From an uncultured virus (IMG/VR IMGVR_UViG_3300037507_001084) (Duplodnaviria; Heunggongvirae; Uroviricota; Caudoviricetes), in the IMG/VR virus record IMGVR_UViG_3300037507_001084: a stretch of DNA of 64,000 nt; one strand, given 5' to 3'. The position numbers and the translations under genes were made by a program. Under the pieces are notes generated by a model. The model was not told the origin of the DNA. It saw only the letters and a program-made list of their open reading frames with translations, and made no database searches. Shown here in pieces: positions 1 to 64,000 of the stretch (within the stretch, counting starts at the first letter, position 1; every line of letters begins with the position of its first letter).

Positions 1-2
1 AT

Positions 3-1199
3 TACAAGCACCTTTATGCTATTGACCCAAACTTTTTAGATAACCTAACTAATGGTGGCACAGCAACATATAATATCAATAAGGCTTGTGCTACTTTAGC
101 AACCACATCAAACACCACTTCTCGTGTTGTTCACCAAACTAAGTTTTATCATCATTACCAGCCTGGTAAGTCACAGATGATTTACAGTTCGGTATGTTTT
201 GGTTATGCTCAACAGAATGTAACCAAAAGAACTGGATACTACGATGATAGAGATGGTATCTATTTTGAGCAAGTTGGTGATGCTACTGCCAACGGAACAA
301 CCAATGGCACTCTAAACTTTGTTGTTCGTTCTTATGTTAGTGGCACTGCTAGCGAAGCAACATCAGGAACTTACAAAAGAAGAGTTCCACAATCAGAATG
401 GAACATTGATAAGTGTGATGGAACTGGTGTTTCTGGTTTCAACATCAATACTTCAAAAACACAACTAGTTTATATTGACTTCCAATGGTTGGGAGTTGGT
501 AGAGTTCGTTGTGGTTTTGTTCATAATGGGCAACTTATTTTAGCACACCAATATTATTGTTCTAATGAACTTGATGAAGTTTATATCGCAAATCCTAATC
601 TACCAGTAAGATGTGAGATACTAAACACAGGTACAACATCTGGTGGTTCATTTGATCAGATTTGTTCCACTGTTATGTCAGAAGGTGGATATGTTGAAAG
701 TGGTATTGACTTCATGTATATGATGACGACATCTAGGTCAGTTGTTGGTGGTGCTACTCTACCAGTATTGGCAATTCGTTTGAAAAATACATTTCAATCT
801 TACCCCAACAGAATTTCGGTTAGGTTAAATAATATTTCTTTGTATCCTTCTGGAGAAACATTTTCATTCCAAATTGTTAAATTACCAAGTCAATCAAACT
901 TGACTGGCACACTTAATTGGACCGATGTTGATACCAATAGTGGCGTTCAATATTCAGTTGGTGCTACTGGTTATACAGTAGGAAGTGGTGATGCTTTATT
1001 TGGTGGTTTTGTAACTGCTGGTTCGTCACAGAACTCTTTGTCGTCTGCTTCGACAGGTTCTATTTCTGCTGCCAAGAAAAACATTATTGTTCAAAATTTT
1101 GACTCTACTTCATCAGAAGTATATGTTGTGTTAGCAACAAATATTGGTAATAACTCTGGAACAATTAGAGCAGCACTTCAATGGAGGGAGATTTACTAA
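3..1199 (+). CDS. hypothetical protein, possibly virion-associated; 5'-truncated by the window
   Basis: Frame is open from base 3 into the 177..1199 ORF; Gly/Ser/Thr-rich, beta-rich composition. Confidence 0.6.
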   Translation, partial: YKHLYAIDPNFLDNLTNGGTATYNINKACATLATTSNTTSRVVHQTKFYHHYQPGKSQMIYSSVCFGYAQQNVTKRTGYYDDRDGIYFEQVGDATANGTTNGTLNFVVRSYVSGTASEATSGTYKRRVPQSEWNIDKCDGTGVSGFNINTSKTQLVYIDFQWLGVGRVRCGFVHNGQLILAHQYYCSNELDEVYIANPNLPVRCEILNTGTTSGGSFDQICSTVMSEGGYVESGIDFMYMMTTSRSVVGGATLPVLAIRLKNTFQSYPNRISVRLNNISLYPSGETFSFQIVKLPSQSNLTGTLNWTDVDTNSGVQYSVGATGYTVGSGDALFGGFVTAGSSQNSLSSASTGSISAAKKNIIVQNFDSTSSEVYVVLATNIGNNSGTIRAALQWREIY

Positions 1200-1927
1200 T
1201 GAAAAAGAAAGTTCCCACAGAAAAAGAAATCGCCAAGAAGCATGGTGTGTCTGTTGAAACTATTATCAAACAGGCAGAAGTTGGTTCTACTGTAGAGCGA
1301 GAGCATGTCACTACACACGAAGAAGCATATGGTATTGCTCTCCAGCATTTAGATGAATTCCCAGATTACTATACTCACTTACTTAAGATGGAAAAAGAAC
1401 TAAAAGCACAACACAAAAAGAAAAGAACCGTCAAAGAAATGCGTGAGATTTGTGAGAATCACATCGCTGTTGCTATGGGCAAAGAGATTGATGACGAAGG
1501 TGGAATGATTATGAGTCAACTTGATACGATCGAAGATGCTGTTAACCGTCTTCGTTTGATTGTTCAAGATCCAAAGATGCAACTACCTGGATGGGTTCAA
1601 TCTAAGGTCACGCTCGCTGCTGATTATATTGATACCGCTGCTGATTATATGAGCAGCAAGAATGAAGAGTATGTTGCTGAGGGAGCTGCTTGGACAAAAA
1701 AGTCTGGTAAAAATTCAGAGGGTGGTCTGAATGAAAAAGGCAGAAAATCTTACGAACGTGAGAATCCTGGAAGCGACCTTAAGGCACCTTCAAAAAAGGT
1801 TGGAAATCCCCGCAGGGCGTCATTCTGTGCCAGAATGAAAGGCATGAAAAAGAAACTAACTTCAAAGAAAACAGCAAGAGATCCAGATTCACGTATCAAT
1901 AAGTCATTAAGAGCTTGGAATTGCTGA
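1199..1927 (+). CDS. conserved cyanophage protein, putative head-internal protein (DUF5661-like N-terminus, DUF6321-like C-terminus)
   Basis: TAATG coupling at 1197-1201; motifs EHVTTHEEAYGIALQHLDEFPDYY and GKNSEGGLNEKGR...RRASFCARM. Confidence 0.6.
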   Translation: MKKKVPTEKEIAKKHGVSVETIIKQAEVGSTVEREHVTTHEEAYGIALQHLDEFPDYYTHLLKMEKELKAQHKKKRTVKEMREICENHIAVAMGKEIDDEGGMIMSQLDTIEDAVNRLRLIVQDPKMQLPGWVQSKVTLAADYIDTAADYMSSKNEEYVAEGAAWTKKSGKNSEGGLNEKGRKSYERENPGSDLKAPSKKVGNPRRASFCARMKGMKKKLTSKKTARDPDSRINKSLRAWNC

Positions 1928-1950
1928 CACAAATATGTGTCATTTGTAAC

Positions 1951-1978
1951 TTGACAAACATACATTTACCTATATAAT
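1951..1978 (+). promoter_or_regulatory. sigma70-type promoter
   Basis: TTGACA-16-TATAAT upstream of ORF 1993. Confidence 0.55.
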
Positions 1979-1992
1979 AGCATTACCGTCTC

Positions 1993-2238
1993 ATGGTAAG
2001 ACTTATGGATACCAAAACCTGCCCTAAGTGTGGGGCGTGCTGGATTGGAGGACAACACTTCTGGGCTGGCACAAATAAGAAGGGAAACGAAACTGAACTC
2101 GCTTCTTTAGTTTGTGATAAATTTGGAGATGATACTTGTATCAACCCAGCACAGGGAACCACCAAAGGCGATGGGTGGGAAAAAAGATTAAATAGTATGG
2201 ACGATATAGAAAAGGATATTAAACGAGCAAATGAGTGA
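1993..2238 (+). CDS. small Cys-containing hypothetical protein
   Basis: CPKCGACW motif; overlaps the gp17 start. Confidence 0.6.
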   Translation: MVRLMDTKTCPKCGACWIGGQHFWAGTNKKGNETELASLVCDKFGDDTCINPAQGTTKGDGWEKRLNSMDDIEKDIKRANE

Positions 2239-3895
2239 CGCAGTATATCTTGGTAATCCTAATTTAAAGAAAGCTAATACCGCCATTAGTTTTACAAAAG
2301 AACAAGTAGAAGAGTTCATCAAATGTAAAGATGATCCAGTTTACTTCGCAAAAAACTATGTAAAGATCATCTCACTCGATGAAGGTCTTGTTCCCTTTGA
2401 GATGTATGATTTTCAAGAGAAACTTATTGAAAATTTTCACAATCATAGATTTAATATTGCGAAACTTCCAAGACAGACTGGTAAATCTACCACTGTTATT
2501 TCATACCTACTTCATTACGCAGTATTCAACGACAATATTAAGATTGCTATTCTAGCAAACAAAGCAGAAACGTCAAGAGAACTTCTGTCTCGTTTACAGT
2601 TAGCATATGAAAATCTGCCCAAGTGGATGCAGCAAGGCATTGTAGCATGGAACAAAGGTTCCATGGAACTTGATAATGGTTCCAAGATTATTGCTGCTTC
2701 CACATCATCATCTGCTGTTCGAGGAAACTCTTTCAACATCATCTTCCTTGACGAGTTTGCGTTCGTTCCTAACCATATGGCGGAACAGTTCTTCTCGTCT
2801 GTATATCCTACTATCTCGTCTGGTAAAACAACAAAAGTTATTATCATTTCTACCCCACAGGGTATGAACATGTTCTACAAGCTGTGGCACGACGCAGAGC
2901 GCGGTAGGAACGGATATGTGCCACTTGAAGTTCACTGGAGCGCAGTTCCTGGTAGAGATGAGAAGTGGAAAGAAGAGACGATCAGGAACACCTCTGAGAG
3001 GCAGTTCACACAAGAGTTTGAATGTGAGTTCCTTGGATCGGTTGATACTTTGATCTCAGCGTCTAAGTTACGCTCGATGGTATTCGAAGATCCTATACAA
3101 GATAATAGTAAAGGATTAAAGGTATACGAGGAAGCAAAACCAGATCACGATTATATCATGACGGTTGACGTATCGCGGGGAACCAACAATGATTACTCTG
3201 CTTTTGTTGTATTTGATATCACCACACTACCTTGGAAGGTTGTTGCTAAATATCGAAATAACGAAATCAAACCTATCCTGTTTCCCAACATTATCGAACA
3301 GGTTGCCAAGAACTACAATAAAGCATACATCTTAGCGGAAGTCAATGATATTGGAGAACAGGTAACAAACATTCTCCATTATGATTTGGAGTATCCAAAC
3401 ATTTTGATGTGTGCCATGCGTGGTAGAGCAGGTCAAATTGTAGGTCAGGGATTTTCTGGCACCAAATCTCAACTTGGTCTAAAGATGTCAAAAGTTACTA
3501 AGAAGGTTGGATGTTCTAACTTAAAGACATTGATCGAAGATGATAAACTCCTAATCTCAGACTACGAAATCATCAGTGAGCTTACCACATTCATTCAGAA
3601 GAATCAATCTTTCGAAGCTGATGATGGATACAACGATGACCTTGTGATGTGTCTAGTTCTATTCTCGTGGTTAGCGGTTCAACCTTACTTTAGGGAGATG
3701 ACTGATAACGATGTTCGTAAACGCATCTACGAAGAACAGAAGAATCAAATCGAACAAGACATGGCACCGTTTGGATTTGTATCTGATGGTATTACAGATG
3801 CCGAAGAAAAATTTATTGATGAAGACGGAAACGTTTGGTACACCGATGGGTATGGCAATCCTTTTTCAGACGTAGAATACATGCTAGGGTTCTAA
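2231..3895 (+). CDS. gp17: terminase large subunit
   Basis: YLGNPNLK N-terminus, Walker A PRQTGKST, Walker B IIFLDEFAF, nuclease DDLVM. Confidence 0.97.
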   Translation: MSDAVYLGNPNLKKANTAISFTKEQVEEFIKCKDDPVYFAKNYVKIISLDEGLVPFEMYDFQEKLIENFHNHRFNIAKLPRQTGKSTTVISYLLHYAVFNDNIKIAILANKAETSRELLSRLQLAYENLPKWMQQGIVAWNKGSMELDNGSKIIAASTSSSAVRGNSFNIIFLDEFAFVPNHMAEQFFSSVYPTISSGKTTKVIIISTPQGMNMFYKLWHDAERGRNGYVPLEVHWSAVPGRDEKWKEETIRNTSERQFTQEFECEFLGSVDTLISASKLRSMVFEDPIQDNSKGLKVYEEAKPDHDYIMTVDVSRGTNNDYSAFVVFDITTLPWKVVAKYRNNEIKPILFPNIIEQVAKNYNKAYILAEVNDIGEQVTNILHYDLEYPNILMCAMRGRAGQIVGQGFSGTKSQLGLKMSKVTKKVGCSNLKTLIEDDKLLISDYEIISELTTFIQKNQSFEADDGYNDDLVMCLVLFSWLAVQPYFREMTDNDVRKRIYEEQKNQIEQDMAPFGFVSDGITDAEEKFIDEDGNVWYTDGYGNPFSDVEYMLGF

Positions 3896-4122
3896 TGGAT
3901 TTAGAAGACGAATTTTCACTAGAACATTTATTGTTTAGAGAAAGAACGTGTAGGGTCTGTGGAGAGACAAAAGACCTCATGACAGATTACTATGTTATTA
4001 GAAAATCAAAAAAATATTTACCTTCTTCGTATTCATACGAATGTAAACAATGTACCATAAAAAGAATTATGGCAAAACGTGTGGTCAAACCACCTAAATT
4101 ATGGGAATATCCTGACTGGTAA
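3895..4122 (+). CDS. small Zn-finger hypothetical protein
   Basis: TAATG coupling; CRVC...CKQC. Confidence 0.65.
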   Translation: MDLEDEFSLEHLLFRERTCRVCGETKDLMTDYYVIRKSKKYLPSSYSYECKQCTIKRIMAKRVVKPPKLWEYPDW

Positions 4123-4162
4123 ATTGTTCATGCGTTGTTTCCCCAATGAAGATACTCATTTT

Positions 4163-4170
4163 AATAAATA
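4163..4170 (+). promoter_or_regulatory. gp55-dependent late promoter (NATAAATA)
   Basis: AATAAATA upstream of gp18; same motif at 6461, 8117, 8990, 10171, 11681, 25917, 36267, 43577, 46658, 47541, 53102, 62544. Confidence 0.75.
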
Positions 4171-4210
4171 TTTGTAGTTAAAAAATGAACTACTTCACGA
4201 GGAGACAAAC

Positions 4211-5830
4211 ATGGCAGGTCAAGTATCACCTGGAATTGTTCTAAGAGAACGTGATTTAACCAATCAAACAGTTGTGAATCAACAAGGAAATGTTGCTGCT
4301 CTGGTTGGTAGCTTTGCTCAGGGTCCAGTAGGATCAATTGTCGGCATTGCTTCAGAAAGAGAATTATTAGAAACATTCGGTGCCCCTAACGCAAACAATT
4401 ACGAGGATTGGTTTGTATCTCAATCCTTCCTTTCATACGGTGGTCAATTAAATGTCGTAAGAATTGAAGACAGTGCTTTAAAAAATGCTTGCGACGATAC
4501 AACTGCAACACCAGTTCTTATCAAAGATACAGACGCATTTGAAGCAGCTTTTAGTACATATGATTTTAAATTTGCTGCTAGAACAGCAGGAACTTGGGCA
4601 AATGGTCTCAAGATTGCTATTGTAGATGGTGGCGTTACTAACTACGCAACAGCAACTATTTACGGCACGGTTCTTTGGAGCACAATTGCTCTTGATCCAG
4701 GTGGAGCTGATGATCTTCACATCGCGGTTCTAGATGCTAACAACAACATTTTAGAAACATTTTTATATGTTTCTCGCGTATCAACCGCAAAAGATTCGCA
4801 GGGTGGTTCAATTTTTTATAAGAACGTAATCAATTCTCGTTCAAAATACATTTATGCTGGACCAGAAAATGCAGCTGCTGGAGAATCCGACGTAGTTCTT
4901 TCTGGTGGTATTGATGCTTACACTACAACAGTTGCCAACATCACAGCAGCTTATGATCTTTTCGATGACACAGAAAATATTTCAATTGATTTTATTCTCA
5001 CTGGTGGTAATCTTGCCGTAGAAGCAGACCAAATCACAAAAGCACAAAAAGTTATTACGCTTGCTGGTTCCAGAAAAGATTGTATTGCTTTTGTTTCACC
5101 CCACAGTGGAATGCTTTCACTCTCCACTAGTTCAGCGAAAAGGGATGATATCATCACTTTCTTCGACGGTGTGGGTAGCAGCAGTTCATACGCTGTGTTT
5201 GATAGTGGATACAAGTATCTCTATGATAAGTATAATGACGTTTATCGTTACATTCCATGTAATGGAGACGTTGCTGGTCTCTGCGTAGAGACTTCCGCCA
5301 CTTTAGAAGATTGGTTCTCTCCCGCTGGTGTTAGCAGAGGTAACATTAAAAATGTTGTAAAACTTGCCTTTGCTCCATCAAAAGCAGACAGGGATAAATT
5401 ATATCTTAAGAGAATTAATCCAATTGCTACATTCCCAGGTCAGGGAACTGTTCTGTTTGGTGATAAAACTGCTTTAGCAACTCCAAGTGCTTTCGACAGA
5501 ATTAATGTTCGTCGTCTTTTCCTTGCTATAGAGAAAAGAATTGGTCAACTAGCAAGAACTGTAATGTTTGAACTTAATGATGAAACGACCAGAACTTCTT
5601 TCTATTCCGCAGCAGCTTCATATCTTTCTGAAGTTCAGGCAAAAAGAGGTCTCACAGATTATCTTGTAGTATGTGATTCTACAAACAACACCCCAGATGT
5701 AATTGATAGAAACGAATTTGTTGCTGAACTTTATATTAAACCAACACGTTCAATTAACTTCATCACGATTACTTTTGTTGCTACCAGATCTGGTGTAGAG
5801 TTTTCAGAAGTAGTTAGATCAGTCGCTTGA
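4211..5830 (+). CDS. gp18: tail sheath protein
   Basis: SPGIVLRERDLT start, WFSPAG, FDRINVRRLF. Confidence 0.96.
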   Translation: MAGQVSPGIVLRERDLTNQTVVNQQGNVAALVGSFAQGPVGSIVGIASERELLETFGAPNANNYEDWFVSQSFLSYGGQLNVVRIEDSALKNACDDTTATPVLIKDTDAFEAAFSTYDFKFAARTAGTWANGLKIAIVDGGVTNYATATIYGTVLWSTIALDPGGADDLHIAVLDANNNILETFLYVSRVSTAKDSQGGSIFYKNVINSRSKYIYAGPENAAAGESDVVLSGGIDAYTTTVANITAAYDLFDDTENISIDFILTGGNLAVEADQITKAQKVITLAGSRKDCIAFVSPHSGMLSLSTSSAKRDDIITFFDGVGSSSSYAVFDSGYKYLYDKYNDVYRYIPCNGDVAGLCVETSATLEDWFSPAGVSRGNIKNVVKLAFAPSKADRDKLYLKRINPIATFPGQGTVLFGDKTALATPSAFDRINVRRLFLAIEKRIGQLARTVMFELNDETTRTSFYSAAASYLSEVQAKRGLTDYLVVCDSTNNTPDVIDRNEFVAELYIKPTRSINFITITFVATRSGVEFSEVVRSVA

Positions 5831-5862
5831 TATTTAAAAACTAATTACGAGGTAAACAAACA

Positions 5863-6462
5863 ATGACCATCAAAAGTAACGTTAAAGATTTTCTCAATAC
5901 TATTAAGCAAGGCGTAAGACCTAATTTATTCCTTGTTGATATTGTGTTTCCTAATTCAGCTGGATTGCCAGCTGGTTCTAGCGAAGATGGAAAACTAGTC
6001 AACATTCTGTGTAAGTCTGCTGCTCTTCCTGCTTCCAACCTAGGTGTAATTGAAGTTCCTTTCCGTGGAAGAACTGTAAAAATTGCTGGTGACAGAACAT
6101 TTGATACTTGGACAGCAACATTTATTAATGATAAAGATTTCAAGATTCGTCATTACATGGAATCTTGGATGGCGAAGATTAATTCTCACGAAGGAAATAG
6201 AGCACAGTTGATTGTTCCTGAGTTTTCAACAGGATATACTGCCGATCTTCACGTAAAACAACTTGAGAGAGATAGCAGCGAAACTGGATCAGTTATTAGA
6301 GAATATACTCTTTGGGGTTGTTTCCCAACTAACATTTCTCAAATTGATCTTGCCTACGATAGCAATGATCAGATTGAAGACTTTACAGTTGAATTCCAAC
6401 TTCAGTACTGGGAAGTTGAAAATGGAAGAAAGGGTAGATCACCAGGCGGAATTGAAGATTGA
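5863..6462 (+). CDS. gp19: tail tube protein
   Basis: RPNLF, PFRGRTVKIAGDRTFDTW, IEDFTVEF. Confidence 0.96.
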   Translation: MTIKSNVKDFLNTIKQGVRPNLFLVDIVFPNSAGLPAGSSEDGKLVNILCKSAALPASNLGVIEVPFRGRTVKIAGDRTFDTWTATFINDKDFKIRHYMESWMAKINSHEGNRAQLIVPEFSTGYTADLHVKQLERDSSETGSVIREYTLWGCFPTNISQIDLAYDSNDQIEDFTVEFQLQYWEVENGRKGRSPGGIED

Positions 6463-6495
6463 TAAATAACTAGAGTAAGTGATATAACTTTAAAC

Positions 6496-8121
6496 ATGAG
6501 TCAGTTATTTGGATTCTCAATTAAATCTAAACAGGAGGAGCTGAGAGGTCAATCTCCAGTTCCTCCTAACGCAGATGATTCGGTAACCACCGTAGCTGGT
6601 GGTTATTTTGGTTCGTATGTAGATATAGACGGTATAGCGCGTAATGAGTTTGATCTCATTAGGCGCTATCGTGATATGGCGATGCATCCAGAGGTTGACT
6701 CTGCGATTGACGAAATTGTGAATGAAGCAATTAATTCAAGTTTAGATGATTCTCCAGTTCAAATAGAACTTTCTAATCTCGAAGTAAGCGAATCAATAAA
6801 GAAAAAAATTCGTGAAGAATTTGATTACATCAAAAGACTTCTTGCTTTTGATACTAGAGCACATGAAATTTTTAGAACTTGGTATGTAGATGGTAGAATG
6901 TTTTATCACAAAGTAATTGATTTAGCAAATCCTAAGGCTGGTATTACTGAACTCAGATACATAGATCCGTTAAAAATTAAAAAGGTACGAGTTCAAAATA
7001 AAGATCCAAAATTAAGCACTGTCACTGCTAACGCTACGGTGATGGATGGAGCAGCAAGATATGATTTTGGAGACTATGTAGAATTCTACATGTATAATCC
7101 TAGAGGTTTTATTGCTTCTTCTTTTGATACCAACAATGTGGGTACTGGTGTTAGAATCGCAAATGATGCTATAACTTTTATTACCTCTGGCATTCAAGAT
7201 TATAACAAAAAGATGACCTTGAGTTTCCTTCACAAATCCATCAAGGCACTCAACCAGTTACGCATGATTGAAGATGCGCTGGTTATCTACAGACTCTCAC
7301 GCGCACCAGAACGCAGAATTTTCTACATTGATGTTGGCAATCTACCCAAAGTAAAAGCAGAGCAATATCTCAGAGAGGTAATGGCACGTTACCGCAACAA
7401 ACTTGTATACGATGCTGCCACTGGAGAAATCCGCGATGACAAAAAGCATATGAGTATGCTTGAAGATTTCTGGCTACCTCGCCGCGAAGGTGGTAGAGGA
7501 ACTGAGATCACTACTCTTCCTGGTGGTCAAAATCTTGGCGAACTTAAAGATGTTGAATACTTCAAAAAGAAATTATACAACTCCCTCAATCTCCCGCCAT
7601 CACGTTTAGATGACGCCAATCAAGGATTTTCTCTAGGTCGTTCATCAGAAATTCTTCGTGATGAGCTTAAATTTGCGAAGTGGATTGCGAGACTTCGTAA
7701 AAAATTCAGTGGATTATTCCACGATATGTTAAAAACTCAACTGATTCTAAAGGGAATTATTGCTCCCGAAGATTGGGAAGAGATGCAAGAACATATTCAA
7801 TATGATTATCAATTTGATAATCACTTTGAAGAACTTAAGCAAGCAGAGTTGATGAATAATCGTCTCCAAGTTGCTACCGCATTAGATCCATTTTTGGGTA
7901 AATACTATTCGATTGAATATGTCAGAAAGCAAGTTTTAATGCAATCTGATGCTGAGTATGAAGAAATTTCCAAACAAATGGAAAATGAAATTTCCGAAGG
8001 GAAAATTCCAGACCCAGTTCACACAAACTTGATGAATGCAGCATCTTTGGAGATTGGTGCTTTACCGCCACCACCACCAGCACCTGTTGCAGCACCAAAA
8101 CCTAAAACATCAGAACAATAA
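6496..8121 (+). CDS. gp20: portal vertex protein
   Basis: IYRLSRAPERRIFYIDVGNLPK, EDFWLPRREGGRGTEITTLPGG. Confidence 0.98.
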   Translation: MSQLFGFSIKSKQEELRGQSPVPPNADDSVTTVAGGYFGSYVDIDGIARNEFDLIRRYRDMAMHPEVDSAIDEIVNEAINSSLDDSPVQIELSNLEVSESIKKKIREEFDYIKRLLAFDTRAHEIFRTWYVDGRMFYHKVIDLANPKAGITELRYIDPLKIKKVRVQNKDPKLSTVTANATVMDGAARYDFGDYVEFYMYNPRGFIASSFDTNNVGTGVRIANDAITFITSGIQDYNKKMTLSFLHKSIKALNQLRMIEDALVIYRLSRAPERRIFYIDVGNLPKVKAEQYLREVMARYRNKLVYDAATGEIRDDKKHMSMLEDFWLPRREGGRGTEITTLPGGQNLGELKDVEYFKKKLYNSLNLPPSRLDDANQGFSLGRSSEILRDELKFAKWIARLRKKFSGLFHDMLKTQLILKGIIAPEDWEEMQEHIQYDYQFDNHFEELKQAELMNNRLQVATALDPFLGKYYSIEYVRKQVLMQSDAEYEEISKQMENEISEGKIPDPVHTNLMNAASLEIGALPPPPPAPVAAPKPKTSEQ

Positions 8122-8144
8122 ATAATTTATTATAGGTAAATTAA

Positions 8145-8345
8145 ATGGACACTATTGAAGTTGTAAATGCCGTTCGCAACGGCGACAGAGTTCAAGCACT
8201 TGATAAAATTGCTGATATCCTCTACGGAAAAGCAGCAGAGGCAATGAAAGATTACAAACAAGTAGTTGCTCAAACTTTTTTTGATGAACCAGAATCTCCA
8301 GAAGAGGAGGTGGAAGAAACATCCGCAGAGGAATCAGAACAATGA
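8145..8345 (+). CDS. small acidic prohead core-type protein
   Basis: Lies between gp20 and gp21; acidic tail; late promoter at 8117. Confidence 0.6.
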   Translation: MDTIEVVNAVRNGDRVQALDKIADILYGKAAEAMKDYKQVVAQTFFDEPESPEEEVEETSAEESEQ

Positions 8346-8986
8346 AACTAATCACCGAGAGTATTGAGGATATTCAGATCCTCGAAGAAGAATCAAACGG
8401 AAGAAAAATTCTCCATATCGAAGGTGTGTTCCTTCAGGGAGATATTAAAAATCGCAATGGTCGCGTTTATCCATTTGGCGTTCTTGAGCGTGAAGTTGGT
8501 AGATACAACGAACAGTATGTAAACGTTGGTCGTGCTCTCGGTGAACTAGGTCATCCCGATGGTCCTACTGTAAACCTAGATCGTGTGTCGCATAAAATTG
8601 TTTCTCTCAAAGCAGAAGGTTCAAATTTTATCGGTAAAGCACAGATCCTAAATACACCAATGGGAAACATTGCTAAGTCACTACTGGAATCAGGAGTTAA
8701 GCTTGGCGTTTCTTCTAGAGGCATGGGTTCTATCGAAGAGAAGAACGGTGCCAATTATGTACGTGATGATTTTATGCTCGCAACTGCTGCTGATATTGTA
8801 GCAGATCCCTCCGCACCTGACGCTTTTGTGAACGGAATTATGGAAGGAAAAGAGTGGGTTTGGGAAAATGGCATCATTAAAGAGGTTAATGTTGCTAAAT
8901 ATCATAAATATATTTCTGAATCTACCAGAAAAAATATTGAAGAGAGGTCGTTGAAAGCGTTCAACCACTTCTTACAAAGTTTATAA
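8342..8986 (+). CDS. gp21: prohead protease
   Basis: NRNGRVYP, ALGELGHP, GVSSRGMGS, DPSAPDAFV. Confidence 0.96.
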   Translation: MKLITESIEDIQILEEESNGRKILHIEGVFLQGDIKNRNGRVYPFGVLEREVGRYNEQYVNVGRALGELGHPDGPTVNLDRVSHKIVSLKAEGSNFIGKAQILNTPMGNIAKSLLESGVKLGVSSRGMGSIEEKNGANYVRDDFMLATAADIVADPSAPDAFVNGIMEGKEWVWENGIIKEVNVAKYHKYISESTRKNIEERSLKAFNHFLQSL

Positions 8987-9038
8987 TTTAATAAATAATT
9001 GTAGAATAAACACATATTAGAATTACGAGGAATCTCAA

Positions 9039-10166
9039 ATGTCAGATAACTTAAACGAAAAGTTTGAGGAGCTTGTAACTGAGTCAGAAGTTGGCACTAG
9101 TGCGCTCTCCCCTTCAATCGTTCCTGGTCAATCTTCAGGCACTCAGTACATGCAACCAGTTGGTGCTGCTGTAAGCGATGCTCAAACTCGCGGTGGTCAT
9201 AAAGACTCAGGATTTGAAATCCCAACCTCCGTTGCTCCTGGTCAATCGGAAGAGGATGACGGTGGTTCAACCTTTGAGAAGCCTCAGGGTGAATCAAATC
9301 CTGGTGCTAAGTCATCTAACCATAATTCAAAGGTTAGCGATCAGCAAACCCGTGGGAAGCATCAAGATCCAGCTCCATCGGTTAAGTCATCTGGTTACCA
9401 GATTCCTGGTGGTCCAAATAACGTAAAAGTATTTGGTATGGAAGCAATCGAATATTCCGCTGCGGAAGACGTTGCTGCCCTTACCGAAGGCGAAGAGTTT
9501 TCCGAAGAGTTCAAAGCAAAAGCAACTACAATTTTCGAAGCTGCTGTTAAGTCACGCATCGAAGAGCAAGTAAATGCTATTGCTTCAACTCTAGAAGAGC
9601 AATTCTCCACAAAACTCCAAGAAGAGATTGCTGCTCTCTCAGAGAAAGTTGACGAAACACTCAACTACGCAATCACCACTTGGGTAGAAGAAAACCAAGT
9701 AGCTCTTGATGCTGGTCTCAAGCTTGAGATCGCTGAAGAGTTCATGGGTGGTCTCAAAAAAGTTTTTGAAGATAACTACCTCAATCTCCCCGAGGAGAAA
9801 GTCAATGTTGTAGAAACAATGACTGAGGAGCTTTGTGAAATGGAAGGTCGTCTCAACGAACAGATTGAGCGTAATATTGATCTTAATAATAAACTCGCTG
9901 GTTATCAAAAAACCGTAATCCTCAATCAGATGAGCGAGGGACTAGTTGATACCCAAAGAGAAAAGCTTGTTTCTCTTGCTGAAGGTGTAGAATTTGTTTC
10001 GGAAGAAGACTTCCGCAATAAAGTTTCCACTCTCATTTCAAGTTACTTCCCTAAGCATGTTGTAACTGAACAAGCAATTTCTGAAGTCTCAGGCGAACAA
10101 TCATCCGAAGAAGTATCACCAGTAATGGCTGCTTATCTTCAGGCGATTTCACGCTGGAGCAACTGA
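9039..10166 (+). CDS. gp22: prohead scaffolding protein
   Basis: EEFKAKATTIFEAAV; acidic coiled coil; synteny. Confidence 0.93.
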   Translation: MSDNLNEKFEELVTESEVGTSALSPSIVPGQSSGTQYMQPVGAAVSDAQTRGGHKDSGFEIPTSVAPGQSEEDDGGSTFEKPQGESNPGAKSSNHNSKVSDQQTRGKHQDPAPSVKSSGYQIPGGPNNVKVFGMEAIEYSAAEDVAALTEGEEFSEEFKAKATTIFEAAVKSRIEEQVNAIASTLEEQFSTKLQEEIAALSEKVDETLNYAITTWVEENQVALDAGLKLEIAEEFMGGLKKVFEDNYLNLPEEKVNVVETMTEELCEMEGRLNEQIERNIDLNNKLAGYQKTVILNQMSEGLVDTQREKLVSLAEGVEFVSEEDFRNKVSTLISSYFPKHVVTEQAISEVSGEQSSEEVSPVMAAYLQAISRWSN

Positions 10167-10213
10167 TAATAATAAATAATTTTAACCCAATCACTCAACG
10201 GAGTAAAAGCAAA

Positions 10214-11632
10214 ATGTCTGACACTAGAATTTTGCAGGAAAAGTGGGCACCTGTTCTCGGTCACAAAGACCTTCCTGAAATCAAGGACGCATATCGCAGA
10301 CAGGTAGTTGCCACCCTGCTAGAAAACCAAGAGCGTGCAATCCGCGAAGAGCATGGTATGCTCAACGAGGTTGCCGTTAACTCACTCGGCGCTGGAACTG
10401 TATCACCTGCTGGTTCAGCTCTATCTTCAAGCAACACCGCTGGTCTTGCTGGTTTCGATCCTATCCTAATCAGCCTAATCCGCCGTTCAATGCCTAACCT
10501 TGTCGCTTACGACATCGCTGGCGTTCAACCAATGAGCGGTCCTACTGGACTTATTTTCGCAATGCGTGCTCGCTATGAGAACCAAAATGGCGCTGAAGCT
10601 CTCTACTACGAGCCAGACGCAGGATTCTCGGGTGGTTCCGACGCAACTGCTGGTGCTTATAACGTTCGTTCCGCTGCTGGTTCAGGTGGCGATGCTGAGG
10701 GCAACAACCCAGCTGTTCTTAACGACGGCACTCCTGGTACTTACGAGCGCGGTACAACTTCACTAACTCGTGAAAATTCAGAAGTTCTTGGCGAAGCTGG
10801 TACACTCTTCCGCGAGATGGCATTCAGCATCGAGAAGACCTCGGTGACTGCTAAGACACGCGCTCTCAAGGCTGAGTACACCCTAGAGCTAGCACAAGAC
10901 CTCAAGGCAATCCATGGTCTTGATGCTGAGCAAGAGCTTGCTAACATCCTCTCAAGCGAAATCCTCGCTGAGATCAACCGTGAAATCATCCGTACCGTCT
11001 ACACTGTTGCCCTTCCTGGCGCTCAGAACGACGTTGCTACTCAAGGTACTTTCGACCTTGACATTGATTCAAACGGTCGTTGGATGGCAGAGAAGTTCAA
11101 GGGTCTTCTATTCCAAATTCAGCGTGACGCAAACGCTATCGGTCAACTAACCCGTCGTGGTAAGGGCAACTTCATGATCTGCTCAGCAGACGTTGCTTCC
11201 GCCATGTCAATGGCTGGTATGCTTGATTACGCTCCTGCTCTCAACACTTCACTCAACGTTGATGACACTGGTAACGTATTTGCTGGTGTTCTTCAGGGTG
11301 GTATCCGTGTTTACATTGATCCATTCGGTGCTCCTATCTATAGTCAGTCACAAGCTGCTAAGCACTACTACGTCATGGGTTACAAGGGCACATCACCTTA
11401 TGATGCTGGTCTCTTCTATTGCCCATACGTTCCTCTCCAAATGGTTCGTTCGATCAACCCTGACACCTTCCAGCCTAAGATTGGCTTCAAGACTCGTTAC
11501 GGTATGGTCAGCAACCCATTCGTTTCAACTACAAATAGCAACGGTATCGCTGGTGCTACTCCTGATGGTTCTGCTCTCACTGCTAATACCAACCAGTATT
11601 ACAGAAGAGTTAAAGTTATCAACCTCACCTGA
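10214..11632 (+). CDS. gp23: major capsid protein
   Basis: GVQPMSGPTGLIFAMR, ELAQDLKAIHGLDAE, FQPKIGFKTRYG. Confidence 0.99.
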   Translation: MSDTRILQEKWAPVLGHKDLPEIKDAYRRQVVATLLENQERAIREEHGMLNEVAVNSLGAGTVSPAGSALSSSNTAGLAGFDPILISLIRRSMPNLVAYDIAGVQPMSGPTGLIFAMRARYENQNGAEALYYEPDAGFSGGSDATAGAYNVRSAAGSGGDAEGNNPAVLNDGTPGTYERGTTSLTRENSEVLGEAGTLFREMAFSIEKTSVTAKTRALKAEYTLELAQDLKAIHGLDAEQELANILSSEILAEINREIIRTVYTVALPGAQNDVATQGTFDLDIDSNGRWMAEKFKGLLFQIQRDANAIGQLTRRGKGNFMICSADVASAMSMAGMLDYAPALNTSLNVDDTGNVFAGVLQGGIRVYIDPFGAPIYSQSQAAKHYYVMGYKGTSPYDAGLFYCPYVPLQMVRSINPDTFQPKIGFKTRYGMVSNPFVSTTNSNGIAGATPDGSALTANTNQYYRRVKVINLT

Positions 11633-11650
11633 TTTTCAGGTAAATACATT

Positions 11651-11675
11651 GACCCCCGAAAGGGGGTCTTTTTTT
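11651..11675 (+). terminator. intrinsic terminator after gp23
   Basis: GACCCCC-GAAA-GGGGGTC followed by a T-run. Confidence 0.9.
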
Positions 11676-11706
11676 ATGGAAATAAATAGTAAAAAAACAT
11701 AAAGTT

Positions 11707-12222
11707 ATGTCTGCTAAGTGGTATAACGAGCAACCAACAAATAGAAATTTTCTTGCCCCAGCAGGATTCAAGATGAATCTTGATATTTTTGCTGGTGTAG
11801 ATTTTTTCTGTCAACGAGCAAATCTTCCAGACATTTCTGTTGGAACAGTAGAGGCACCAACAAGATATAGAAGCATTGCTCTACCAGCATCTGGTGGAGT
11901 TGAATACGGAGATTTAAATTTAAAATTTATTGTTGACGAAGATTTAAGTAATTATTTGACCATCTGGAAATGGATTAGAAAAAATAATTTAGCAGAAGAA
12001 ATGGACGACCAAGAAATTCCAGAATATTCTAATGCTCAATTACAAATTTTAAATAGCAATTTTAATCCAAATATTATTGTAGAATTTGAGAATATTTTTC
12101 CAACGTCTTTGACAGAACTATCATTTGATGTAGAAGATAGAGATGTAGATTATTTGACTGCTGACGTAGTATTTAAATTTACAACCTATTACTTCACAAA
12201 CAAAAACAACAGGAGAATTTAA
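11707..12222 (+). CDS. gp3: tail completion / sheath stabiliser protein
   Basis: NRNFLAPAGF, FFCQRANLP, FIVDEDLSNY; follows gp23. Confidence 0.85.
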   Translation: MSAKWYNEQPTNRNFLAPAGFKMNLDIFAGVDFFCQRANLPDISVGTVEAPTRYRSIALPASGGVEYGDLNLKFIVDEDLSNYLTIWKWIRKNNLAEEMDDQEIPEYSNAQLQILNSNFNPNIIVEFENIFPTSLTELSFDVEDRDVDYLTADVVFKFTTYYFTNKNNRRI

Positions 12223-12225
12223 TTT

Positions 12226-12702
12226 ATGAAATTTGATGATTTGAAAACTCTTTTTAATCATGTTAAATCAGAATGGCAAGAAGATTCACATATTGACTTC
12301 CAGTTTAAAAACAAACAATACTCAGCAGATCTAGCACAAATTTCACTAGACATCCCTTATCAGCACAATAAATATTTAAACTTCTACAACGATTTCTCAA
12401 CAGAGAAAACAGCACTGGAATTCCAGTATCGTATGAAGTTAAAAGAAAAAAGAGAATATTATCAAGGGGAAGCAGACCCAGAAGTTTATAAAGAAAAACC
12501 TTTTGGACAATCCATTAAAACATCCGAGAAGATGAAAGTATATTTGGAAGCGGATGAGGATTTAATTAACATTGAAATGAAAATAGAGTTTATTAATAAG
12601 GCACTTTTCTTTTTGGATAATGTTCTTAAAATGATTTCCAATAGAAGTTTCCAAATTAAAAACGCTATCGAGTGGGAGAAATTTATTAACGGTAGCACCT
12701 AA
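12226..12702 (+). CDS. uvsY: recombination mediator
   Basis: EYYQGEADPEVY, RSFQIKNAIEW. Confidence 0.88.
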   Translation: MKFDDLKTLFNHVKSEWQEDSHIDFQFKNKQYSADLAQISLDIPYQHNKYLNFYNDFSTEKTALEFQYRMKLKEKREYYQGEADPEVYKEKPFGQSIKTSEKMKVYLEADEDLINIEMKIEFINKALFFLDNVLKMISNRSFQIKNAIEWEKFINGST

Positions 12703-14180
12703 TGACAAATCTGGTCGTCGCAAAAAAGAACAACATTTTCTTGACAATCAAAGCAGAACCACATGTTCACTATGAACTCGCAGACTATTTTACATTCGAT
12801 ATCCCTAATGCCAAGTTTATGCCACAATATAAAAGTGGTGTCTGGGACGGTAAGATTAGACTCTATTCTCCAGGAACAGGTGAGCTCTATTGTGGTCTCA
12901 TCTCACACCTCAAAGAGTGGAGTGGAGTTAAAGGTTATTCAATAGAATATCAAGGTAATAAGTTCTATGGAGATGTAGAAGAAAAGAATGAACATATTAC
13001 GCTTGAAGGCGTAAAAGGTTTCATGGCAGCTGTATGCCCCAACCACGAACCACGCGATTATCAGGTTCAAGCAGTATATCAAGCACTGCTAAACAATCGC
13101 AGACTCCTATTATCTCCAACTGCCTCAGGCAAGTCTTTGATGATTTATTCTCTGGTGCGTTATTACTACGCATCTGAATATAAACAAACGGGGAAGAAAA
13201 CTCTTATCATTGTTCCCACCACTTCACTGGTGGAACAGATGTATAAAGACTTCGAAGACTACGGTTGGAATGTAGAAGAACACTGCCATAAAATTTATGG
13301 TGGTAAAGATAAGAACGTAGAGAAAGCAGTTATCATTTCCACTTGGCAATCTATCTACAAGTTTCCTAAGCGTTGGTTTGATGATTTCTCGTGTGTTATC
13401 GGTGACGAAGCACATCTATTCAAATCCAAATCACTCACTGGCATCATGACAAAACTCCATGAAGCCAAATATCGTTTCGGTTTCACTGGAACACTGGATG
13501 GTTCTGCCACACACAAGTGGGTGTTGGAAGGATTGTTTGGTGAGTGTAAGCATGTTACTAAAACAGAGAAGCTTATTAAAGAAGGTCACCTATCTGATTT
13601 TAGAATTAAAGTTCTCCTACTCAAGCATGAGAAGATGGAGTTCTGGGATTATCAAGGAGAGATTGATGCGATTGTTGATAATCCAAAACGCAATCGTCTA
13701 ATTAAAAATCTTGTGCGTGATCTTGAAGGTAACTCTTTAGTTCTCTTTAACTATGTGGAACGTCATGGAGTGCCACTTTACGAGGCGATAAATAGTGTTG
13801 TTGAAAAAGGTCGTAAAGTTTTTCTGGTCTATGGTGGTGTAGACACTGAAGAACGCGAAGAGATTAGACGCATCACTGAAACTGAAAACAACGCAGTGAT
13901 TGTTGCTTCATACGGAACATTCAGCACTGGCATCAACATTCGTAATCTACACAATGTTGTATTTGCTTCACCTTCAAAATCAAGAGTAAGAAACTTACAA
14001 TCTATCGGTCGTGTATTGCGTAAGGGCAACAACAAAACCTACGCTACTCTTTATGACATTGCCGATGAGTATTGTAGAACACCACAAAAAAATTACACGC
14101 TAAAACATTTAGATGAGCGTTTAAAAATTTATGAGGAAGAAAAATTTAATGTAGAAATTATTAAAATAGATTTAAGATAA
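12702..14180 (+). CDS. uvsW: SF2 RNA-DNA/DNA helicase
   Basis: WDGKIRLY, SPTASGKS, DEAH, QSIGRVLR. Confidence 0.96.
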   Translation: MTNLVVAKKNNIFLTIKAEPHVHYELADYFTFDIPNAKFMPQYKSGVWDGKIRLYSPGTGELYCGLISHLKEWSGVKGYSIEYQGNKFYGDVEEKNEHITLEGVKGFMAAVCPNHEPRDYQVQAVYQALLNNRRLLLSPTASGKSLMIYSLVRYYYASEYKQTGKKTLIIVPTTSLVEQMYKDFEDYGWNVEEHCHKIYGGKDKNVEKAVIISTWQSIYKFPKRWFDDFSCVIGDEAHLFKSKSLTGIMTKLHEAKYRFGFTGTLDGSATHKWVLEGLFGECKHVTKTEKLIKEGHLSDFRIKVLLLKHEKMEFWDYQGEIDAIVDNPKRNRLIKNLVRDLEGNSLVLFNYVERHGVPLYEAINSVVEKGRKVFLVYGGVDTEEREEIRRITETENNAVIVASYGTFSTGINIRNLHNVVFASPSKSRVRNLQSIGRVLRKGNNKTYATLYDIADEYCRTPQKNYTLKHLDERLKIYEEEKFNVEIIKIDLR

Positions 14181-14181
14181 T

Positions 14182-14598
14182 ATGGAAGAAGAATTTTATG
14201 CCACTATTAAATTAACTTCTAGTGAAGAATTAGTTGGAAAAGTTTCCTATGATCCTGATGATGATGTTATTATTATTTTTAATCCAAGGATTGTAATTAG
14301 AACTGAAATGAAAAAAAAGGGAATAAAAATAGAAGGATTTGAATTCCAATCTTGGATACAAGCAACACACGAAGACATGTTTATTATTCCTCGTAATCAA
14401 ATTGTTACAATGGTTGAGACTGACGGTAGAATTGTTTCCTTCTATGAACAGTATCTACAAAGAAAACAACAAGAAGATCACATGTTAAAAAACGGCGGTA
14501 TTCCAGGACACCGCCGTGATACAAGAATAATGGATGGATACATCAGTTCAACTAAAGAAGCTAGAAGTATTTTAGAACAGATCTATAATAAATCTTGA
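14182..14598 (+). CDS. conserved cyanophage hypothetical protein (possible Sm-like fold)
   Basis: MEEEFYATIKLTSSEELV; lies between uvsW and gp55. Confidence 0.6.
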   Translation: MEEEFYATIKLTSSEELVGKVSYDPDDDVIIIFNPRIVIRTEMKKKGIKIEGFEFQSWIQATHEDMFIIPRNQIVTMVETDGRIVSFYEQYLQRKQQEDHMLKNGGIPGHRRDTRIMDGYISSTKEARSILEQIYNKS

Positions 14599-14725
14599 AA
14601 GCGCCACATTGCTATTATACACAGAATTGAAGGTCTTGTCAAGCCCTTTACAATTTTGTTAGCGTATGCTACAATTGTATTGTAAATTGGTTAAGTTCAT
14701 GAGTACCAGTACCATAGCGTCAAAA

Positions 14726-15217
14726 ATGACCAAAAAGAAAACAGAAAACTACGTCAACAACAGAGAATTTTTGGACGCTTTGGTTGTCTATAAACTTCAG
14801 TGTGACGAAGCAACAAGACAAGGAACACAGCGCCCACGTATTCCAAATTATATTGGGGAGTGTTTTTATAAAATTGCTACGCATTTATCCTACAAGCCTA
14901 ACTTTGTAAATTACATGTTTAGGGATGATATGATAGGTGATGCGGTAGAAAATTGTGTACAGTATATTGATAGATTTGATCCAGCAAAATCTACTAATCC
15001 TTTTGCTTACTTTACACAAATGATATATTTTGCGTTTCTTCGTAGAATTGCTAAAGAGAAAAAGCAATTAGAAACAAAAAATAAATTGCTTGAGCGTTCT
15101 GGATATGATGAAGTTTTGCATACAGACAGTTACAGTGGTGACATGATAGGATATAATAGCAGTAGTGCTGACATGAACAGCATCAAAGAAAACCTTGAAA
15201 TGAGATCTAAACGATGA
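14726..15217 (+). CDS. gp55: late-transcription sigma factor
   Basis: YVNNREF, NYIGECFYKIATHLSYKPNF, NPFAYFTQ; start inferred; TTTACA-17-TACAAT at 14647-14675. Confidence 0.93.
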   Translation: MTKKKTENYVNNREFLDALVVYKLQCDEATRQGTQRPRIPNYIGECFYKIATHLSYKPNFVNYMFRDDMIGDAVENCVQYIDRFDPAKSTNPFAYFTQMIYFAFLRRIAKEKKQLETKNKLLERSGYDEVLHTDSYSGDMIGYNSSSADMNSIKENLEMRSKR

Positions 15218-16263
15218 CCGTAGCTTTGATTACTGACCAACATCTTGACGGGAGGAAAGGTAGTGTTGCGTTTTGGGAATACTTCAAAAAATTCTACGAC
15301 GACATCTTCTTCCCAACACTGGAGAGACACGGAATCAAAACTGTTATTGACCTCGGTGATACGTTTGATAATCGTAAGGGGATTGATTTTAATGTTTGGA
15401 ATAGGGTTCGCCAACATTATTTTCAACGCCTTGAAGACATGGGTATCTTCGTTCACATGATTCTTGGTAATCATTGCGTCTACTATAAAAACACTAACGA
15501 GATTAACTCACCCGAACTTCTACTCAAGGACTTCAGCAACATTGAAATCTACGCTCATCCAGAGACAGTAATGATTGATGGTGCTAAGATTCTTATGTTG
15601 CCTTGGATTAACTCCAGCAATTATGATGATACCATGAAGCATCTTGAAGGGACCAGTGCTGAGATTGCTATGGGTCACCTTGAACTATCTGGTTTTGAAG
15701 TGACTCCTGGAAATACACAGGAACATGGTATGGATCCTAAGATTTTTAAAAAGTTTAAACAAGTATTCTCGGGACACTACCACCACAAATCATCCAGAGG
15801 TAACATCACTTATCTGGGTAATCCTTACCAGATGTTCTGGAATGATTATAAAGACGAGCGAGGATTTCATCTCTATGAACCAAAGACAAATAAACTCAAG
15901 CGGGTCAAGAACCCTTATGAGATTTTCCAGAAAATCTATTACAATGATTCTACTGGTTCTCATCTCAGCTTCGATACCAGTGAGTGTTCAAATTCTTTTG
16001 TCAAGATTATCGTAGAAGATAAGAAAGACTATACAGAGTTTGAGAAGTTTGTTGACTCTGTATTTGCTACTCAACCACATGATGTTAAAATTGTTGAGAC
16101 ACTTGTGAATGATTCTTTTGTGGAGGATGATGAGAATGTAGAAATCAAAGACACACTCACACTTCTTAACGAATATATTGATGAGGTAGAGATTGCCGTA
16201 GACAAAGCAAAATTAAAAAGCGTTATGAAGTCCCTATATATTGAGAGTTGTGAGGTAGTATAA
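15214..16263 (+). CDS. gp47: recombination endonuclease (Mre11/SbcD-like)
   Basis: ITDQH, DLGDTFDNRK, GNH, SGHYH. Confidence 0.95.
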   Translation: MTVALITDQHLDGRKGSVAFWEYFKKFYDDIFFPTLERHGIKTVIDLGDTFDNRKGIDFNVWNRVRQHYFQRLEDMGIFVHMILGNHCVYYKNTNEINSPELLLKDFSNIEIYAHPETVMIDGAKILMLPWINSSNYDDTMKHLEGTSAEIAMGHLELSGFEVTPGNTQEHGMDPKIFKKFKQVFSGHYHHKSSRGNITYLGNPYQMFWNDYKDERGFHLYEPKTNKLKRVKNPYEIFQKIYYNDSTGSHLSFDTSECSNSFVKIIVEDKKDYTEFEKFVDSVFATQPHDVKIVETLVNDSFVEDDENVEIKDTLTLLNEYIDEVEIAVDKAKLKSVMKSLYIESCEVV

Positions 16264-16551
16264 ATGTTTCTTATCACCCTTGCCGAACATTCAGATGGAG
16301 TTTATTCGGTTGTTGACGACGAGGGTGATCATGTGGTATACTTTTTCAAAGAAGAAGAAGATGCCGAGAGGTATCTTGGTTTGCTTGAGGCAAACGACTA
16401 CGAAGGAACTCTACCCCCTCTTACAACTCACGAAGTAGATCCAAAAGCTGGAATACAAGTGTGTGAAATGAAAGGGATGAAGTACACTATTATTGAACCC
16501 GACGACATTATTGTTCCCCCCAGAGATTATGATTATATTCAAAACCATTAA
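16264..16551 (+). CDS. hypothetical protein
   Basis: ORF between gp47 and gp46 with a GAGG SD. Confidence 0.7.
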   Translation: MFLITLAEHSDGVYSVVDDEGDHVVYFFKEEEDAERYLGLLEANDYEGTLPPLTTHEVDPKAGIQVCEMKGMKYTIIEPDDIIVPPRDYDYIQNH

Positions 16552-18253
16552 ATGGAAAAATTTTCTGTCTACTGGTGCTCAGTTTACTGAAGTATCTCTT
16601 ACTGACACTAAAAGTAGTTTGATTGTGGGGAGCAATGGTGCTGGTAAATCCACCATTCTCGATGCCCTCACTTTTTCGTTGTTTGGTAAACCATTTAGAA
16701 AAATTAACAAACCACAACTTCTCAACTCCATTAATCAAAGTGATTGTGTTGTAGAAGTTAATTTTAATATTGGTAATAATAAATACAAAGTGATTCGTGG
16801 TATTAAACCAGCGAAGTTTGAAATTTACCAGAATGGTGCGCTACTCAATCAAGATTCTTCTGCTGTAGATCAGCAAAAACATTTTGAGCAAACTATTCTG
16901 AAAATGAATTACAAATCATTTACTCAGATTGTGGTGCTCGGGTCATCTACCTTTGTGCCATTTATGCGTCTTCCATTGGCAGCTCGTAGAGAAATCATTG
17001 AAGACATTCTTGACATTCAAATCTTCTCGACAATGAATGTCAATCTCAAAGAAAAGATTAAAGTAATTAACGACGAATTAAAAGATCACGAGTATAAACT
17101 GTCTCTTGTCAAAGAAAAGATTGATATGCAGAAACAGTTTATGCTTGAAATTGAGAAAAAGAATAAAGAAGACATTCAAGAAAAAGAGAACAAGAAAGAA
17201 ACTCTGTTAACAGAATCTCTAAATCATGAAACAGAAATCCTCAATAACGACAAGGAAATCAACATTAAGACCGCTGCCATTTCAGACACGCAGACGCTTA
17301 AAGCAACGATATCTAAGATCACTACGATCAAAGAAAAATTGTCAACCAAACGAAAGTCTCACACAAAAGAGAAAAAATTCTTTGAGGAGAATGATACTTG
17401 CCCAACATGCGGTCAGAGTATCGAAGAGCATTTTAAACAAGAGAAGATCGCGCTTCTCTCGGATAAACTTGCTGAGGTGGAGAAAGGTGTGTCTGATTTG
17501 GGACAACAACTTTCCGATCTCCAAAGTAAAGAAGATACCTTTATTCTTTTGATTGATGAAATAAACGAACTCAATCTAAAGAACAGACAACTCAATAATG
17601 AAATTAAGTCACTTCATAAACGAATTGAAGAACTGGACGACGACATCAGAAAACTGCGGGATTCAGATGTCAGTCAACGAGAGCAGTTTTCAATACTTAA
17701 ATCGCTCAGCGAGGACGGGAAGCGAATCCAAGAAACGATTTCTGAAACAAAAGAAGAAAAAGACTGCCTACTCACGGCGGCGCAACTCCTCAAAGACTCG
17801 GGCATCAAAACGAGGATCATCAAAAAATACCTTCCAACGATGAACAAGCTTATCAATGATTACCTTGATAAGATGGAGTTTCCAGCATCGTTTATGCTTA
17901 ACGAAAGTTTTGAAGAAGTAATCAAATCACGTTACAGAGATGAATTTAGTTATGAATCTTTTTCTGAGGGCGAAAAGGCTAGAATTGATATTGCTCTGCT
18001 GCTTACTTGGCGTAGTGTTGCTAAACTTAAGAATAGCGTGGATACTAATCTTCTAATCCTTGATGAAATCTTTGACGGTTCACTAGATCAATCTGGTAAC
18101 AGCGATCTTGGGTGGATTCTTAAAACCTTTGATGACAAAACAAATGTGTTTGTTATCTCTCATCGAGACAATATGGCAGACAAGTTTGACCGCTGCCTAC
18201 GATTTGAGAAGCATAAGAATTTCTCATACGTCACGGAAGAGACATTAGAATAA
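16529..18253 (+). CDS. gp46: recombination ATPase (Rad50/SbcC-like)
   Basis: WKNFLSTG, GSNGAGKST, CPTC hook, FSEGE, LILDEIFD. Confidence 0.96.
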   Translation: MIIFKTIKWKNFLSTGAQFTEVSLTDTKSSLIVGSNGAGKSTILDALTFSLFGKPFRKINKPQLLNSINQSDCVVEVNFNIGNNKYKVIRGIKPAKFEIYQNGALLNQDSSAVDQQKHFEQTILKMNYKSFTQIVVLGSSTFVPFMRLPLAARREIIEDILDIQIFSTMNVNLKEKIKVINDELKDHEYKLSLVKEKIDMQKQFMLEIEKKNKEDIQEKENKKETLLTESLNHETEILNNDKEINIKTAAISDTQTLKATISKITTIKEKLSTKRKSHTKEKKFFEENDTCPTCGQSIEEHFKQEKIALLSDKLAEVEKGVSDLGQQLSDLQSKEDTFILLIDEINELNLKNRQLNNEIKSLHKRIEELDDDIRKLRDSDVSQREQFSILKSLSEDGKRIQETISETKEEKDCLLTAAQLLKDSGIKTRIIKKYLPTMNKLINDYLDKMEFPASFMLNESFEEVIKSRYRDEFSYESFSEGEKARIDIALLLTWRSVAKLKNSVDTNLLILDEIFDGSLDQSGNSDLGWILKTFDDKTNVFVISHRDNMADKFDRCLRFEKHKNFSYVTEETLE

Positions 18254-18259
18254 CTTAAG

Positions 18260-18293
18260 AGGGGTTGCTTCGGCACCCCTTTTGATGTATAGT
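18260..18293 (+). promoter_or_regulatory. terminator-like hairpin overlapping a sigma70 promoter
   Basis: AGGGG(T)TGC-TTCG-GCACCCCT-TTT; TTGCTT-17-TATAGT. Confidence 0.6.
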
Positions 18294-18316
18294 TGATTCA
18301 TCAACGAAAGAGACCG

Positions 18317-20458
18317 ATGTTCAACGCCGAAGTCAAGGGCAATCTCGCTCGCCTTCTTGCTACCGAAAACCTGATCGTAGAGCACCGCCCTGTTGAGACG
18401 GCGATGTTTAACGTGAAGGATCGTGTGCTGACCCTGCCTATGTGGGAGAAAGCATCTGCCAACGTATACGATATGCTGGTTGGGCATGAAGTCGGTCACG
18501 CTCTGTATACCCCCGACAAATGGGGTGATGATTATGGCATTCCTCAATCCTACCTGAATGTGTGTGAGGATGCTCGTATTGAGAAACTGATGAAACGTAA
18601 GTTTCCTGGTCTTGCTCGTAACTTCTATGCTGGTTACAAAGAGCTACAAGATGATGATTTCTTCTGTATTGGTGACCGTGAGTTAGATTCTTATGCTCTG
18701 ATTGACCGTGTGAATCTTTACTTTAAGATTGGCATTCATGCTGGTGAAGTGTTTGCTTGGAATACTGAAGAGAAGATGCTGGTGGATGAGCTTGCTAATG
18801 CCGAAACCTTTGAGCAAGTTGTAGAAGTTGCTCGTAAGATTCTTCAATATACTCAAGAACAGGAGCAACAGCAGGTTGTAGAAGCACAACCCGACCTTCA
18901 GCAATCTACTCAAGGTGGGGGTGATTCCACTCAAGGTGAGGGTGATCAAGGCGAAGGCGAGCAACCGCAAGAAGTGTCTGGCAATGGTAATCAAACTCAA
19001 GGTGACGGTGCTGATGCTAATCAACCTCAAGGTGCGGGTGAAGGAGCTACTTCTGGTGGTCAACACAATACACTTGAGTCTGAAACTGACAAGGCATTCA
19101 CTGAGAATCAGAAACAACTGATTAGTGACCACCCTCGTTCTCATCATCTCAACTATATTGAGTTGCCTGATTTGAAAGTAGAAAAATTTGTTATTACTAA
19201 TAAAGAAGTTCAAGAAGATTGTAATCAAACTTTTGGCGAGCAATCGCAATCTCTCTTTAGGGAAGTTGACAAACAGTATCTTACTTTTCGTAGTGAAGCT
19301 CAACGTGAGGTTAACTACCTTGTGAAAGAGTTTGAAATGCGTAAGTCGGCAGATCAGTATGCCCGTGCATCTACTGCCAAGACTGGTATCCTTGATACGG
19401 CACTTCTTCACACTTACAAGTGGAATGAAGATGTATTCAAGAAAATCAATGTGGTGCCTGACGGTAAGAATCACGGTTTGATTTTTGTTCTCGATTGGTC
19501 TGGTTCGATGGGCAACATTCTTCAGGATACTGCTAAGCAACTTCTCAACCTTGCTTGGTTCTGTAAGAAAGTTCAGATTCCTTTTGACATCTATGCCTTT
19601 ACCAATGATTATTGGTATCACAAATCCTACGATTATCAGACTCAAACTCGCAACAAATCTCCTCGCCTTCAGACTCCTAAGGCTGGTCAAGTTAAACTGT
19701 GTGACCATTTCAATATGCTGAATCTTGTTAGCAGCAATGGGCGAAACGGTAAAGACCTTGAAGCACAACTTAAAAACTTCTGGCGTCTTGTTGTTGGCAA
19801 CGGTAGTTACTCTGGTTACTCTATGCCTGCTGGATATAGTCTTTCTGGCACTCCTCTTCATGAAGCAGCAATTTCTCTGACCGCACTTATCCCCGACTTT
19901 CAGAAGCGTAACAAGGTTCAAAAGACTAACGTTATTATTTTGACTGACGGCGAATCTTCCAATATCAATTACTACACCGATCAGACTTACGGTAGCCGTC
20001 TTGGCACCAGCTATGTGAGTAATGATTGTATTCTGCGTGACCGTAAAACTGGTCGCGTATATCCTCGCTTTAGTGATGGAGGTTACTATGGTAACTCGGA
20101 TCTTATCACCAAAGTATTTCTCCAGAATGTGCGTGATCGTTTCTCGGATGTAAACCTGATTGGTATTCGTCTGGTGAATGGTCGTGGTCTTAACACCACC
20201 TACAATGCTGAAGATTGTAAAACCGATTGGAATGAAGTTCAGAAGCAATGGAAGAAAACTAAGTCTGCTGAGCTGGTTGAGCATCTTGGTTATCAGGCAC
20301 TCTATCTGATGGGCACCGATTCGCTATCTGCGAATAGCGAATTTGAAGTTGCTGAAGATGCTTCTGAGAAAGAAATCGGCAAGGCATTCACCACGGCACT
20401 TGCTAAGAAAGGCGTCAATAAGAAAATGCTGACTTCCTTTGCCACACTCATTAGTTAA
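18317..20458 (+). CDS. metallopeptidase-like (HExxH) plus vWA-domain protein (CobT-like)
   Basis: GHEVGHALYT, EDARIE, MIDAS DWSGSM...TPL...TDGE. Confidence 0.85.
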   Translation: MFNAEVKGNLARLLATENLIVEHRPVETAMFNVKDRVLTLPMWEKASANVYDMLVGHEVGHALYTPDKWGDDYGIPQSYLNVCEDARIEKLMKRKFPGLARNFYAGYKELQDDDFFCIGDRELDSYALIDRVNLYFKIGIHAGEVFAWNTEEKMLVDELANAETFEQVVEVARKILQYTQEQEQQQVVEAQPDLQQSTQGGGDSTQGEGDQGEGEQPQEVSGNGNQTQGDGADANQPQGAGEGATSGGQHNTLESETDKAFTENQKQLISDHPRSHHLNYIELPDLKVEKFVITNKEVQEDCNQTFGEQSQSLFREVDKQYLTFRSEAQREVNYLVKEFEMRKSADQYARASTAKTGILDTALLHTYKWNEDVFKKINVVPDGKNHGLIFVLDWSGSMGNILQDTAKQLLNLAWFCKKVQIPFDIYAFTNDYWYHKSYDYQTQTRNKSPRLQTPKAGQVKLCDHFNMLNLVSSNGRNGKDLEAQLKNFWRLVVGNGSYSGYSMPAGYSLSGTPLHEAAISLTALIPDFQKRNKVQKTNVIILTDGESSNINYYTDQTYGSRLGTSYVSNDCILRDRKTGRVYPRFSDGGYYGNSDLITKVFLQNVRDRFSDVNLIGIRLVNGRGLNTTYNAEDCKTDWNEVQKQWKKTKSAELVEHLGYQALYLMGTDSLSANSEFEVAEDASEKEIGKAFTTALAKKGVNKKMLTSFATLIS

Positions 20459-20529
20459 CCTAATCACTTGGGGGCTTGCGCCCCCACCCTCTTTCCCCTA
20501 TAATACTTACATACGAAACAACCCACACC

Positions 20530-21624
20530 ATGAAAAACTTTGAAGTCGCCCCCATCATCGAGCGTTTCGGTCCTGTCGTTACTGCTGCTGACCTTCGTGC
20601 TTATGCTGATGAGATTGGTATGTCTTATCAGACTCTCGCCAAGAAACTGGAGCAGTTTAAGGTGCATCGCGGCATGTGGCACCTGACTGCGATTGAGCAA
20701 CTGGAGCAAACTTATAGTCAACCTGCTGTAGAATCTGTGGTCGAAAATCCTGAAAACTTTATTCCTGCGAAAGATGCTACCTTCGTCAGCTTTGGTAACT
20801 TTAGTGATGTTAAGAAGATTATTTCTTCTCGTCAGTATTACCCTATCTTCATCACTGGTCTCTCTGGCAATGGTAAAACTTTCGGTGTGGAGCAAGCTTG
20901 TGCTCAACTGAAGCGTGAGTTGATTCGTGTTAACATCACCATCGAAACCGATGAGGATGATCTGATTGGTGGTTTCCGTCTCGTTAACGGTGAGACTGTG
21001 TGGCATGATGGACCTGTGGTGCAAGCACTCAACCGTGGCGCTATTCTGCTGTTGGATGAGATTGACCTTGCCTCTAACAAAATCCTCTGTCTCCAGTCTG
21101 TGCTTGAGGGTAAGGGTGTCTTCCTTAAGAAGATTGGTAAGTATGTCAAACCTGCTGCTGGTTTTAATGTGGTAGCTACTGCTAACACCAAAGGTAAGGG
21201 TAGCGATGATGGTCGCTTCATCGGCACCAACGTGCTTAACGAGGCATTCCTTGAGCGTTTTCCTGTGACCTTTGAGCAGGCATATCCTACTCCTAAGGTT
21301 GAAACTGCCATTCTTAAGAAAGCTTCTGAGTCTCTGAATGCTTACGATTCAGAATTCGTTGACCGTTTGGTTGCTTGGGCGGAAATCATTCGTAAGACTT
21401 TCTACGATGGTGGTGTTGATGAAATCATCTCTACCCGTCGTCTGGTTCACGTTATTCGTGCCTTCAGCATCTTCGGCAAGCGCAAGAAAGCAATCGAAGT
21501 GTGTATTGCTCGTTTTGATGATGAGACTAAGCAATCCTTCATGGAGCTTTACACCAAGATTGATGCTTCCATTGATGCTCCTAAGACTGAAACCACTGAA
21601 CCTGAACTGACTATTGAATCCTGA
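20530..21624 (+). CDS. cobS: CobS/MoxR-like AAA+ ATPase
   Basis: GLSGNGKT, LLLDEID, TANTKGKG, NEAFLERF, ISTRRL. Confidence 0.88.
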   Translation: MKNFEVAPIIERFGPVVTAADLRAYADEIGMSYQTLAKKLEQFKVHRGMWHLTAIEQLEQTYSQPAVESVVENPENFIPAKDATFVSFGNFSDVKKIISSRQYYPIFITGLSGNGKTFGVEQACAQLKRELIRVNITIETDEDDLIGGFRLVNGETVWHDGPVVQALNRGAILLLDEIDLASNKILCLQSVLEGKGVFLKKIGKYVKPAAGFNVVATANTKGKGSDDGRFIGTNVLNEAFLERFPVTFEQAYPTPKVETAILKKASESLNAYDSEFVDRLVAWAEIIRKTFYDGGVDEIISTRRLVHVIRAFSIFGKRKKAIEVCIARFDDETKQSFMELYTKIDASIDAPKTETTEPELTIES

Positions 21625-21830
21625 TGTTTGATAATCTTCCTCGTCACACCCTCATCCATCTTAAAAATGGGGGTGTTTTTTTAGTTTACTGTAAAATTAC
21701 TGAATATCATAGTGGTAAAGATGTTGACTGCTATCTTGGTATTCGATATCCAAATGGCATGGGGGGTGTTGACTCTTACTCCTCAAAGTGCTATACTAAC
21801 CAAATAGATTCTGTTATCAAGGAATTTTAA
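21624..21830 (+). CDS. hypothetical protein
   Basis: TGATG coupling to cobS. Confidence 0.5.
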   Translation: MFDNLPRHTLIHLKNGGVFLVYCKITEYHSGKDVDCYLGIRYPNGMGGVDSYSSKCYTNQIDSVIKEF

Positions 21831-21832
21831 TT

Positions 21833-22141
21833 ATGCAATGGAAATACAATGAAGACAAAATTCTCAAAGACGTTGAGGATTATGTTGTGACTACCTACCA
21901 CGGACATTACTGTGGTGATGAAGAAGGATACGATGATATTCAAACAATTGATCTAATGGCAGCAAAAAAACTCGCTGCTCCTTTCTGTCAAGCAAACATT
22001 TTAAAATACGGCAGTCGCTACGGAGATAAGGATGGTCGCAACAAACGTGACCTACTCAAAGTAATTCACTATGCTATGCTTCTGCTTAACTTTGATGGTC
22101 ACTACAGTCGTACACAGAACGGTCTACAGGAGTTTAAATGA
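21833..22141 (+). CDS. conserved T4-like phage protein (DUF3310-like)
   Basis: WKYNE...TYHGHY...NILKYGSRYG.KDG...DLLKVIHYA. Confidence 0.7.
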   Translation: MQWKYNEDKILKDVEDYVVTTYHGHYCGDEEGYDDIQTIDLMAAKKLAAPFCQANILKYGSRYGDKDGRNKRDLLKVIHYAMLLLNFDGHYSRTQNGLQEFK

Positions 22142-22800
22142 GCACAGTCGCACTTTCCCAAACTACTCTGAATATTCTAAAAAACTTCGCCACGATTAAC
22201 AATGGCATTATTATCAAAAAGGGAAACACATTACGAACCATTTCCAACGCTGAAAATATCTTGGCTGCGGCAAATGTGGAAGAGTCTTTTCCTCGGACTT
22301 TTGCGATTTATGATCTCAATCAGTTTCTCGCTGGTCTTAGTTTGTTTGACAATCCTTCTCTGGTCTTTGACAATGCTGATTATGTTACTATCAAAGACGG
22401 ACGTAGCCGTGTCAAATACTATTTTTCAGATCCTGAGATTACGCTCAAGACTGCTCCCGACAAATCGGTAAAGTATCCTGGTTCAGATATTCAGTTTACT
22501 CTGTCTGCTTCTGATATCGCTGCTATTCAGAAAGCAACTGGTATTTACAAACTGCCTGATTTGAACATCAGTTCTGATGAAGAGATTGTTCTTTCAGTGC
22601 GTGATAATGAAGTGTCAACTTCCAACACGTATGATATTGTTGTTCCTGGAACTTTCGAAGGAACGCATTCTCTTGACCTAAAGGTTGAGAATATTCGCCT
22701 CCTTCAAGGTGACTATGTGGTTGGTGTTTCTAAGCATCACATTTCTGAGTGGAAGCATCTAAACCTTGACGTTACATATTACATTGCGCTTGAACCTTGA
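22138..22800 (+). CDS. gp45: sliding clamp
   Basis: LKNFATIN, FAIYDLNQFL, YYIALEP. Confidence 0.95.
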   Translation: MSTVALSQTTLNILKNFATINNGIIIKKGNTLRTISNAENILAAANVEESFPRTFAIYDLNQFLAGLSLFDNPSLVFDNADYVTIKDGRSRVKYYFSDPEITLKTAPDKSVKYPGSDIQFTLSASDIAAIQKATGIYKLPDLNISSDEEIVLSVRDNEVSTSNTYDIVVPGTFEGTHSLDLKVENIRLLQGDYVVGVSKHHISEWKHLNLDVTYYIALEP

Positions 22801-23741
22801 TGAAAAAATTTCTGTGGGTGGAGGAATATCGTCCTCATACTATTGAAGACTGTATCCTCCCTGATTCGTTAAAGAAAGTATTTACTGGATTTGTAGAGCA
22901 GGGAGAGATTGCTAATCTCCTTCTGTCTGGTCCCCCTGGCGTTGGCAAAACTACAGTTGCCAAAGCATTGTGTGAAGAACTTGACCTTAGTTACATTGTC
23001 ATTAATGGTTCTGATGAAGGTCGTTTCCTTGACACGATTCGAAACAAAGTTAAACAGTTCGCATCAACTATCAGTCTCACTGGTGGTGGTAAACATAAAG
23101 TTGTTATCATTGATGAGGCAGATAACACAACACATGATGTTCAGCTTTCTCTTCGCGCATTTGTTGAAGAGTTTCATAGCAACTGCCGTTTCATTTTCAC
23201 CTGTAACTTCATCAACAAGATTGTCGAACCCCTCCATTCCCGTTGTACCGTCGTTGACTTCCGCACCAAAGCGGGCGAGCAGCAGAAACTCCAAGCGGCG
23301 TTTTTCGCCCGCTTACAGGGCATCCTAGACGCCTCTGGCGTGGCGTATGAGGACAAGGTGCTGGTCAAACTGATTCAGCGTTACTACCCCGATTGGAGGC
23401 GTCTTCTGAACGAAGCACAGCGCCACTCAGCAAGCGGTTCCCTTGACTCTGCTGTGCTCTGTGATATTGCTGACGTTAATATTGACCAGCTCATGCGAGC
23501 GATGAAAGGTAAGGAATATAATGTTGTTCGTCAGTGGGTTGTAGATAATATGGATAGTGATCCCAACACTATCATTCGCAAAATCTACAATGCTCTTAGT
23601 GAAGTGCTGGAAGGTTCTTCTATTCCTCCTGCTGTGTTGGTGCTTGCTAAGTATCAGTATCAGATTGCCTTTGTGGCAGACCAAGAGATTAACCTTCTCG
23701 CTTGTCTAACTGAAATCATGGTGGAGTGTAAGTTTAAATGA
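22797..23741 (+). CDS. gp44: clamp loader large subunit
   Basis: LWVEEYRP, GPPGVGKT, IIDEAD, PLHSRC. Confidence 0.96.
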   Translation: MMKKFLWVEEYRPHTIEDCILPDSLKKVFTGFVEQGEIANLLLSGPPGVGKTTVAKALCEELDLSYIVINGSDEGRFLDTIRNKVKQFASTISLTGGGKHKVVIIDEADNTTHDVQLSLRAFVEEFHSNCRFIFTCNFINKIVEPLHSRCTVVDFRTKAGEQQKLQAAFFARLQGILDASGVAYEDKVLVKLIQRYYPDWRRLLNEAQRHSASGSLDSAVLCDIADVNIDQLMRAMKGKEYNVVRQWVVDNMDSDPNTIIRKIYNALSEVLEGSSIPPAVLVLAKYQYQIAFVADQEINLLACLTEIMVECKFK

Positions 23742-24628
23742 AATCACTAAAGACCCCTCTTCGTTATCCTGGTGGCAAATCTCGTGCCATGAAATACCTC
23801 CTCCCTAGGATGCCTAAGGATGCTACTGAATATCGTGAACCTTTTCTTGGTGGTGGCAGTGTAGCAATCGCGTTCACAAAAGAATACCCTGACATTCCTG
23901 TGTGGGTGAATGATCTTTATGAACCCTTGGTAAACTTCTGGCAGATGCTACAGACAAGACCTGATGGATTGTTTGTTCTCCTGGAGGCATACAAGAAAGA
24001 ACACTCAACACCAGATACTGCCAGGGAACTTTTTAACTACTGTAAAGAAGATCTGAACGATAGTGAGAAACCAGAACTTTGTAGAGCTGCTGCTTTCTAT
24101 GTGGTTAACAAGTGTAGTTTCTCTGGTCTGACTGAATCATCTTCATTCTCTCCACAAGCAAGTGACCATAACTTTACTATGCGAGGTATTGAAAACCTTC
24201 CCAAATATTCTGAACTAGTTCAGAACTGGAAGATTACTTGTGGTCCTTACTGGGATATGATGATGACTTCTGCTCCTGTAGGTACATTCTGGTTCTTTGA
24301 CCCTCCTTACGATATCAAAGATAATCTTTATGGAAAGAAAGGAGAGCTACACAAAGGATTCAATCACGAAGAGTTTCATGCTTGGATTACTCAGGGGAAT
24401 GTAAAAGATAAGTGGATGATTACTTACAATACCAACCCAACTCTCGTAGAGTGGTATGATGGTTACTATCAAACCAAATGGGATTTGACCTATACTATGC
24501 GTTCAGTGGGTGACTACATGAACGAGCAAAAAGACCGCGCTGAACTATTGATTACTAACTATGACGAAACCATCTCTAACGGAATATTTGAACTCAATAA
24601 ATCAAAACAAGAAGTCGGTAGTTATTGA
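23738..24628 (+). CDS. dam: DNA adenine methyltransferase (D12 class)
   Basis: PLRYPGGKS, EPFLGGGSV, DPPY. Confidence 0.9.
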   Translation: MKSLKTPLRYPGGKSRAMKYLLPRMPKDATEYREPFLGGGSVAIAFTKEYPDIPVWVNDLYEPLVNFWQMLQTRPDGLFVLLEAYKKEHSTPDTARELFNYCKEDLNDSEKPELCRAAAFYVVNKCSFSGLTESSSFSPQASDHNFTMRGIENLPKYSELVQNWKITCGPYWDMMMTSAPVGTFWFFDPPYDIKDNLYGKKGELHKGFNHEEFHAWITQGNVKDKWMITYNTNPTLVEWYDGYYQTKWDLTYTMRSVGDYMNEQKDRAELLITNYDETISNGIFELNKSKQEVGSY

Positions 24629-24947
24629 CGAGGAATCTGAAAAAGCATATCCACCTTTTATCGTCAACAAGTGTCTTGCTGCTTTTCACGATACAGTTCT
24701 TTTTGCTAATGAGATGAATATGTATCCTCACTTGGACAAGAAGTTACAGTATGACTTTTTTATAAATAGTATCAACCCGCGCAAGCGGTTTTCGCCGTGG
24801 GCGAAAAAATCTCAAGTAGAATACCTTGATGCGATTAAGGAGTATTATGGTTATAACGACGATAAAGCTCTACAGGCATTGAGAATTTTATCAAAAGATC
24901 AACTTGAACACATTAAAAAACTTGTAGACAAAGGTGGAAAGAAATGA
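24561..24947 (+). CDS. gp62: clamp loader small subunit
   Basis: YPPFIVNKCL, ANEMN, KEYYGYN. Confidence 0.92.
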   Translation: MTKPSLTEYLNSINQNKKSVVIDEESEKAYPPFIVNKCLAAFHDTVLFANEMNMYPHLDKKLQYDFFINSINPRKRFSPWAKKSQVEYLDAIKEYYGYNDDKALQALRILSKDQLEHIKKLVDKGGKK

Positions 24948-25372
24948 CTCCTGATATTGAAGTAGAATGGAAGCAAGCTGATATGGTTGAGGTGACTCTC
25001 AATGAACCTGATGATTTCCTCAAAGTTCGTGAGACCTTAACCCGTATCGGTGTAGCATCTCGTAAAGAAAAGAAAATCTACCAATCTTGCCATATTCTTC
25101 ATAAGCAAGGTAGATATTATATTGTTCACTTCAAGGAGCTGTTTGCCCTTGATGGAAAGAATACAAATCTTTCAGTGAATGATGTTCAACGTAGAAACAG
25201 AATCATTCAACTGTTATCCGATTGGGGATTGATTTCTGTTGTTAAAGCAGAAGCAATCGCTGATGTTGCTCCGTTGAATCAAATCAAAGTTCTTGCTTTC
25301 AAAGAGAAAGATGAATGGACGCTTGAAAGTAAATACAACATTGGTCGCAAAAAGACCGAAGTAACCGAATAA
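24944..25372 (+). CDS. regA: translational repressor
   Basis: DDFLKVRETLTRIG, CHILHKQGRYYIVHFKELF. Confidence 0.96.
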   Translation: MTPDIEVEWKQADMVEVTLNEPDDFLKVRETLTRIGVASRKEKKIYQSCHILHKQGRYYIVHFKELFALDGKNTNLSVNDVQRRNRIIQLLSDWGLISVVKAEAIADVAPLNQIKVLAFKEKDEWTLESKYNIGRKKTEVTE

Positions 25373-25379
25373 TTTTGTA

Positions 25380-25402
25380 GGGAGTTCCACACTCCCTTTT
25401 TT
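25380..25402 (+). terminator. intrinsic terminator
   Basis: GGGAGT-5-ACTCCC followed by a T-run. Confidence 0.7.
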
Positions 25403-25477
25403 ATTGCTTTCTGATATATAATAATGAAGACGCCTTCGGGGTCTTAAACAAACTCTCGCTTATTAAGGAGAACTAAA

Positions 25478-25921
25478 ATGACAAACGCATATACTTGGGA
25501 TGTCTATTCCCCATTTGGAGTTGGATTAGAAAGCATTTTCAACAGACTGGATGCCATGTCTGGGCACAATACTAACTATCCACCTTACAACATCATCAAA
25601 AATGATAGCTCTAACTATGAGATTGAAGTCGCTCTTGCTGGATTTAAACCAGAAGAGATTGAAGTCTCTACAGAACAAAGCATTCTCAGAGTTGCCTCTA
25701 AGTCTGAGAAACGAGATACTGAAAGAACATACCTCCACAAAGGTCTCTCCAAACGTTCCTTCAATCACTCCTGGCAACTATCAGAAGATGTCAGAGTATC
25801 CTCTGTAGATTTTGCTGATGGATTACTAACAATCTCATTGGAAAAAATTATCCCAGAGCATCAAAAGCGCACGATGTATAAAATTGGATCTGGTAGTAAG
25901 CAACTACTTACGGAAGGATAA
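25478..25921 (+). CDS. hsp20: small heat-shock protein
   Basis: NYPPYNI, EVALAGF, YLHKGLSKRSF, DGLLTI; AAGGAG SD. Confidence 0.95.
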   Translation: MTNAYTWDVYSPFGVGLESIFNRLDAMSGHNTNYPPYNIIKNDSSNYEIEVALAGFKPEEIEVSTEQSILRVASKSEKRDTERTYLHKGLSKRSFNHSWQLSEDVRVSSVDFADGLLTISLEKIIPEHQKRTMYKIGSGSKQLLTEG

Positions 25922-25957
25922 ATAGACGCGGGGCAACCCAAATATCGTCGGCACGAT

Positions 25958-26000
25958 GGGCGAGACTGGCAACTATCAGTCTTGCCCTATTTTCTTTTTT
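25958..26000 (+). terminator. intrinsic terminator
   Basis: GGGCGAGACTG/CAGTCTTGCCC stem plus a T-rich tail. Confidence 0.65.
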
Positions 26001-26033
26001 GTGCTATAATCAAATTATCATTAGGAGAATTAT

Positions 26034-26468
26034 ATGATTCCGAGAGTTATGATTTTAAATTCTGGAGAAAGAATAATCTCTGGAGTTTCTGAAGTAACTG
26101 ATGAAAATGGTCAGGGTATTTGTTTACTTCTTAAGTGTCCGTATATTCTAGATATGGCACCAACAGGAGACTATAATACAGATGGCAATCCATCTCAATT
26201 TTCTATTAACTTTACCAAGTGGTTTGCGTATTCTAAATCAGAAGAATTTCGTATTCCATATACTTCGGTAGTTGCTTTGGGTGAACCAGAAGATGGAATT
26301 CTTGATGTATACATGAAAAAATTTGGAGATAAATTAAATGACAACAACACCGTACCAACCAGTGATTCAAGTGATAGTTCTGAAGGATCGGGATTATCTA
26401 ATAGCGGAGATAGAAGAAAGGGAAGAAAGTCCAGAGTGTCTTCTGACGAATCCGTATCGGATTCTTGA
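26034..26468 (+). CDS. conserved hypothetical protein upstream of gp43
   Basis: AGGAG SD; ILNSGERIIS motif. Confidence 0.65.
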   Translation: MIPRVMILNSGERIISGVSEVTDENGQGICLLLKCPYILDMAPTGDYNTDGNPSQFSINFTKWFAYSKSEEFRIPYTSVVALGEPEDGILDVYMKKFGDKLNDNNTVPTSDSSDSSEGSGLSNSGDRRKGRKSRVSSDESVSDS

Positions 26469-26727
26469 TTTAACTTATTGGGATCATTCCAACGTAGATT
26501 ATAAAAGCGTTCGTAATCCTGATGCTCTCTTTATTAGTGAAAGCACGGATAAAGAAATTGATAGGGAGGGTAATGAAATAACAGTTACTCAGTCTGATTA
26601 TATTCTTTTGGAGAAATTTCCCAAGTATACAAATCAAACACAAATCTACATGCGAGCAGATGACATCCTCACCATTTGCGATCCATCGTATTCTGTGTTA
26701 GAATACTACCAGAAGACCCTGGGTTGA
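26338..26727 (+). CDS. hypothetical protein
   Basis: GGAG SD; ORF directly before gp43. Confidence 0.6.
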   Translation: MTTTPYQPVIQVIVLKDRDYLIAEIEEREESPECLLTNPYRILDLTYWDHSNVDYKSVRNPDALFISESTDKEIDREGNEITVTQSDYILLEKFPKYTNQTQIYMRADDILTICDPSYSVLEYYQKTLG

Positions 26728-26733
26728 CGACGC

Positions 26734-29226
26734 ATGAAGTTTTATACGAACATTGAACAGGCGGGGAATCGTATCCTCGTTCGTGGTTATGAAAATGGTG
26801 AGCGTGTTCAGTATCGTGTAAACTACAATCCCAAACTGTATGTGCTTAGCAATAAGCAAACAGATCATAAGAGTCTGGATGGGCGCTTCCTCAAGGAAGT
26901 CTCTCCAGGCTCTATTAATGATTGTAGGCAATTTATCAATCAGTATGAAGGTGTTGAGGGATTTGAAATTCACGGAAATACTAGATACTTGTATCAGTAC
27001 ATAAACGAAGCATATCCCGATGATGAGATTCGTTTCGACTCTTCCCTCATTCGCACATTTACTTTGGATATTGAAACTGGAGCAGAAAACGGTTTCCCTG
27101 ATATTGAATCGGCAGACCAAGAGATTCTACTCATTTCTATCCGTGATTCTTTTACAAATCGTATCACTGTCTGGGGAAGCAAGAGTTTCCAGAATGAAGA
27201 CAGACAGGTTGATTACATCCATTGTAACGATGAGACGAAACTCCTTTCGTGCTTCCTCAGATGGTGGCAGGAGAATACCCCCGACGTAATCACTGGTTGG
27301 AACGTTCAGCTATTCGATATGCCATACATCTGCCGACGTATGGATAGAGTGCTGGGTGAAGATCACACCAAACTTCTATCGCCTTGGAAACTAATCTCAT
27401 CGCGTGAGATTTTCATCAAGGGTCGCAAACAGATTGCGTATGATATTCCTGGCATCGCCACGTTGGATTACCTTGAACTTTATAAGAAGTTTACGTACAC
27501 CAACCAAGAATCATATCGCCTAGACCATATCGCATCTGTGGAACTGGATGCCAAGAAACTTGACCACTCTGAGTTTGATACTTTCAAAGAGTTTTACACT
27601 AAGGACTGGAATAAGTTCGTGCTGTATAACATCCACGACGTTCGCCTTGTTGATCATCTGGAAGACAAGATGAAGTTGCTTGAATTGGCATTTACTATGG
27701 CATACGACGCCAAAGTAAACTACGAAGATGTTTATTCTCAGGTGCGTATGTGGGATAACATCATCTTCATCTATCTGGCGAAGATGGGCGTTGTGATTCC
27801 TCCCAAGAAAGATAGTGTCAAGGATGCTAAGTATGCTGGTGCTTATGTGAAGGAACCTGTGCCTGGTATGTATGATTGGATTGTGAACTTCGACTTAAAT
27901 TCACTGTATCCTCACTTGATCATGCAGTATAACCTGTCCCCAGAGACCCTCCTGCCGCGCCGCAGCAGCGTCAACGTGGATATGCTGCTGGATAAGGCAT
28001 TTGATACCAGCGACCTCGTAGGGGAGACCCTGTGCGCCAATGGGACGCACTACACCACCAAGTTTCAGGGGTTCCTGCCCAAGCTGATGGAGAAGATCTA
28101 CGAAGACCGAACCATCTACAAAAAGAAGATGCTTGCTGCCAAACAGCAATACGAAAAGACTCCAACGATTGAGTTGAAGAAAGAGATTGCCCGCTGTAAT
28201 AACATTCAGATGGCACGTAAGATCCAACTCAACTCTGCTTATGGTGCTATCGGTAACGAGCACTTCCGTTATTATAAACTTGAAATCGCTGAGGCAATCA
28301 CTCTTTCTGGTCAGTTATCTATTCGCTGGATTGAGAGAAAGATGAATGCTTATCTTAACAAAGTTCTAAAGACACAGGATGTTGATTATGTTATTGCTTC
28401 TGATACTGACTCTATGTATCTTAACCTTGGTCCTCTGGTTGAACGTGTATACGGAGTACGAGAGAAAACTCCTGAAAGCATTGTTACGTTCCTTGATAAG
28501 GTCGCTTCACTGGAACTTGAGCAATATATTGAAAGTTCTTACCAAGAACTGGCCGACTATCTCAAAGCATACGACCAGAAAATGAAGATGAAACGCGAGA
28601 ACATTGCTGAGCGTGGTTTCTGGACCGCCAAGAAACGCTATGTTCTCAACGTATGGGATAGTGAAGGTGTGCGTTATGCCAAACCGAAGATGAAAATCTG
28701 TGGTATGGAAACAGCACGTTCTTCTACGCCAGCTTACTACCGCGACAAACTGGAACAGGCGTATCGTATCATTGTAACCAAAACTAACGATGATGTTCTT
28801 GATTTCATTAACGAGATCAAGGAAGACACCAAGAAACAGAACTATCTTAACATTGCTTTCCCTCGCGGTTGTAATGGTCTGAAGAAGTATCGCAGTGCTG
28901 CTGACATTTATGCTAAAGGCACTCCTATTCAAGTAAGAGGAGCATTACTCTACAACTATTACGTTCGTAAAAACAATTTGGAACACAAGTATCCACTTAT
29001 TCAAGAAGGTGAAAAGATCAAGTTCATCTATCTGAAGACACCAAATCCTATCCGCGAGAATGTCATTTCTTTCTTTCAACAACTGCCGAAGGAACTGAAC
29101 CTTGACAAATACATTGACTACACGCTACAATTTGAGAAGAGTTTCTTTGAACCGCTGAAGAACGTGCTAGAATGTATCGGATGGCAAGCGGAACGTAAAG
29201 GCAATTTAACTAGTTTTTTCTTTTGA
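26734..29226 (+). CDS. gp43: family B DNA polymerase
   Basis: DIET exonuclease motif, FDLNSLYP, KIQLNSAYG, SDTDS, KKRY. Confidence 0.98.
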   Translation: MKFYTNIEQAGNRILVRGYENGERVQYRVNYNPKLYVLSNKQTDHKSLDGRFLKEVSPGSINDCRQFINQYEGVEGFEIHGNTRYLYQYINEAYPDDEIRFDSSLIRTFTLDIETGAENGFPDIESADQEILLISIRDSFTNRITVWGSKSFQNEDRQVDYIHCNDETKLLSCFLRWWQENTPDVITGWNVQLFDMPYICRRMDRVLGEDHTKLLSPWKLISSREIFIKGRKQIAYDIPGIATLDYLELYKKFTYTNQESYRLDHIASVELDAKKLDHSEFDTFKEFYTKDWNKFVLYNIHDVRLVDHLEDKMKLLELAFTMAYDAKVNYEDVYSQVRMWDNIIFIYLAKMGVVIPPKKDSVKDAKYAGAYVKEPVPGMYDWIVNFDLNSLYPHLIMQYNLSPETLLPRRSSVNVDMLLDKAFDTSDLVGETLCANGTHYTTKFQGFLPKLMEKIYEDRTIYKKKMLAAKQQYEKTPTIELKKEIARCNNIQMARKIQLNSAYGAIGNEHFRYYKLEIAEAITLSGQLSIRWIERKMNAYLNKVLKTQDVDYVIASDTDSMYLNLGPLVERVYGVREKTPESIVTFLDKVASLELEQYIESSYQELADYLKAYDQKMKMKRENIAERGFWTAKKRYVLNVWDSEGVRYAKPKMKICGMETARSSTPAYYRDKLEQAYRIIVTKTNDDVLDFINEIKEDTKKQNYLNIAFPRGCNGLKKYRSAADIYAKGTPIQVRGALLYNYYVRKNNLEHKYPLIQEGEKIKFIYLKTPNPIRENVISFFQQLPKELNLDKYIDYTLQFEKSFFEPLKNVLECIGWQAERKGNLTSFFF

Positions 29227-29232
29227 GGTATT

Positions 29233-30258
29233 ATGAGTTTCCTACAATCTGTTATTAAGGAGTTAGATAATGAATTCGCAAGTGTTGTTGAAGATGGAGT
29301 CGCTGCTGGTGACTGTGAATCGTTTGTTGATACTGGTAGTTTCATTCTCAATGCTCTTATTTCTGGGAGCATTTATGGTGGACTTCCCGCGAATAAAATC
29401 ACAGCCCTCGCGGGCGAATCCTCAACTGGCAAAACTTTTTTTGCTCTCTCAATATGCAGGAACTTTCTCAACAACCCAGACGCTCAGGTAATCTATTTTG
29501 AAACAGAGTCAGCTATCTCAAAAGATATGATGACTTCGCGTGGTATTGATGTGAAACGTGTTGGTTTGGTTCCTGTTACTACCGTGCAAGAGTTTCGCAC
29601 TCAGTCTATCAAGGTAGTGGATGAGTATATGAAACTTAAGAAGGAGGATAGACCTCCGCTGCTTTTTGTGCTAGACTCTTTGGGGATGCTCTCAACCTCT
29701 AAGGAAGTGCAGGATGCTACGGACGGCAAAGAAACCAGAGACATGACTCGTGCTCAGGTAATCAAATCTATCTTCCGTATTCTGTCACTCAAACTTGGGC
29801 AGGCAGGTATTCCTCTCATTGTTACCAACCATACATATGAAGTGGTCGGTGCTTATGTGCCAACCAAAGAGATGGGTGGTGGTAGTGGTCTGAAATATTC
29901 TGCCTCGACTATTCTCTTCCTCTCTAAGAAGAAAGAAAAAGATGGCACTGAAGTGGTTGGTAACATTATCAAGGTGAAGGCACAGAAGTCGCGCTTCACT
30001 AAAGAAAACTCAGACATCGAAACGAGGCTCTTCTATGACGCACGGGGATTGGACAAATATTATGGATTACTGGAGTTGGGTGAGAAATACGGAGTATTCC
30101 AACGCAAGGGCAATCGGGTTGTTGTTGGGGAATCTTCCGTTTATCCTTCTGTTATCCTTGCCGATCCTGAGAAGTATTTCACGCCAGAAGTAATGCAAGC
30201 CCTTGATGAATGTGCCCGCAAAGAGTTTCTGTATGGAGTAGTGGATGGAGAGAATTGA
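29233..30258 (+). CDS. uvsX: RecA-like recombinase
   Basis: [20 protein letters not shown]. Confidence 0.95.
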
Positions 30259-31627
30259 AACGACTATTTTACGCAACCTCCTGTGTAACGAACAGTTCTA
30301 TAGGAAGGTTGTTCCTTTTGTAAAACCAGATTACTTCAATGAGATTCATGAACGTGTGATCTATGAAGAAGTCTGGAACTTCGCAAGCACATATGAATTG
30401 GTGCCTACCAAAGAAGTATTAACTATTAACCTTGAAGCAAGAAAAGATTTAAATGAGGAAGTATATCAAAACGCAGTTAAAACAATTGCTGAGTTGTCTA
30501 CCGATCCAATTGAATATAACTGGTTGCTCGACACCACAGAGAAGTGGTGTAAAGACAGAGCAATCTACCTCGCCTTGCTTGAGTCAATCAAGGTCGCGGA
30601 TGGAGGTAATCCAAAAATATCAAAGGATGCGATTCCCGCAATCCTTCAAGAGGCCCTGGCAGTATCGTTCGATGAACATGTAGGTCACGATTACTTAGAG
30701 AATAGCGTAGAGCGATATGAGTTCTACCATCGTGAAGAAGATAAGATTCCTTTCCACCTCGAATACTTCAATAAGATTACAAAAGGTGGTCTGCCAAACA
30801 AGACTCTTAATGTAGCTCTTGCTGGCACTGGTGTAGGTAAGTCACTATTCATGTGTGACCTTGCCGCTCATTGTTTATCAATGGGTCGTAACGTTCTCTA
30901 CATCACTATGGAAATGGCAGAGGAGAAGATTGCCGAACGTATTGATGCTAATCTATTCAACGTCAACATCAAAGACCTTGTAGATTTGCCTGAGACAATC
31001 TTTCAAAGTCGCATCAATGAACTGAAGCGTAAAACACAAGGTCGTCTTATCATCAAAGAATATCCAACAGCATCAGCGCATGTCGGTCATTTCAAATCTC
31101 TGCTGAACGAACTACAACTGAAGAAGACATTCAAACCAGATATTATTTTTATTGATTATCTTAACATCTGTGCTTCGGCTAGATACAAAGGAGCTATTGT
31201 AAACTCTTACACCTATGTTAAAGCGATTGCTGAAGAACTTAGGGGATTGGCGGTTGAACATAACGTTCCTCTTGTCTCCGCTACTCAAACTACTAGAAGT
31301 GGATTCGGCAACTCTGATGTTGACCTCACTGATACTTCTGAATCTTTTGGTCTACCCGCTACTGCTGACTTCATGTTTGCTCTTATTGCTACAGAGGATC
31401 TAGAGAAGGATGGTAAGATTATGGTTAAGCAGTTGAAGAACCGATATAACGATCCCACCATGTATAAGCGTTTCCTTGTTGGGGTTGACAGAGCACGTAT
31501 GAAGTTGTATAATGTTGACAATGCTGTTGACCTTTCTTCAGATAAAGAAGAAGAATATGACTTTGAAGAAATGGCAGCAGAGCAAAGTAGAAACACGCAA
31601 AGTAAATTTACCAGTTTTATTTTATGA
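30245..31627 (+). CDS. gp41: replicative DnaB-like helicase
   Basis: [33 protein letters not shown]. Confidence 0.97.
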
Positions 31628-32028
31628 CAATTGATTTTAATAAGTATGTTGAGTTTGTTGGTGCCGTCACCAGTCCAGCATCACGCGATACTAGTGAGTT
31701 TGTTGCTCGTATTGTAGAACTTAGAGATGAAGGTGCTGATATTCAGCGTCTCATGACTGCTGCTTGTGGTATTACAGCTGAGGGTGGGGAGTTTACTGAG
31801 ATTGTGAAAAAGATTGCTTTCCAAGGTAAACCTTATAACGAAGATAACATCTTCCATATGAAACGTGAACTCGGTGACATTCTGTGGTATGTTGCTCAAG
31901 CATGTATTGCTCTTAATATTTCGTTTGAAGAAATTGCTCAAATGAATTTTGAGAAACTGACTGCTCGATATCCAGAAGGAACCTTCAGTATTGAACGAAG
32001 TGAAAACAGAGTCGCCAACGACCTTTGA
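31624..32028 (+). CDS. mazG: MazG-like nucleotide pyrophosphohydrolase
   Basis: EGGEFTEIVKK, RELGDILWY, KLTARYP. Confidence 0.9.
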   Translation: MTIDFNKYVEFVGAVTSPASRDTSEFVARIVELRDEGADIQRLMTAACGITAEGGEFTEIVKKIAFQGKPYNEDNIFHMKRELGDILWYVAQACIALNISFEEIAQMNFEKLTARYPEGTFSIERSENRVANDL

Positions 32029-32066
32029 TGCTTGCCTCCCCTAAATAATTGGGGAGGTATTTTTAT

Positions 32067-33350
32067 ATGGCAGGCGGTAAAGGACTAACTTGGGGAGAAA
32101 TAACCAAAAGATACAAACAGTGTTTTGAGGTTATATACGACAGAATTAAAAACGACAGACCATTTATTTTGTTGGATAAAAATAGATTGTCTGAAGATAA
32201 TGGCGTGGAAATTTATTTTAAAATGGTTGGCATTAGCATACCAGAAAAAGTAAATGGCAGGTGGAAACAAAGTAAAGAGTTTATAGAATTTCAACCAAAA
32301 AAATTTACTTCATTTGAAAATTTTTATTCTGGGAAAAATGGTATATTGAAAACAATAGAAAATTCAATTAAAAATACTCCAAATTTAGATAAAGCTCCTT
32401 TTCGTGTAAATTTTTATACAACAACAACAAAGTCAACTGCTAGTTCTATTAATAGTGGAAAAATTTTAAAAGATAATGGAATGGGAATGGATGTTGGTTT
32501 TGGTGGAAAAGTTTCTGGTGGAAGTAAACCTGGAATGTATTGGGGCAAATTAGGATTTTATGTGAATACAATTGACTCTTCATATTCACTGAATGACCCA
32601 TCAGCAACCGAACAAGGAGAAGCAGATTTTATAAACACCTTTAATAAAGAACTTGATAATCTTGGTGTTCCATCTATAGACTTACAAATAGGAAATAAAA
32701 CTTTTTCTAATATTGTTGGGGTTAATAAAGTTGAAGGAAAGGTCAAAGCAGATCTTGCCTTTGTTGCTTTAGAAAATAGAAAACTTGTAGATGTTGCTTG
32801 GTTTTCTCATAAGCAAGGATCTCGTGCCAGTCATTTTCAGCAATGGGGTGGCGTTAGTCATTATGCAAATGATAAGGATGGAGCAGATGAAACCTTAGAT
32901 AAGTTTCCAGAGATTAGAGCTTTTGCGAAATACCTTTCTAATTTTTGCGGTGCTGGAATGCAGTATGATTTTCAGCAATCCAGTGGAAGAGGTTTTACCG
33001 CCATGATGGAAATTGAAGATACTGCTTTAAAAATGGAATCTGTTTATGGGAAAAATTTTGGAACTTCCACATACGGAATATCTAATTGTACGGGAGTTTT
33101 ACAAGGAACACCATCATTAAGAAAAATAGGAAGTAAATATAAATTAGAAATGTCTGCTCATTTAATTATGAATCCAACTCCTATGACGGGGGATTATGAA
33201 CCAGTATTAATGCTTATTAACAAAGGTGATAGGCGACAGTATGGCATCCAAGGTGCTAGAGTAGTGGTTCAACCGAGGGCGAGTCGCGCCGCAAAATTCA
33301 TCGTGTCGAAAGACCGCAAAGGAAACTACCAAATGCATCCAGTAACATGA
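32067..33350 (+). CDS. hypothetical protein with a possible PD-(D/E)xK-like nuclease C-terminal half
   Basis: E..E helix, KADLAFV, WFSHKQG; A/T-rich codon usage; GGAGG SD. Confidence 0.55.
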   Translation: MAGGKGLTWGEITKRYKQCFEVIYDRIKNDRPFILLDKNRLSEDNGVEIYFKMVGISIPEKVNGRWKQSKEFIEFQPKKFTSFENFYSGKNGILKTIENSIKNTPNLDKAPFRVNFYTTTTKSTASSINSGKILKDNGMGMDVGFGGKVSGGSKPGMYWGKLGFYVNTIDSSYSLNDPSATEQGEADFINTFNKELDNLGVPSIDLQIGNKTFSNIVGVNKVEGKVKADLAFVALENRKLVDVAWFSHKQGSRASHFQQWGGVSHYANDKDGADETLDKFPEIRAFAKYLSNFCGAGMQYDFQQSSGRGFTAMMEIEDTALKMESVYGKNFGTSTYGISNCTGVLQGTPSLRKIGSKYKLEMSAHLIMNPTPMTGDYEPVLMLINKGDRRQYGIQGARVVVQPRASRAAKFIVSKDRKGNYQMHPVT

Positions 33351-34558
33351 GTAAGAACACTCACCTCGAACACTTAGAAGACAGCATCCTTTTTGATGGT
33401 AAGGAGGGAGCTAAGGATGCGTTTGCGTTTCTTGATGCTCTTACTAAAACTTTTAGTGGCACTCAAACCAGCAACTTTAAAATCACTACCAAGTGGGATG
33501 GTGCTCCTGCTGTGATCTGTGGTATTGATCCAGAAACCAACAAATTTTTTGTTGGAACTAAATCTGTTTTTAATAAGACCGAACCTAAAATTAATTATAA
33601 TGATACTTTTATTGAAGCAAACCACGGCAACTCTCCTGGGTTAGTTGAGAAGTTAAAAGTCGCATTGGAGCATTTTCCTAAACTTGGCATCAAAGGGATC
33701 ATTCAAGGTGACTTGTTGTTCACTGATGATGCCAAAGAGGAGAAGATTGATGGTGTAGATTATCTCACCTTTACTCCTAACACGATTACCTATGCCATCC
33801 CCAAAGGAACTGACGCATACAAAAAAGCAAAGCGAGCTAAGATCGGCGTAGTATTTCACACTCGTTATGTTGGTTCCAGCATCGCAACTTCTAATGCTAC
33901 CTTTGGAGTTGACATCAGTAAGTTTAACAAGACTGATGATGTGTTTGTAATTAGTGCCGAGGTTGACACTCTTGGTAGTAATATGATTCTTAGCGCAACT
34001 GAGAAGAGGAATCTTAATAACATGAAGAGAACTGCTCCTGTTGCTCTTCGCAATGCTGGTTCTTTCTTGGGTGAAGTATCTGCTCAAATTAATTCCAACG
34101 ATAACTTTAGCGTTGGCACTCGTTTAAAAACTTACTTCAATACCTATGTAAGAGAAGGCAAACGTATCAATAATGTTAACAAATTTATCAGCGACTTCAA
34201 GAATGCTTATCACGAAACGATGATGAAGGAAGTTAACAAAGTGAAGCAGGAGAAAACCAAAGCTGCTAAACTGAAGAAACTCTATGATGGTATCGAGTTC
34301 GTGGATTCCAACATCGCTGGATTCAAGGCAACGATCACCCTCTATGTTATTCTTCAGAATGCCAAGAATCTGTTTGTGAAGAAACTGGAATCTGCTGATA
34401 GCACTCGCACTTTCCTTCGCACTGATGATGGATTTAAAGTTACTGCTCCTGAAGGATTTGTGGCTATCAAGGATGGTTCTGCTACCAAGTTAGTTGACCG
34501 CCTTGAGTTCAGTCAGGCAAACTTCACGCTTCAAAAGAACTGGGTGAAAGGAAACTAA
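33347..34558 (+). CDS. DUF6267-like protein with ligase/capping-type nucleotidyltransferase motifs
   Basis: KNTHLEHLED, TTKWDG, QGDLLF, EGFV, KLVDR. Confidence 0.75.
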   Translation: MSKNTHLEHLEDSILFDGKEGAKDAFAFLDALTKTFSGTQTSNFKITTKWDGAPAVICGIDPETNKFFVGTKSVFNKTEPKINYNDTFIEANHGNSPGLVEKLKVALEHFPKLGIKGIIQGDLLFTDDAKEEKIDGVDYLTFTPNTITYAIPKGTDAYKKAKRAKIGVVFHTRYVGSSIATSNATFGVDISKFNKTDDVFVISAEVDTLGSNMILSATEKRNLNNMKRTAPVALRNAGSFLGEVSAQINSNDNFSVGTRLKTYFNTYVREGKRINNVNKFISDFKNAYHETMMKEVNKVKQEKTKAAKLKKLYDGIEFVDSNIAGFKATITLYVILQNAKNLFVKKLESADSTRTFLRTDDGFKVTAPEGFVAIKDGSATKLVDRLEFSQANFTLQKNWVKGN

Positions 34559-34570
34559 ATACTAATAAAA

Positions 34571-35125
34571 ATGTTTAAGAGAGTAGTCATTACTTTCGGT
34601 CGCTTCAATCCTCCCACAATCGGTCATGAAAAATTGATCAATGCTGTGGCGAGGATTGCTGGAACCGATGACTATAAAATCTATACCAGTCATACAAAAG
34701 ACAAGAAGAAGAATCCTTTATCTTCTGAACAGAAAGTTGGTTACATGAAAAAAATGTTTCCAAGACATAAGGATCATATTATGTTAGATACAGATTTGAA
34801 GACTATTATTAAAGTTCTTCAAAGTTTACAAGGTGAATATTCTGATCTTACTCTTGTGGTTGGTAGTGATCGTGTGTCTGAAATGGATACTTTGATCCAG
34901 CGTTACAATGGAACAGAGTATACATTTAGATCTCTTGAAACAAAATCTGCTGGTGAACGAGATCCTGATGCTGATGGGGCAACTGGAATGTCAGCTAGTA
35001 AAATGAGAGAGGCAGCAACAAATGGAAACATTGCTGTATTTCGTCAAGGAATTCCAACAACTTTAGATGACAAAGAAATGATGAAATTAATGACAGAAGT
35101 TAGAGAAGGATTGGGAATTAAATGA
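34571..35125 (+). CDS. cytidylyltransferase-like (HxGH family) nucleotidyltransferase
   Basis: FGRFNPPTIGH, VVGSDR, MSASKMR. Confidence 0.85.
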   Translation: MFKRVVITFGRFNPPTIGHEKLINAVARIAGTDDYKIYTSHTKDKKKNPLSSEQKVGYMKKMFPRHKDHIMLDTDLKTIIKVLQSLQGEYSDLTLVVGSDRVSEMDTLIQRYNGTEYTFRSLETKSAGERDPDADGATGMSASKMREAATNGNIAVFRQGIPTTLDDKEMMKLMTEVREGLGIK

Positions 35126-35409
35126 AATCACTTAAAGAACTATTAGCACAATCGAAACAAAAATCTTACATGCTCGGTAATGTATTTGCTGAGGGTGATT
35201 GGGTTCAAAATTCTAATGGTGAAGCAGGAAGAATTCATCGCCGTGGAGTTAATTATGTTATTGCTGTTACTAATGAAGGTAAGATGTTTCGCGCTTGGGT
35301 GAAAGATATTAAAGAACATTGTGGATGTGATGAAAAAGAGATGAGTGCTAAGGATAAGGTCAAGTCATTTATAAATAAAAATAAACGACAAAAGACCAAT
35401 GACAATTGA
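35122..35409 (+). CDS. hypothetical protein (possible SH3/KOW-like)
   Basis: Coupled ORF; GRIHRRGVNYVI...RAWVKD. Confidence 0.6.
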   Translation: MKSLKELLAQSKQKSYMLGNVFAEGDWVQNSNGEAGRIHRRGVNYVIAVTNEGKMFRAWVKDIKEHCGCDEKEMSAKDKVKSFINKNKRQKTNDN

Positions 35410-36019
35410 TGAGTTTTCAAAAAGTCTAATTGAAAGGGCAATTGCCGAATTAGATGAAGCAAAAAACAAAGAAGGCAAGGAACAAGGTGCTGACGGCAAA
35501 GCTTGTTGGAAAGGTTATAAGTATGCTGGCACTGAGAATGGTAAAGATAAGTGCGTGAAGGCAGGGTATGAAATGGATGGGGGCGAAGAACTATCCGAAA
35601 GAAAAGATATGCCTGGCAATCAAGAAAAGATTGATGCCAACAAGAATGGTAAAGTAGATGCTCATGACTTTGCTCTTCTTCGCGCAAAGAAAGCTAAGAA
35701 ATCAGTAAAAGAAATGTGGGAGAAGGCAGCAGAAATTGCTGAGGGAAAGAAAGTTGAGATTGAAGTAATGCCAGATGTTGATATTCCCAATGATCCAGAA
35801 AAAGAAACTGGTAAGAAAGCAAAGAAAGAAAAAGAACTAAAGAAAGAAGAAGTGGAAATTCTTGACGAGAAAAAACTTTCTAAGGCAGAAGCAGCAAAGA
35901 AAGAAAAATTTGTTAAAGGTATGAAGAAGAAGTTTGGTTCCTTCAAGACAAAGTATGGCGACAGAGCAAAAGAAGTGATGTATGGAACTGCTACCACAAT
36001 GGCAAAAAAATCAGCCTAA
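35399..36019 (+). CDS. Lys/Glu-rich protein, putative head-internal protein
   Basis: ACWKGYK, IDANKNGKVDAHDF, MYGTATTMAK modules separated by LDE/LSE/IAE. Confidence 0.6.
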   Translation: MTIDEFSKSLIERAIAELDEAKNKEGKEQGADGKACWKGYKYAGTENGKDKCVKAGYEMDGGEELSERKDMPGNQEKIDANKNGKVDAHDFALLRAKKAKKSVKEMWEKAAEIAEGKKVEIEVMPDVDIPNDPEKETGKKAKKEKELKKEEVEILDEKKLSKAEAAKKEKFVKGMKKKFGSFKTKYGDRAKEVMYGTATTMAKKSA

Positions 36020-36050
36020 ATAGCTGTAAACTCTCTTAGAGGATATAACC

Positions 36051-36221
36051 ATGGGCGCACTCGTAGAACTAGTAAAACCAATTATTTTTGCAGCACTTAA
36101 CAGCTGCCATACCAAGAAACTCGTTTGTGATCTACTTGACAAGTATGTTGAGAAGACAGACAACGATGTTGACAACGTAATCGCATCAACAGTAAGAGTT
36201 GCCCTTATGAAGGGTTGCTGA
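36051..36221 (+). CDS. small hypothetical protein (56 aa; not in the ORF track)
   Basis: AGGA SD; MGALVELVKPIIFAALNSCHTKKLVCDLLDKYVEKTDNDVDN...; CTAAATA upstream. Confidence 0.7.
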   Translation: MGALVELVKPIIFAALNSCHTKKLVCDLLDKYVEKTDNDVDNVIASTVRVALMKGC

Positions 36222-36242
36222 TAATCAAATCATATGTGCTTG

Positions 36243-36267
36243 GGGATGCTTAGGCATCCCTTTTTTT
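36243..36267 (+). terminator. intrinsic terminator
   Basis: GGGATGC-TTAG-GCATCCC followed by T7. Confidence 0.85.
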
Positions 36268-36310
36268 ATAAATACTTTTTAGAAAAGCAAATATTGTATA
36301 GAGGAAACCG

Positions 36311-37429
36311 ATGGCAATTTTCGGAACAATTGACGCAAAGGCGTTAGCAAATAATGTTAGTGTTACTAATGGTAGCACAACTGTTACTACAACTGGCGAC
36401 TTCACTGATAGAACAACCAACGATTTTGTTCAAAACGGAGACGTTCTTTCTTTATCTGGTGTTCAGTATACTGTTGAGTCTGTAGTTTCGGCAACCACAC
36501 TCAAACTTAAAGTAGCATACGCAGGCACAACTGGAACCGTTACTGCTGCTAATGCTATTCGCAGAACTCCTCCAAAAGAAGTAGCAGCTCGTCTTCTACA
36601 TGAAAGTCATTATCCAAGCGGCACTAATTTTATTTTCGTTGATGATACCGAAGCTGCTTTAGAAGAGAATAAGATTCGTGGTCTCAAGTGGCCAGGTTGG
36701 TGGTTATATAGAACCTACACTGATGGCGACGGCAACACTCGTCACAAGGCAGAGTGTATTGCGTTTGCCAATCAGACCGCTGCTAACGCTGGTGACTATG
36801 GCACCGCTCAGGGTGGAACCGAAGATAATCCTGCTGCTGATGTAGCATCTGCTATTACAATTTCTGGACAACCTGCTAACGCCACTGCTTTCACACCTGC
36901 TGGTTCGATTACCAATTACACAGCTGGAACAACTACAACTATTGTTGGTCAAGCAAATCAAGTTTATACTCTAACTGGTCTTGCTGGATCAGTTGCTGGA
37001 ACTGGAGCAGCATTCACTGTAACCAGAGGTGCTGGTGGAGCAGTAAGCAGTGTTGCTATTACTGCTGTTGGTACTGGATTTGCTGCTGCCGAAACCATTA
37101 CTATTCTTGGTTCTCTAATTGGTGGTGTTGATGTAACTGATAATTTGGTACTCACTGTAACTGCTGTTGGAACTGCTGCTGCTACCTTCTCGGTAACTGC
37201 TGCGGTTGGAACTGGAACTCTCATCTATCAGTGGCAAGTTCAAAATGCTTCGCAGACAACTAAGTGGAGCAACATCACTGGTGCTACATCATCTTCACTT
37301 GCGCTCACTGGTCTTCTCGTTGGTGACAGCGGTAAGAAATATCGTGTCAAGATTGGTGGATCTGCTGGAGGCGAGGAAGTTATTTCTAATACAGCAACCC
37401 TAACAGTTGATAATAATAATTTTGCTTGA
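36311..37429 (+). CDS. virion structural protein with an Ig-like C-terminal domain
   Basis: Late promoter TATAAATA; Thr/Ala/Gly-rich; IYQWQ...GATSSSL...DSGKKYRV. Confidence 0.7.
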   Translation: MAIFGTIDAKALANNVSVTNGSTTVTTTGDFTDRTTNDFVQNGDVLSLSGVQYTVESVVSATTLKLKVAYAGTTGTVTAANAIRRTPPKEVAARLLHESHYPSGTNFIFVDDTEAALEENKIRGLKWPGWWLYRTYTDGDGNTRHKAECIAFANQTAANAGDYGTAQGGTEDNPAADVASAITISGQPANATAFTPAGSITNYTAGTTTTIVGQANQVYTLTGLAGSVAGTGAAFTVTRGAGGAVSSVAITAVGTGFAAAETITILGSLIGGVDVTDNLVLTVTAVGTAAATFSVTAAVGTGTLIYQWQVQNASQTTKWSNITGATSSSLALTGLLVGDSGKKYRVKIGGSAGGEEVISNTATLTVDNNNFA

Positions 37430-37435
37430 TGATGT

Positions 37436-37795
37436 ATGATCTTTCATGAGTTGACACCAGATAACTGGTTGTTGTTTGCGATAAAAAACTACAACAATCC
37501 GTTATCTGTTACATATGATGACTTCGAAGAGGACTTACAAAAGTTCAAATATATCAAAAGATTACTTCGACGTTATGAAACTACGGGTGAATTGAAACAT
37601 CACTTAATTCTTAATCATATAATTACATTATATAATGTATTCAATGACGCAGCAACGCTGCTTCTATTCTATAAAATAGAATCGCAATACTGGTCAATTT
37701 TAAAAGCATATATGTTATTCTTGGATAGATTGCCAGAAAACGTAGACACAACAGATGTAGACGAACAATGTCTGAAACTTCTCAAACTACTGTGA
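37436..37795 (+). CDS. conserved T4-like phage hypothetical protein
   Basis: FAIKNYNNP, FKYIKRLL, HLILNHII.LYNVF. Confidence 0.75.
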   Translation: MIFHELTPDNWLLFAIKNYNNPLSVTYDDFEEDLQKFKYIKRLLRRYETTGELKHHLILNHIITLYNVFNDAATLLLFYKIESQYWSILKAYMLFLDRLPENVDTTDVDEQCLKLLKLL

Positions 37796-38547
37796 ATGAA
37801 ATGATGGCAGGTGATGGATCTGGACTAGCACTTCCTCCTGCCTTTGTCTTTGTTAACACAGCAAAGAAAAAGAAAAATCTGAAAAAGACCAAAGATGAAA
37901 AGATTGATGGTCGTAAAAAAAGTGCTAGAAAATTAATCCAACGAGTTATGTCAAGGAGGAAAACTAAAATGTCTGAAGAAAATATGGAAATGATCTCAGA
38001 AGTAACATCTGAAACTGAGAAGGCTCAAAAGCAAATTAAAGCTGCCAAGCAGATGAGAGCTAAGAAAGAACTTCAAAAGAAGCGCGGAGAAGCGAAGCAG
38101 CAAGCACAAGACAAGTCTGATGAAATGAATACTTTGCTTAAGGCACGTATGTCAGACTTTAGAAAAAAAGCAGCATCGAAGCAACAAAAAGCACAGAAGC
38201 AAGTAGTTCAAAAGAATTCTTTTGATCCACAAGGTAATGTTATTTCGGAGATGGATCAAATGATTAGCGTACCTAGAACTGGTTCTGCTGGTGGTGTAGA
38301 TGTATTCACCACTGCTTTAAAGGTTGCTGAAGAAGGTTCGGCATATGGCAGAGATCCAGAGACATCATTTGCTAATCTTGTATTCCAAGACGGCACTGGT
38401 GGAAGAATTGGTGTCTTTGATGCCAAAAGAATTCTAGCAACTTATGAAGGTTTATCCCCAGAGAATAGAGACAAGTTCCGTGTAATGCTCAACATGAGCG
38501 CATCTTCATATCAAAAGGCACTTGACTTCGCCGTTCGTAACGTTTGA
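37768..38547 (+). CDS. hypothetical basic coiled-coil protein
   Basis: Long ORF; KIDGRKK motif; ISE/VNE sites. Confidence 0.6.
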   Translation: MSETSQTTVNEMMAGDGSGLALPPAFVFVNTAKKKKNLKKTKDEKIDGRKKSARKLIQRVMSRRKTKMSEENMEMISEVTSETEKAQKQIKAAKQMRAKKELQKKRGEAKQQAQDKSDEMNTLLKARMSDFRKKAASKQQKAQKQVVQKNSFDPQGNVISEMDQMISVPRTGSAGGVDVFTTALKVAEEGSAYGRDPETSFANLVFQDGTGGRIGVFDAKRILATYEGLSPENRDKFRVMLNMSASSYQKALDFAVRNV

Positions 38548-38560
38548 TAAAGAGGAAAAG

Positions 38561-38983
38561 ATGTTTAACGGAAACTCATCGAAATTAGATGTATTGGAAT
38601 CTAAATTAAACATCTACGAATCACTCTCAAGGGAGATGCTCGACAAGTTGGAAACAGCAGTAGATAAAATCTCTGATGCGAATCAGCGTATTGCTAACAT
38701 TCTGACAAAACATGATGAGCGTATTGAGCAAAGCATAAAGACAGACGAACTCATTATCAAAATGATTGAGGATGTCAAGCACCAAAACTCAATCGAACAT
38801 GCTTCGGTCATCAAAAGACTAGAGACAGTTGAAAACAATGTTAACGAGTTATCAAAATTCAAATGGCAGGCAGCAGCTCTCGTTGGGGCTGCTGTTTTGC
38901 TTGTGGGGTTGGTCGTTCCCTTTGTTGACAACATGCTCGGATCGCACTATAATGGGGGTAGTCAGCAAACCTACACTAGATAA
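38561..38983 (+). CDS. coiled-coil protein with a C-terminal transmembrane helix
   Basis: GAGG SD; WQAAALVGAAVLLVGLVVPFV. Confidence 0.65.
   Translation: MFNGNSSKLDVLESKLNIYESLSREMLDKLETAVDKISDANQRIANILTKHDERIEQSIKTDELIIKMIEDVKHQNSIEHASVIKRLETVENNVNELSKFKWQAAALVGAAVLLVGLVVPFVDNMLGSHYNGGSQQTYTR
38925..38953 (+). promoter_or_regulatory. sigma70-type promoter for the primase gene
   Basis: TTGACA-17-TATAAT. Confidence 0.65.
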
Positions 38984-39969
38984 TGAACTACATTGACACC
39001 AAGTATATTGGTTTGGTCTCTTCACAACTCCTTAAGTTTACTGAGAAAAAGAAAGGAACTTACAATTTCCGTTGTCCCTATTGTGGTGACTCGGAGAAGA
39101 AGCAGAATAAGGCACGAGGATATCTCTTCTCGATGAGAGATAGCTTTGTGTATAAGTGTCATAACTGTGGAGTCACTCGTAACTTCTCACAGTTTCTGAA
39201 GGACCAGAACACTATGCTCCATGATGAGTATGTGTTGGAGCGTTATAAGGAAGGCATGACTGGCAAGAATTATCAGGTAGAAACTCCAGATTTTAAACCA
39301 TTTGTTTCCACTCCAGTTTTTAAAAAAAATATTTTTAGCGAATTACCAATTATCGAATCGCTAAATACTACACACCCAGCAAAACAATATCTGCTCGCAC
39401 GAAAGATACCAGAGATTTATTTCTCAAACTTCTATTACGCAGAGAATTTTAACGCTTGGGAGAATAATAAAAATACAATTAAAGAACCTAGAATTATACT
39501 CCCACTAATCTCGGAAGATGGAAATGTATTCGGATATCAAGCAAGGTCTCTTAACAAAAATTCAAACCTTCGCTATATCACTACCATCTTGGATAAGCAA
39601 TATCCTAAACTATTTGGACTTGATCGTATAAACACAAATGAAAATATCTACGTTACAGAGGGTCCGTTCGACTCTCTTTTCTTGTCTAATGGACTGGCGA
39701 TGTGTGGCGCTGATGTTGTACTTGACGGGGTACGTTATCCTAGTCGGACATTTGTTTACGACAACGAACCAAGAAACAAACAAATCGTTGAACGATACGA
39801 AAGGTGTATTGACAAAGGAGAGAGCATTGTAATTTGGCCAGAGTCAGTTAAGGAAAAAGATATCAACGATATGGTCTTGGCTGGACATGACGTACAATCC
39901 ATGGTAGAATGTAACACCTATAATGGTTTAGAAGCAAAAGTAAAACTTAGTCTTTGGAAGAAAATATGA
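38983..39969 (+). CDS. gp61: DNA primase
   Basis: CPYCGDS...CHNC, VTEGPFDS, DNEPRN, KDINDM. Confidence 0.95.
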   Translation: MNYIDTKYIGLVSSQLLKFTEKKKGTYNFRCPYCGDSEKKQNKARGYLFSMRDSFVYKCHNCGVTRNFSQFLKDQNTMLHDEYVLERYKEGMTGKNYQVETPDFKPFVSTPVFKKNIFSELPIIESLNTTHPAKQYLLARKIPEIYFSNFYYAENFNAWENNKNTIKEPRIILPLISEDGNVFGYQARSLNKNSNLRYITTILDKQYPKLFGLDRINTNENIYVTEGPFDSLFLSNGLAMCGADVVLDGVRYPSRTFVYDNEPRNKQIVERYERCIDKGESIVIWPESVKEKDINDMVLAGHDVQSMVECNTYNGLEAKVKLSLWKKI

Positions 39970-42281
39970 GCAACGGAATCAAAGTTAAAAAGCGTGACGG
40001 TTCTACAGAATCTCTTAACCTTGATAAGATTCATAACATGGTAGAATGTGCTTGTGGTGGTCTCGCGGGAGTGTCCCCATCGCAAGTAGAAATCAACTCT
40101 GGTATTCAATTTTATAATGGTATCACGACCAATGAAATCCAAGAAATCCTGGTTAGGTCAGCTAGTGACCTCATTGACCTTGACACTCCAAATTATCAGT
40201 ATGTTGCTGCTCGTCTTCTTTTGTTCGGTCTATATAAGCAAGTCTTTGGAAATGATTGGAAGCACGGTTTTCCCACAGTAGGAGAGCATCTTACTAAAGG
40301 TATCTTTAAGGGTATTTACGACAAGCAACTTGCTGGTAAGTATACGGATGAAGAGTGGGATAAGATTAATAGTTTCATTGATCATGACCGTGACTATCTC
40401 TTCACTTATGCTGGTCTTCGTCAAGTAGTAGATAAATATCTGGTACAAGATAGAAGCAGTGGGAGTGTTTTTGAGACACCACAATACGCTTATATGTTGG
40501 TTGCTGCAACCATCTTTGCAAACTACCCTCAGGTAAATCGTCTATCTTATGTCAAACGATACTACGACGCAATCAGCAAGCACAAAATCAACGTGCCAAC
40601 TCCCATCCTCGCAGGAGTTAGGACGCCTCTGCGACAGTTCGCTAGTTGTGTGCTGGTTGATTCTGATGACACCCTTGATAGCATCTTCAGTAGCGACATG
40701 GCTATTGGTCGCTATGTTGCTCAAAGGGCGGGCATCGGTATCAACGCAGGTAGAATCCGTGCTCTCAACAGCAAAATTAGAGGCGGCGAAGTCAGCCACA
40801 CTGGCGTTATACCGTTTCTCAAAAAGTTTGAAGCAACTGTCCGTTGCTGTACGCAAAATGGTATACGAGGAGGAAGCGCGACAGTCCACTTCCCAATCTG
40901 GCACAAAGAAATCGAAGACATCATTGTATTAAAAAACAATAAGGGAACTGAAGACAACCGAGTTCGTAAGTTAGACTACAGCATTCAAATCAGCAAACTC
41001 TTCTATGAACGATTCATCCGTAACGAAGACATCTCACTCTTCTCTCCACACGACGTTCCAGGTTTGTCTGATGCTTTTGGTCTTGCTGGATTTGACGAGC
41101 TATACAATGTTTATGAACGAGATGACTCTATTCCAAGAAAAACTATTGGCGCTCAAGAACTATTTCTTTCACTTCTGAAAGAGAGGGCAGAAACTGGTCG
41201 TATTTACATTATGAATATTGATCATTGTAACGAGCACTCTTCTTTTAAGGATAAAGTTTGGATGAGTAACCTTTGTCAGGAGATTACGCTACCCACTAAT
41301 CCTCTACAGCACATTGATGATATCAATGGTGAGATTGCTCTCTGTATTCTTTCTGCGGTTAACGTAGGTAAGATTAAGAACCTTGATGACCTAGAAGAAC
41401 TCTGTGACCTCTCTGTGAGGGCGCTGGACGAGTTGATTGATTACCAAGAGTATCCTGTGGTTGCTGCTGAAGCATCCACTCGCAACCGCCGCTCGCTGGG
41501 CATTGGTTACATCGGACTGGCACACTGGTTGGCTCGTCATCAGGTTAAGTATTCTGATGAAGCTGCTGCTCATCTTGTACATGGTCTGACTGAAGCATTT
41601 CAGTATTATCTACTAAAGGCTTCTAATCAACTTGCTATCGAGAAAGGTAAGTGTGGTTATTTTGATCGCACCAAATATGCTGATGGCATTCTTCCCATTG
41701 ACACATATAAGAAAGACGTAGACGAAATCGTACCAAACATTCTCCACTATGATTGGGATAAGCTCAGGGAATCTATTAAACAGCACGGTCTTAGGAACTC
41801 AACATTGTCCGCACAGATGCCATCGGAGAGCAGTTCCGTTGTGTCAAATGAGACAAATGGAATCGAACCTCCCCGTGCCTTCCTGTCCGTTAAGAAGTCC
41901 AAGAAAGGGGTTCTTAAGCAGATTGTCCCTCAGTATCAAACTCTTAAGAATGCTTATACGCTTCTTTGGGATATGCCTAACAATACTGGTTATATCAATA
42001 TTGTTGCTGTTATGCAGAAGTTCTTTGATCAGGCAATCTCAGGTAACTGGTCGTATAATCCAGAGCATTATGCCGATAATGAAGTACCTGTGTCGGTAAT
42101 GGCACAAGATCTCCTCAACACCTACAAATATGGATGGAAGACATCTTATTATCAGAACACATATGATATTAAGAAAGATGATGTTGAGGATGAAGAAAAG
42201 AAAAAGTCAGTAGAGAATCTACTTAATTCAATTCTAGAAGGAGCACAAGAGGAGGAAGACTGTGACAGCTGTAAGATTTAA
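39966..42281 (+). CDS. nrdA: ribonucleotide reductase class Ia alpha subunit
   Basis: ATP cone VKKRDG, QFASCVL, SNLCQEI, C-terminal CDSCKI. Confidence 0.97.
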   Translation: MSNGIKVKKRDGSTESLNLDKIHNMVECACGGLAGVSPSQVEINSGIQFYNGITTNEIQEILVRSASDLIDLDTPNYQYVAARLLLFGLYKQVFGNDWKHGFPTVGEHLTKGIFKGIYDKQLAGKYTDEEWDKINSFIDHDRDYLFTYAGLRQVVDKYLVQDRSSGSVFETPQYAYMLVAATIFANYPQVNRLSYVKRYYDAISKHKINVPTPILAGVRTPLRQFASCVLVDSDDTLDSIFSSDMAIGRYVAQRAGIGINAGRIRALNSKIRGGEVSHTGVIPFLKKFEATVRCCTQNGIRGGSATVHFPIWHKEIEDIIVLKNNKGTEDNRVRKLDYSIQISKLFYERFIRNEDISLFSPHDVPGLSDAFGLAGFDELYNVYERDDSIPRKTIGAQELFLSLLKERAETGRIYIMNIDHCNEHSSFKDKVWMSNLCQEITLPTNPLQHIDDINGEIALCILSAVNVGKIKNLDDLEELCDLSVRALDELIDYQEYPVVAAEASTRNRRSLGIGYIGLAHWLARHQVKYSDEAAAHLVHGLTEAFQYYLLKASNQLAIEKGKCGYFDRTKYADGILPIDTYKKDVDEIVPNILHYDWDKLRESIKQHGLRNSTLSAQMPSESSSVVSNETNGIEPPRAFLSVKKSKKGVLKQIVPQYQTLKNAYTLLWDMPNNTGYINIVAVMQKFFDQAISGNWSYNPEHYADNEVPVSVMAQDLLNTYKYGWKTSYYQNTYDIKKDDVEDEEKKKSVENLLNSILEGAQEEEDCDSCKI

Positions 42282-43443
42282 ACTAACCGAAAACACACCT
42301 AGCGTAGAAGGTATGACGGTATTCAACACCAAACATGTTGATATTAAAAAGCAACCGATGTTCTTCGGTGCTCCTTTGGGCATTCAGAGATATGATACCT
42401 ACAAGTATCCTATCTTCGATAAACTAACTCAACAGCAACTCGGATACTTTTGGAGACCTGAAGAGGTTTCTCTTCAGAAGGATCGTGCTGACTATGCTAC
42501 CCTTCGCCCAGAGCAGAAGCATATCTATACTTCTAATTTGAAGTATCAGATTATGCTTGACTCTGTGCAGGGTCGTGGTCCAGGCATGGCATTTATTCCT
42601 TATTGTTCTCTCCCAGAGTTGGAGTCAGCGATGACTATCTGGGAAACGATGGAGATGATTCACTCCCGCTCTTATACATACATTATTAAGAATATCTATT
42701 CTGATCCATCAGAAGTATTTGATACTATCCTTGATGACCAGAATATCCTTGATAGGGCGAAGAGTGTAACTGAAGCATACGATGACTTCATTCAAGCAGC
42801 ACAAGATTACTCGTCGGGTAATCAGTGGCAACATCAACTTGAAGGTGTGCCTGCTGCGAAGGAGACTCTCTATGAGTTGAAGCGTAAACTCTATCGTGCC
42901 GTAGTCAACGTTAACATCTTAGAGGGGATTAGATTTTATGTTTCGTTCGCGTGCTCGTTCGCTTTTGGCGAACTTAAACTTATGGAGGGATCCGCTAAAA
43001 TTATCTCTCTCATCGCCAGAGACGAAAGCCAGCATCTTGTCCTTACGCAAAACATTATCAAAAACTGGCTTAATGGAGATGACCCAGACATTCTTCAAAT
43101 CGCTAAAGAAGAAGAAGCGTGGACAGTAGAGCAGTTTAAAAAGACGGTTGACGAAGAGAAAGCATGGGCACAGTATCTATTCAAGGATGGTAGCATCATT
43201 GGATTGAATGATAAACTACTCAACTCTTACGTTGAGTATATCGCCAACCGTCGCATGAGAGCGATTGGTTTGAAGCCTGTGTTTGATACTCCTATGTCAA
43301 ATAATCCACTGCCTTGGACTCAGCATTGGTTATCTTCTAAGGGTCTTCAAGTTGCCCCACAGGAAACAGAGGTTGAGAGTTATGTCATTGGAGGCATTAA
43401 ACAAGATGTTAAGAAAGATACTTTCGCTGGTTTTAAACTGTGA
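42262..43443 (+). CDS. nrdB: ribonucleotide reductase beta subunit
   Basis: FWRPEEV, EMIHSRSY, EGIRFY, RDESQH, VAPQETE. Confidence 0.97.
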   Translation: MTAVRFKLTENTPSVEGMTVFNTKHVDIKKQPMFFGAPLGIQRYDTYKYPIFDKLTQQQLGYFWRPEEVSLQKDRADYATLRPEQKHIYTSNLKYQIMLDSVQGRGPGMAFIPYCSLPELESAMTIWETMEMIHSRSYTYIIKNIYSDPSEVFDTILDDQNILDRAKSVTEAYDDFIQAAQDYSSGNQWQHQLEGVPAAKETLYELKRKLYRAVVNVNILEGIRFYVSFACSFAFGELKLMEGSAKIISLIARDESQHLVLTQNIIKNWLNGDDPDILQIAKEEEAWTVEQFKKTVDEEKAWAQYLFKDGSIIGLNDKLLNSYVEYIANRRMRAIGLKPVFDTPMSNNPLPWTQHWLSSKGLQVAPQETEVESYVIGGIKQDVKKDTFAGFKL

Positions 43444-43608
43444 GAAAGAAAAAAATAGAAAAGATTCAAAAGAAACTCAGGGAGCAGGAACAAAATATAG
43501 AGAATTTAAATCATCAACAAAGGTGGATACTAAAGATTCTAATGGAAAAATTCCAGATCCCTGGTTCAACTGAATAGATAAATACCTCCATCTTGGAGGT
43601 TTTTTATT

Positions 43609-43956
43609 ATGCGCCCACAATCAGCAAAAGCAAAAGGTCGCCGTCTGCAACAATGGGTGAGAGATAAACTGGTAGAGTGTCTCAATATTCATCCAGAAGA
43701 TATTGAATCACGCTCTATGGGGGCAGGTGGTGAAGACCTTATCATGGCTCGTGCTGCTAGATTAAAGTTTCCTCATAGCATTGAATGTAAGAATGTAGAG
43801 AAGCTAAATATCTGGGATGCTTACGAGCAAGCATCTGCCAACTGTGGTGACTATGAGCCTATTGTTGTCATGAAAAAGAATGGCAAAAAACCACTGGTCG
43901 TAGTAGACGCAGAGTATTACATTCAACTATTCGGAGACAAAGATGGCAAAGATTGA
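43609..43956 (+). CDS. PD-(D/E)xK nuclease, Holliday-junction-resolvase-like
   Basis: SAKAKGRRLQ, GEDL, SIECKN. Confidence 0.7.
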   Translation: MRPQSAKAKGRRLQQWVRDKLVECLNIHPEDIESRSMGAGGEDLIMARAARLKFPHSIECKNVEKLNIWDAYEQASANCGDYEPIVVMKKNGKKPLVVVDAEYYIQLFGDKDGKD

Positions 43957-44644
43957 TTTACACAACTTTTTTAAACATTACGACGAAAAGAATCCAAAGC
44001 ATGTAGAAGCTGTTGGATATTTTGAAGATGCTCTCAATAAAAAAACACCAGAAGAAATGGAAGATTCTTCTGGGTGGGTTAAAACATTTAGAGCACAACC
44101 AGAAAAACCAAAATCAAATATACTTGACGTGCCTTTCTTTCCACAGACAGATAACTACAGAGATGCTAATCGCACTTGTAACTCATCTGCCTGTGCTATG
44201 GTGTTAGAATATTTTAAGCCAGGCACACTCAAGGGAGCGAAAGGCGACGATGCTTACGTTCAAAAAGTTTTCTCAATCGGTGACACAACTGACCATGTGG
44301 TTCAAACCAAAGTTTTGGCATCTTATGGTATTAAGTCACACTTTAGTTATGGTCTATCTTTTAATGACCTTGACCGTGAGCTTGCTGCTGGGAGACCCGT
44401 GGTTGCTGGCATTCTCCATCGCGGCCCTCTATCTGCTCCTACTGGGGGGCACATGGTTGTAATCATCGGCAAGACCCCTACAGGTGATTATGTTGTTAAC
44501 GACCCTTACGGCAGTCTTAACGACGGTTATACGGGCGCTGTAACCAACGGTAAGGGCGCCGTATATAAGAAGACAGATCTCATGCGTCGCTGGTGCCCCA
44601 ATCGCAATGATGGATGGGGGAGAATCTTTGACGTAAAAAAGTAG
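43943..44644 (+). CDS. C39-like cysteine peptidase (putative endolysin) with a helical N-terminal domain
   Basis: PFFPQTDN...TCNSSACAM, GGHMVV, NDPYG. Confidence 0.8.
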   Translation: MAKIDLHNFFKHYDEKNPKHVEAVGYFEDALNKKTPEEMEDSSGWVKTFRAQPEKPKSNILDVPFFPQTDNYRDANRTCNSSACAMVLEYFKPGTLKGAKGDDAYVQKVFSIGDTTDHVVQTKVLASYGIKSHFSYGLSFNDLDRELAAGRPVVAGILHRGPLSAPTGGHMVVIIGKTPTGDYVVNDPYGSLNDGYTGAVTNGKGAVYKKTDLMRRWCPNRNDGWGRIFDVKK

Positions 44645-44699
44645 ACAACTCTACTCCTTCAGCGAGCAAATATGATGTGCCTGTGGAGGGAGTAGAGTT
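44617..44699 (+). promoter_or_regulatory. candidate -1 programmed ribosomal frameshift signal
   Basis: GGGGAG 12 nt upstream; in-frame A_AAA_AAG at 44635-44641; 5-nt spacer; 14-bp stem 44647-44660/44686-44699. Confidence 0.75.
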
Positions 44700-45135
44700 A
44701 ATCAAAGAGTTTGAAGGTTGTAAACTGACAGCATACCCAGATCCACATACAGGTAGTTTGCCCATCACTATTGGTTGGGGAAGCACCAGAGATTTCAACG
44801 GCAAACCATTTAAACTTGGTGATAAGATTTCGCAGAAGGTTGCTGATGATCTCTTGATGAATCAGATTAAGAAGGAGTTTATTCCTGCCCTATCTAAAAT
44901 ACCTTATTGGAGTGAAATGAATGATAACCAACGCGGAGCACTTTTATCCTTTGCTTATAATCTCGGTGCTGGGTTTTACGGTGCATATAATTTCAGTACT
45001 ATCTCTCGCCATCTACGTGAGAAGAATTGGGGACTCATCCCAAAAACATTAGAGATGTATCGTAATCCTGGTAGCAAAGTTGAAGCAGGATTACTCAGAA
45101 GAAGAAAAGCAGAAGGTAAACTCTGGGTTTCTTAA
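44641..45135 (+). CDS. GH24 phage lysozyme domain, probably reached by -1 frameshift
   Basis: IKEFEGC.L.AYPD...TIGWG, ALLSFAYNLG, GLLRRRKAE; the only nearby start is GTG at 44677 inside the hairpin. Confidence 0.85.
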   Translation, partial: VDNSTPSASKYDVPVEGVELIKEFEGCKLTAYPDPHTGSLPITIGWGSTRDFNGKPFKLGDKISQKVADDLLMNQIKKEFIPALSKIPYWSEMNDNQRGALLSFAYNLGAGFYGAYNFSTISRHLREKNWGLIPKTLEMYRNPGSKVEAGLLRRRKAEGKLWVS

Positions 45136-45371
45136 TCTTCGACTTTAGTTCTTAAAGCAATTACTGTTGTTAGAATTGCCAATAAAGTTTCATATCCTCT
45201 TCTCTCGGATTCTTTACAATCCAAGGGAGGAGGATTTTTTAATCCACCCAATACATTAGCACTAATAATAGATCCTGGTATCATAAAGTTACAGGCAATA
45301 AAATTCAATCCAACAAAACCAACGGCTGATATACAAACAATAAAGATCAGTTTGCTTAGATTGAGTTTCAT
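45132..45371 (-). CDS. small membrane protein with two hydrophobic segments
   Basis: ORF track; hydrophobic N- and C-terminal helices. Confidence 0.6.
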   Translation of the reverse strand: MKLNLSKLIFIVCISAVGFVGLNFIACNFMIPGSIISANVLGGLKNPPPLDCKESERRGYETLLAILTTVIALRTKVED

Positions 45372-45559
45372 CTTCCTTCCTGCCTATGTATCCAGGTTTT
45401 TAACTCGTGTAGATATTGCCTGAGTTGATCTGCTTTTTGTAGGTGCCAAATGTCGCCACTCTTGAAATACTCTTGAGTGTGGTTGTCTATTGCTTTTAAA
45501 GTATTATGGATGGGAGCATTCCATGGCTCCCTGATTGGAGTATTCCACTCTCTTGGCAT
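45368..45559 (-). CDS. hypothetical protein
   Basis: Coupled to 45371; CTAAATA on the minus strand at 45585-45591. Confidence 0.6.
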   Translation of the reverse strand: MPREWNTPIREPWNAPIHNTLKAIDNHTQEYFKSGDIWHLQKADQLRQYLHELKTWIHRQEGR

Positions 45560-45598
45560 ACATTCGGTTTCCCGACACCACTGGTATTTAGGAGGGGC

Positions 45599-45627
45599 TT
45601 GACAAAATCCTAAATAAATGTTATATT
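45599..45627 (+). promoter_or_regulatory. sigma70-type promoter for rlpA
   Basis: GGGGC-TTGACA-17-TATATT. Confidence 0.55.
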
Positions 45628-45754
45628 ATGAATTCCTCACAATTGGGGATCATTCGTCATTATAACGTGAATGAAAATTAGAGCCCAGGAGATTGCCCCT
45701 TGAGAAAGGGGAAGTGCGCTTTCTCTATTGGGATGTAGAGTTCAATGTAAATTA

Positions 45755-46117
45755 ATGCTTCTTAAATCACTTTCGATTCTTGCCGTTGCTATTTCAGGAC
45801 TGGCACCCCTACAGGCAAAGGCAGCGAGCGGATGTTCCCTCGCATCACATTATGGAGTTGGTGACGGATATCATGGGCAGACGACTGCAAACGGCGAAAG
45901 ATACAATGCTTATGGCAAATCAGTCGCACACAAATGGCTTCCTTTCGGAACTAGATTAAGGGTTACAAATCAACGAAATGGCAAGACAGTGATTGTGCGT
46001 GTAAATGATCGCGGTCCCTACGTTGGAGGTAGAGATCTTGACTTGTCTTATGGTGCTTTCTCTTCTATCGCTCACCCAGGTCAAGGCGTTGCCAGCGTCT
46101 GCTATTCACGGGTTTGA
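45755..46117 (+). CDS. rlpA: RlpA-like (DPBB) lytic transglycosylase with a signal peptide
   Basis: ASHYG, TANGE, AHKWLPFGT, VRVNDRGPY, DLS. Confidence 0.88.
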   Translation: MLLKSLSILAVAISGLAPLQAKAASGCSLASHYGVGDGYHGQTTANGERYNAYGKSVAHKWLPFGTRLRVTNQRNGKTVIVRVNDRGPYVGGRDLDLSYGAFSSIAHPGQGVASVCYSRV

Positions 46118-46159
46118 ATAACTGAATAAATATTGGGGAGTGCTGCAGAACTCCCCTTT

Positions 46160-46561
46160 ATGTTTAACTTTCACATTGGCAAGCCCTCTAAAAAAACTAT
46201 TATAACAACCAGTATAGTATTATCTTCTATTATCGCAGCACTTTCACAATGTACAGGAATCCATGAAAACAATCTTTGGGATTTATTTGACGAGATTCAA
46301 AGAAAATATTTCCCACAAACTTCTATTAACAGGGTTATTACTGAAGACCCTGACAAAGTAAAACGTAGAGTAGAAAGAGATGTCACCAATGCTATCAATG
46401 ATTATTGGAGACAATCTGGTTTATCAAAAGCAGAAGTATACAAACCACGCTATATAGAAGAAGCAAATGACGAAACATTATGCTACAGTGATGAGTGTAA
46501 AGCACTCGCCCCTCCAATGAGACTCTGTGCTCCATGGCTTGACAACTGCCCTCAGCAGTGA
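46160..46561 (+). CDS. hypothetical protein with an N-terminal hydrophobic segment
   Basis: Late promoter AATAAATA upstream; Cys-rich C-terminus. Confidence 0.55.
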   Translation: MFNFHIGKPSKKTIITTSIVLSSIIAALSQCTGIHENNLWDLFDEIQRKYFPQTSINRVITEDPDKVKRRVERDVTNAINDYWRQSGLSKAEVYKPRYIEEANDETLCYSDECKALAPPMRLCAPWLDNCPQQ

Positions 46562-46567
46562 TATAAT
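46539..46567 (+). promoter_or_regulatory. sigma70 promoter at the start of the tRNA array
   Basis: TTGACA-17-TATAAT. Confidence 0.7.
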
Positions 46568-46579
46568 AATCCTACACAC

Positions 46580-46651
46580 GGGCTCATAGTTAAGCGGATA
46601 TAACTACCGCCTTCTAAGCGGTCGTCCCTGGTTCGATTCCAGGTGAGCCTG
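46580..46651 (+). tRNA. tRNA-Arg(UCU)
   Basis: Cloverleaf; ACCGC-CT TCT AA-GCGGT. Confidence 0.9.
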
Positions 46652-46691
46652 TTTCCCGTATAAATAGATTAGAATTATTTGGTCTAAGCAA

Positions 46692-47000
46692 ATGGGAAAA
46701 CCTTATAAACTGATGACCGAAGATGAGAAATCATCTTTCAATCAGTATTGTATTCAAAGATGGCAACAACGCAAACTTGATGCTGTAGAATACAAAGGTG
46801 GAAAGTGCGAACGTTGTGGGTATGATAAATACTCAGAGGTTTTAGAGTTCCACCATCTCGACCCTACACAAAAAGAAGCAGCTTGGAATAAGATGCGTCT
46901 TTGGAGTTGGGAAAAGATAATGACAGAACTAGACAAATGTGCTATACTTTGTGCTAACTGTCATCGTGAAGTTCACGTAGAACTTAGGCAGGGCGATTAG
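46692..47000 (+). CDS. HNH endonuclease
   Basis: GGKCERCGY...LEFHHLDP...LCANCHREVH; late promoter at 46658. Confidence 0.85.
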   Translation: MGKPYKLMTEDEKSSFNQYCIQRWQQRKLDAVEYKGGKCERCGYDKYSEVLEFHHLDPTQKEAAWNKMRLWSWEKIMTELDKCAILCANCHREVHVELRQGD

Positions 47001-47062
47001 CTCAGCGGTAGAGCTCTTGCCTTACAAGCAAGCTGTCACTGGTTCGATTCCAGTATCGCCCA
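46991..47062 (+). tRNA. tRNA-Val(UAC)
   Basis: CTTGC-CT TAC AA-GCAAG; acceptor GGGCGAT/ATCGCCC. Confidence 0.92.
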
Positions 47063-47070
47063 TATAAACT

Positions 47071-47298
47071 ATGAATACATATTATATTTCTTTAATACTA
47101 ATCTGTGCCATGATTTATATCATATGGCAGGATCCAAATGTTCCAGAGTATATTAATCTTAGATTAAAATTACTCCATATTAACTTCATTCGTTGGAACA
47201 TGGCAAGGAATATGAAACGACAACTTGATAAGGAATCAAAGAAAATGCAAAAAGAAATGATGGAATGGTTAAAAGAAAATGGCAAAGATAAGATGTAA
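47071..47298 (+). CDS. small membrane-anchored hypothetical protein
   Basis: N-terminal hydrophobic helix. Confidence 0.6.
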   Translation: MNTYYISLILICAMIYIIWQDPNVPEYINLRLKLLHINFIRWNMARNMKRQLDKESKKMQKEMMEWLKENGKDKM

Positions 47299-47536
47299 CG
47301 CATGTGGCGTAGAGATAGAAGTATACCAAGCAAATAAAAGTAAAGCGTGTGGTTGTGATAATCATACGCTTTTGAGGCTAGATAGGAATGGTCTTCCTAT
47401 CATTACAGGCAACGACCTTTCATTAGTAACTGCTATTGATGGGATCGGAAAACCGAAAGAAAAGAAGCTTGACATTCCTTTGGCATCAGGTTATACTAAA
47501 AGGATACCAAGGAAATTGGATTTTGAAATTCGTTGA
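47279..47536 (+). CDS. Cys-containing hypothetical protein
   Basis: RCNACG...CGCDN; RKLDFEIR tail. Confidence 0.65.
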   Translation: MAKIRCNACGVEIEVYQANKSKACGCDNHTLLRLDRNGLPIITGNDLSLVTAIDGIGKPKEKKLDIPLASGYTKRIPRKLDFEIR

Positions 47537-47580
47537 TTGGTATAAATAGGATAGAATAAACGTATTGTTTAAATAAAAAT

Positions 47581-47871
47581 ATGGCTTATCTAATTAGAGT
47601 AGGAGAAAACCCAACTTACTGGTCTGGCAATCCAGAAGCTGTTTTTGTAAATCAAGCTGCGGAAGCAAAAGAGTACGCTACCAAGAAAGAAGCAGAAAAA
47701 GAACTCAAGGAAATTGCTGAGTCTCATGGATATTCGACTCTTAATGCGGTAAAGTCTGAGGATGCTCTCTCGGTAGAACTTCCTGTAGTAGAAACAGAAG
47801 AAGTATCTGAAGAAACTGTGGTAGAAGAATCACCACTATCAGTAGAAGATCTAAGAAAACTAGCTTCTTGA
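47581..47871 (+). CDS. acidic hypothetical protein
   Basis: Late promoter TATAAATA at 47541. Confidence 0.65.
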   Translation: MAYLIRVGENPTYWSGNPEAVFVNQAAEAKEYATKKEAEKELKEIAESHGYSTLNAVKSEDALSVELPVVETEEVSEETVVEESPLSVEDLRKLAS

Positions 47872-47887
47872 TTTGGAGGAATTTATT

Positions 47888-48235
47888 ATGACATATATTG
47901 TTCGTGTTGTTGGTTATAATGGATACTGGACTGGTAATACCGAACCAGGAAAATTGTGGTCAACTAATATCGAAGAAGCTCAACAATTTGACAACAAAGA
48001 AGATCCACAAAAAATTGTTGACAGTGGAAACAACATGGAAGTGGTAGAATATTCTTCTGCCCTTCCAGATGTTGTTGAATTGAAATCTGCTCCTGATTGG
48101 GATGCGATTGATAAAGCAGCAAAAGAAATTGAAGAAAGAAAATTAAAACAAGAATTTGTTGATCTCTCTCCATCCGAGTTTGTTCAAGACTTCGATGAAT
48201 CAATTGACCAAGTTGATGTTGAAGTGATTGAGTGA
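47888..48235 (+). CDS. acidic hypothetical protein, apparent paralogue of the upstream gene
   Basis: GGAGG SD; MTYIVRV...YWTGN versus MAYLIRV...YWSGN. Confidence 0.65.
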   Translation: MTYIVRVVGYNGYWTGNTEPGKLWSTNIEEAQQFDNKEDPQKIVDSGNNMEVVEYSSALPDVVELKSAPDWDAIDKAAKEIEERKLKQEFVDLSPSEFVQDFDESIDQVDVEVIE

Positions 48236-48237
48236 TT

Positions 48238-48326
48238 GGAAGTGTGGCTGAGAGGTCTAAAGCAGCGGTTTGCTAAACCGCCGATGTCTTTATGGGCATC
48301 CGTTGGTTCGAATCCAACCACTTCCG
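48238..48326 (+). tRNA. tRNA-Ser(GCU)
   Basis: GCGGT-TT GCT AA-ACCGC; long variable arm. Confidence 0.92.
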
Positions 48327-48370
48327 TTGCCCATTACGGGCATGACATGTCGTTTAAACATTAAGAAACT

Positions 48371-49249
48371 ATGATGATTCGTTCATTTATTGCTGCTGGT
48401 GTTGCTGCTGCTTCTATTGCTGCTCCTGCCATGGCACAAGTTACCAGTGTGACTCAACTGAAAGATGTCCAACCTACTGACTGGTCTTATCAAGCTATCT
48501 CTAACCTGATCTCTCGTTACGGTTGTGTCGCTGGTTATCCTAACGGCACTTTCAAGCCTGGTGAACCTGCTTCTCGTGCTGAGCTCGCCGCTCTCACTAA
48601 CGCTTGCCTTGACCGTATCAGCGAGTATCAGAGCGCCGCTGACGCTGCTCTGGCTGCTGCTCTACGCGCTCAGTTTGCTAAGGAGATTGCTGCTACCAAC
48701 ACCCGCGTGAGCGCCCTTGAGGTCGCTGCTGCTCGCAAGGCACAGGGCGTTGGCAACTACGTTGGTCTCGGTGTGCTGCTGAATCAGCAAGGCGTTGCTG
48801 GTGCTGGTCAGACCGCTCAGAAGACTGTGGGTGGTGCTACCCTCCAGGCTCGCTATGCTGTGAAAAACTTCAGCAACCAGAATGCTGTGTCTATTCGTCC
48901 TTATCTGAATGCCGTTGCTGGTCCCTCTGGCAACATTGGCACTGCTGGTGGTGCTCTCGTCTCTTATGACTGGTCTATCGCTCGCAAGGCAGGTGTAAGC
49001 GCCGCTAACATCTATGCTGCTGCTGGTTATCAAGTGCCTTTTGTTAACAACTCTGATGCTAACTTCCAATCGGCAGTTGGTAATCGTGGACAAGCTGTGC
49101 TTGCTATTGGTCTTGAAGGTCGTATCACCAACTCCCTCGTTGGTTTTGCTGATCTGAAATTCCCTACCACCAACGCTGCTAACAGCTACGGTGCTACCAA
49201 CGGCACCTACTCGCCTGTGTTTACCACGGGTCTCGGCATCAAATTCTGA
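48371..49249 (+). CDS. SLH-domain outer-membrane protein (cyanobacterial porin-type N-terminus)
   Basis: Signal peptide; QLKDVQPTDWSYQA...YGCVAGYPNGTF...RAELAA; terminal Phe. Confidence 0.82.
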   Translation: MMIRSFIAAGVAAASIAAPAMAQVTSVTQLKDVQPTDWSYQAISNLISRYGCVAGYPNGTFKPGEPASRAELAALTNACLDRISEYQSAADAALAAALRAQFAKEIAATNTRVSALEVAAARKAQGVGNYVGLGVLLNQQGVAGAGQTAQKTVGGATLQARYAVKNFSNQNAVSIRPYLNAVAGPSGNIGTAGGALVSYDWSIARKAGVSAANIYAAAGYQVPFVNNSDANFQSAVGNRGQAVLAIGLEGRITNSLVGFADLKFPTTNAANSYGATNGTYSPVFTTGLGIKF

Positions 49250-49308
49250 TGACCGTGGGGGGTTGACAGACCCCCCAGACCTCCTATATAATATGGAGGT
49301 CAACAAAT

Positions 49309-49393
49309 GGAAGTGTGTCCGAGTGGTTGAAGGAACTTGTCTTGAAAACAAGCATGGTGAAAGCCATCGTGGGTTCGAATCCTACCACTTCCG
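49309..49393 (+). tRNA. tRNA-Ser(UGA)
   Basis: CTTGT-CT TGA AA-ACAAG; long variable arm. Confidence 0.92.
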
Positions 49394-49489
49394 TTGCTAC
49401 TTGCGCTGGAGCTGATAATCCAGAATGCCGTAGCAAGATAGAGGGTAAGCCTCTGTTATATCCTTGAGGTATATTACGCTTACTCCATC
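49394..49489 (+). repeat. 96-nt structured repeat, copy 1 (candidate ncRNA)
   Basis: 93/96 identical to 52998-53093. Confidence 0.9.
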
Positions 49490-49491
49490 AA

Positions 49492-49565
49492 CGGTGTGTA
49501 GCGCAGCTTGGTAGCGCAACTGCTTTGGGAGCAGAAGGTCGCAGGTTCAAATCCTGCCACGCCGA
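49492..49565 (+). tRNA. tRNA-Pro(UGG)
   Basis: CTGC-TT TGG GA-GCAG; acceptor CGGTGTG/CACGCCG. Confidence 0.9.
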
Positions 49566-49586
49566 TTCTTCTTTTAGGAGACATTA

Positions 49587-49859
49587 ATGATTTCGCAACT
49601 GGTTATTTACACAAGAGATAACTGTGAATATTGTCGTAAGCTCAAGGTCATCCTTGATAGTTTTACTGTCAAATACACGCAGTATAAACTGGATGTTGAC
49701 TTCAATAGGGAAGCATTCTATAATAAGTTTGGTGAAGGTGCTACTTTTCCTCGTGTGACTCTTGATGGTCATCTGATGGGAGGATGTAATGAAACCATCG
49801 AATATTTAACTAGTATCGGTTGCCTACAAGAAGAAAAAGACATGGAGTGTATGGTATGA
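49587..49859 (+). CDS. glutaredoxin
   Basis: CEYC, TFPRV, GGC; AGGAG SD. Confidence 0.9.
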   Translation: MISQLVIYTRDNCEYCRKLKVILDSFTVKYTQYKLDVDFNREAFYNKFGEGATFPRVTLDGHLMGGCNETIEYLTSIGCLQEEKDMECMV

Positions 49860-50029
49860 AAACGATTACAGAAGAAACTTTTTGCCACGACTTTGATGAG
49901 ATTATGGATGCTGTGATGCTCAATAAAGAAAGTTTTATTATTACGACTGCTAATGGTTCTGATGTTATGCTTCTTCCATATTCATACTATGAGCGAATAC
50001 AAGGGGAATTAACTCAGTTGGTAGAGTAG
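49856..50029 (+). CDS. Phd/YefM-like small protein
   Basis: MKTITEETFCHDFDEIMDAV...FIITT...VMLLPYSYYER pattern. Confidence 0.5.
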   Translation: MKTITEETFCHDFDEIMDAVMLNKESFIITTANGSDVMLLPYSYYERIQGELTQLVE

Positions 50030-50075
50030 CGCCTTTGCAAGGCGAATGTCAGCGGTTCGAGTCCGCTATTCTCCA
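50003..50075 (+). tRNA. tRNA-Ala(UGC)
   Basis: CGCC-TT TGC AA-GGCG; G3:U70 acceptor. Confidence 0.9.
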
Positions 50076-50082
50076 TATTTAC

Positions 50083-50175
50083 GGGGGTGTAGCTCAATTG
50101 GCAGAGCGGAAAGCTTATACCTTTCGTATACGGCAGATTACCGTGCGGTTGGGGGTTCGAGTCCCTCCGCCCCTA
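50083..50175 (+). tRNA. tRNA-Ile(UAU) with a long variable arm
   Basis: GAAAG-CT TAT AC-CTTTC; ~25-nt variable region with a stem. Confidence 0.75.
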
Positions 50176-50199
50176 TATAAACAAACACATGAGGTTATT

Positions 50200-50403
50200 A
50201 TGGGTTACGAAACACTTACTGAATTTGAGCGAGCCCTTGCTAGATTCGGTGACAAAGTAGAACTTATCGTTGGTTTAGAAGTTGGTGGTAAAATGAATGC
50301 TGATGAAGCATACAAAGAGATTAAAGACATGATGAAGGAACTAAAAAAACTTCGCAAGCAGCATATCAAATCTGGTAAAGACCTCGACAATTTTGAACTA
50401 TGA
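50200..50403 (+). CDS. hypothetical protein
   Basis: GAGG SD; FGDKVELIVGLEVGGKM. Confidence 0.7.
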   Translation: MGYETLTEFERALARFGDKVELIVGLEVGGKMNADEAYKEIKDMMKELKKLRKQHIKSGKDLDNFEL

Positions 50404-50987
50404 TTTCACAAGGATTAGTTGAAACTGAACACGAAGACCCTGGATTTGAGATTACTCATCTATCATTCAGGAGACGGGAATCTTCTCACCTCTATGGTGG
50501 TCCCGTACATTACTACATTGGCAATATTGTATTCCGTTTGACTAACGAGGATGCCAAAGGTCGCATGGAATATATCATGGCAAAGAATGAGCGAGTTCGT
50601 GTAGCACCAGATGAAGAGTTACATGAAAAGTATTATGATGGTCTTCATTTCAAGTTTGATACAGAAGAAAGGGAAGAAGATGCTGTGAAAGATGAAGATG
50701 GACAAAAGTTTTATCCATTAGAAATCATCAACAAACATGGCATCAAAGATGAAGATGTATTCATTTGGGGATACCGTCGTAACATGGATCCACTTCACGA
50801 TTTCATTCAATACAATGAGAAGTTTGATTGTTACCGAATGCACGAATACTTCCAAGACACCCCAGTAGTTCGTGGTATAATCCAGTATCTACAAGACATG
50901 AAAGATGGTAAACCCAATCCGAGTCGTACAGTCTATCACGAACAGTTCCTCGCAACGCTCACAAATCTCTGTTGGTGGTGGGACTAG
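50400..50987 (+). CDS. hypothetical protein
   Basis: ATGA coupling; WWWD C-terminus. Confidence 0.7.
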   Translation: MISQGLVETEHEDPGFEITHLSFRRRESSHLYGGPVHYYIGNIVFRLTNEDAKGRMEYIMAKNERVRVAPDEELHEKYYDGLHFKFDTEEREEDAVKDEDGQKFYPLEIINKHGIKDEDVFIWGYRRNMDPLHDFIQYNEKFDCYRMHEYFQDTPVVRGIIQYLQDMKDGKPNPSRTVYHEQFLATLTNLCWWWD

Positions 50988-51079
50988 AATCTGTTCCAAG
51001 TGCCACACCGAGCAACCCCTTGACAAGGACCACTACCAAGTGGTAAAATACTTTCGCACAGGATTCTCCTACTACTGTA

Positions 51080-51349
51080 ATGAGTGTAACAAACCCAAAC
51101 CGCGTGAAGACCATTCTTGATCGTTTCCCTTATCGCTACGTTCAAGCAGGCATCCTGGAGATTAACGGCAAACCAGATTATCGAATTCAGAAGATGTGTT
51201 CGTTTACTGGTCGTTACCGTGACATGTATCTCTGTGATAACGAAATGCAGTTTATGACAGCGATTGAGGATTTTGAGTATACTAAGTGGCTTGACCCAGA
51301 TACAGTTCCATGCTATATTAAAGGAGATGACGATGATGAAGATGAATGA
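51080..51349 (+). CDS. conserved cyanophage hypothetical protein
   Basis: RFPYRYV...NGKPDYRIQK...YLCDN...KWLDP. Confidence 0.7.
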   Translation: MSVTNPNRVKTILDRFPYRYVQAGILEINGKPDYRIQKMCSFTGRYRDMYLCDNEMQFMTAIEDFEYTKWLDPDTVPCYIKGDDDDEDE

Positions 51350-51707
51350 CTCAGTAAAGTATCAACTTGAGCGAGCAGAAGATGCTCTACGCACAGCACT
51401 TAAGTTTGCTGATAAAGAAAGTGTTTATGTAATCTCTGCGATTTCTAAAGCATTGATTGAAATTGACAATACGATGTTTGCTGAGCGCATTGAAGCAGCT
51501 GCTAAAGAAAGGGGCGGTTCCGCAGTGGAAGGTTTGATTTCTATTGACAAAACCAAAAGAGAAGATGGCAAAGTACAATATGATTTTAAGTATGCCAGCA
51601 CTCCTGTAAAGTTTAATGAGCATATGAATGTATTTGCTCCTTATACATATTATACAGAGTCACGGACGGACTATAACAGTACTGGTGGAGTCAATGTTAC
51701 CCTTTGA
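51333..51707 (+). CDS. hypothetical protein (start approximate)
   Basis: AAGGAG SD at 51321. Confidence 0.55.
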   Translation: MMKMNDSVKYQLERAEDALRTALKFADKESVYVISAISKALIEIDNTMFAERIEAAAKERGGSAVEGLISIDKTKREDGKVQYDFKYASTPVKFNEHMNVFAPYTYYTESRTDYNSTGGVNVTL

Positions 51708-51717
51708 ATGCTTAGGT

Positions 51718-51912
51718 ATGAATCCTGTTAAGATGAGAATTGTTGAAAAACTTGACAACGATGATGAAGTTATTACTTACTTCGATGTTTTGGAAGTGGA
51801 AGACAAATATTATTATGTCTATAATGAAGTAAACCACGGACCTTTCGACGATTTTGAAAAAGCAGTAGAAGCTGCATACGAGGATTTGATTCCTCAACCT
51901 GTCTCGGAATGA
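51718..51912 (+). CDS. hypothetical protein (start approximate)
   Basis: HGPFDDFEKAVEAA. Confidence 0.5.
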   Translation: MNPVKMRIVEKLDNDDEVITYFDVLEVEDKYYYVYNEVNHGPFDDFEKAVEAAYEDLIPQPVSE

Positions 51913-52044
51913 CACTAAACTTGCCCTGGTCGGGTGAAGTCCCCCTTCATGAGTTTCCAGTTTCTCTCAAAAACTGGTGGTGCGGATGGGGTTACTCCCG
52001 CCCAGTTTCCTGCCTCTGGTCAAAGGGCAGGTGGCGAGCCGAGC
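51901..52044 (+). ncRNA. manA-like structured RNA (tandem pseudoknot units)
   Basis: GAG/CTC with loop CCAGTT:AACTGG; CCAG/CTGG with loop CCTGCCT:GGGCAGG; next to tRNAs; family name is from recall. Confidence 0.6.
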
Positions 52045-52095
52045 AACGGGGGGATTGACAACCCCCACTTCCCTCATATATAATATGGGGGTCAA

Positions 52096-52172
52096 CGCGG
52101 GATGGAACAGTCTGGTAGTTCAGCGGTCTCATAAGCCGCAGGTCGTGGGTTCAAATCCCACTCCCGCCCCCA
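52096..52172 (+). tRNA. tRNA-Met(CAU), initiator-like, with encoded CCA
   Basis: CGCGGGA start with unpaired 1:72; CT CAT AA loop. Confidence 0.85.
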
Positions 52173-52173
52173 C

Positions 52174-52254
52174 GTCGCTGTGGCGGAATTGGTAGACGCG
52201 CTGGGTTTAGGTTCCAGTGTTTTTAACGTGAAGGTTCAAGTCCTTTCAGCGACA
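52174..52254 (+). tRNA. tRNA-Leu(UAG)
   Basis: CTGGG-TT TAG GT-TCCAG. Confidence 0.9.
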
Positions 52255-52493
52255 TTGGTAGTCGTTAGGCAGATAGCCTAGAAAGACGCCAACTATCTGG
52301 CCAGGTAGTATTAAGTTAGCCTAGTCCGAGATTGGCACGGTCGTTATGATATGCTCAAACAGATTGCCTTTCGCAATCAAGCCTCTATCACGCAATCAAA
52401 GGCATGAAAAACTGGAGATTGCAACCCAATATGTTGGGTTTGCTCAAAACTACATGGTATCGTAGCAGATACATAGTGTAGCAGAGAGCATCT

Positions 52494-52565
52494 GCGGGGT
52501 TAGTTCAGCGGTAGAACGCTATCCTTCCAAGTTAGATGTCGTCGGTTCGATTCCGATACCCCGCT
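52494..52565 (+). tRNA. tRNA-Gly(UCC)
   Basis: CT TCC AA loop; GCGGGGT/ACCCCGC. Confidence 0.9.
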
Positions 52566-52587
52566 CTTATCCTTGAGGATAAATAAC

Positions 52588-52758
52588 ATGTCACTTATTT
52601 CACAAAGAGACAGAGAAGTTGCCATAGCAGCTCTTGAAAAATATGTTGCCGACGCAGAGAATACTGAGTATTATCTGGGCACACCAAATCATTCGTCATT
52701 TGAAATCAATGCCCTTCTCAACTGGATTAGACTTGAATATTTCAAACATGAAAATTAA
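52588..52758 (+). CDS. hypothetical protein
   Basis: MSLISQRDR...ALLNWIRLE. Confidence 0.6.
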   Translation: MSLISQRDREVAIAALEKYVADAENTEYYLGTPNHSSFEINALLNWIRLEYFKHEN

Positions 52759-52918
52759 TCTATGGTATTGTGCTATTGTAAAGCAATGGCGCTGGTCTCT
52801 TACCGATAACCATCGCCCAATGGTTAGACAAGAAAGTGGTCAACAACCACATCTACGTGATGCTATGAATGACATAGCAAATACTGTAGAATACATGATG
52901 GATTGTAAGCAATCCTGA
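52748..52918 (+). CDS. hypothetical protein
   Basis: MKINLWYC...QWRWSL...ESGQQ..LRDAM.DIA.TVE. Confidence 0.65.
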   Translation: MKINLWYCAIVKQWRWSLTDNHRPMVRQESGQQPHLRDAMNDIANTVEYMMDCKQS

Positions 52919-52924
52919 TTTCAT

Positions 52925-52997
52925 TCCCTTATAGCTCAATTGGCAGAGCACGGAGCTGTTAACTCTGGGGTTCCTGGTTCGAGTCCAGGTGGGGGAG
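52925..52997 (+). tRNA. tRNA-Asn(GUU)
   Basis: CGGAG-CT GTT AA-CTCTG. Confidence 0.9.
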
Positions 52998-53093
52998 TTG
53001 CTACTTGCGCTGGAGCTGATAATCCAGAATGCCGTAGCGAGATAGAGGGTAAGCCTCTGTTACATCCTTGAGGTGTATTACGCTTACTCCATC
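52998..53093 (+). repeat. 96-nt structured repeat, copy 2 (candidate ncRNA)
   Basis: Near-identical to 49394-49489. Confidence 0.9.
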
Positions 53094-53347
53094 TAAACTC
53101 TTATAAATAAACACTAAAGGTCGAACATCATGACTAACTTCAGCAAGCAAATTGAGATTTTTATGGAAAGCGATTGCCGTTATTGGCATATTGCTCAGGC
53201 CCCCGTGCTTGCTCATAAGTGGAAACGATGACCGACATCTGACACATAAGCAAGATTTATCAGGGGGGCAGTTGACAAAACCGCCCCCCTATTTTATTGT
53301 AGATACATCGGTGGGAGACCCACCAGCACCTTGACAATTTAACTCTT

Positions 53348-53419
53348 GGGTCTGTAACTCAACGGTAGAGTAACTGGCTTTTAACCAGCAAGTTGTGGGT
53401 TCGAATCCCGCCAGACCCA
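53348..53419 (+). tRNA. tRNA-Lys(UUU)
   Basis: CTGG-CT TTT AA-CCAG. Confidence 0.9.
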
Positions 53420-53422
53420 TAT

Positions 53423-53513
53423 GAGAGAGTGGCTACTGTTGGCAATACGTGTGGCTGCGGTCTGTAAAACCGTTACATAAGAACCATCGGGGGTTCAATT
53501 CCCTCCTCTCTCA
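53423..53513 (+). tRNA. tRNA-Tyr(GUA) with an enlarged D-arm
   Basis: GCGGT-CT GTA AA-ACCGT; GAGAGAG/CTCTCTC. Confidence 0.8.
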
Positions 53514-53517
53514 CCTT

Positions 53518-53591
53518 GACCCATTAGTCTAGCGGTCTATGACGCCACCCTGTCACGGTGGAGATCACGGGTTCGAATCCCGTATGGGTCG
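53518..53591 (+). tRNA. tRNA-Asp(GUC)
   Basis: CCACC-CT GTC AC-GGTGG. Confidence 0.92.
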
Positions 53592-53769
53592 TTGAGAGTC
53601 AGTATTCTAACTCTCACGCATTTCTTAGAGTTTGCCAGTGTGTAGAGAAATGTTGTAGCAACAACTGGAATTGGGGAGGGATTTCTAACCACCATCGGAT
53701 GATGGCAGGATTCATAAGGCTACGAAGCGTAATCCGTAAGCAACTTCGTGTGGGATACCCCTCCCATCT

Positions 53770-53843
53770 GGTCCCATCGTCTAGTCGGCCTAGGACAACA
53801 CTCTTTCACAGTGTAGACACGGGTTCGAATCCCGTTGGGACTA
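53770..53843 (+). tRNA. tRNA-Glu(UUC)
   Basis: ACACT-CT TTC AC-AGTGT. Confidence 0.92.
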
Positions 53844-53846
53844 TCT

Positions 53847-53919
53847 CGGGGAGTAGCTCAGTTGGTAGAGCACATGTCTGAAGAACATGGTGTCGGTGGT
53901 TCAACTCCACCCTCTTCGA
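53847..53919 (+). tRNA. tRNA-Phe(GAA)
   Basis: CATGT-CT GAA GA-ACATG. Confidence 0.88.
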
Positions 53920-53923
53920 CCTT

Positions 53924-53995
53924 GGAACCGTAGCTCAGTGGTAGAGCACTCGGCTGATAACCGAGCGGTCACAAGTTCAAATCTTGTCGGTTCCA
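53924..53995 (+). tRNA. tRNA-Ile(GAU)
   Basis: CTCGG-CT GAT AA-CCGAG. Confidence 0.92.
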
Positions 53996-53998
53996 CTT

Positions 53999-54088
53999 GG
54001 GAGAGCACCTTGGATGGTGGGTACGACGGTATCAGAGACGGTTCGATTCCGTTCATTGGCAATGGTGGTTCGATTCCACCCTCTCCCA
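53999..54088 (+). ncRNA. tRNA-like RNA with two T-arms and no recognisable anticodon arm
   Basis: Acceptor GGGAGAG/CTCTCCC+A; GACGG-TTCGATT-CCGTT and GGTGG-TTCGATT-CCACC. Confidence 0.65.
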
Positions 54089-54092
54089 ACTT

Positions 54093-54166
54093 GGCAGTAT
54101 AGCTCAGTCTGGCAGAGCACGGGTCTCATATTCCTATGGTCGGTAGTTCAAATCTACCTACTGCCT
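54093..54166 (+). tRNA. tRNA(CAU), Met or Ile2, with a weak anticodon stem
   Basis: GGCAGTA/TACTGCC; CT CAT AT loop. Confidence 0.7.
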
Positions 54167-54167
54167 T

Positions 54168-54238
54168 GTGTCGTTAGTCTAATGGTAAGACAGGAGATTG
54201 TGGTTCTCTACATGAGGGTTCGATTCCCTCACGACACC
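54168..54238 (+). tRNA. tRNA-His(GUG)
   Basis: GGAGA-TT GTG GT-TCTCT; C73. Confidence 0.88.
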
Positions 54239-54240
54239 CC

Positions 54241-54312
54241 GCCCCTATAGCTCAGTGGTAGAGCAACTCACTAGTAATGAGTAGGTCGTTGGTTCAAATC
54301 CGACTGAGGGCT
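54241..54312 (+). tRNA. tRNA-Thr(AGU)
   Basis: ACTCA-CT AGT AA-TGAGT. Confidence 0.85.
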
Positions 54313-54384
54313 TCTGAGGTCGCCAAGCGGTAAGGCAGCGGGTTTTGGTCCCGCCATTCGTGGGTTCGAATCCTACCCTCAGAA
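54313..54384 (+). tRNA. tRNA-Gln(UUG)
   Basis: GCGGG-TT TTG GT-CCCGC. Confidence 0.9.
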
Positions 54385-54387
54385 TGT

Positions 54388-54459
54388 GTTGGGTTGGTGT
54401 AATTGGTAACATCTTGGTCTCCAAAACCAAAGTTCAGAGTTCAAGTCTCTGGCCCTTCG
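54388..54459 (+). tRNA. tRNA-Trp(CCA)
   Basis: TTGGT-CT CCA AA-ACCAA; two U-U mismatches in the acceptor stem. Confidence 0.8.
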
Positions 54460-54462
54460 CCT

Positions 54463-54537
54463 ACTCTCTTAGCTCAGTGGATATAGAGCACTTGACTACG
54501 GATCAAGGTGTCGTAGGTTCGAATCCTACAGAGAGTG
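54463..54537 (+). tRNA. tRNA-Arg(ACG)
   Basis: CTTGA-CT ACG GA-TCAAG. Confidence 0.9.
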
Positions 54538-54541
54538 TTTG

Positions 54542-54555
54542 GTATTGAATGTTAC
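54542..54555. promoter_or_regulatory. NtcA box
   Basis: GTA-TTGAATGT-TAC (GTA-N8-TAC) about 25 nt upstream of the riboswitch. Confidence 0.55.
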
Positions 54556-54578
54556 AATCTCAATATCATATATAAAAT

Positions 54579-54660
54579 ACGTTCATCCCTATGGGACGGA
54601 AGTAAGTCGCGGAACGGAACGTTCATTCGCTATAGCGAACGCAAACGACCGAAGGAACGC
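54579..54660 (+). ncRNA. glutamine riboswitch (glnA motif) with an insertion in P3
   Basis: CGTTCA-hairpin-CGGAAGTA...GAAGGAACGC upstream of a DUF4278 ORF. Confidence 0.8.
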
Positions 54661-54692
54661 TCTTTAACCTAAACCATTAAGGAGAAAACCTA

Positions 54693-54854
54693 ATGTCACA
54701 AGCAACTTATCGTGGTTGTCAGTATAATACTGATACCGCCAAGCAAGAATATCAACGCTGGTATTTGCAAACTCACGCACCAGCTCACCCAACCAATAAA
54801 TATCGTGGTGTTGAGTATCGCCCTTGTAATAATAACAAGGAGGTAACACAATGA
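54693..54854 (+). CDS. DUF4278-family small protein (53 aa; not in the ORF track)
   Basis: AAGGAG SD; ATYRGCQY...KYRGVEY. Confidence 0.8.
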   Translation: MSQATYRGCQYNTDTAKQEYQRWYLQTHAPAHPTNKYRGVEYRPCNNNKEVTQ

Positions 54855-54937
54855 ATTGGTTACTAGTTATTCGCAAACAAATTGAAAAGCAAAGAAAACT
54901 TCAAGAAGCTCAATATCATATGGCAACTCTTGGATAA
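54851..54937 (+). CDS. 28-aa peptide MNWLLVIRKQIEKQRKLQEAQYHMATLG
   Basis: GGAGG SD; ATGA coupling. Confidence 0.6.
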   Translation: MNWLLVIRKQIEKQRKLQEAQYHMATLG

Positions 54938-54942
54938 TTTTA

Positions 54943-54967
54943 AAGGGGGCATATGCCCCCTTTTTTT
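54943..54967 (+). terminator. intrinsic terminator between convergent units
   Basis: GGGGGC-ATAT-GCCCCC followed by T7. Confidence 0.85.
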
Positions 54968-55292
54968 AATCTCTTTGTCTCCAGTCTTCTGGTTTGTCTC
55001 TACCTTCAGAGAAGAAATCAACGATGTCATCTACAGAATCAAATCTTCTGACACCAAATCTTTCGTTACCCAATCCACCGATATCAAGTTGATTTAGAAA
55101 ATCATCCATGTCACCATCTTGCATGTCTGGATTTTCTGCCTTCCGTCTTGCTTGACGAAGCATTGTGCCAGCAGTGCGATTTGCTTTAGCTAGTTTTTCT
55201 GCCCAAATCATATCTTCTAAACCTACCGCTTCGTGTAAGATAATCTTTCTGCAGATTTCTTCTAAGCGTAGACGATATTGTGTAGAGAGCAT
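54966..55292 (-). CDS. conserved cyanophage hypothetical protein
   Basis: MLSTQYRLRLEEIC...DMIWAEKLAKAN...DWRQRD; GGAG SD. Confidence 0.75.
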   Translation of the reverse strand: MLSTQYRLRLEEICRKIILHEAVGLEDMIWAEKLAKANRTAGTMLRQARRKAENPDMQDGDMDDFLNQLDIGGLGNERFGVRRFDSVDDIVDFFSEGRDKPEDWRQRD

Positions 55293-55311
55293 ATGTAGTC
55301 TCCATATAGGG

Positions 55312-55512
55312 TTATTTAGCATTAATCATTGATTCCAAATCATTGATTCTACTGAACTCTTCGTATGCTCGCTCAGACCTTTCGGATAGAATATCAGAAA
55401 TATCATCAAGGATTACATCATTGTCAATGTATTCATCCAGATATTTGTCTAACGCTTCTTTTAGATAGCGTTTACGGTGCCACTCGGGTGAATATGGTTT
55501 GTAGTGTGTCAT
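55312..55512 (-). CDS. hypothetical protein
   Basis: YKPYSPEWHRKRYLKEA. Confidence 0.65.
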   Translation of the reverse strand: MTHYKPYSPEWHRKRYLKEALDKYLDEYIDNDVILDDISDILSERSERAYEEFSRINDLESMINAK

Positions 55513-55560
55513 GACAAAACAGATATATGTGGCTAATTATAAGATATATATGTAAATTTG

Positions 55561-55650
55561 TCAAGAGGGATATGCGTGAGTCAATCCCCAAACAATAAAA
55601 AGACCAATAGAACCAAACAAACAAATACTACTAAGAATTAAACGAGTCAT
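55561..55650 (-). CDS. 29-aa single-TM peptide
   Basis: MTRLILSSICLFGSIGLFIVWGLTHAYPS; ATGA coupling. Confidence 0.55.
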   Translation of the reverse strand: MTRLILSSICLFGSIGLFIVWGLTHAYPS

Positions 55651-55880
55651 AATTGGTGCTCGACATACTCGTGATACATTTTTTTGATATCTTTATCTAC
55701 ATCAGTTAAACTATTCAAGGGAGCTTTGTATCCTTGACTAATAAGATAATCTATGAACTCATAAACATTTGCTTTGATTGGCAGACCTAATCTAACAAAA
55801 GACGACAAAAGGAAATGTCTTTTTTGCCACTTGTCATTCTTCTCTCTCCAATCATATGGACTAGTGCTTATGTGATTCAT
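55647..55880 (-). CDS. hypothetical protein
   Basis: ORF track; GAGG SD. Confidence 0.6.
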   Translation of the reverse strand: MNHISTSPYDWREKNDKWQKRHFLLSSFVRLGLPIKANVYEFIDYLISQGYKAPLNSLTDVDKDIKKMYHEYVEHQL

Positions 55881-55986
55881 CTTTCATTTCCTCGTTTGCT
55901 AGTTTGAGAATGTAATAGATGATATAAACAGTGCCTGCTAATCCGATACCAAGAATAGTGATAACTCCCCAAGGTAAGTTACTCAT
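55861..55986 (-). CDS. 41-aa single-TM peptide
   Basis: MSNLPWGVITILGIGLAGTVYIIYYILKLA... Confidence 0.6.
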   Translation of the reverse strand: MSNLPWGVITILGIGLAGTVYIIYYILKLANEEMKDESHKH

Positions 55987-56089
55987 GTTCATCCTCGTAA
56001 GTAGATGGTTCTTCAAATAACTCATCCATCTTTTGTTGGTAAACTCTTTCTCTTAGTTCTTGTAAATCTTCTTCCGTTAAAACAATCAT
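55979..56089 (-). CDS. 36-aa acidic peptide
   Basis: MIVLTEEDLQELRERVYQQKMDELFEEPSTYEDEHE. Confidence 0.55.
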   Translation of the reverse strand: MIVLTEEDLQELRERVYQQKMDELFEEPSTYEDEHE

Positions 56090-56265
56090 TTGTCTTTTAA
56101 TAATTCTTCTACTCTTTTACGCATGTTTGTGCTATCTTGCTTGAGATAATCTCTCAAAGAATAACCACGCTGCCCTTTCATAATACATGTTCCTTGATAG
56201 AACATGGTGGCAGCAAACACTAGAAGGGATGCTATTCCTATTATTTCAGGGTAATGTTGAGCCAT
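56086..56265 (-). CDS. 59-aa membrane-anchored peptide
   Basis: MAQHYPEIIGIASLLVFAATMFYQG... Confidence 0.55.
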   Translation of the reverse strand: MAQHYPEIIGIASLLVFAATMFYQGTCIMKGQRGYSLRDYLKQDSTNMRKRVEELLKDK

Positions 56266-56429
56266 GGTAGTAGTGGGGGAATTACTCCAATAAGTCGAAG
56301 CAAACCTTCAGCAAAAAGAGACAAAACAACCCAGCCAACACACATTGAGATAATTGAAGCATTACGATTATGTTGTCGTATTGCATCATCTATCATCTCC
56401 TTCACTTCTTCTTTGGTTACTTGTGTCAT
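56241..56429 (-). CDS. small membrane protein
   Basis: MIDDAIRQHNRNASIISMCVGWVVL...EGLLRL. Confidence 0.65.
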   Translation of the reverse strand: MTQVTKEEVKEMIDDAIRQHNRNASIISMCVGWVVLSLFAEGLLRLIGVIPPLLPWLNITLK

Positions 56430-56529
56430 GAATTTTAGCGATACCAATAATGGGAAACATAACAAGGGCAAAGCATAGGATGCCCAAACTGATAGGGTTA
56501 TTTAAGATTTCAACTATTATGTGAGTCAT
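56386..56529 (-). CDS. 47-aa single-TM peptide
   Basis: MTHIIVEILNNPISLGILCFALVMFPIIGIAKIH... Confidence 0.55.
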   Translation of the reverse strand: MTHIIVEILNNPISLGILCFALVMFPIIGIAKIHDTSNQRRSEGDDR

Positions 56530-56722
56530 TTTTCTTTACATGGATGTAACACTCAAGTGGTTTTTGTGTCTCTGCGTCAAAGTTTTGATCTAAGTAAACA
56601 CAAAGTTTCTCAATGATTTTTAGATATTCATCATGCATCCATTCGCTACCAGTTTCGTGATAGGCATAGTGCTTACATGCTGTGATAATTCGATTGACAT
56701 CTCTGCTTGATAGGTTATACAT
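56510..56722 (-). CDS. hypothetical protein
   Basis: ORF track; TGSEWMHDEY. Confidence 0.6.
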   Translation of the reverse strand: MYNLSSRDVNRIITACKHYAYHETGSEWMHDEYLKIIEKLCVYLDQNFDAETQKPLECYIHVKKNDSHNS

Positions 56723-56921
56723 ATGGTTACTCTCTATACATTATTATGTCGCCATGTTGTCTGTGAAAATCAAGGTGCTTTTTGCCCCAAGGTATCACCC
56801 TCCATTCAGTTTTTCCATTCCAAAGTAAAAGGCAGATGTGAATGTATCTCATACACATGTAGTATAACGAGCTATTTAGATGAGTCAATATACTTATTAA
56901 GATTTGCTGACAAACGGGGGC

Positions 56922-56950
56922 TTGACAGGGGCGCTGGGATGCTATATACT
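56922..56950 (+). promoter_or_regulatory. sigma70 promoter for the hli cluster
   Basis: GGGGGC-TTGACA-17-TATACT. Confidence 0.7.
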
Positions 56951-56977
56951 ATGTAAAGATTTACAACAGAATGTAAC

Positions 56978-57181
56978 ATGACTGTAACAACGAATGATCG
57001 TGGTCAACAGAACATGTGGGCAAAGGAGCCCACTATGGTTTACCAAGAATACAATCGCAAGGGTCTTCTGACTCCTATGCAAACTACGGAGATGTACAAT
57101 GGACGCTGGGCAATGGTCGGTATTATTGCTGGTGCTATTTCTTATGCTCTCACTGGTAAACTCTTCTTCGGAGTCTTCTGA
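56978..57181 (+). CDS. hli: high-light-inducible protein
   Basis: QQNMWAKEP, EMYNGRWAMVG, TGKLFFGVF. Confidence 0.92.
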   Translation: MTVTTNDRGQQNMWAKEPTMVYQEYNRKGLLTPMQTTEMYNGRWAMVGIIAGAISYALTGKLFFGVF

Positions 57182-57267
57182 TGACTGAAGTAATCTTTAC
57201 TTTTACTGCGGTTGCTTTTTTCGTAACCCTGTGCTATGCTGTAGAACAACTCGCTGAAACTTATTAA
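57181..57267 (+). CDS. 28-aa hydrophobic peptide between the hli genes
   Basis: MTEVIFTFTAVAFFVTLCYAVEQLAETY; TGATG coupling. Confidence 0.55.
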   Translation: MTEVIFTFTAVAFFVTLCYAVEQLAETY

Positions 57268-57278
57268 GGAGAACTACT

Positions 57279-57398
57279 ATGAAATTCGGATTCACCCCTG
57301 AGGCAGAGATCCTCAACGCTCGTCTGGCAATGCTCGGTTTCGTCATTGCTGTTGGAACATACGCTACTACTGGTCAGATTATTCCTGGCATTTGGTGA
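57279..57398 (+). CDS. hli: high-light-inducible protein (39 aa; not in the ORF track)
   Basis: AAGGAG SD; AEILNARLAMLGF...TGQIIPGIW. Confidence 0.92.
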   Translation: MKFGFTPEAEILNARLAMLGFVIAVGTYATTGQIIPGIW

Positions 57399-57459
57399 TA
57401 ACTTGACAAAATAAAATATCTTTGATAAGATGTAAGCAATTGCTTACATCTTTTTTTTA

Positions 57460-58065
57460 ATGTCAGACTCATATGTTAATCAAAATTATGTCATAGATGA
57501 GTTGTTTCCTTGTCCAATATTGATAGTTGATGATTGCTGTAATCATCTTTTGGCAGATTTGGAAACATCTTGTAAAAAAGAAGTTGAAGAATATTCATTT
57601 AAAAACAATATTCTCTACGTTGATTCAACTCATACTTCATTTAAAAAATTAAATACATATCCATTTGATTCTTTGGGAGAATATATAAACCATTATTCTT
57701 TAATAATGCTTGGTGCTCAAGGATATAATATCAATGATGATACAAAATTAAGTATTGATATGTGGTGTAATGTATGTGAAAAAGAAAGTTTCCTATTTCC
57801 ACACACACATTCAGGATCTATGTTATCTGGAGTTTTTTATGTAAAAACAAGTCAAGAAGATTCTATAATATTTTACAATACACAAAAATTGATTAGCAAT
57901 ATTTATAAAGCAAATAGTCCCACTAGAATTTCTTGTTCACAGACAACTTATAAATGTTTTCCTGGAACATTATTGATTTGGAATAGTGATTTATTACATG
58001 GAAATCCTAGAAGAGGATCGGAAGAAGAAAAAATCGCAATATCTTTTAATATATCATTCAACTAA
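57460..58065 (+). CDS. 2OG-Fe(II) oxygenase-like protein
   Basis: LFPCP, WCN, HTHSGSMLSGVFYV, LLH, IAISFN. Confidence 0.8.
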   Translation: MSDSYVNQNYVIDELFPCPILIVDDCCNHLLADLETSCKKEVEEYSFKNNILYVDSTHTSFKKLNTYPFDSLGEYINHYSLIMLGAQGYNINDDTKLSIDMWCNVCEKESFLFPHTHSGSMLSGVFYVKTSQEDSIIFYNTQKLISNIYKANSPTRISCSQTTYKCFPGTLLIWNSDLLHGNPRRGSEEEKIAISFNISFN

Positions 58066-58068
58066 TTA

Positions 58069-60339
58069 TTATTTTGATTGATAAATTATTCTTCGTGGAA
58101 ATGTCAACCCAGATGAAGGTCTTGGTGTTGCCGTAGCATCTGGAGTAACGTAACCTGTAGTTTTTCTTAGTGTTTTTGGGAATAAAACATATGGTTGAGT
58201 TCTAGCATCAACCGCAGTGTAAGATCTATCAATCTGAGAATATCTTAGGGTGATAGTTCCTGTCATGATAGAAGAGTTTTGTGAAATATAATAATAAGTT
58301 CCAGGAGCAACGTTAGTGGTGTCCCAAATGATACTGCCTGATGTTGCTCCATTATTTGTAATGCCAGTTGTCACTACGTTACCAGTTCCAATAATTTGTA
58401 ATGTTTTAATCCAAAATGGTTGACCAGGAGTGTTTACCGAAAACTCCATGATCTCACCAACTCTCACATCAAAGTTTTGATTGGATCCATTTCTCCCAAA
58501 CAATCTATCTGCGTTTGATGTAAATTCATACGAAGTTGACCCTGTATTTGTAACATAATGTTTGTGATAGAAACCAGGAAACGTTCTTGAATAATTATAA
58601 TTTGGTCCTGTATAACCATAGTATCTTAATAAATTTAGAAAGTCTGATTGTTTAAATCTTGGATATCTTTCTGCCAGACAAGCAATCATACCAGCTACTT
58701 GTGGTGATGCCATGCTTGTCCCACTCAACACATTCAAAGAGAACGAATTGTTTCTTGGATCTTTCAGTGTTTGTGATGTGTATACTGAAGACAGAATATT
58801 TGTTCCTGCTGCCCACACATCACATGTGTTGCCATGGGATGAAGAGTTTGCTTTGAATTCTACCCACACTTGTTCGGAATCTGGTGATGTTGTGCTCATT
58901 TTTAGGGCAGCAACTGAATCTATATTTCCTACGGTTATTCCTGCTGGAACAGCAGCGGGATCTGTTCCTCTCTTATAAAAATCTATAAATCCAGTATAGA
59001 CTTGGGTGCTGTTTTGACTTTGGTAATTATAAACTAACGAATTATTATAATCTGGGTGCGTAGAACTCACACTGGTATCACCGTAATTTCCAGCAGCGGA
59101 TACAAAAACAATACCATTTGATATCGCATCTTCAATATCTGCTTGATGCGATATTCCACCTCTAATTGGCAACCAAACACACCATTGTGATGATTGTGTT
59201 GGGTAGTTATTATATATGAAGGTGGTATATAATCCTCCCCAAAGACCATACGTTCCTCTTAGGATATTTAAATCTGATTGAGTATTTGTAAAAGAAACGT
59301 TTATATTTGATCCTCTATATCTAACTTGCGTTATTTGAGTGATGGGAAGTAGTGTAACATAACCATAACTGTGGTTGGTTATGGTTGGATTTCTTCTTCC
59401 AGTTGCTGGATTAATTGGTTTGTTTAAATGAAATGCTCTTAGCAGATCATACATTAATGATGGAGGAACCTTTGTTGTGCTGTAAGCGTACAGATTATAA
59501 ATGTTTGCTTTTCTTGCCCACCCCAATCTATTGCCAACACAAGTTCCAGCTACGTGTGTTCCGTGATCTCCATAGTCTCCATAATTATATGTTGTTGGAA
59601 CGGATGCGTCTACTACATCGTTATCAATATTCTGAACAGCATTTCTGTATAAACTCCACCAGTTAATTTGATTAACTCTACTGCCACCAGTGCCATCAGA
59701 ATTTACTGCGAACTCAGGATGATTGATAGGAATTTCATCATCAACAATAACCACGTCAACGTTCTCTCCATTGAAAGGTATCGTTGTTGAAGCTGTTGCG
59801 TTTCCAGTTCTATCACTACCCCAAGTAGAATACCTTGCTTCGCCTAAACTATTTAAAAAATCAGTTCCTGCGTCATCTAAATCCAAAACTGCTCCTGGAT
59901 TTGAGTGTGCTAATAACCCCCAGTTCAAATCAGTGTTTGAAAACCCAGCAGACTTTCTTGCGAACACTCCATTGTTTATGAATGTTGATCCAAGGGGAAC
60001 TGCTACAACTCCCTTTTCTTCCATCGTAAGATCCACATCCCATACCCTGGGATCTTCTTTTAATTTTTCTGCTTCTTCTTTAGTCAGTAGATAGTGTGTA
60101 TTTCTACTCAAGGGTCTTTTGTTTGTTCTTTCTACTGATCTATCAGGAACATAATCGTTGCCAGTAGCATCTCTCATCTCATCATAAAAGTTATCTAAGT
60201 CATCAAAGTTGTGTAGAGTTACAACATATTCTCTTAACGCATCACTATCATCTTGTTCTTTTGTGTGACAAGAAATAGTATTTGTGTTTAAATTTGACTC
60301 TCGTGACCCTCTTTCTAAGAGAATATCTTCTAAGTTCAT
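58069..60339 (-). CDS. subtilisin-like S8 serine protease, probably virion-associated
   Basis: Triad VVIVDD / DHGTHVAG / SGTSMASP; AAGN oxyanion motif. Confidence 0.88.
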   Translation of the reverse strand: MNLEDILLERGSRESNLNTNTISCHTKEQDDSDALREYVVTLHNFDDLDNFYDEMRDATGNDYVPDRSVERTNKRPLSRNTHYLLTKEEAEKLKEDPRVWDVDLTMEEKGVVAVPLGSTFINNGVFARKSAGFSNTDLNWGLLAHSNPGAVLDLDDAGTDFLNSLGEARYSTWGSDRTGNATASTTIPFNGENVDVVIVDDEIPINHPEFAVNSDGTGGSRVNQINWWSLYRNAVQNIDNDVVDASVPTTYNYGDYGDHGTHVAGTCVGNRLGWARKANIYNLYAYSTTKVPPSLMYDLLRAFHLNKPINPATGRRNPTITNHSYGYVTLLPITQITQVRYRGSNINVSFTNTQSDLNILRGTYGLWGGLYTTFIYNNYPTQSSQWCVWLPIRGGISHQADIEDAISNGIVFVSAAGNYGDTSVSSTHPDYNNSLVYNYQSQNSTQVYTGFIDFYKRGTDPAAVPAGITVGNIDSVAALKMSTTSPDSEQVWVEFKANSSSHGNTCDVWAAGTNILSSVYTSQTLKDPRNNSFSLNVLSGTSMASPQVAGMIACLAERYPRFKQSDFLNLLRYYGYTGPNYNYSRTFPGFYHKHYVTNTGSTSYEFTSNADRLFGRNGSNQNFDVRVGEIMEFSVNTPGQPFWIKTLQIIGTGNVVTTGITNNGATSGSIIWDTTNVAPGTYYYISQNSSIMTGTITLRYSQIDRSYTAVDARTQPYVLFPKTLRKTTGYVTPDATATPRPSSGLTFPRRIIYQSK

Positions 60340-60340
60340 A

Positions 60341-62458
60341 TTAGGTTTCTAATTGTAGAACTGTTAACGTTACTGTAATTGCTGTGGTTGAACCACTTTT
60401 ATTGACAACTTTAGCGTAGATATTCGTGGATGGTATTGTGTCATTATTCCACCCAATTGTGCCAGGAGTTATGATTGTTGTTTGAGCTGCCGTGTGAATA
60501 ACTTCAGCGATTACACCTGCTCCTGGTGCTGGATCTGTATTTTCTGAACGTGAAGCATCGGATAATCTACTGCCAGTATCGGAATATAATGTTACCCATG
60601 CTGCTTCTGAAGTTTGAATCTTCAGTAAAGCATAAGACTTAAATCCGACAATTGTAATGTTTTCAGATGCTCCGTTTACTATTGAAGAAGTGCTGGCAAA
60701 TACTGTTGATCTTCCGCCAGCAGAATCAGCTGGAGACCAGTTAGTTCCATTCCATTTTAGTGTTTGTCCAACTTGTGGTGTGCCAATTTGTACATCACTC
60801 AGAGCGTCAATTGATAATGAACCAATACCAGTCAGATAACTACTTAAGTTGGGTGGTGTAAAGGTAAATACACCATTTGTACTGTTGTATGATAAACTGC
60901 CGCCACCAGAAGCAGTTGCAGTTGATACAGATACTCCATCTCTTCCAATAAAGTTATCGGTGACGTTTACCCAGCGAATTCCATTGTAACGAATGGTTTG
61001 ATTAGATATTGGTGATGTTATTGTTACATCTGTTAGAGCACTGAGGGCAGTAACTAATGTTGGTCTATTTGTCAGATCATTATAAGAACCAGTGATAGCA
61101 ACAGTTGATAGTGTTGGTCTATTCAATAAGTCGTTATATGAACCAGTTGCTGATACAGTGGATAGTGTTGGGCGATTTGCTAAATCAAAATAATCTCCTG
61201 TTGTGGCAACGGTTGATAGTGATGGTCTGTTTAAGATTCTCGACACACCAGTATTAGCATTCCAATCAGAAGGAACTTGTGCTGCTGGGATAACTGGTTG
61301 ATCTACAAGGTCATTGTATGATGCTGAGATAGCAACGGATGCTAGGCTTGGTCTGTTTGCCAAATCAGCGTATTCACCGCTGGTTGCTACGGTTGCTAAA
61401 CTTGGTCTATTCGTTAAATCATTGTATGAACCAGATGTTGCTACAGTAGCAAGAGTTGGTTTATTTAAGATGCGTGTAACACCTGTCGTTGCTGACCAAT
61501 CAGATGGAACTTGTGCTGCTGGAATTGTTGGTGTATTTGAGAGATCATTGTATGAACCAGATGTTGCTACAGCAGATAGTGTGGGTTTGTTTAAAATTTG
61601 AGCAACACCAGTTGTAGCATTCCAATCAGCATTTGTTTCACTTGTCAAATAAACAGAAAGATTTGGTGGGGTGAACGTGAATGTGCCATTATTATTATCA
61701 TATGACAATGAACCACCACCAACCGCTGCGTTTGTAGTTACCGAAAGGTCTGTTAGTGTGATACCACCACCACCTCCACCACCAGTTAAATCAGCTGCTG
61801 GTGCCCATACAGTACCATTCCATTTTAGAACTTGACCAACTGAAGGTGTGCCATCCACATCAGCGAGATCATTGATGAGAGATGGAATGAAAGGTTTGAA
61901 TGTCAGGTCATTGTAAGAACTAGATGTCGCTACTGTAGCAAGTGCTGGTCTGTTTGATAAATCATTATACGATAAGCTTGCGTTTACAAACTGTGTGCCA
62001 TTGTAACGTAGAGTTTGACCAGTGATTACACCACCGATTTGAACATCAGTTAGACTATCTAAGTTTGTTACATTACTTCCGCCACCACCAATTACGGTGA
62101 GAGTTCCATCAGGTGCTATACTTAGCGTTGAACCATCTGGTTTTACTGCTCCAGCGATTGTTGTTGTTGCTGTTGGAACAGAAAAATTTAGTTTTCCATT
62201 TGCGTCATCATAAGTTACTGATATATTAGTTTCTGTGTTTACAGAAACCATGTCACCAATAATATCTTGGACTTGTTCCGTTGATAATGGTGCCTGCCAT
62301 GATACAGTTGAACCAGTTGAAGTTAGAACATAACCAGCCAATCCTGTACTGGTTCCATCAAAAATTCCAGTTTGTGCGAGATTTAAACTATCACCTGTTT
62401 TAACTTCTTCTAATTGTCTTGTAACAGCGTTGGCAATTAATGGGTATCTATTTGCCAT
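60341..62458 (-). CDS. tail-fibre-like repeat protein
   Basis: MANRYPL start; ~17-aa L.TVATSGSYNDL.NRP repeats; L..L.DV...GQ.L.WNG..W repeats. Confidence 0.75.
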   Translation of the reverse strand: MANRYPLIANAVTRQLEEVKTGDSLNLAQTGIFDGTSTGLAGYVLTSTGSTVSWQAPLSTEQVQDIIGDMVSVNTETNISVTYDDANGKLNFSVPTATTTIAGAVKPDGSTLSIAPDGTLTVIGGGGSNVTNLDSLTDVQIGGVITGQTLRYNGTQFVNASLSYNDLSNRPALATVATSSSYNDLTFKPFIPSLINDLADVDGTPSVGQVLKWNGTVWAPAADLTGGGGGGGITLTDLSVTTNAAVGGGSLSYDNNNGTFTFTPPNLSVYLTSETNADWNATTGVAQILNKPTLSAVATSGSYNDLSNTPTIPAAQVPSDWSATTGVTRILNKPTLATVATSGSYNDLTNRPSLATVATSGEYADLANRPSLASVAISASYNDLVDQPVIPAAQVPSDWNANTGVSRILNRPSLSTVATTGDYFDLANRPTLSTVSATGSYNDLLNRPTLSTVAITGSYNDLTNRPTLVTALSALTDVTITSPISNQTIRYNGIRWVNVTDNFIGRDGVSVSTATASGGGSLSYNSTNGVFTFTPPNLSSYLTGIGSLSIDALSDVQIGTPQVGQTLKWNGTNWSPADSAGGRSTVFASTSSIVNGASENITIVGFKSYALLKIQTSEAAWVTLYSDTGSRLSDASRSENTDPAPGAGVIAEVIHTAAQTTIITPGTIGWNNDTIPSTNIYAKVVNKSGSTTAITVTLTVLQLET

Positions 62459-62517
62459 TCGTAACCTACAATGAGTGCCCTATTTAGTTATATTTATAAA
62501 TGGTGGGACTGGGGGGC

Positions 62518-62551
62518 TTGACAGGGGCGGGGAACCGTGCTACTATAAATA
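62518..62551 (+). promoter_or_regulatory. overlapping sigma70 and late promoters for psbA
   Basis: TTGACA-17-TACTAT overlapping TATAAATA; divergent TATAAATA on the minus strand at 62491-62498. Confidence 0.65.
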
Positions 62552-62612
62552 AATGTTAAGAAATGGAAACATTTCTTCACAATACTTACCCTCAACTACT
62601 CGGAGTATTTCA

Positions 62613-63695
62613 ATGACTGCAACTATCGCACAACGTCGCGGTGGTGAAAACATTTGGGAAAGCTTCTGCGAGTGGGTTACCTCTACCAACAATCGTCTTT
62701 ATGTTGGTTGGTTTGGAACTCTTATGATTCCTACCCTCCTTGCAGCAACCATCTGCTTCATCGTCGCTTTCATCGCCGCACCCCCCGTGGATATTGACGG
62801 CATCCGTGAGCCTGTCGCTGGTTCACTAATGTATGGAAACAACATCATCTCTGGTGCTGTTGTTCCTTCAAGCAACGCTATTGGTCTTCACTTTTATCCC
62901 ATCTGGAATGCCATGTCGCTCGATGAGTGGCTATATAATGGTGGTCCTTATCAACTGGTGGTCTTCCACTTTCTTATCGGTGTCTTCTCTTACATGGGTC
63001 GTGAATGGGAACTTTCTTACCGACTTGGTATGCGTCCTTGGATTTGTGTTGCCTACAGCGCACCCGTTGCTGCTGCTACTGCAGTTTTCCTCGTCTATCC
63101 CTTTGGACAAGGTTCCTTCTCTGATGGTATGCCGCTCGGCATTAGCGGAACATTTAACTACATGCTTGTTTTTCAGGCGGAGCATAACATCCTCATGCAC
63201 CCCTTCCATATGCTTGGGGTGGCTGGTGTATTTGGTGGTTCTCTTTTCTCTGCTATGCATGGATCTTTGGTCACTAGTTCCCTCGTCCGCGAAACAACTG
63301 AAACTGAATCTCAGAACTACGGATACAAGTTCGGACAAGAAGAAGAGACCTACAACATTGTAGCTGCTCACGGTTATTTTGGTCGCCTTATTTTCCAATA
63401 CGCTTCCTTCAATAACTCTCGTAGTCTTCACTTCTTCCTTGCTGCCTGGCCTGTAGTTGGCATCTGGTTTGCTGCTCTTGGTGTTAGTACCATGGCATTC
63501 AACCTCAACGGATTCAACTTTAATCAGTCGCTGCTTGATAACAACGGTCGCGTGATCAACACCTGGGCAGACATCCTTAACCGTGCTAATCTCGGTTTTG
63601 AAGTGATGCACGAGCGTAACGCTCACAACTTCCCTCTTGACCTTGCTGCTGCTGATATGACACCTGTTGCTCTTACAGCACCTGCTATCGGTTGA
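62613..63695 (+). CDS. psbA: photosystem II D1 protein
   Basis: [24 protein letters not shown]; 360 aa; no intron. Confidence 0.99.
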
Positions 63696-63713
63696 TTGTT
63701 TTCAATACATCAC

Positions 63714-63739
63714 AGACCTCCTTCGGGGGGTCTTTTTTT
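63714..63739 (+). terminator. intrinsic terminator after psbA
   Basis: GACCTCC-TTCG-GGGGGTC followed by a T-run. Confidence 0.88.
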
Positions 63740-63780
63740 GTCTAGAAACTAACCTACATAGAGAGGTATGTCATACAAAA

Positions 63781-63942
63781 ATGAAAACCTTAACACTCAC
63801 AGAAAAAGAAATAAAACTTTTAGCAGATGCTGTGTGGATGAGACAAAGATGTTTTATTGCTGGTGACAGAAGATTTAAAGAATATGGAAAAATGTTAGAC
63901 CAGTTACTTGAAGATATGAATTATACTCCAACAAGATTTTGA
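63781..63942 (+). CDS. hypothetical protein
   Basis: LLADAVWMRQRCFIAGDRRFKEY. Confidence 0.6.
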   Translation: MKTLTLTEKEIKLLADAVWMRQRCFIAGDRRFKEYGKMLDQLLEDMNYTPTRF

Positions 63943-63944
63943 TT

Positions 63945-64000
63945 ATGACTTACGATACAGTTTTTATTTCTGATGTTCATTTGGGCACCAATAGGTGTAA
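63945..64000 (+). CDS. metallophosphoesterase (LpxH-like), 3'-truncated by the window
   Basis: MTYDTVFISDVHLG motif. Confidence 0.6.
   Translation, partial: MTYDTVFISDVHLGTNRC

Follow-up and report, generated by a model that had tools for sequence, protein, structure and literature searches.

Two independent structured RNA modules fused in a duplicated element of a T4-like cyanophage tRNA array

The tRNA array and its duplicated element

The window analysed here, a 64,000-nucleotide stretch of DNA from an uncultured virus (IMG/VR IMGVR_UViG_3300037507_001084), carries a T4-like cyanophage tRNA array with 24 tRNAs. A repeat search of the window finds one sequence twice in this array, at 49393-49489 and 52997-53093 (97 nt, 97% identity, equivalent to three mismatches). 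The element proper has 96 bases, 49394-49489 in copy 1 and 52998-53093 in copy 2; the duplication described in the initial annotation is confirmed, as is its placement, with the first base of each copy directly 3' of a tRNA. The features of both copies are collected in Table 1. The upstream promoter, located inside a repeated element (49257-49304), is predicted to drive tRNA-Ser, D1, D2, tRNA-Pro and nrdC. Copy 2 has no tRNA directly 3'; its D2 module is followed by TATAAATA (53102-53109) and a 33-aa ORF (53130-53231). Seven terminator-like sites occur in 48200-53400, none of them within either copy, and the element is not an intrinsic terminator, a GC-rich hairpin with a U run behind it. A consensus scan finds no sigma-70-type promoter inside it. 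Hairpin-plus-promoter cassettes are present nearby.

Table 1. Features of the two copies and their surroundings in the window
Feature	Position	Strand	Details
Consensus sigma-70-type promoter (TTGACA, 18 nt, TATAAT)	49263..49292	+	12/12 hexamer matches
tRNA-Ser(UGA)	49309..49393	+	Rfam tRNA 57.3 bits; ARAGORN 49308-49394; discriminator base 49393
D1 copy 1	49394..49436	+	43 nt; model R1 63.9 bits, E 1.3e-17; covariation in alignments A1, A5
D2 copy 1	49437..49489	+	53 nt; model R2 80.6 bits, E 5.7e-21; covariation in alignment A2
tRNA-Pro(UGG)	49492..49565	+	ARAGORN and Rfam tRNA; begins 2 nt past D2 end
Second consensus promoter	52055..52084	+	12/12 hexamer matches; upstream of the tRNA-Met ... 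tRNA-Asn run ending in copy 2
tRNA-Asn(GUU)	52925..52997	+	Rfam tRNA 60.5 bits; ARAGORN 52924-52998
D1 copy 2	52998..53040	+	model R1 62.5 bits, E 3.6e-17; U.G at 52999/53039 vs U-A in copy 1
D2 copy 2	53041..53093	+	model R2 79.3 bits, E 1.4e-20; C-G at 53063/53075 vs U-A in copy 1

Reading the two copies side by side bears out the remark that their three differences all preserve pairing. A at 49435 against G at 53039 turns U-A into U.G in the 7-bp stem TTGCTAC/GTAGCAA, and T at 49459 against C at 53063, together with A at 49471 against G at 53075, turns U-A into C-G in the TATATC/GGTATA hairpin. Folding energies are -32.1 and -34.0 kcal/mol for copies 1 and 2 (z -2.7 and -3.4 versus shuffles). 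The minus strand of the element folds comparably (z -3.5), so that the strand is not identifiable from energy alone. It is identified by conserved G.U pairs, which would become C.A mismatches on the opposite strand. These pairs, and covariation reaching far beyond the two copies, uphold the proposal of a functional structured noncoding RNA on the plus strand.

The initial annotation as a whole is partly supported. It took the element for a single two-domain RNA of 96 nt; instead, D1 and D2 form separate modules, found more often apart than together. What is duplicated here joins two independent structured RNA modules, both conserved, both on the plus strand and matched by no described RNA family.

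Structure and conserved bases of the modules

D1 is an interrupted hairpin. In copy 1 its outer stem pairs 49394-49400 with 49430-49436 (7 bp), the internal loop places UUGCG opposite AAUGCC and is invariant, and the inner hairpin, previously noted as CTGGA-GCTGATAA-TCCAG and present in the window, reads CUGGA-GCUGAUAA-UCCAG as RNA. For 48 unique sequences chosen without regard to the outer stem (from 90 D1-like matches among 121 hairpin-anchored ones), 96.9% of cells are paired and six of the seven outer pairs have changed on both sides. The covariation score is 0.439 versus 0.168 for shuffles, and none of 500 shuffles reached 0.439. Pair 14-35 is G.U in 31/31. When the search is run without a loop constraint, at least six of the seven outer pairs form in 108 of the 121 D1 matches, and 106 matches carry GAUAA in the terminal loop, where it is invariant. 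Most of these copies (76/106) have the loop AAAGAUAAA on a stem of 4 bp. Both window copies have the GCUGAUAA loop, and the syntenic tRNA-Asn copy in a relative (locus L194) has AAAGAUAAA.

D2 is a long hairpin with GAU/AUC closing pairs. Copy 1 contains helices P1 (49443-49450 with 49478-49485) and P2 (49457-49462 with 49468-49473) and an internal loop in which CUC plus CUGU lie opposite UUAC. The hairpin originally drawn for this part, AGAGG-GTAAG-CCTCT, can be formed in the window, but in 43 of 59 relatives the middle pair does not form, and the hairpin has no compensatory change. The pairing offered beside it as an alternative, GUAAG with CUUAC (GGGTAAGC with GCTTACTC), turns out to be the conserved helix of D2, with seven of eight pairs changed on both sides across 59 sequences. 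That alignment is 98.8% paired, and besides these P1 pairs one P2 pair has changed on both sides. Pair 9-51 is G.U in 43/59 and pair 26-36 is U.G in 45/59; the 5' GAU is paired with the module's own 3' AUC in 55/59. The ends read GAUAGAG ... CCAUC, and CNCUGU faces UCAC or UUAC; these bases are fixed. Covariation in wider alignments, suggested earlier as a check, is strong for both modules. The helices of D1 and D2 need pairing only: their sequence drifts with compensation, and the unpaired nucleotides are fixed.

Distribution, boundaries and nearest known RNAs

Each module occurs in at least 120 viral contigs, joined or apart. Of 100 loci that D2 retrieved, 11 also have D1, and of 100 that the D1 pattern retrieved, 13 also have D2. 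A strict D1 pattern matched one contig among 185,579 species genomes, in a phage context (tRNA-Asp-D1-tRNA-Glu), and by this search D1 appears to be phage-specific. The flanking tRNAs differ from phage to phage, and the distribution is patchy and modular.

The start of D1 lies -3 to +4 nt from the ARAGORN tRNA 3' end in 75 of 91 unique contexts (-1 to +1 in 67). D1 leads straight into D2 in 31/93 unique contexts and ends within 8 nt of the next tRNA in 28/93; for example, it is found between tRNA-Asp (0 nt) and tRNA-Glu (3-4 nt) and between tRNA-Ala (1 nt) and tRNA-Asn (4-5 nt). D2 ends 0-8 nt ahead of a tRNA in 64/107 unique contexts. It starts 5-8 nt past the -10 box of a TTGAYN-N15-19-TANNNT promoter in 28/128 contexts, and is preceded by D1 in 30/128 and directly by a tRNA in 4/128. 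In 7-8 of the 42 unique contexts with no close downstream tRNA, D2 stands ahead of a small ORF and a CA-rich leader containing a Shine-Dalgarno site. The module ends coincide with tRNA processing sites, in line with the idea that the element is released by tRNA 3' processing. That idea does not cover D2 in most relatives, where the module sits at a predicted transcription start and ends just before a tRNA. The four metatranscriptome runs compared consist of assembled contigs of 90-95% likeness, from which starts, ends and strand are unreadable.

In the marine relatives S-RSM4 and S-WAM2, a module-free gap of 3-4 nt separates tRNA-Ser(TGA) from tRNA-Pro(TGG). Models R1 and R2 find nothing in five of five other complete cyanophage genomes with tRNA arrays; in the control for this search D2 was recovered in 5/5 and D1 in 2/5 genomes known to hold them. 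Because the same Ser/Pro junction is module-free in the marine relatives, the modules look like inserted cargo and not like processing signals. D1 and D2 thus look like accessory cargo in the tRNA arrays of some T4-like cyanophages (Kyanoviridae).

The Rfam comparison that had been recommended matched neither module to a described family. Scanning 46000-55000 against Rfam 15 with E up to 10 produced 58 matches, and no match overlaps either copy; the gathering-threshold scan of the whole window returned tRNAs, wcaG and the glutamine riboswitch only, and in relatives there was no match at E up to 0.1 on D1 or D2. The judgement by eye that HDV/theta and hammerhead cores do not fit agrees with the HDV-like, hammerhead, hatchet, pistol and twister models, all without a match. 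The HDV-like fold is a nested double pseudoknot (P1, P1.1, P2, P3, P4) in which the 3' strand of P3 leads directly into that of P1. D1 has no such arrangement: between its inner hairpin and the 3' strand of its outer stem stands AAUGCC, a conserved stretch of six nucleotides, and no downstream strand pairs with UUGCG. The hammerhead, a three-way junction with a CUGANGA plus GAAA core, is likewise rejected; CUGAUGA is confined to the terminal loop of certain D2 variants, and the window copies lack it. Neither module is a tRNA or tRNA-like RNA by the Rfam tRNA model or by ARAGORN in standard and mitochondrial modes, with a single odd call on copy 2 at a lowered 80% threshold only. The tRNA-like traits of D1 are limited to its 7-bp outer stem and tRNA-like spacing.

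The T4 stable RNA species 1 and 2 (rnaC/rnaD), stable RNAs of unknown function, resemble the modules as small RNAs within a T4-type phage tRNA cluster on the tRNA strand. In T4 the order is tRNA-Arg, 1 nt, rnaD, 6 nt, rnaC; in the window it is tRNA-Ser, 0 nt, D1-D2, 2 nt, tRNA-Pro. The rnaD/rnaC spacing next to tRNA-Arg suggests ends set by tRNA processing, as proposed here for D1 and D2. In contrast to the modules (43 and 53 nt), rnaC and rnaD are 119 and 139 nt, and rnaC ends in a T-arm-like hairpin that D1 and D2 lack. Homology was rejected: with filters off, R1 and R2 have no match in 2909-3172 of the T4 tRNA region (L247), and the best match elsewhere in that region is a partial hairpin (E 0.011).

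The abiF RNA motif (RF03085, a 37-position model) has no match in the window. In relatives it lies 4-5 nt upstream of tRNAs (44.8-55.7 bits; loci L002, L003, L165, L178), as a separate module beside D1 or D2: an abiF-like motif follows D2 in L003, L178 and L224 and D1 in L012. Like D1 and D2 it is a small hairpin module (37 nt) of these cyanophage arrays, placed at a point from which tRNA processing would free it. It differs from them in sequence and structure and in having a known partner: it is described as an antitoxin that binds and neutralises the AbiF toxin (HEPN) (bioRxiv 10.1101/2025.04.15.648962; PMC12737573).

Possible roles

What the data show are the sequence, structure and boundaries of the modules, together with their family distribution and accessory status. 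The best explanation is that the D1/D2 fusion is independent structured RNA cargo that would be excised by tRNA processing, persist and act in trans, an explanation with about an even chance of being correct. The modules would be co-transcribed with tRNAs from early-type promoters. Cleavage at the 3' end of the upstream tRNA by host RNase Z or RNase P, and by RNase P at the 5' end of the downstream one, would give discrete small RNAs of ~43 nt (D1), ~53-55 nt (D2) or, when fused as in the window, ~96 nt. Excision is proposed because every module end falls where a tRNA is processed or a transcript starts. There is no known nuclease site between D1 and D2, so the fused form may persist as one RNA. 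The fixed unpaired bases, set against helices that drift, suggest that a specific partner, protein or RNA, recognises the modules. Most likely they are stable RNAs that act in trans, for instance as a protein-binding decoy or sponge, possibly directed at host defence. The abiF RNA in the same position may serve as a precedent for trans action, linked by co-location only. D2 is single-copy in 5/5 isolates, and so not a general leader, which is no proof of trans action.

RNase P, RNase Z or RNase E also frees functional small RNAs from tRNA precursors, or from tRNA-like ones, in the case of E. coli 3'ETS-leuZ, the MHV68 tRNA-miRNA and mascRNA, all from other organisms and unrelated to D1/D2 in sequence. 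The first, a tRNA-operon spacer RNA, works by pairing to other small RNAs; we know of no such target for D1 or D2.

A rather unlikely alternative is that the modules act in cis on processing or stability, D1 as a tRNA-sized hairpin whose 7-bp acceptor-like stem lets RNase P set the upstream tRNA 3' end or controls RNase Z access, and D2 as a base-paired 5' leader that shields the primary transcript from 5'-end-dependent RNases or aids RNase P on the first tRNA. The length of the D1 outer stem and its tRNA-like slot and spacing are in keeping with this, as are the D2 starts just past -10 boxes and the GAU/AUC end pairing. D2 also precedes mRNA leaders, and an ORF follows window copy 2, an arrangement equally compatible with a trans role and with a cis role at the 5' end of a transcript. 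However, S-RSM4 and S-WAM2 process the Ser/Pro junction with a short spacer alone, and the five other complete genomes with tRNA arrays do without both modules. A simple protective hairpin has no need of invariant loop nucleotides, such phages have many promoters for their one D2, and D1 is unrecognised as tRNA-like by ARAGORN or the Rfam tRNA model.

A special case of trans action, the anticodon-loop decoy raised in the initial annotation, is improbable. D1 would mimic the anticodon arm of tRNA-Ile(GAU) and bind an enzyme reading positions 34-38, e.g., a synthetase, modification enzyme or anticodon nuclease. As first reported, the D1 loop CTGATAA of the window is identical to the anticodon loop of its own tRNA-Ile(GAU) (repeat row 53930-53984). 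G34, A35, U36, A37 and A38 are anticodon-loop identity elements of E. coli tRNA-Ile, which favours the idea together with the GAUAA of the 106 copies. That part stands; the tRNA-like context does not, since the commonest loop, AAAGAUAAA, has A where tRNAs carry C32-U33, the loop has 8-9 nt and not 7, there is no cloverleaf, and no candidate partner was found.

The suggestion of a ribozyme is not supported. D1 or D1+D2 would then be a new self-cleaving class cutting at its own 5' end to free the tRNA 3' end, which is very improbable. CCA could not be added to a tRNA that ends in a 2',3'-cyclic phosphate, D1 is mostly found without D2, and as a single interrupted hairpin it has no second strand for an HDV-type double pseudoknot. 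In its favour are the invariant unpaired nucleotides and the position directly after a phage tRNA, where theta (HDV-like) ribozymes are postulated to process the tRNA 3' trailer (PMC10879173). Theta ribozymes are associated with phage tRNA genes and reported from gut Caudoviricetes only (PMC10879173); unlike them, D1 matches no HDV-family model and is dispensable at the same junction in relatives, and no Rfam ribozyme model matches over the region at E up to 10.

Least of all do we expect a DNA-level element or evolutionary debris (a recombination cassette, decayed tRNA or protein-binding DNA site): the patchy distribution with varied flanking tRNAs, copies homogenised within a genome (as the shared window loop against that of L194 suggests) and the cassettes close by would fit, but the consensus scans find neither promoter nor terminator, compensatory changes and conserved G.U pairs are signatures of RNA on the tRNA strand, and loops conserved over more than 100 contigs indicate purifying selection and not decay.

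Two modules in the tRNA array

From 46.5 to 54.5 kb the window carries an array of 24 tRNA genes, each encoded on the plus strand. The nearest database matches to the window are Synechococcus phages (T4-like, Kyanoviridae), and by megablast no isolate covers more than 16% of 48000-54600. The duplicated element described in the initial annotation is real: a repeat search recovered 49393-49489 and 52997-53093, 97 nt long and 97% identical. Both copies do start right after a tRNA, the first after the discriminator of tRNA-Ser(UGA) and the second directly after tRNA-Asn(GUU), and pairing is kept at all three positions where they differ, one U-A pair becoming U.G and one C-G. Copy 1 ends 2 nt before tRNA-Pro(UGG); a small ORF lies downstream of copy 2.

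This element had been proposed to be one RNA with two domains. In relatives it resolves into separate modules, the 43-nt D1 and the 53-nt D2, each of which is also found without the other. For example, among 50,697 phage records searched with blastn, five cyanophage species match the second half only, and in four of these the first half is either not at that place or located elsewhere; S-RIM50 is matched by the first half only. In S-RIM8, D1 follows tRNA-Thr, and D2 is found some 230 nt beyond it, immediately before tRNA-Ala. The order in S-SZBM1 is D2, then an abiF motif and tRNA-Ala, with D1 between tRNA-Ala and tRNA-Asn. Pattern scans located each module in at least 120 IMG/VR loci. Among the matches listed, D1 is present in 11 of 100 loci retrieved with D2, and D2 in 13 of 100 loci retrieved by the D1 pattern, only about one third of which are true D1. 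The covariance models of the modules each give exactly two strong matches in the window, at 63.9 and 62.5 bits for D1 and 80.6 and 79.3 bits for D2; the next-best matches there have E values of 0.09 and 0.34. The rarer GCUGAUAA loop is found in both D1 copies of the window, and the window's D2 copies are more alike than either is to its syntenic counterpart in relatives (L194, L060). This similarity suggests homogenisation of the copies within the genome.

Features of the tRNA array in the window and in loci of relatives carrying array sequence (L-numbers)
Feature	Location	Remarks
D1, copies 1 and 2	49394-49436; 52998-53040	43 nt
D2, copies 1 and 2	49437-49489; 53041-53093	53 nt
Copy difference 1	49435 A / 53039 G	U-A to U.G
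Copy differences 2 and 3	49459 T / 53063 C with 49471 A / 53075 G	U-A to C-G
Consensus sigma-70-type promoter	49263-49292	upstream of tRNA run with copy 1
Consensus sigma-70-type promoter	52055-52084	upstream of tRNA run with copy 2
wcaG RNA	51949-52045	93.5 bits; just before second promoter cassette
Glutamine riboswitch aptamer	54578-54663	41.9 bits; directly after last tRNA of array
ORF, DPBB lytic-transglycosylase-like domain	45728-46117	interleaved with tRNAs
ORF, HNH endonuclease	46692-47000	interleaved with tRNAs
ORF, SLH-domain protein	48371-49249	interleaved with tRNAs
ORF, glutaredoxin NrdC	49587-49859	interleaved with tRNAs
Unusual tRNA call, Ile(UAU)	50083-50175	93 nt
Unusual tRNA call, Arg(GCG)	53423-53515	93 nt
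Unusual tRNA call, Ser(CGA)	54015-54088	anticodon at position 30; weak tRNA-Sec score, 21.5 bits
abiF RNA motifs in relatives	L003 1568-1604; L002 1358-1394; L165 227-263; L178 447-483	RF03085
~90-nt module in relatives	L129, L134, L137, L144, L161, L165, L166, L192, L202, L215, L230, L241, L242	

Structure and covariation

In D1 an outer stem of 7 bp is followed by UU, then by a GCG/UGC helix in which AA is bulged, and finally by a hairpin of 4-5 bp. The first alignment was pre-filtered for pairing, and the test was repeated on an unfiltered set anchored on the inner hairpin sequence only; of 121 matches listed, 90 had D1-like inner flanks, and 48 of these were unique. In these 48 sequences (among the matches listed) 96.9% of cells are paired and six of the seven outer pairs are altered on both sides, so that the covariation noted between the two copies extends to a wider alignment. 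The covariation score was 0.439, compared with 0.168 in shuffles; it was reached by none of 500 shuffles, and slid controls gave at most 0.194. The inner G-C and C-G pairs are invariant, hence neither supported nor contradicted by covariation, while pair 14-35 is G.U in 38 of the 48 sequences, A-U in 7 and unpaired in 3. When the loop was left unconstrained, at least six of the seven outer pairs were present in 108 of the 121 matches listed and GAUAA was found in the loop of 106, with AAAGAUAAA in 76, GCUGAUAA in 22 and other variants in 8. The rest of the matches listed are GC-rich chance matches.

D2 (53-55 nt) is closed by three GAU/AUC pairs, followed by an AGA/C asymmetric loop and the 8-bp helix P1. 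Beyond P1 is an internal loop of C-N-C, then U-A and G-Y pairs and U.U, and the apex is P2, a helix of 6 bp whose terminal loop varies. A GAUAG/CUGUU pseudoknot may also form in D2. Covariation holds in the wider alignment here as well: in 59 sequences among the matches listed, 98.8% of cells are paired, seven of the eight pairs in P1 and one pair in P2 are altered on both sides, and all five covariation measures exceed all 500 shuffles. Since the P1 region lay outside the search pattern, this signal was not built in by the search. The AGAGG/CCUCU hairpin drawn in the initial annotation has to be given up, its middle pair being unpaired in 43 of the 59 listed sequences and showing no compensatory change. 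In a divergent D2 copy (L035), P2 is swapped for an unrelated hairpin and the flanks and internal loop are kept, which suggests that these form the functional core. A match of the D2 loop UUAUGAG to the complement of the tRNA-Met anticodon loop was also considered and rejected, because the AUG is missing from short-loop variants, including those of the window.

Both modules contain conserved G.U pairs, which assign the RNA to the strand that encodes the tRNAs. D1 and D2 are plus-strand structured RNAs under purifying selection, in which the helices need only pairing and the unpaired nucleotides are fixed. These structural and family assignments are near certain.

Neighbourhood and distribution

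Collapsing identical contexts left 93 for D1 and 129 for D2 among the matches listed. D1 starts within -3 to +4 nt of a tRNA 3' end called by ARAGORN in 75 of the 91 listed contexts with enough upstream sequence, and within -1 to +1 nt in 67 of those 75; in 15 others no tRNA is called within 110 nt, and in one the distance exceeds 5 nt. A variety of tRNAs stand upstream, including Arg(UCU) (22), Asp (11), Asn (10) and Thr (8) in the contexts listed. Downstream, D1 runs straight into D2 in 31 of the 93 contexts listed, reaches the next tRNA within 8 nt in 28, and is followed by other sequence in 34.

D2 ends 0-8 nt before a tRNA in 64 of 107 contexts listed. Upstream of it, in 128 contexts listed, are D1 (30), a TTGAYN-N15-19-TANNNT promoter (28), a TA-rich box without a -35 element (41, of which 29 have a tRNA and a short covarying hairpin just upstream), a tRNA directly (4) or something else (25). 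In the 28 contexts with a promoter, the -10 box ends 5-8 nt upstream of D2, which would thus be the first sequence transcribed. Where no tRNA is close downstream, other modules follow, including abiF motifs and a tRNA missed by ARAGORN, and in 7-8 of 42 such unique contexts (among those listed) D2 stands before a CA-rich mRNA leader. The ends of D1 and D2 fall at tRNA ends or at predicted starts of transcription. A consensus scan found no promoter-like or terminator-like sites within either copy in the window.

Other conserved elements occur at these loci. In 13 unique contexts among those listed, D2 and the next tRNA are separated by a module of about 90 nt that starts with GUAGGAAGUGCAA and terminates in CCCUCCUACCA or a near variant of it; this module has no Rfam match in the two loci L129 and L165. 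L001 (1350-1423), L004 (1552-1624) and, in IMG/VR, several loci contain a tRNA-like element, CUGGUAGUCUAUUGGUAAGGAC..., that ARAGORN reports as Leu(CAA) or as a tRNA whose anticodon has 2 nt; in L004 it scores 28.8 bits with the Rfam tRNA model, just below the threshold of 29. At many D2 loci and in S-PM2 (L491 101-118), tRNA-Arg(UCU) or tRNA-Asp is immediately followed by a short covarying hairpin (UGGAG, 5 nt, CUCCA; or UGAAG ... CUUCA); outside S-PM2, AUAUAUAAAAGU comes next, and after it D2.

Both modules have an accessory distribution and are confined to phages, the prokaryotic genomes having been scanned with the D1 pattern. D2 is single-copy in all five complete genomes that carry it, two of which have D1, and both modules are absent from S-PM2, S-RSM4, S-WAM2, DSL-LC02 and S-H9-2. 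In S-RSM4 and S-WAM2, tRNA-Ser(TGA) and tRNA-Pro(TGG) are separated by 3-4 nt, upstream of transaldolase, and in S-WAM2 a glutaredoxin gene is annotated further on. This is the junction of the window minus the 96-nt insert, so the modules are not needed for maturation of the flanking tRNAs. Among 185,579 prokaryotic species genomes, the strict D1 pattern occurs in one contig, which looks phage-derived, with a phage-type tRNA-Asp-D1-tRNA-Glu context. Nine metatranscriptome runs contained 5-10% of sampled words; the four examined are assembled contigs of relatives, mostly of 90-95% likeness, that carry no ends, strand or level. In some of these contigs the sequence departs from that of the window just after tRNA-Ser and tRNA-Asn, showing only that relatives differ there.

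Possible roles and known RNAs

Small stable RNAs in phage tRNA clusters have been known since species 1 and 2 of T4; to our knowledge, their function has never been worked out. D1 and D2 add two compact, covariation-rich families to this problem. Each is present in at least 120 contigs of uncultivated cyanophages, and both also occur in isolates with culturable hosts; their fixed nucleotides are clear and open to mutation.

From their positions, the modules are probably excised as small RNAs. Host RNase Z or RNase P would cut at the 3' end of the upstream tRNA and RNase P at the 5' end of the downstream tRNA, which in the window would yield a single fused RNA of about 96 nt. The freed RNAs would act on a partner through their fixed nucleotides; such a role in trans has about an even chance of being correct. 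It is favoured because the modules are dispensable for neighbouring tRNAs, because they are single or low copy, and because abiF RNA uses the same position. Within cyanophage arrays the abiF motifs, at 44.8-55.7 bits, are located 4-5 nt before tRNAs and immediately next to D1 or D2. The four motifs in relatives have no annotated abiF gene nearby, and the window has no abiF motif. The abiF RNA is known to bind the AbiF toxin and neutralise it (bioRxiv 10.1101/2025.04.15.648962; PMC12737573). The phage-borne motifs may be antitoxin decoys, the apparent link to D1 and D2 being co-location only. Action of D2 in cis, as a 5' leader, remains a serious rival to a role in trans, since D2 also precedes mRNAs.

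An unlikely form of action in trans is that D1 and D2 are phage RNA decoys (pseudo-antitoxins or sponges) whose fixed unpaired nucleotides are displayed to an RNA-binding defence protein of the host, with tRNA arrays as the launch pad. The target could be, e.g., a HEPN-type or anticodon-targeting RNase, and D1 would present GAUAA, the nucleotides at positions 34-38 of tRNA-Ile(GAU). RNase P and RNase Z would then free a set of anti-defence RNAs (D1, D2, abiF RNA and others) alongside the tRNAs. The position shared with the abiF antitoxin RNA suggests that tRNA arrays may deliver anti-defence small RNAs besides tRNAs. If true, the reading of many large-phage tRNA clusters would change; at minimum, there are two new RNA families for Rfam and for cyanophage annotation.

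Neither module matches a family described in Rfam 15: an E-value scan of the region and a gathering scan of the window found nothing on D1 or D2, and an E-value scan of 11 relatives' loci gave no match to them. Theta ribozymes share the association with phage tRNAs (PMC10879173), but differ from D1 and D2 in both model and topology. The earlier judgement by eye that HDV/theta and hammerhead cores do not fit is borne out, and a ribozyme of these or other families was rejected on the same two grounds. D1 is tRNA-like only in its 7-bp stem and spacing; a tRNA or armless tRNA was rejected, ARAGORN returning nothing at default thresholds in standard, mitochondrial or mammalian-mitochondrial modes. 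In the closest known arrangement, that of T4, a gap of 1 nt separates tRNA-Arg from rnaD and one of 6 nt separates rnaD from rnaC; no homology to these two RNAs was found for either module. A full-text literature search found no published description of D1 or D2. In the S-CREM1 genome paper, the Rfam-derived RNAs listed are only abiF, wcaG, manA and glnA, without D2. PMC10690425 is a catalogue of 10,006 viral candidate RNAs; four D1/D2 motif strings are absent from six of its nine supplementary files, and this csRNA catalogue might hold the modules under unnamed ids.

Further observations concern the promoters. The octamer TATAAATA at 53102-53109, the T4 late-promoter consensus, lies 9 nt beyond D2 copy 2 and precedes an ORF of 33 aa (53130-53231) that has neither a Pfam nor a PHROG match; the small ORF after D2 in L138 (476-679) is likewise without a PHROG match. 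Cassettes of 81% identity (49257-49304 and 52049-52096) lie directly upstream of tRNA-Ser and tRNA-Met, each placing the -35 TTGACA in the loop of one hairpin (G6/C6) and the -10 TATAAT in that of another. They resemble the promoter-early stem-loop cassettes known from T4-type phages. At 53262-53300 there is a third GC hairpin, which contains TTGACA and is followed by a T-run, and promoter spacers upstream of D2 in relatives also have covarying palindromes.
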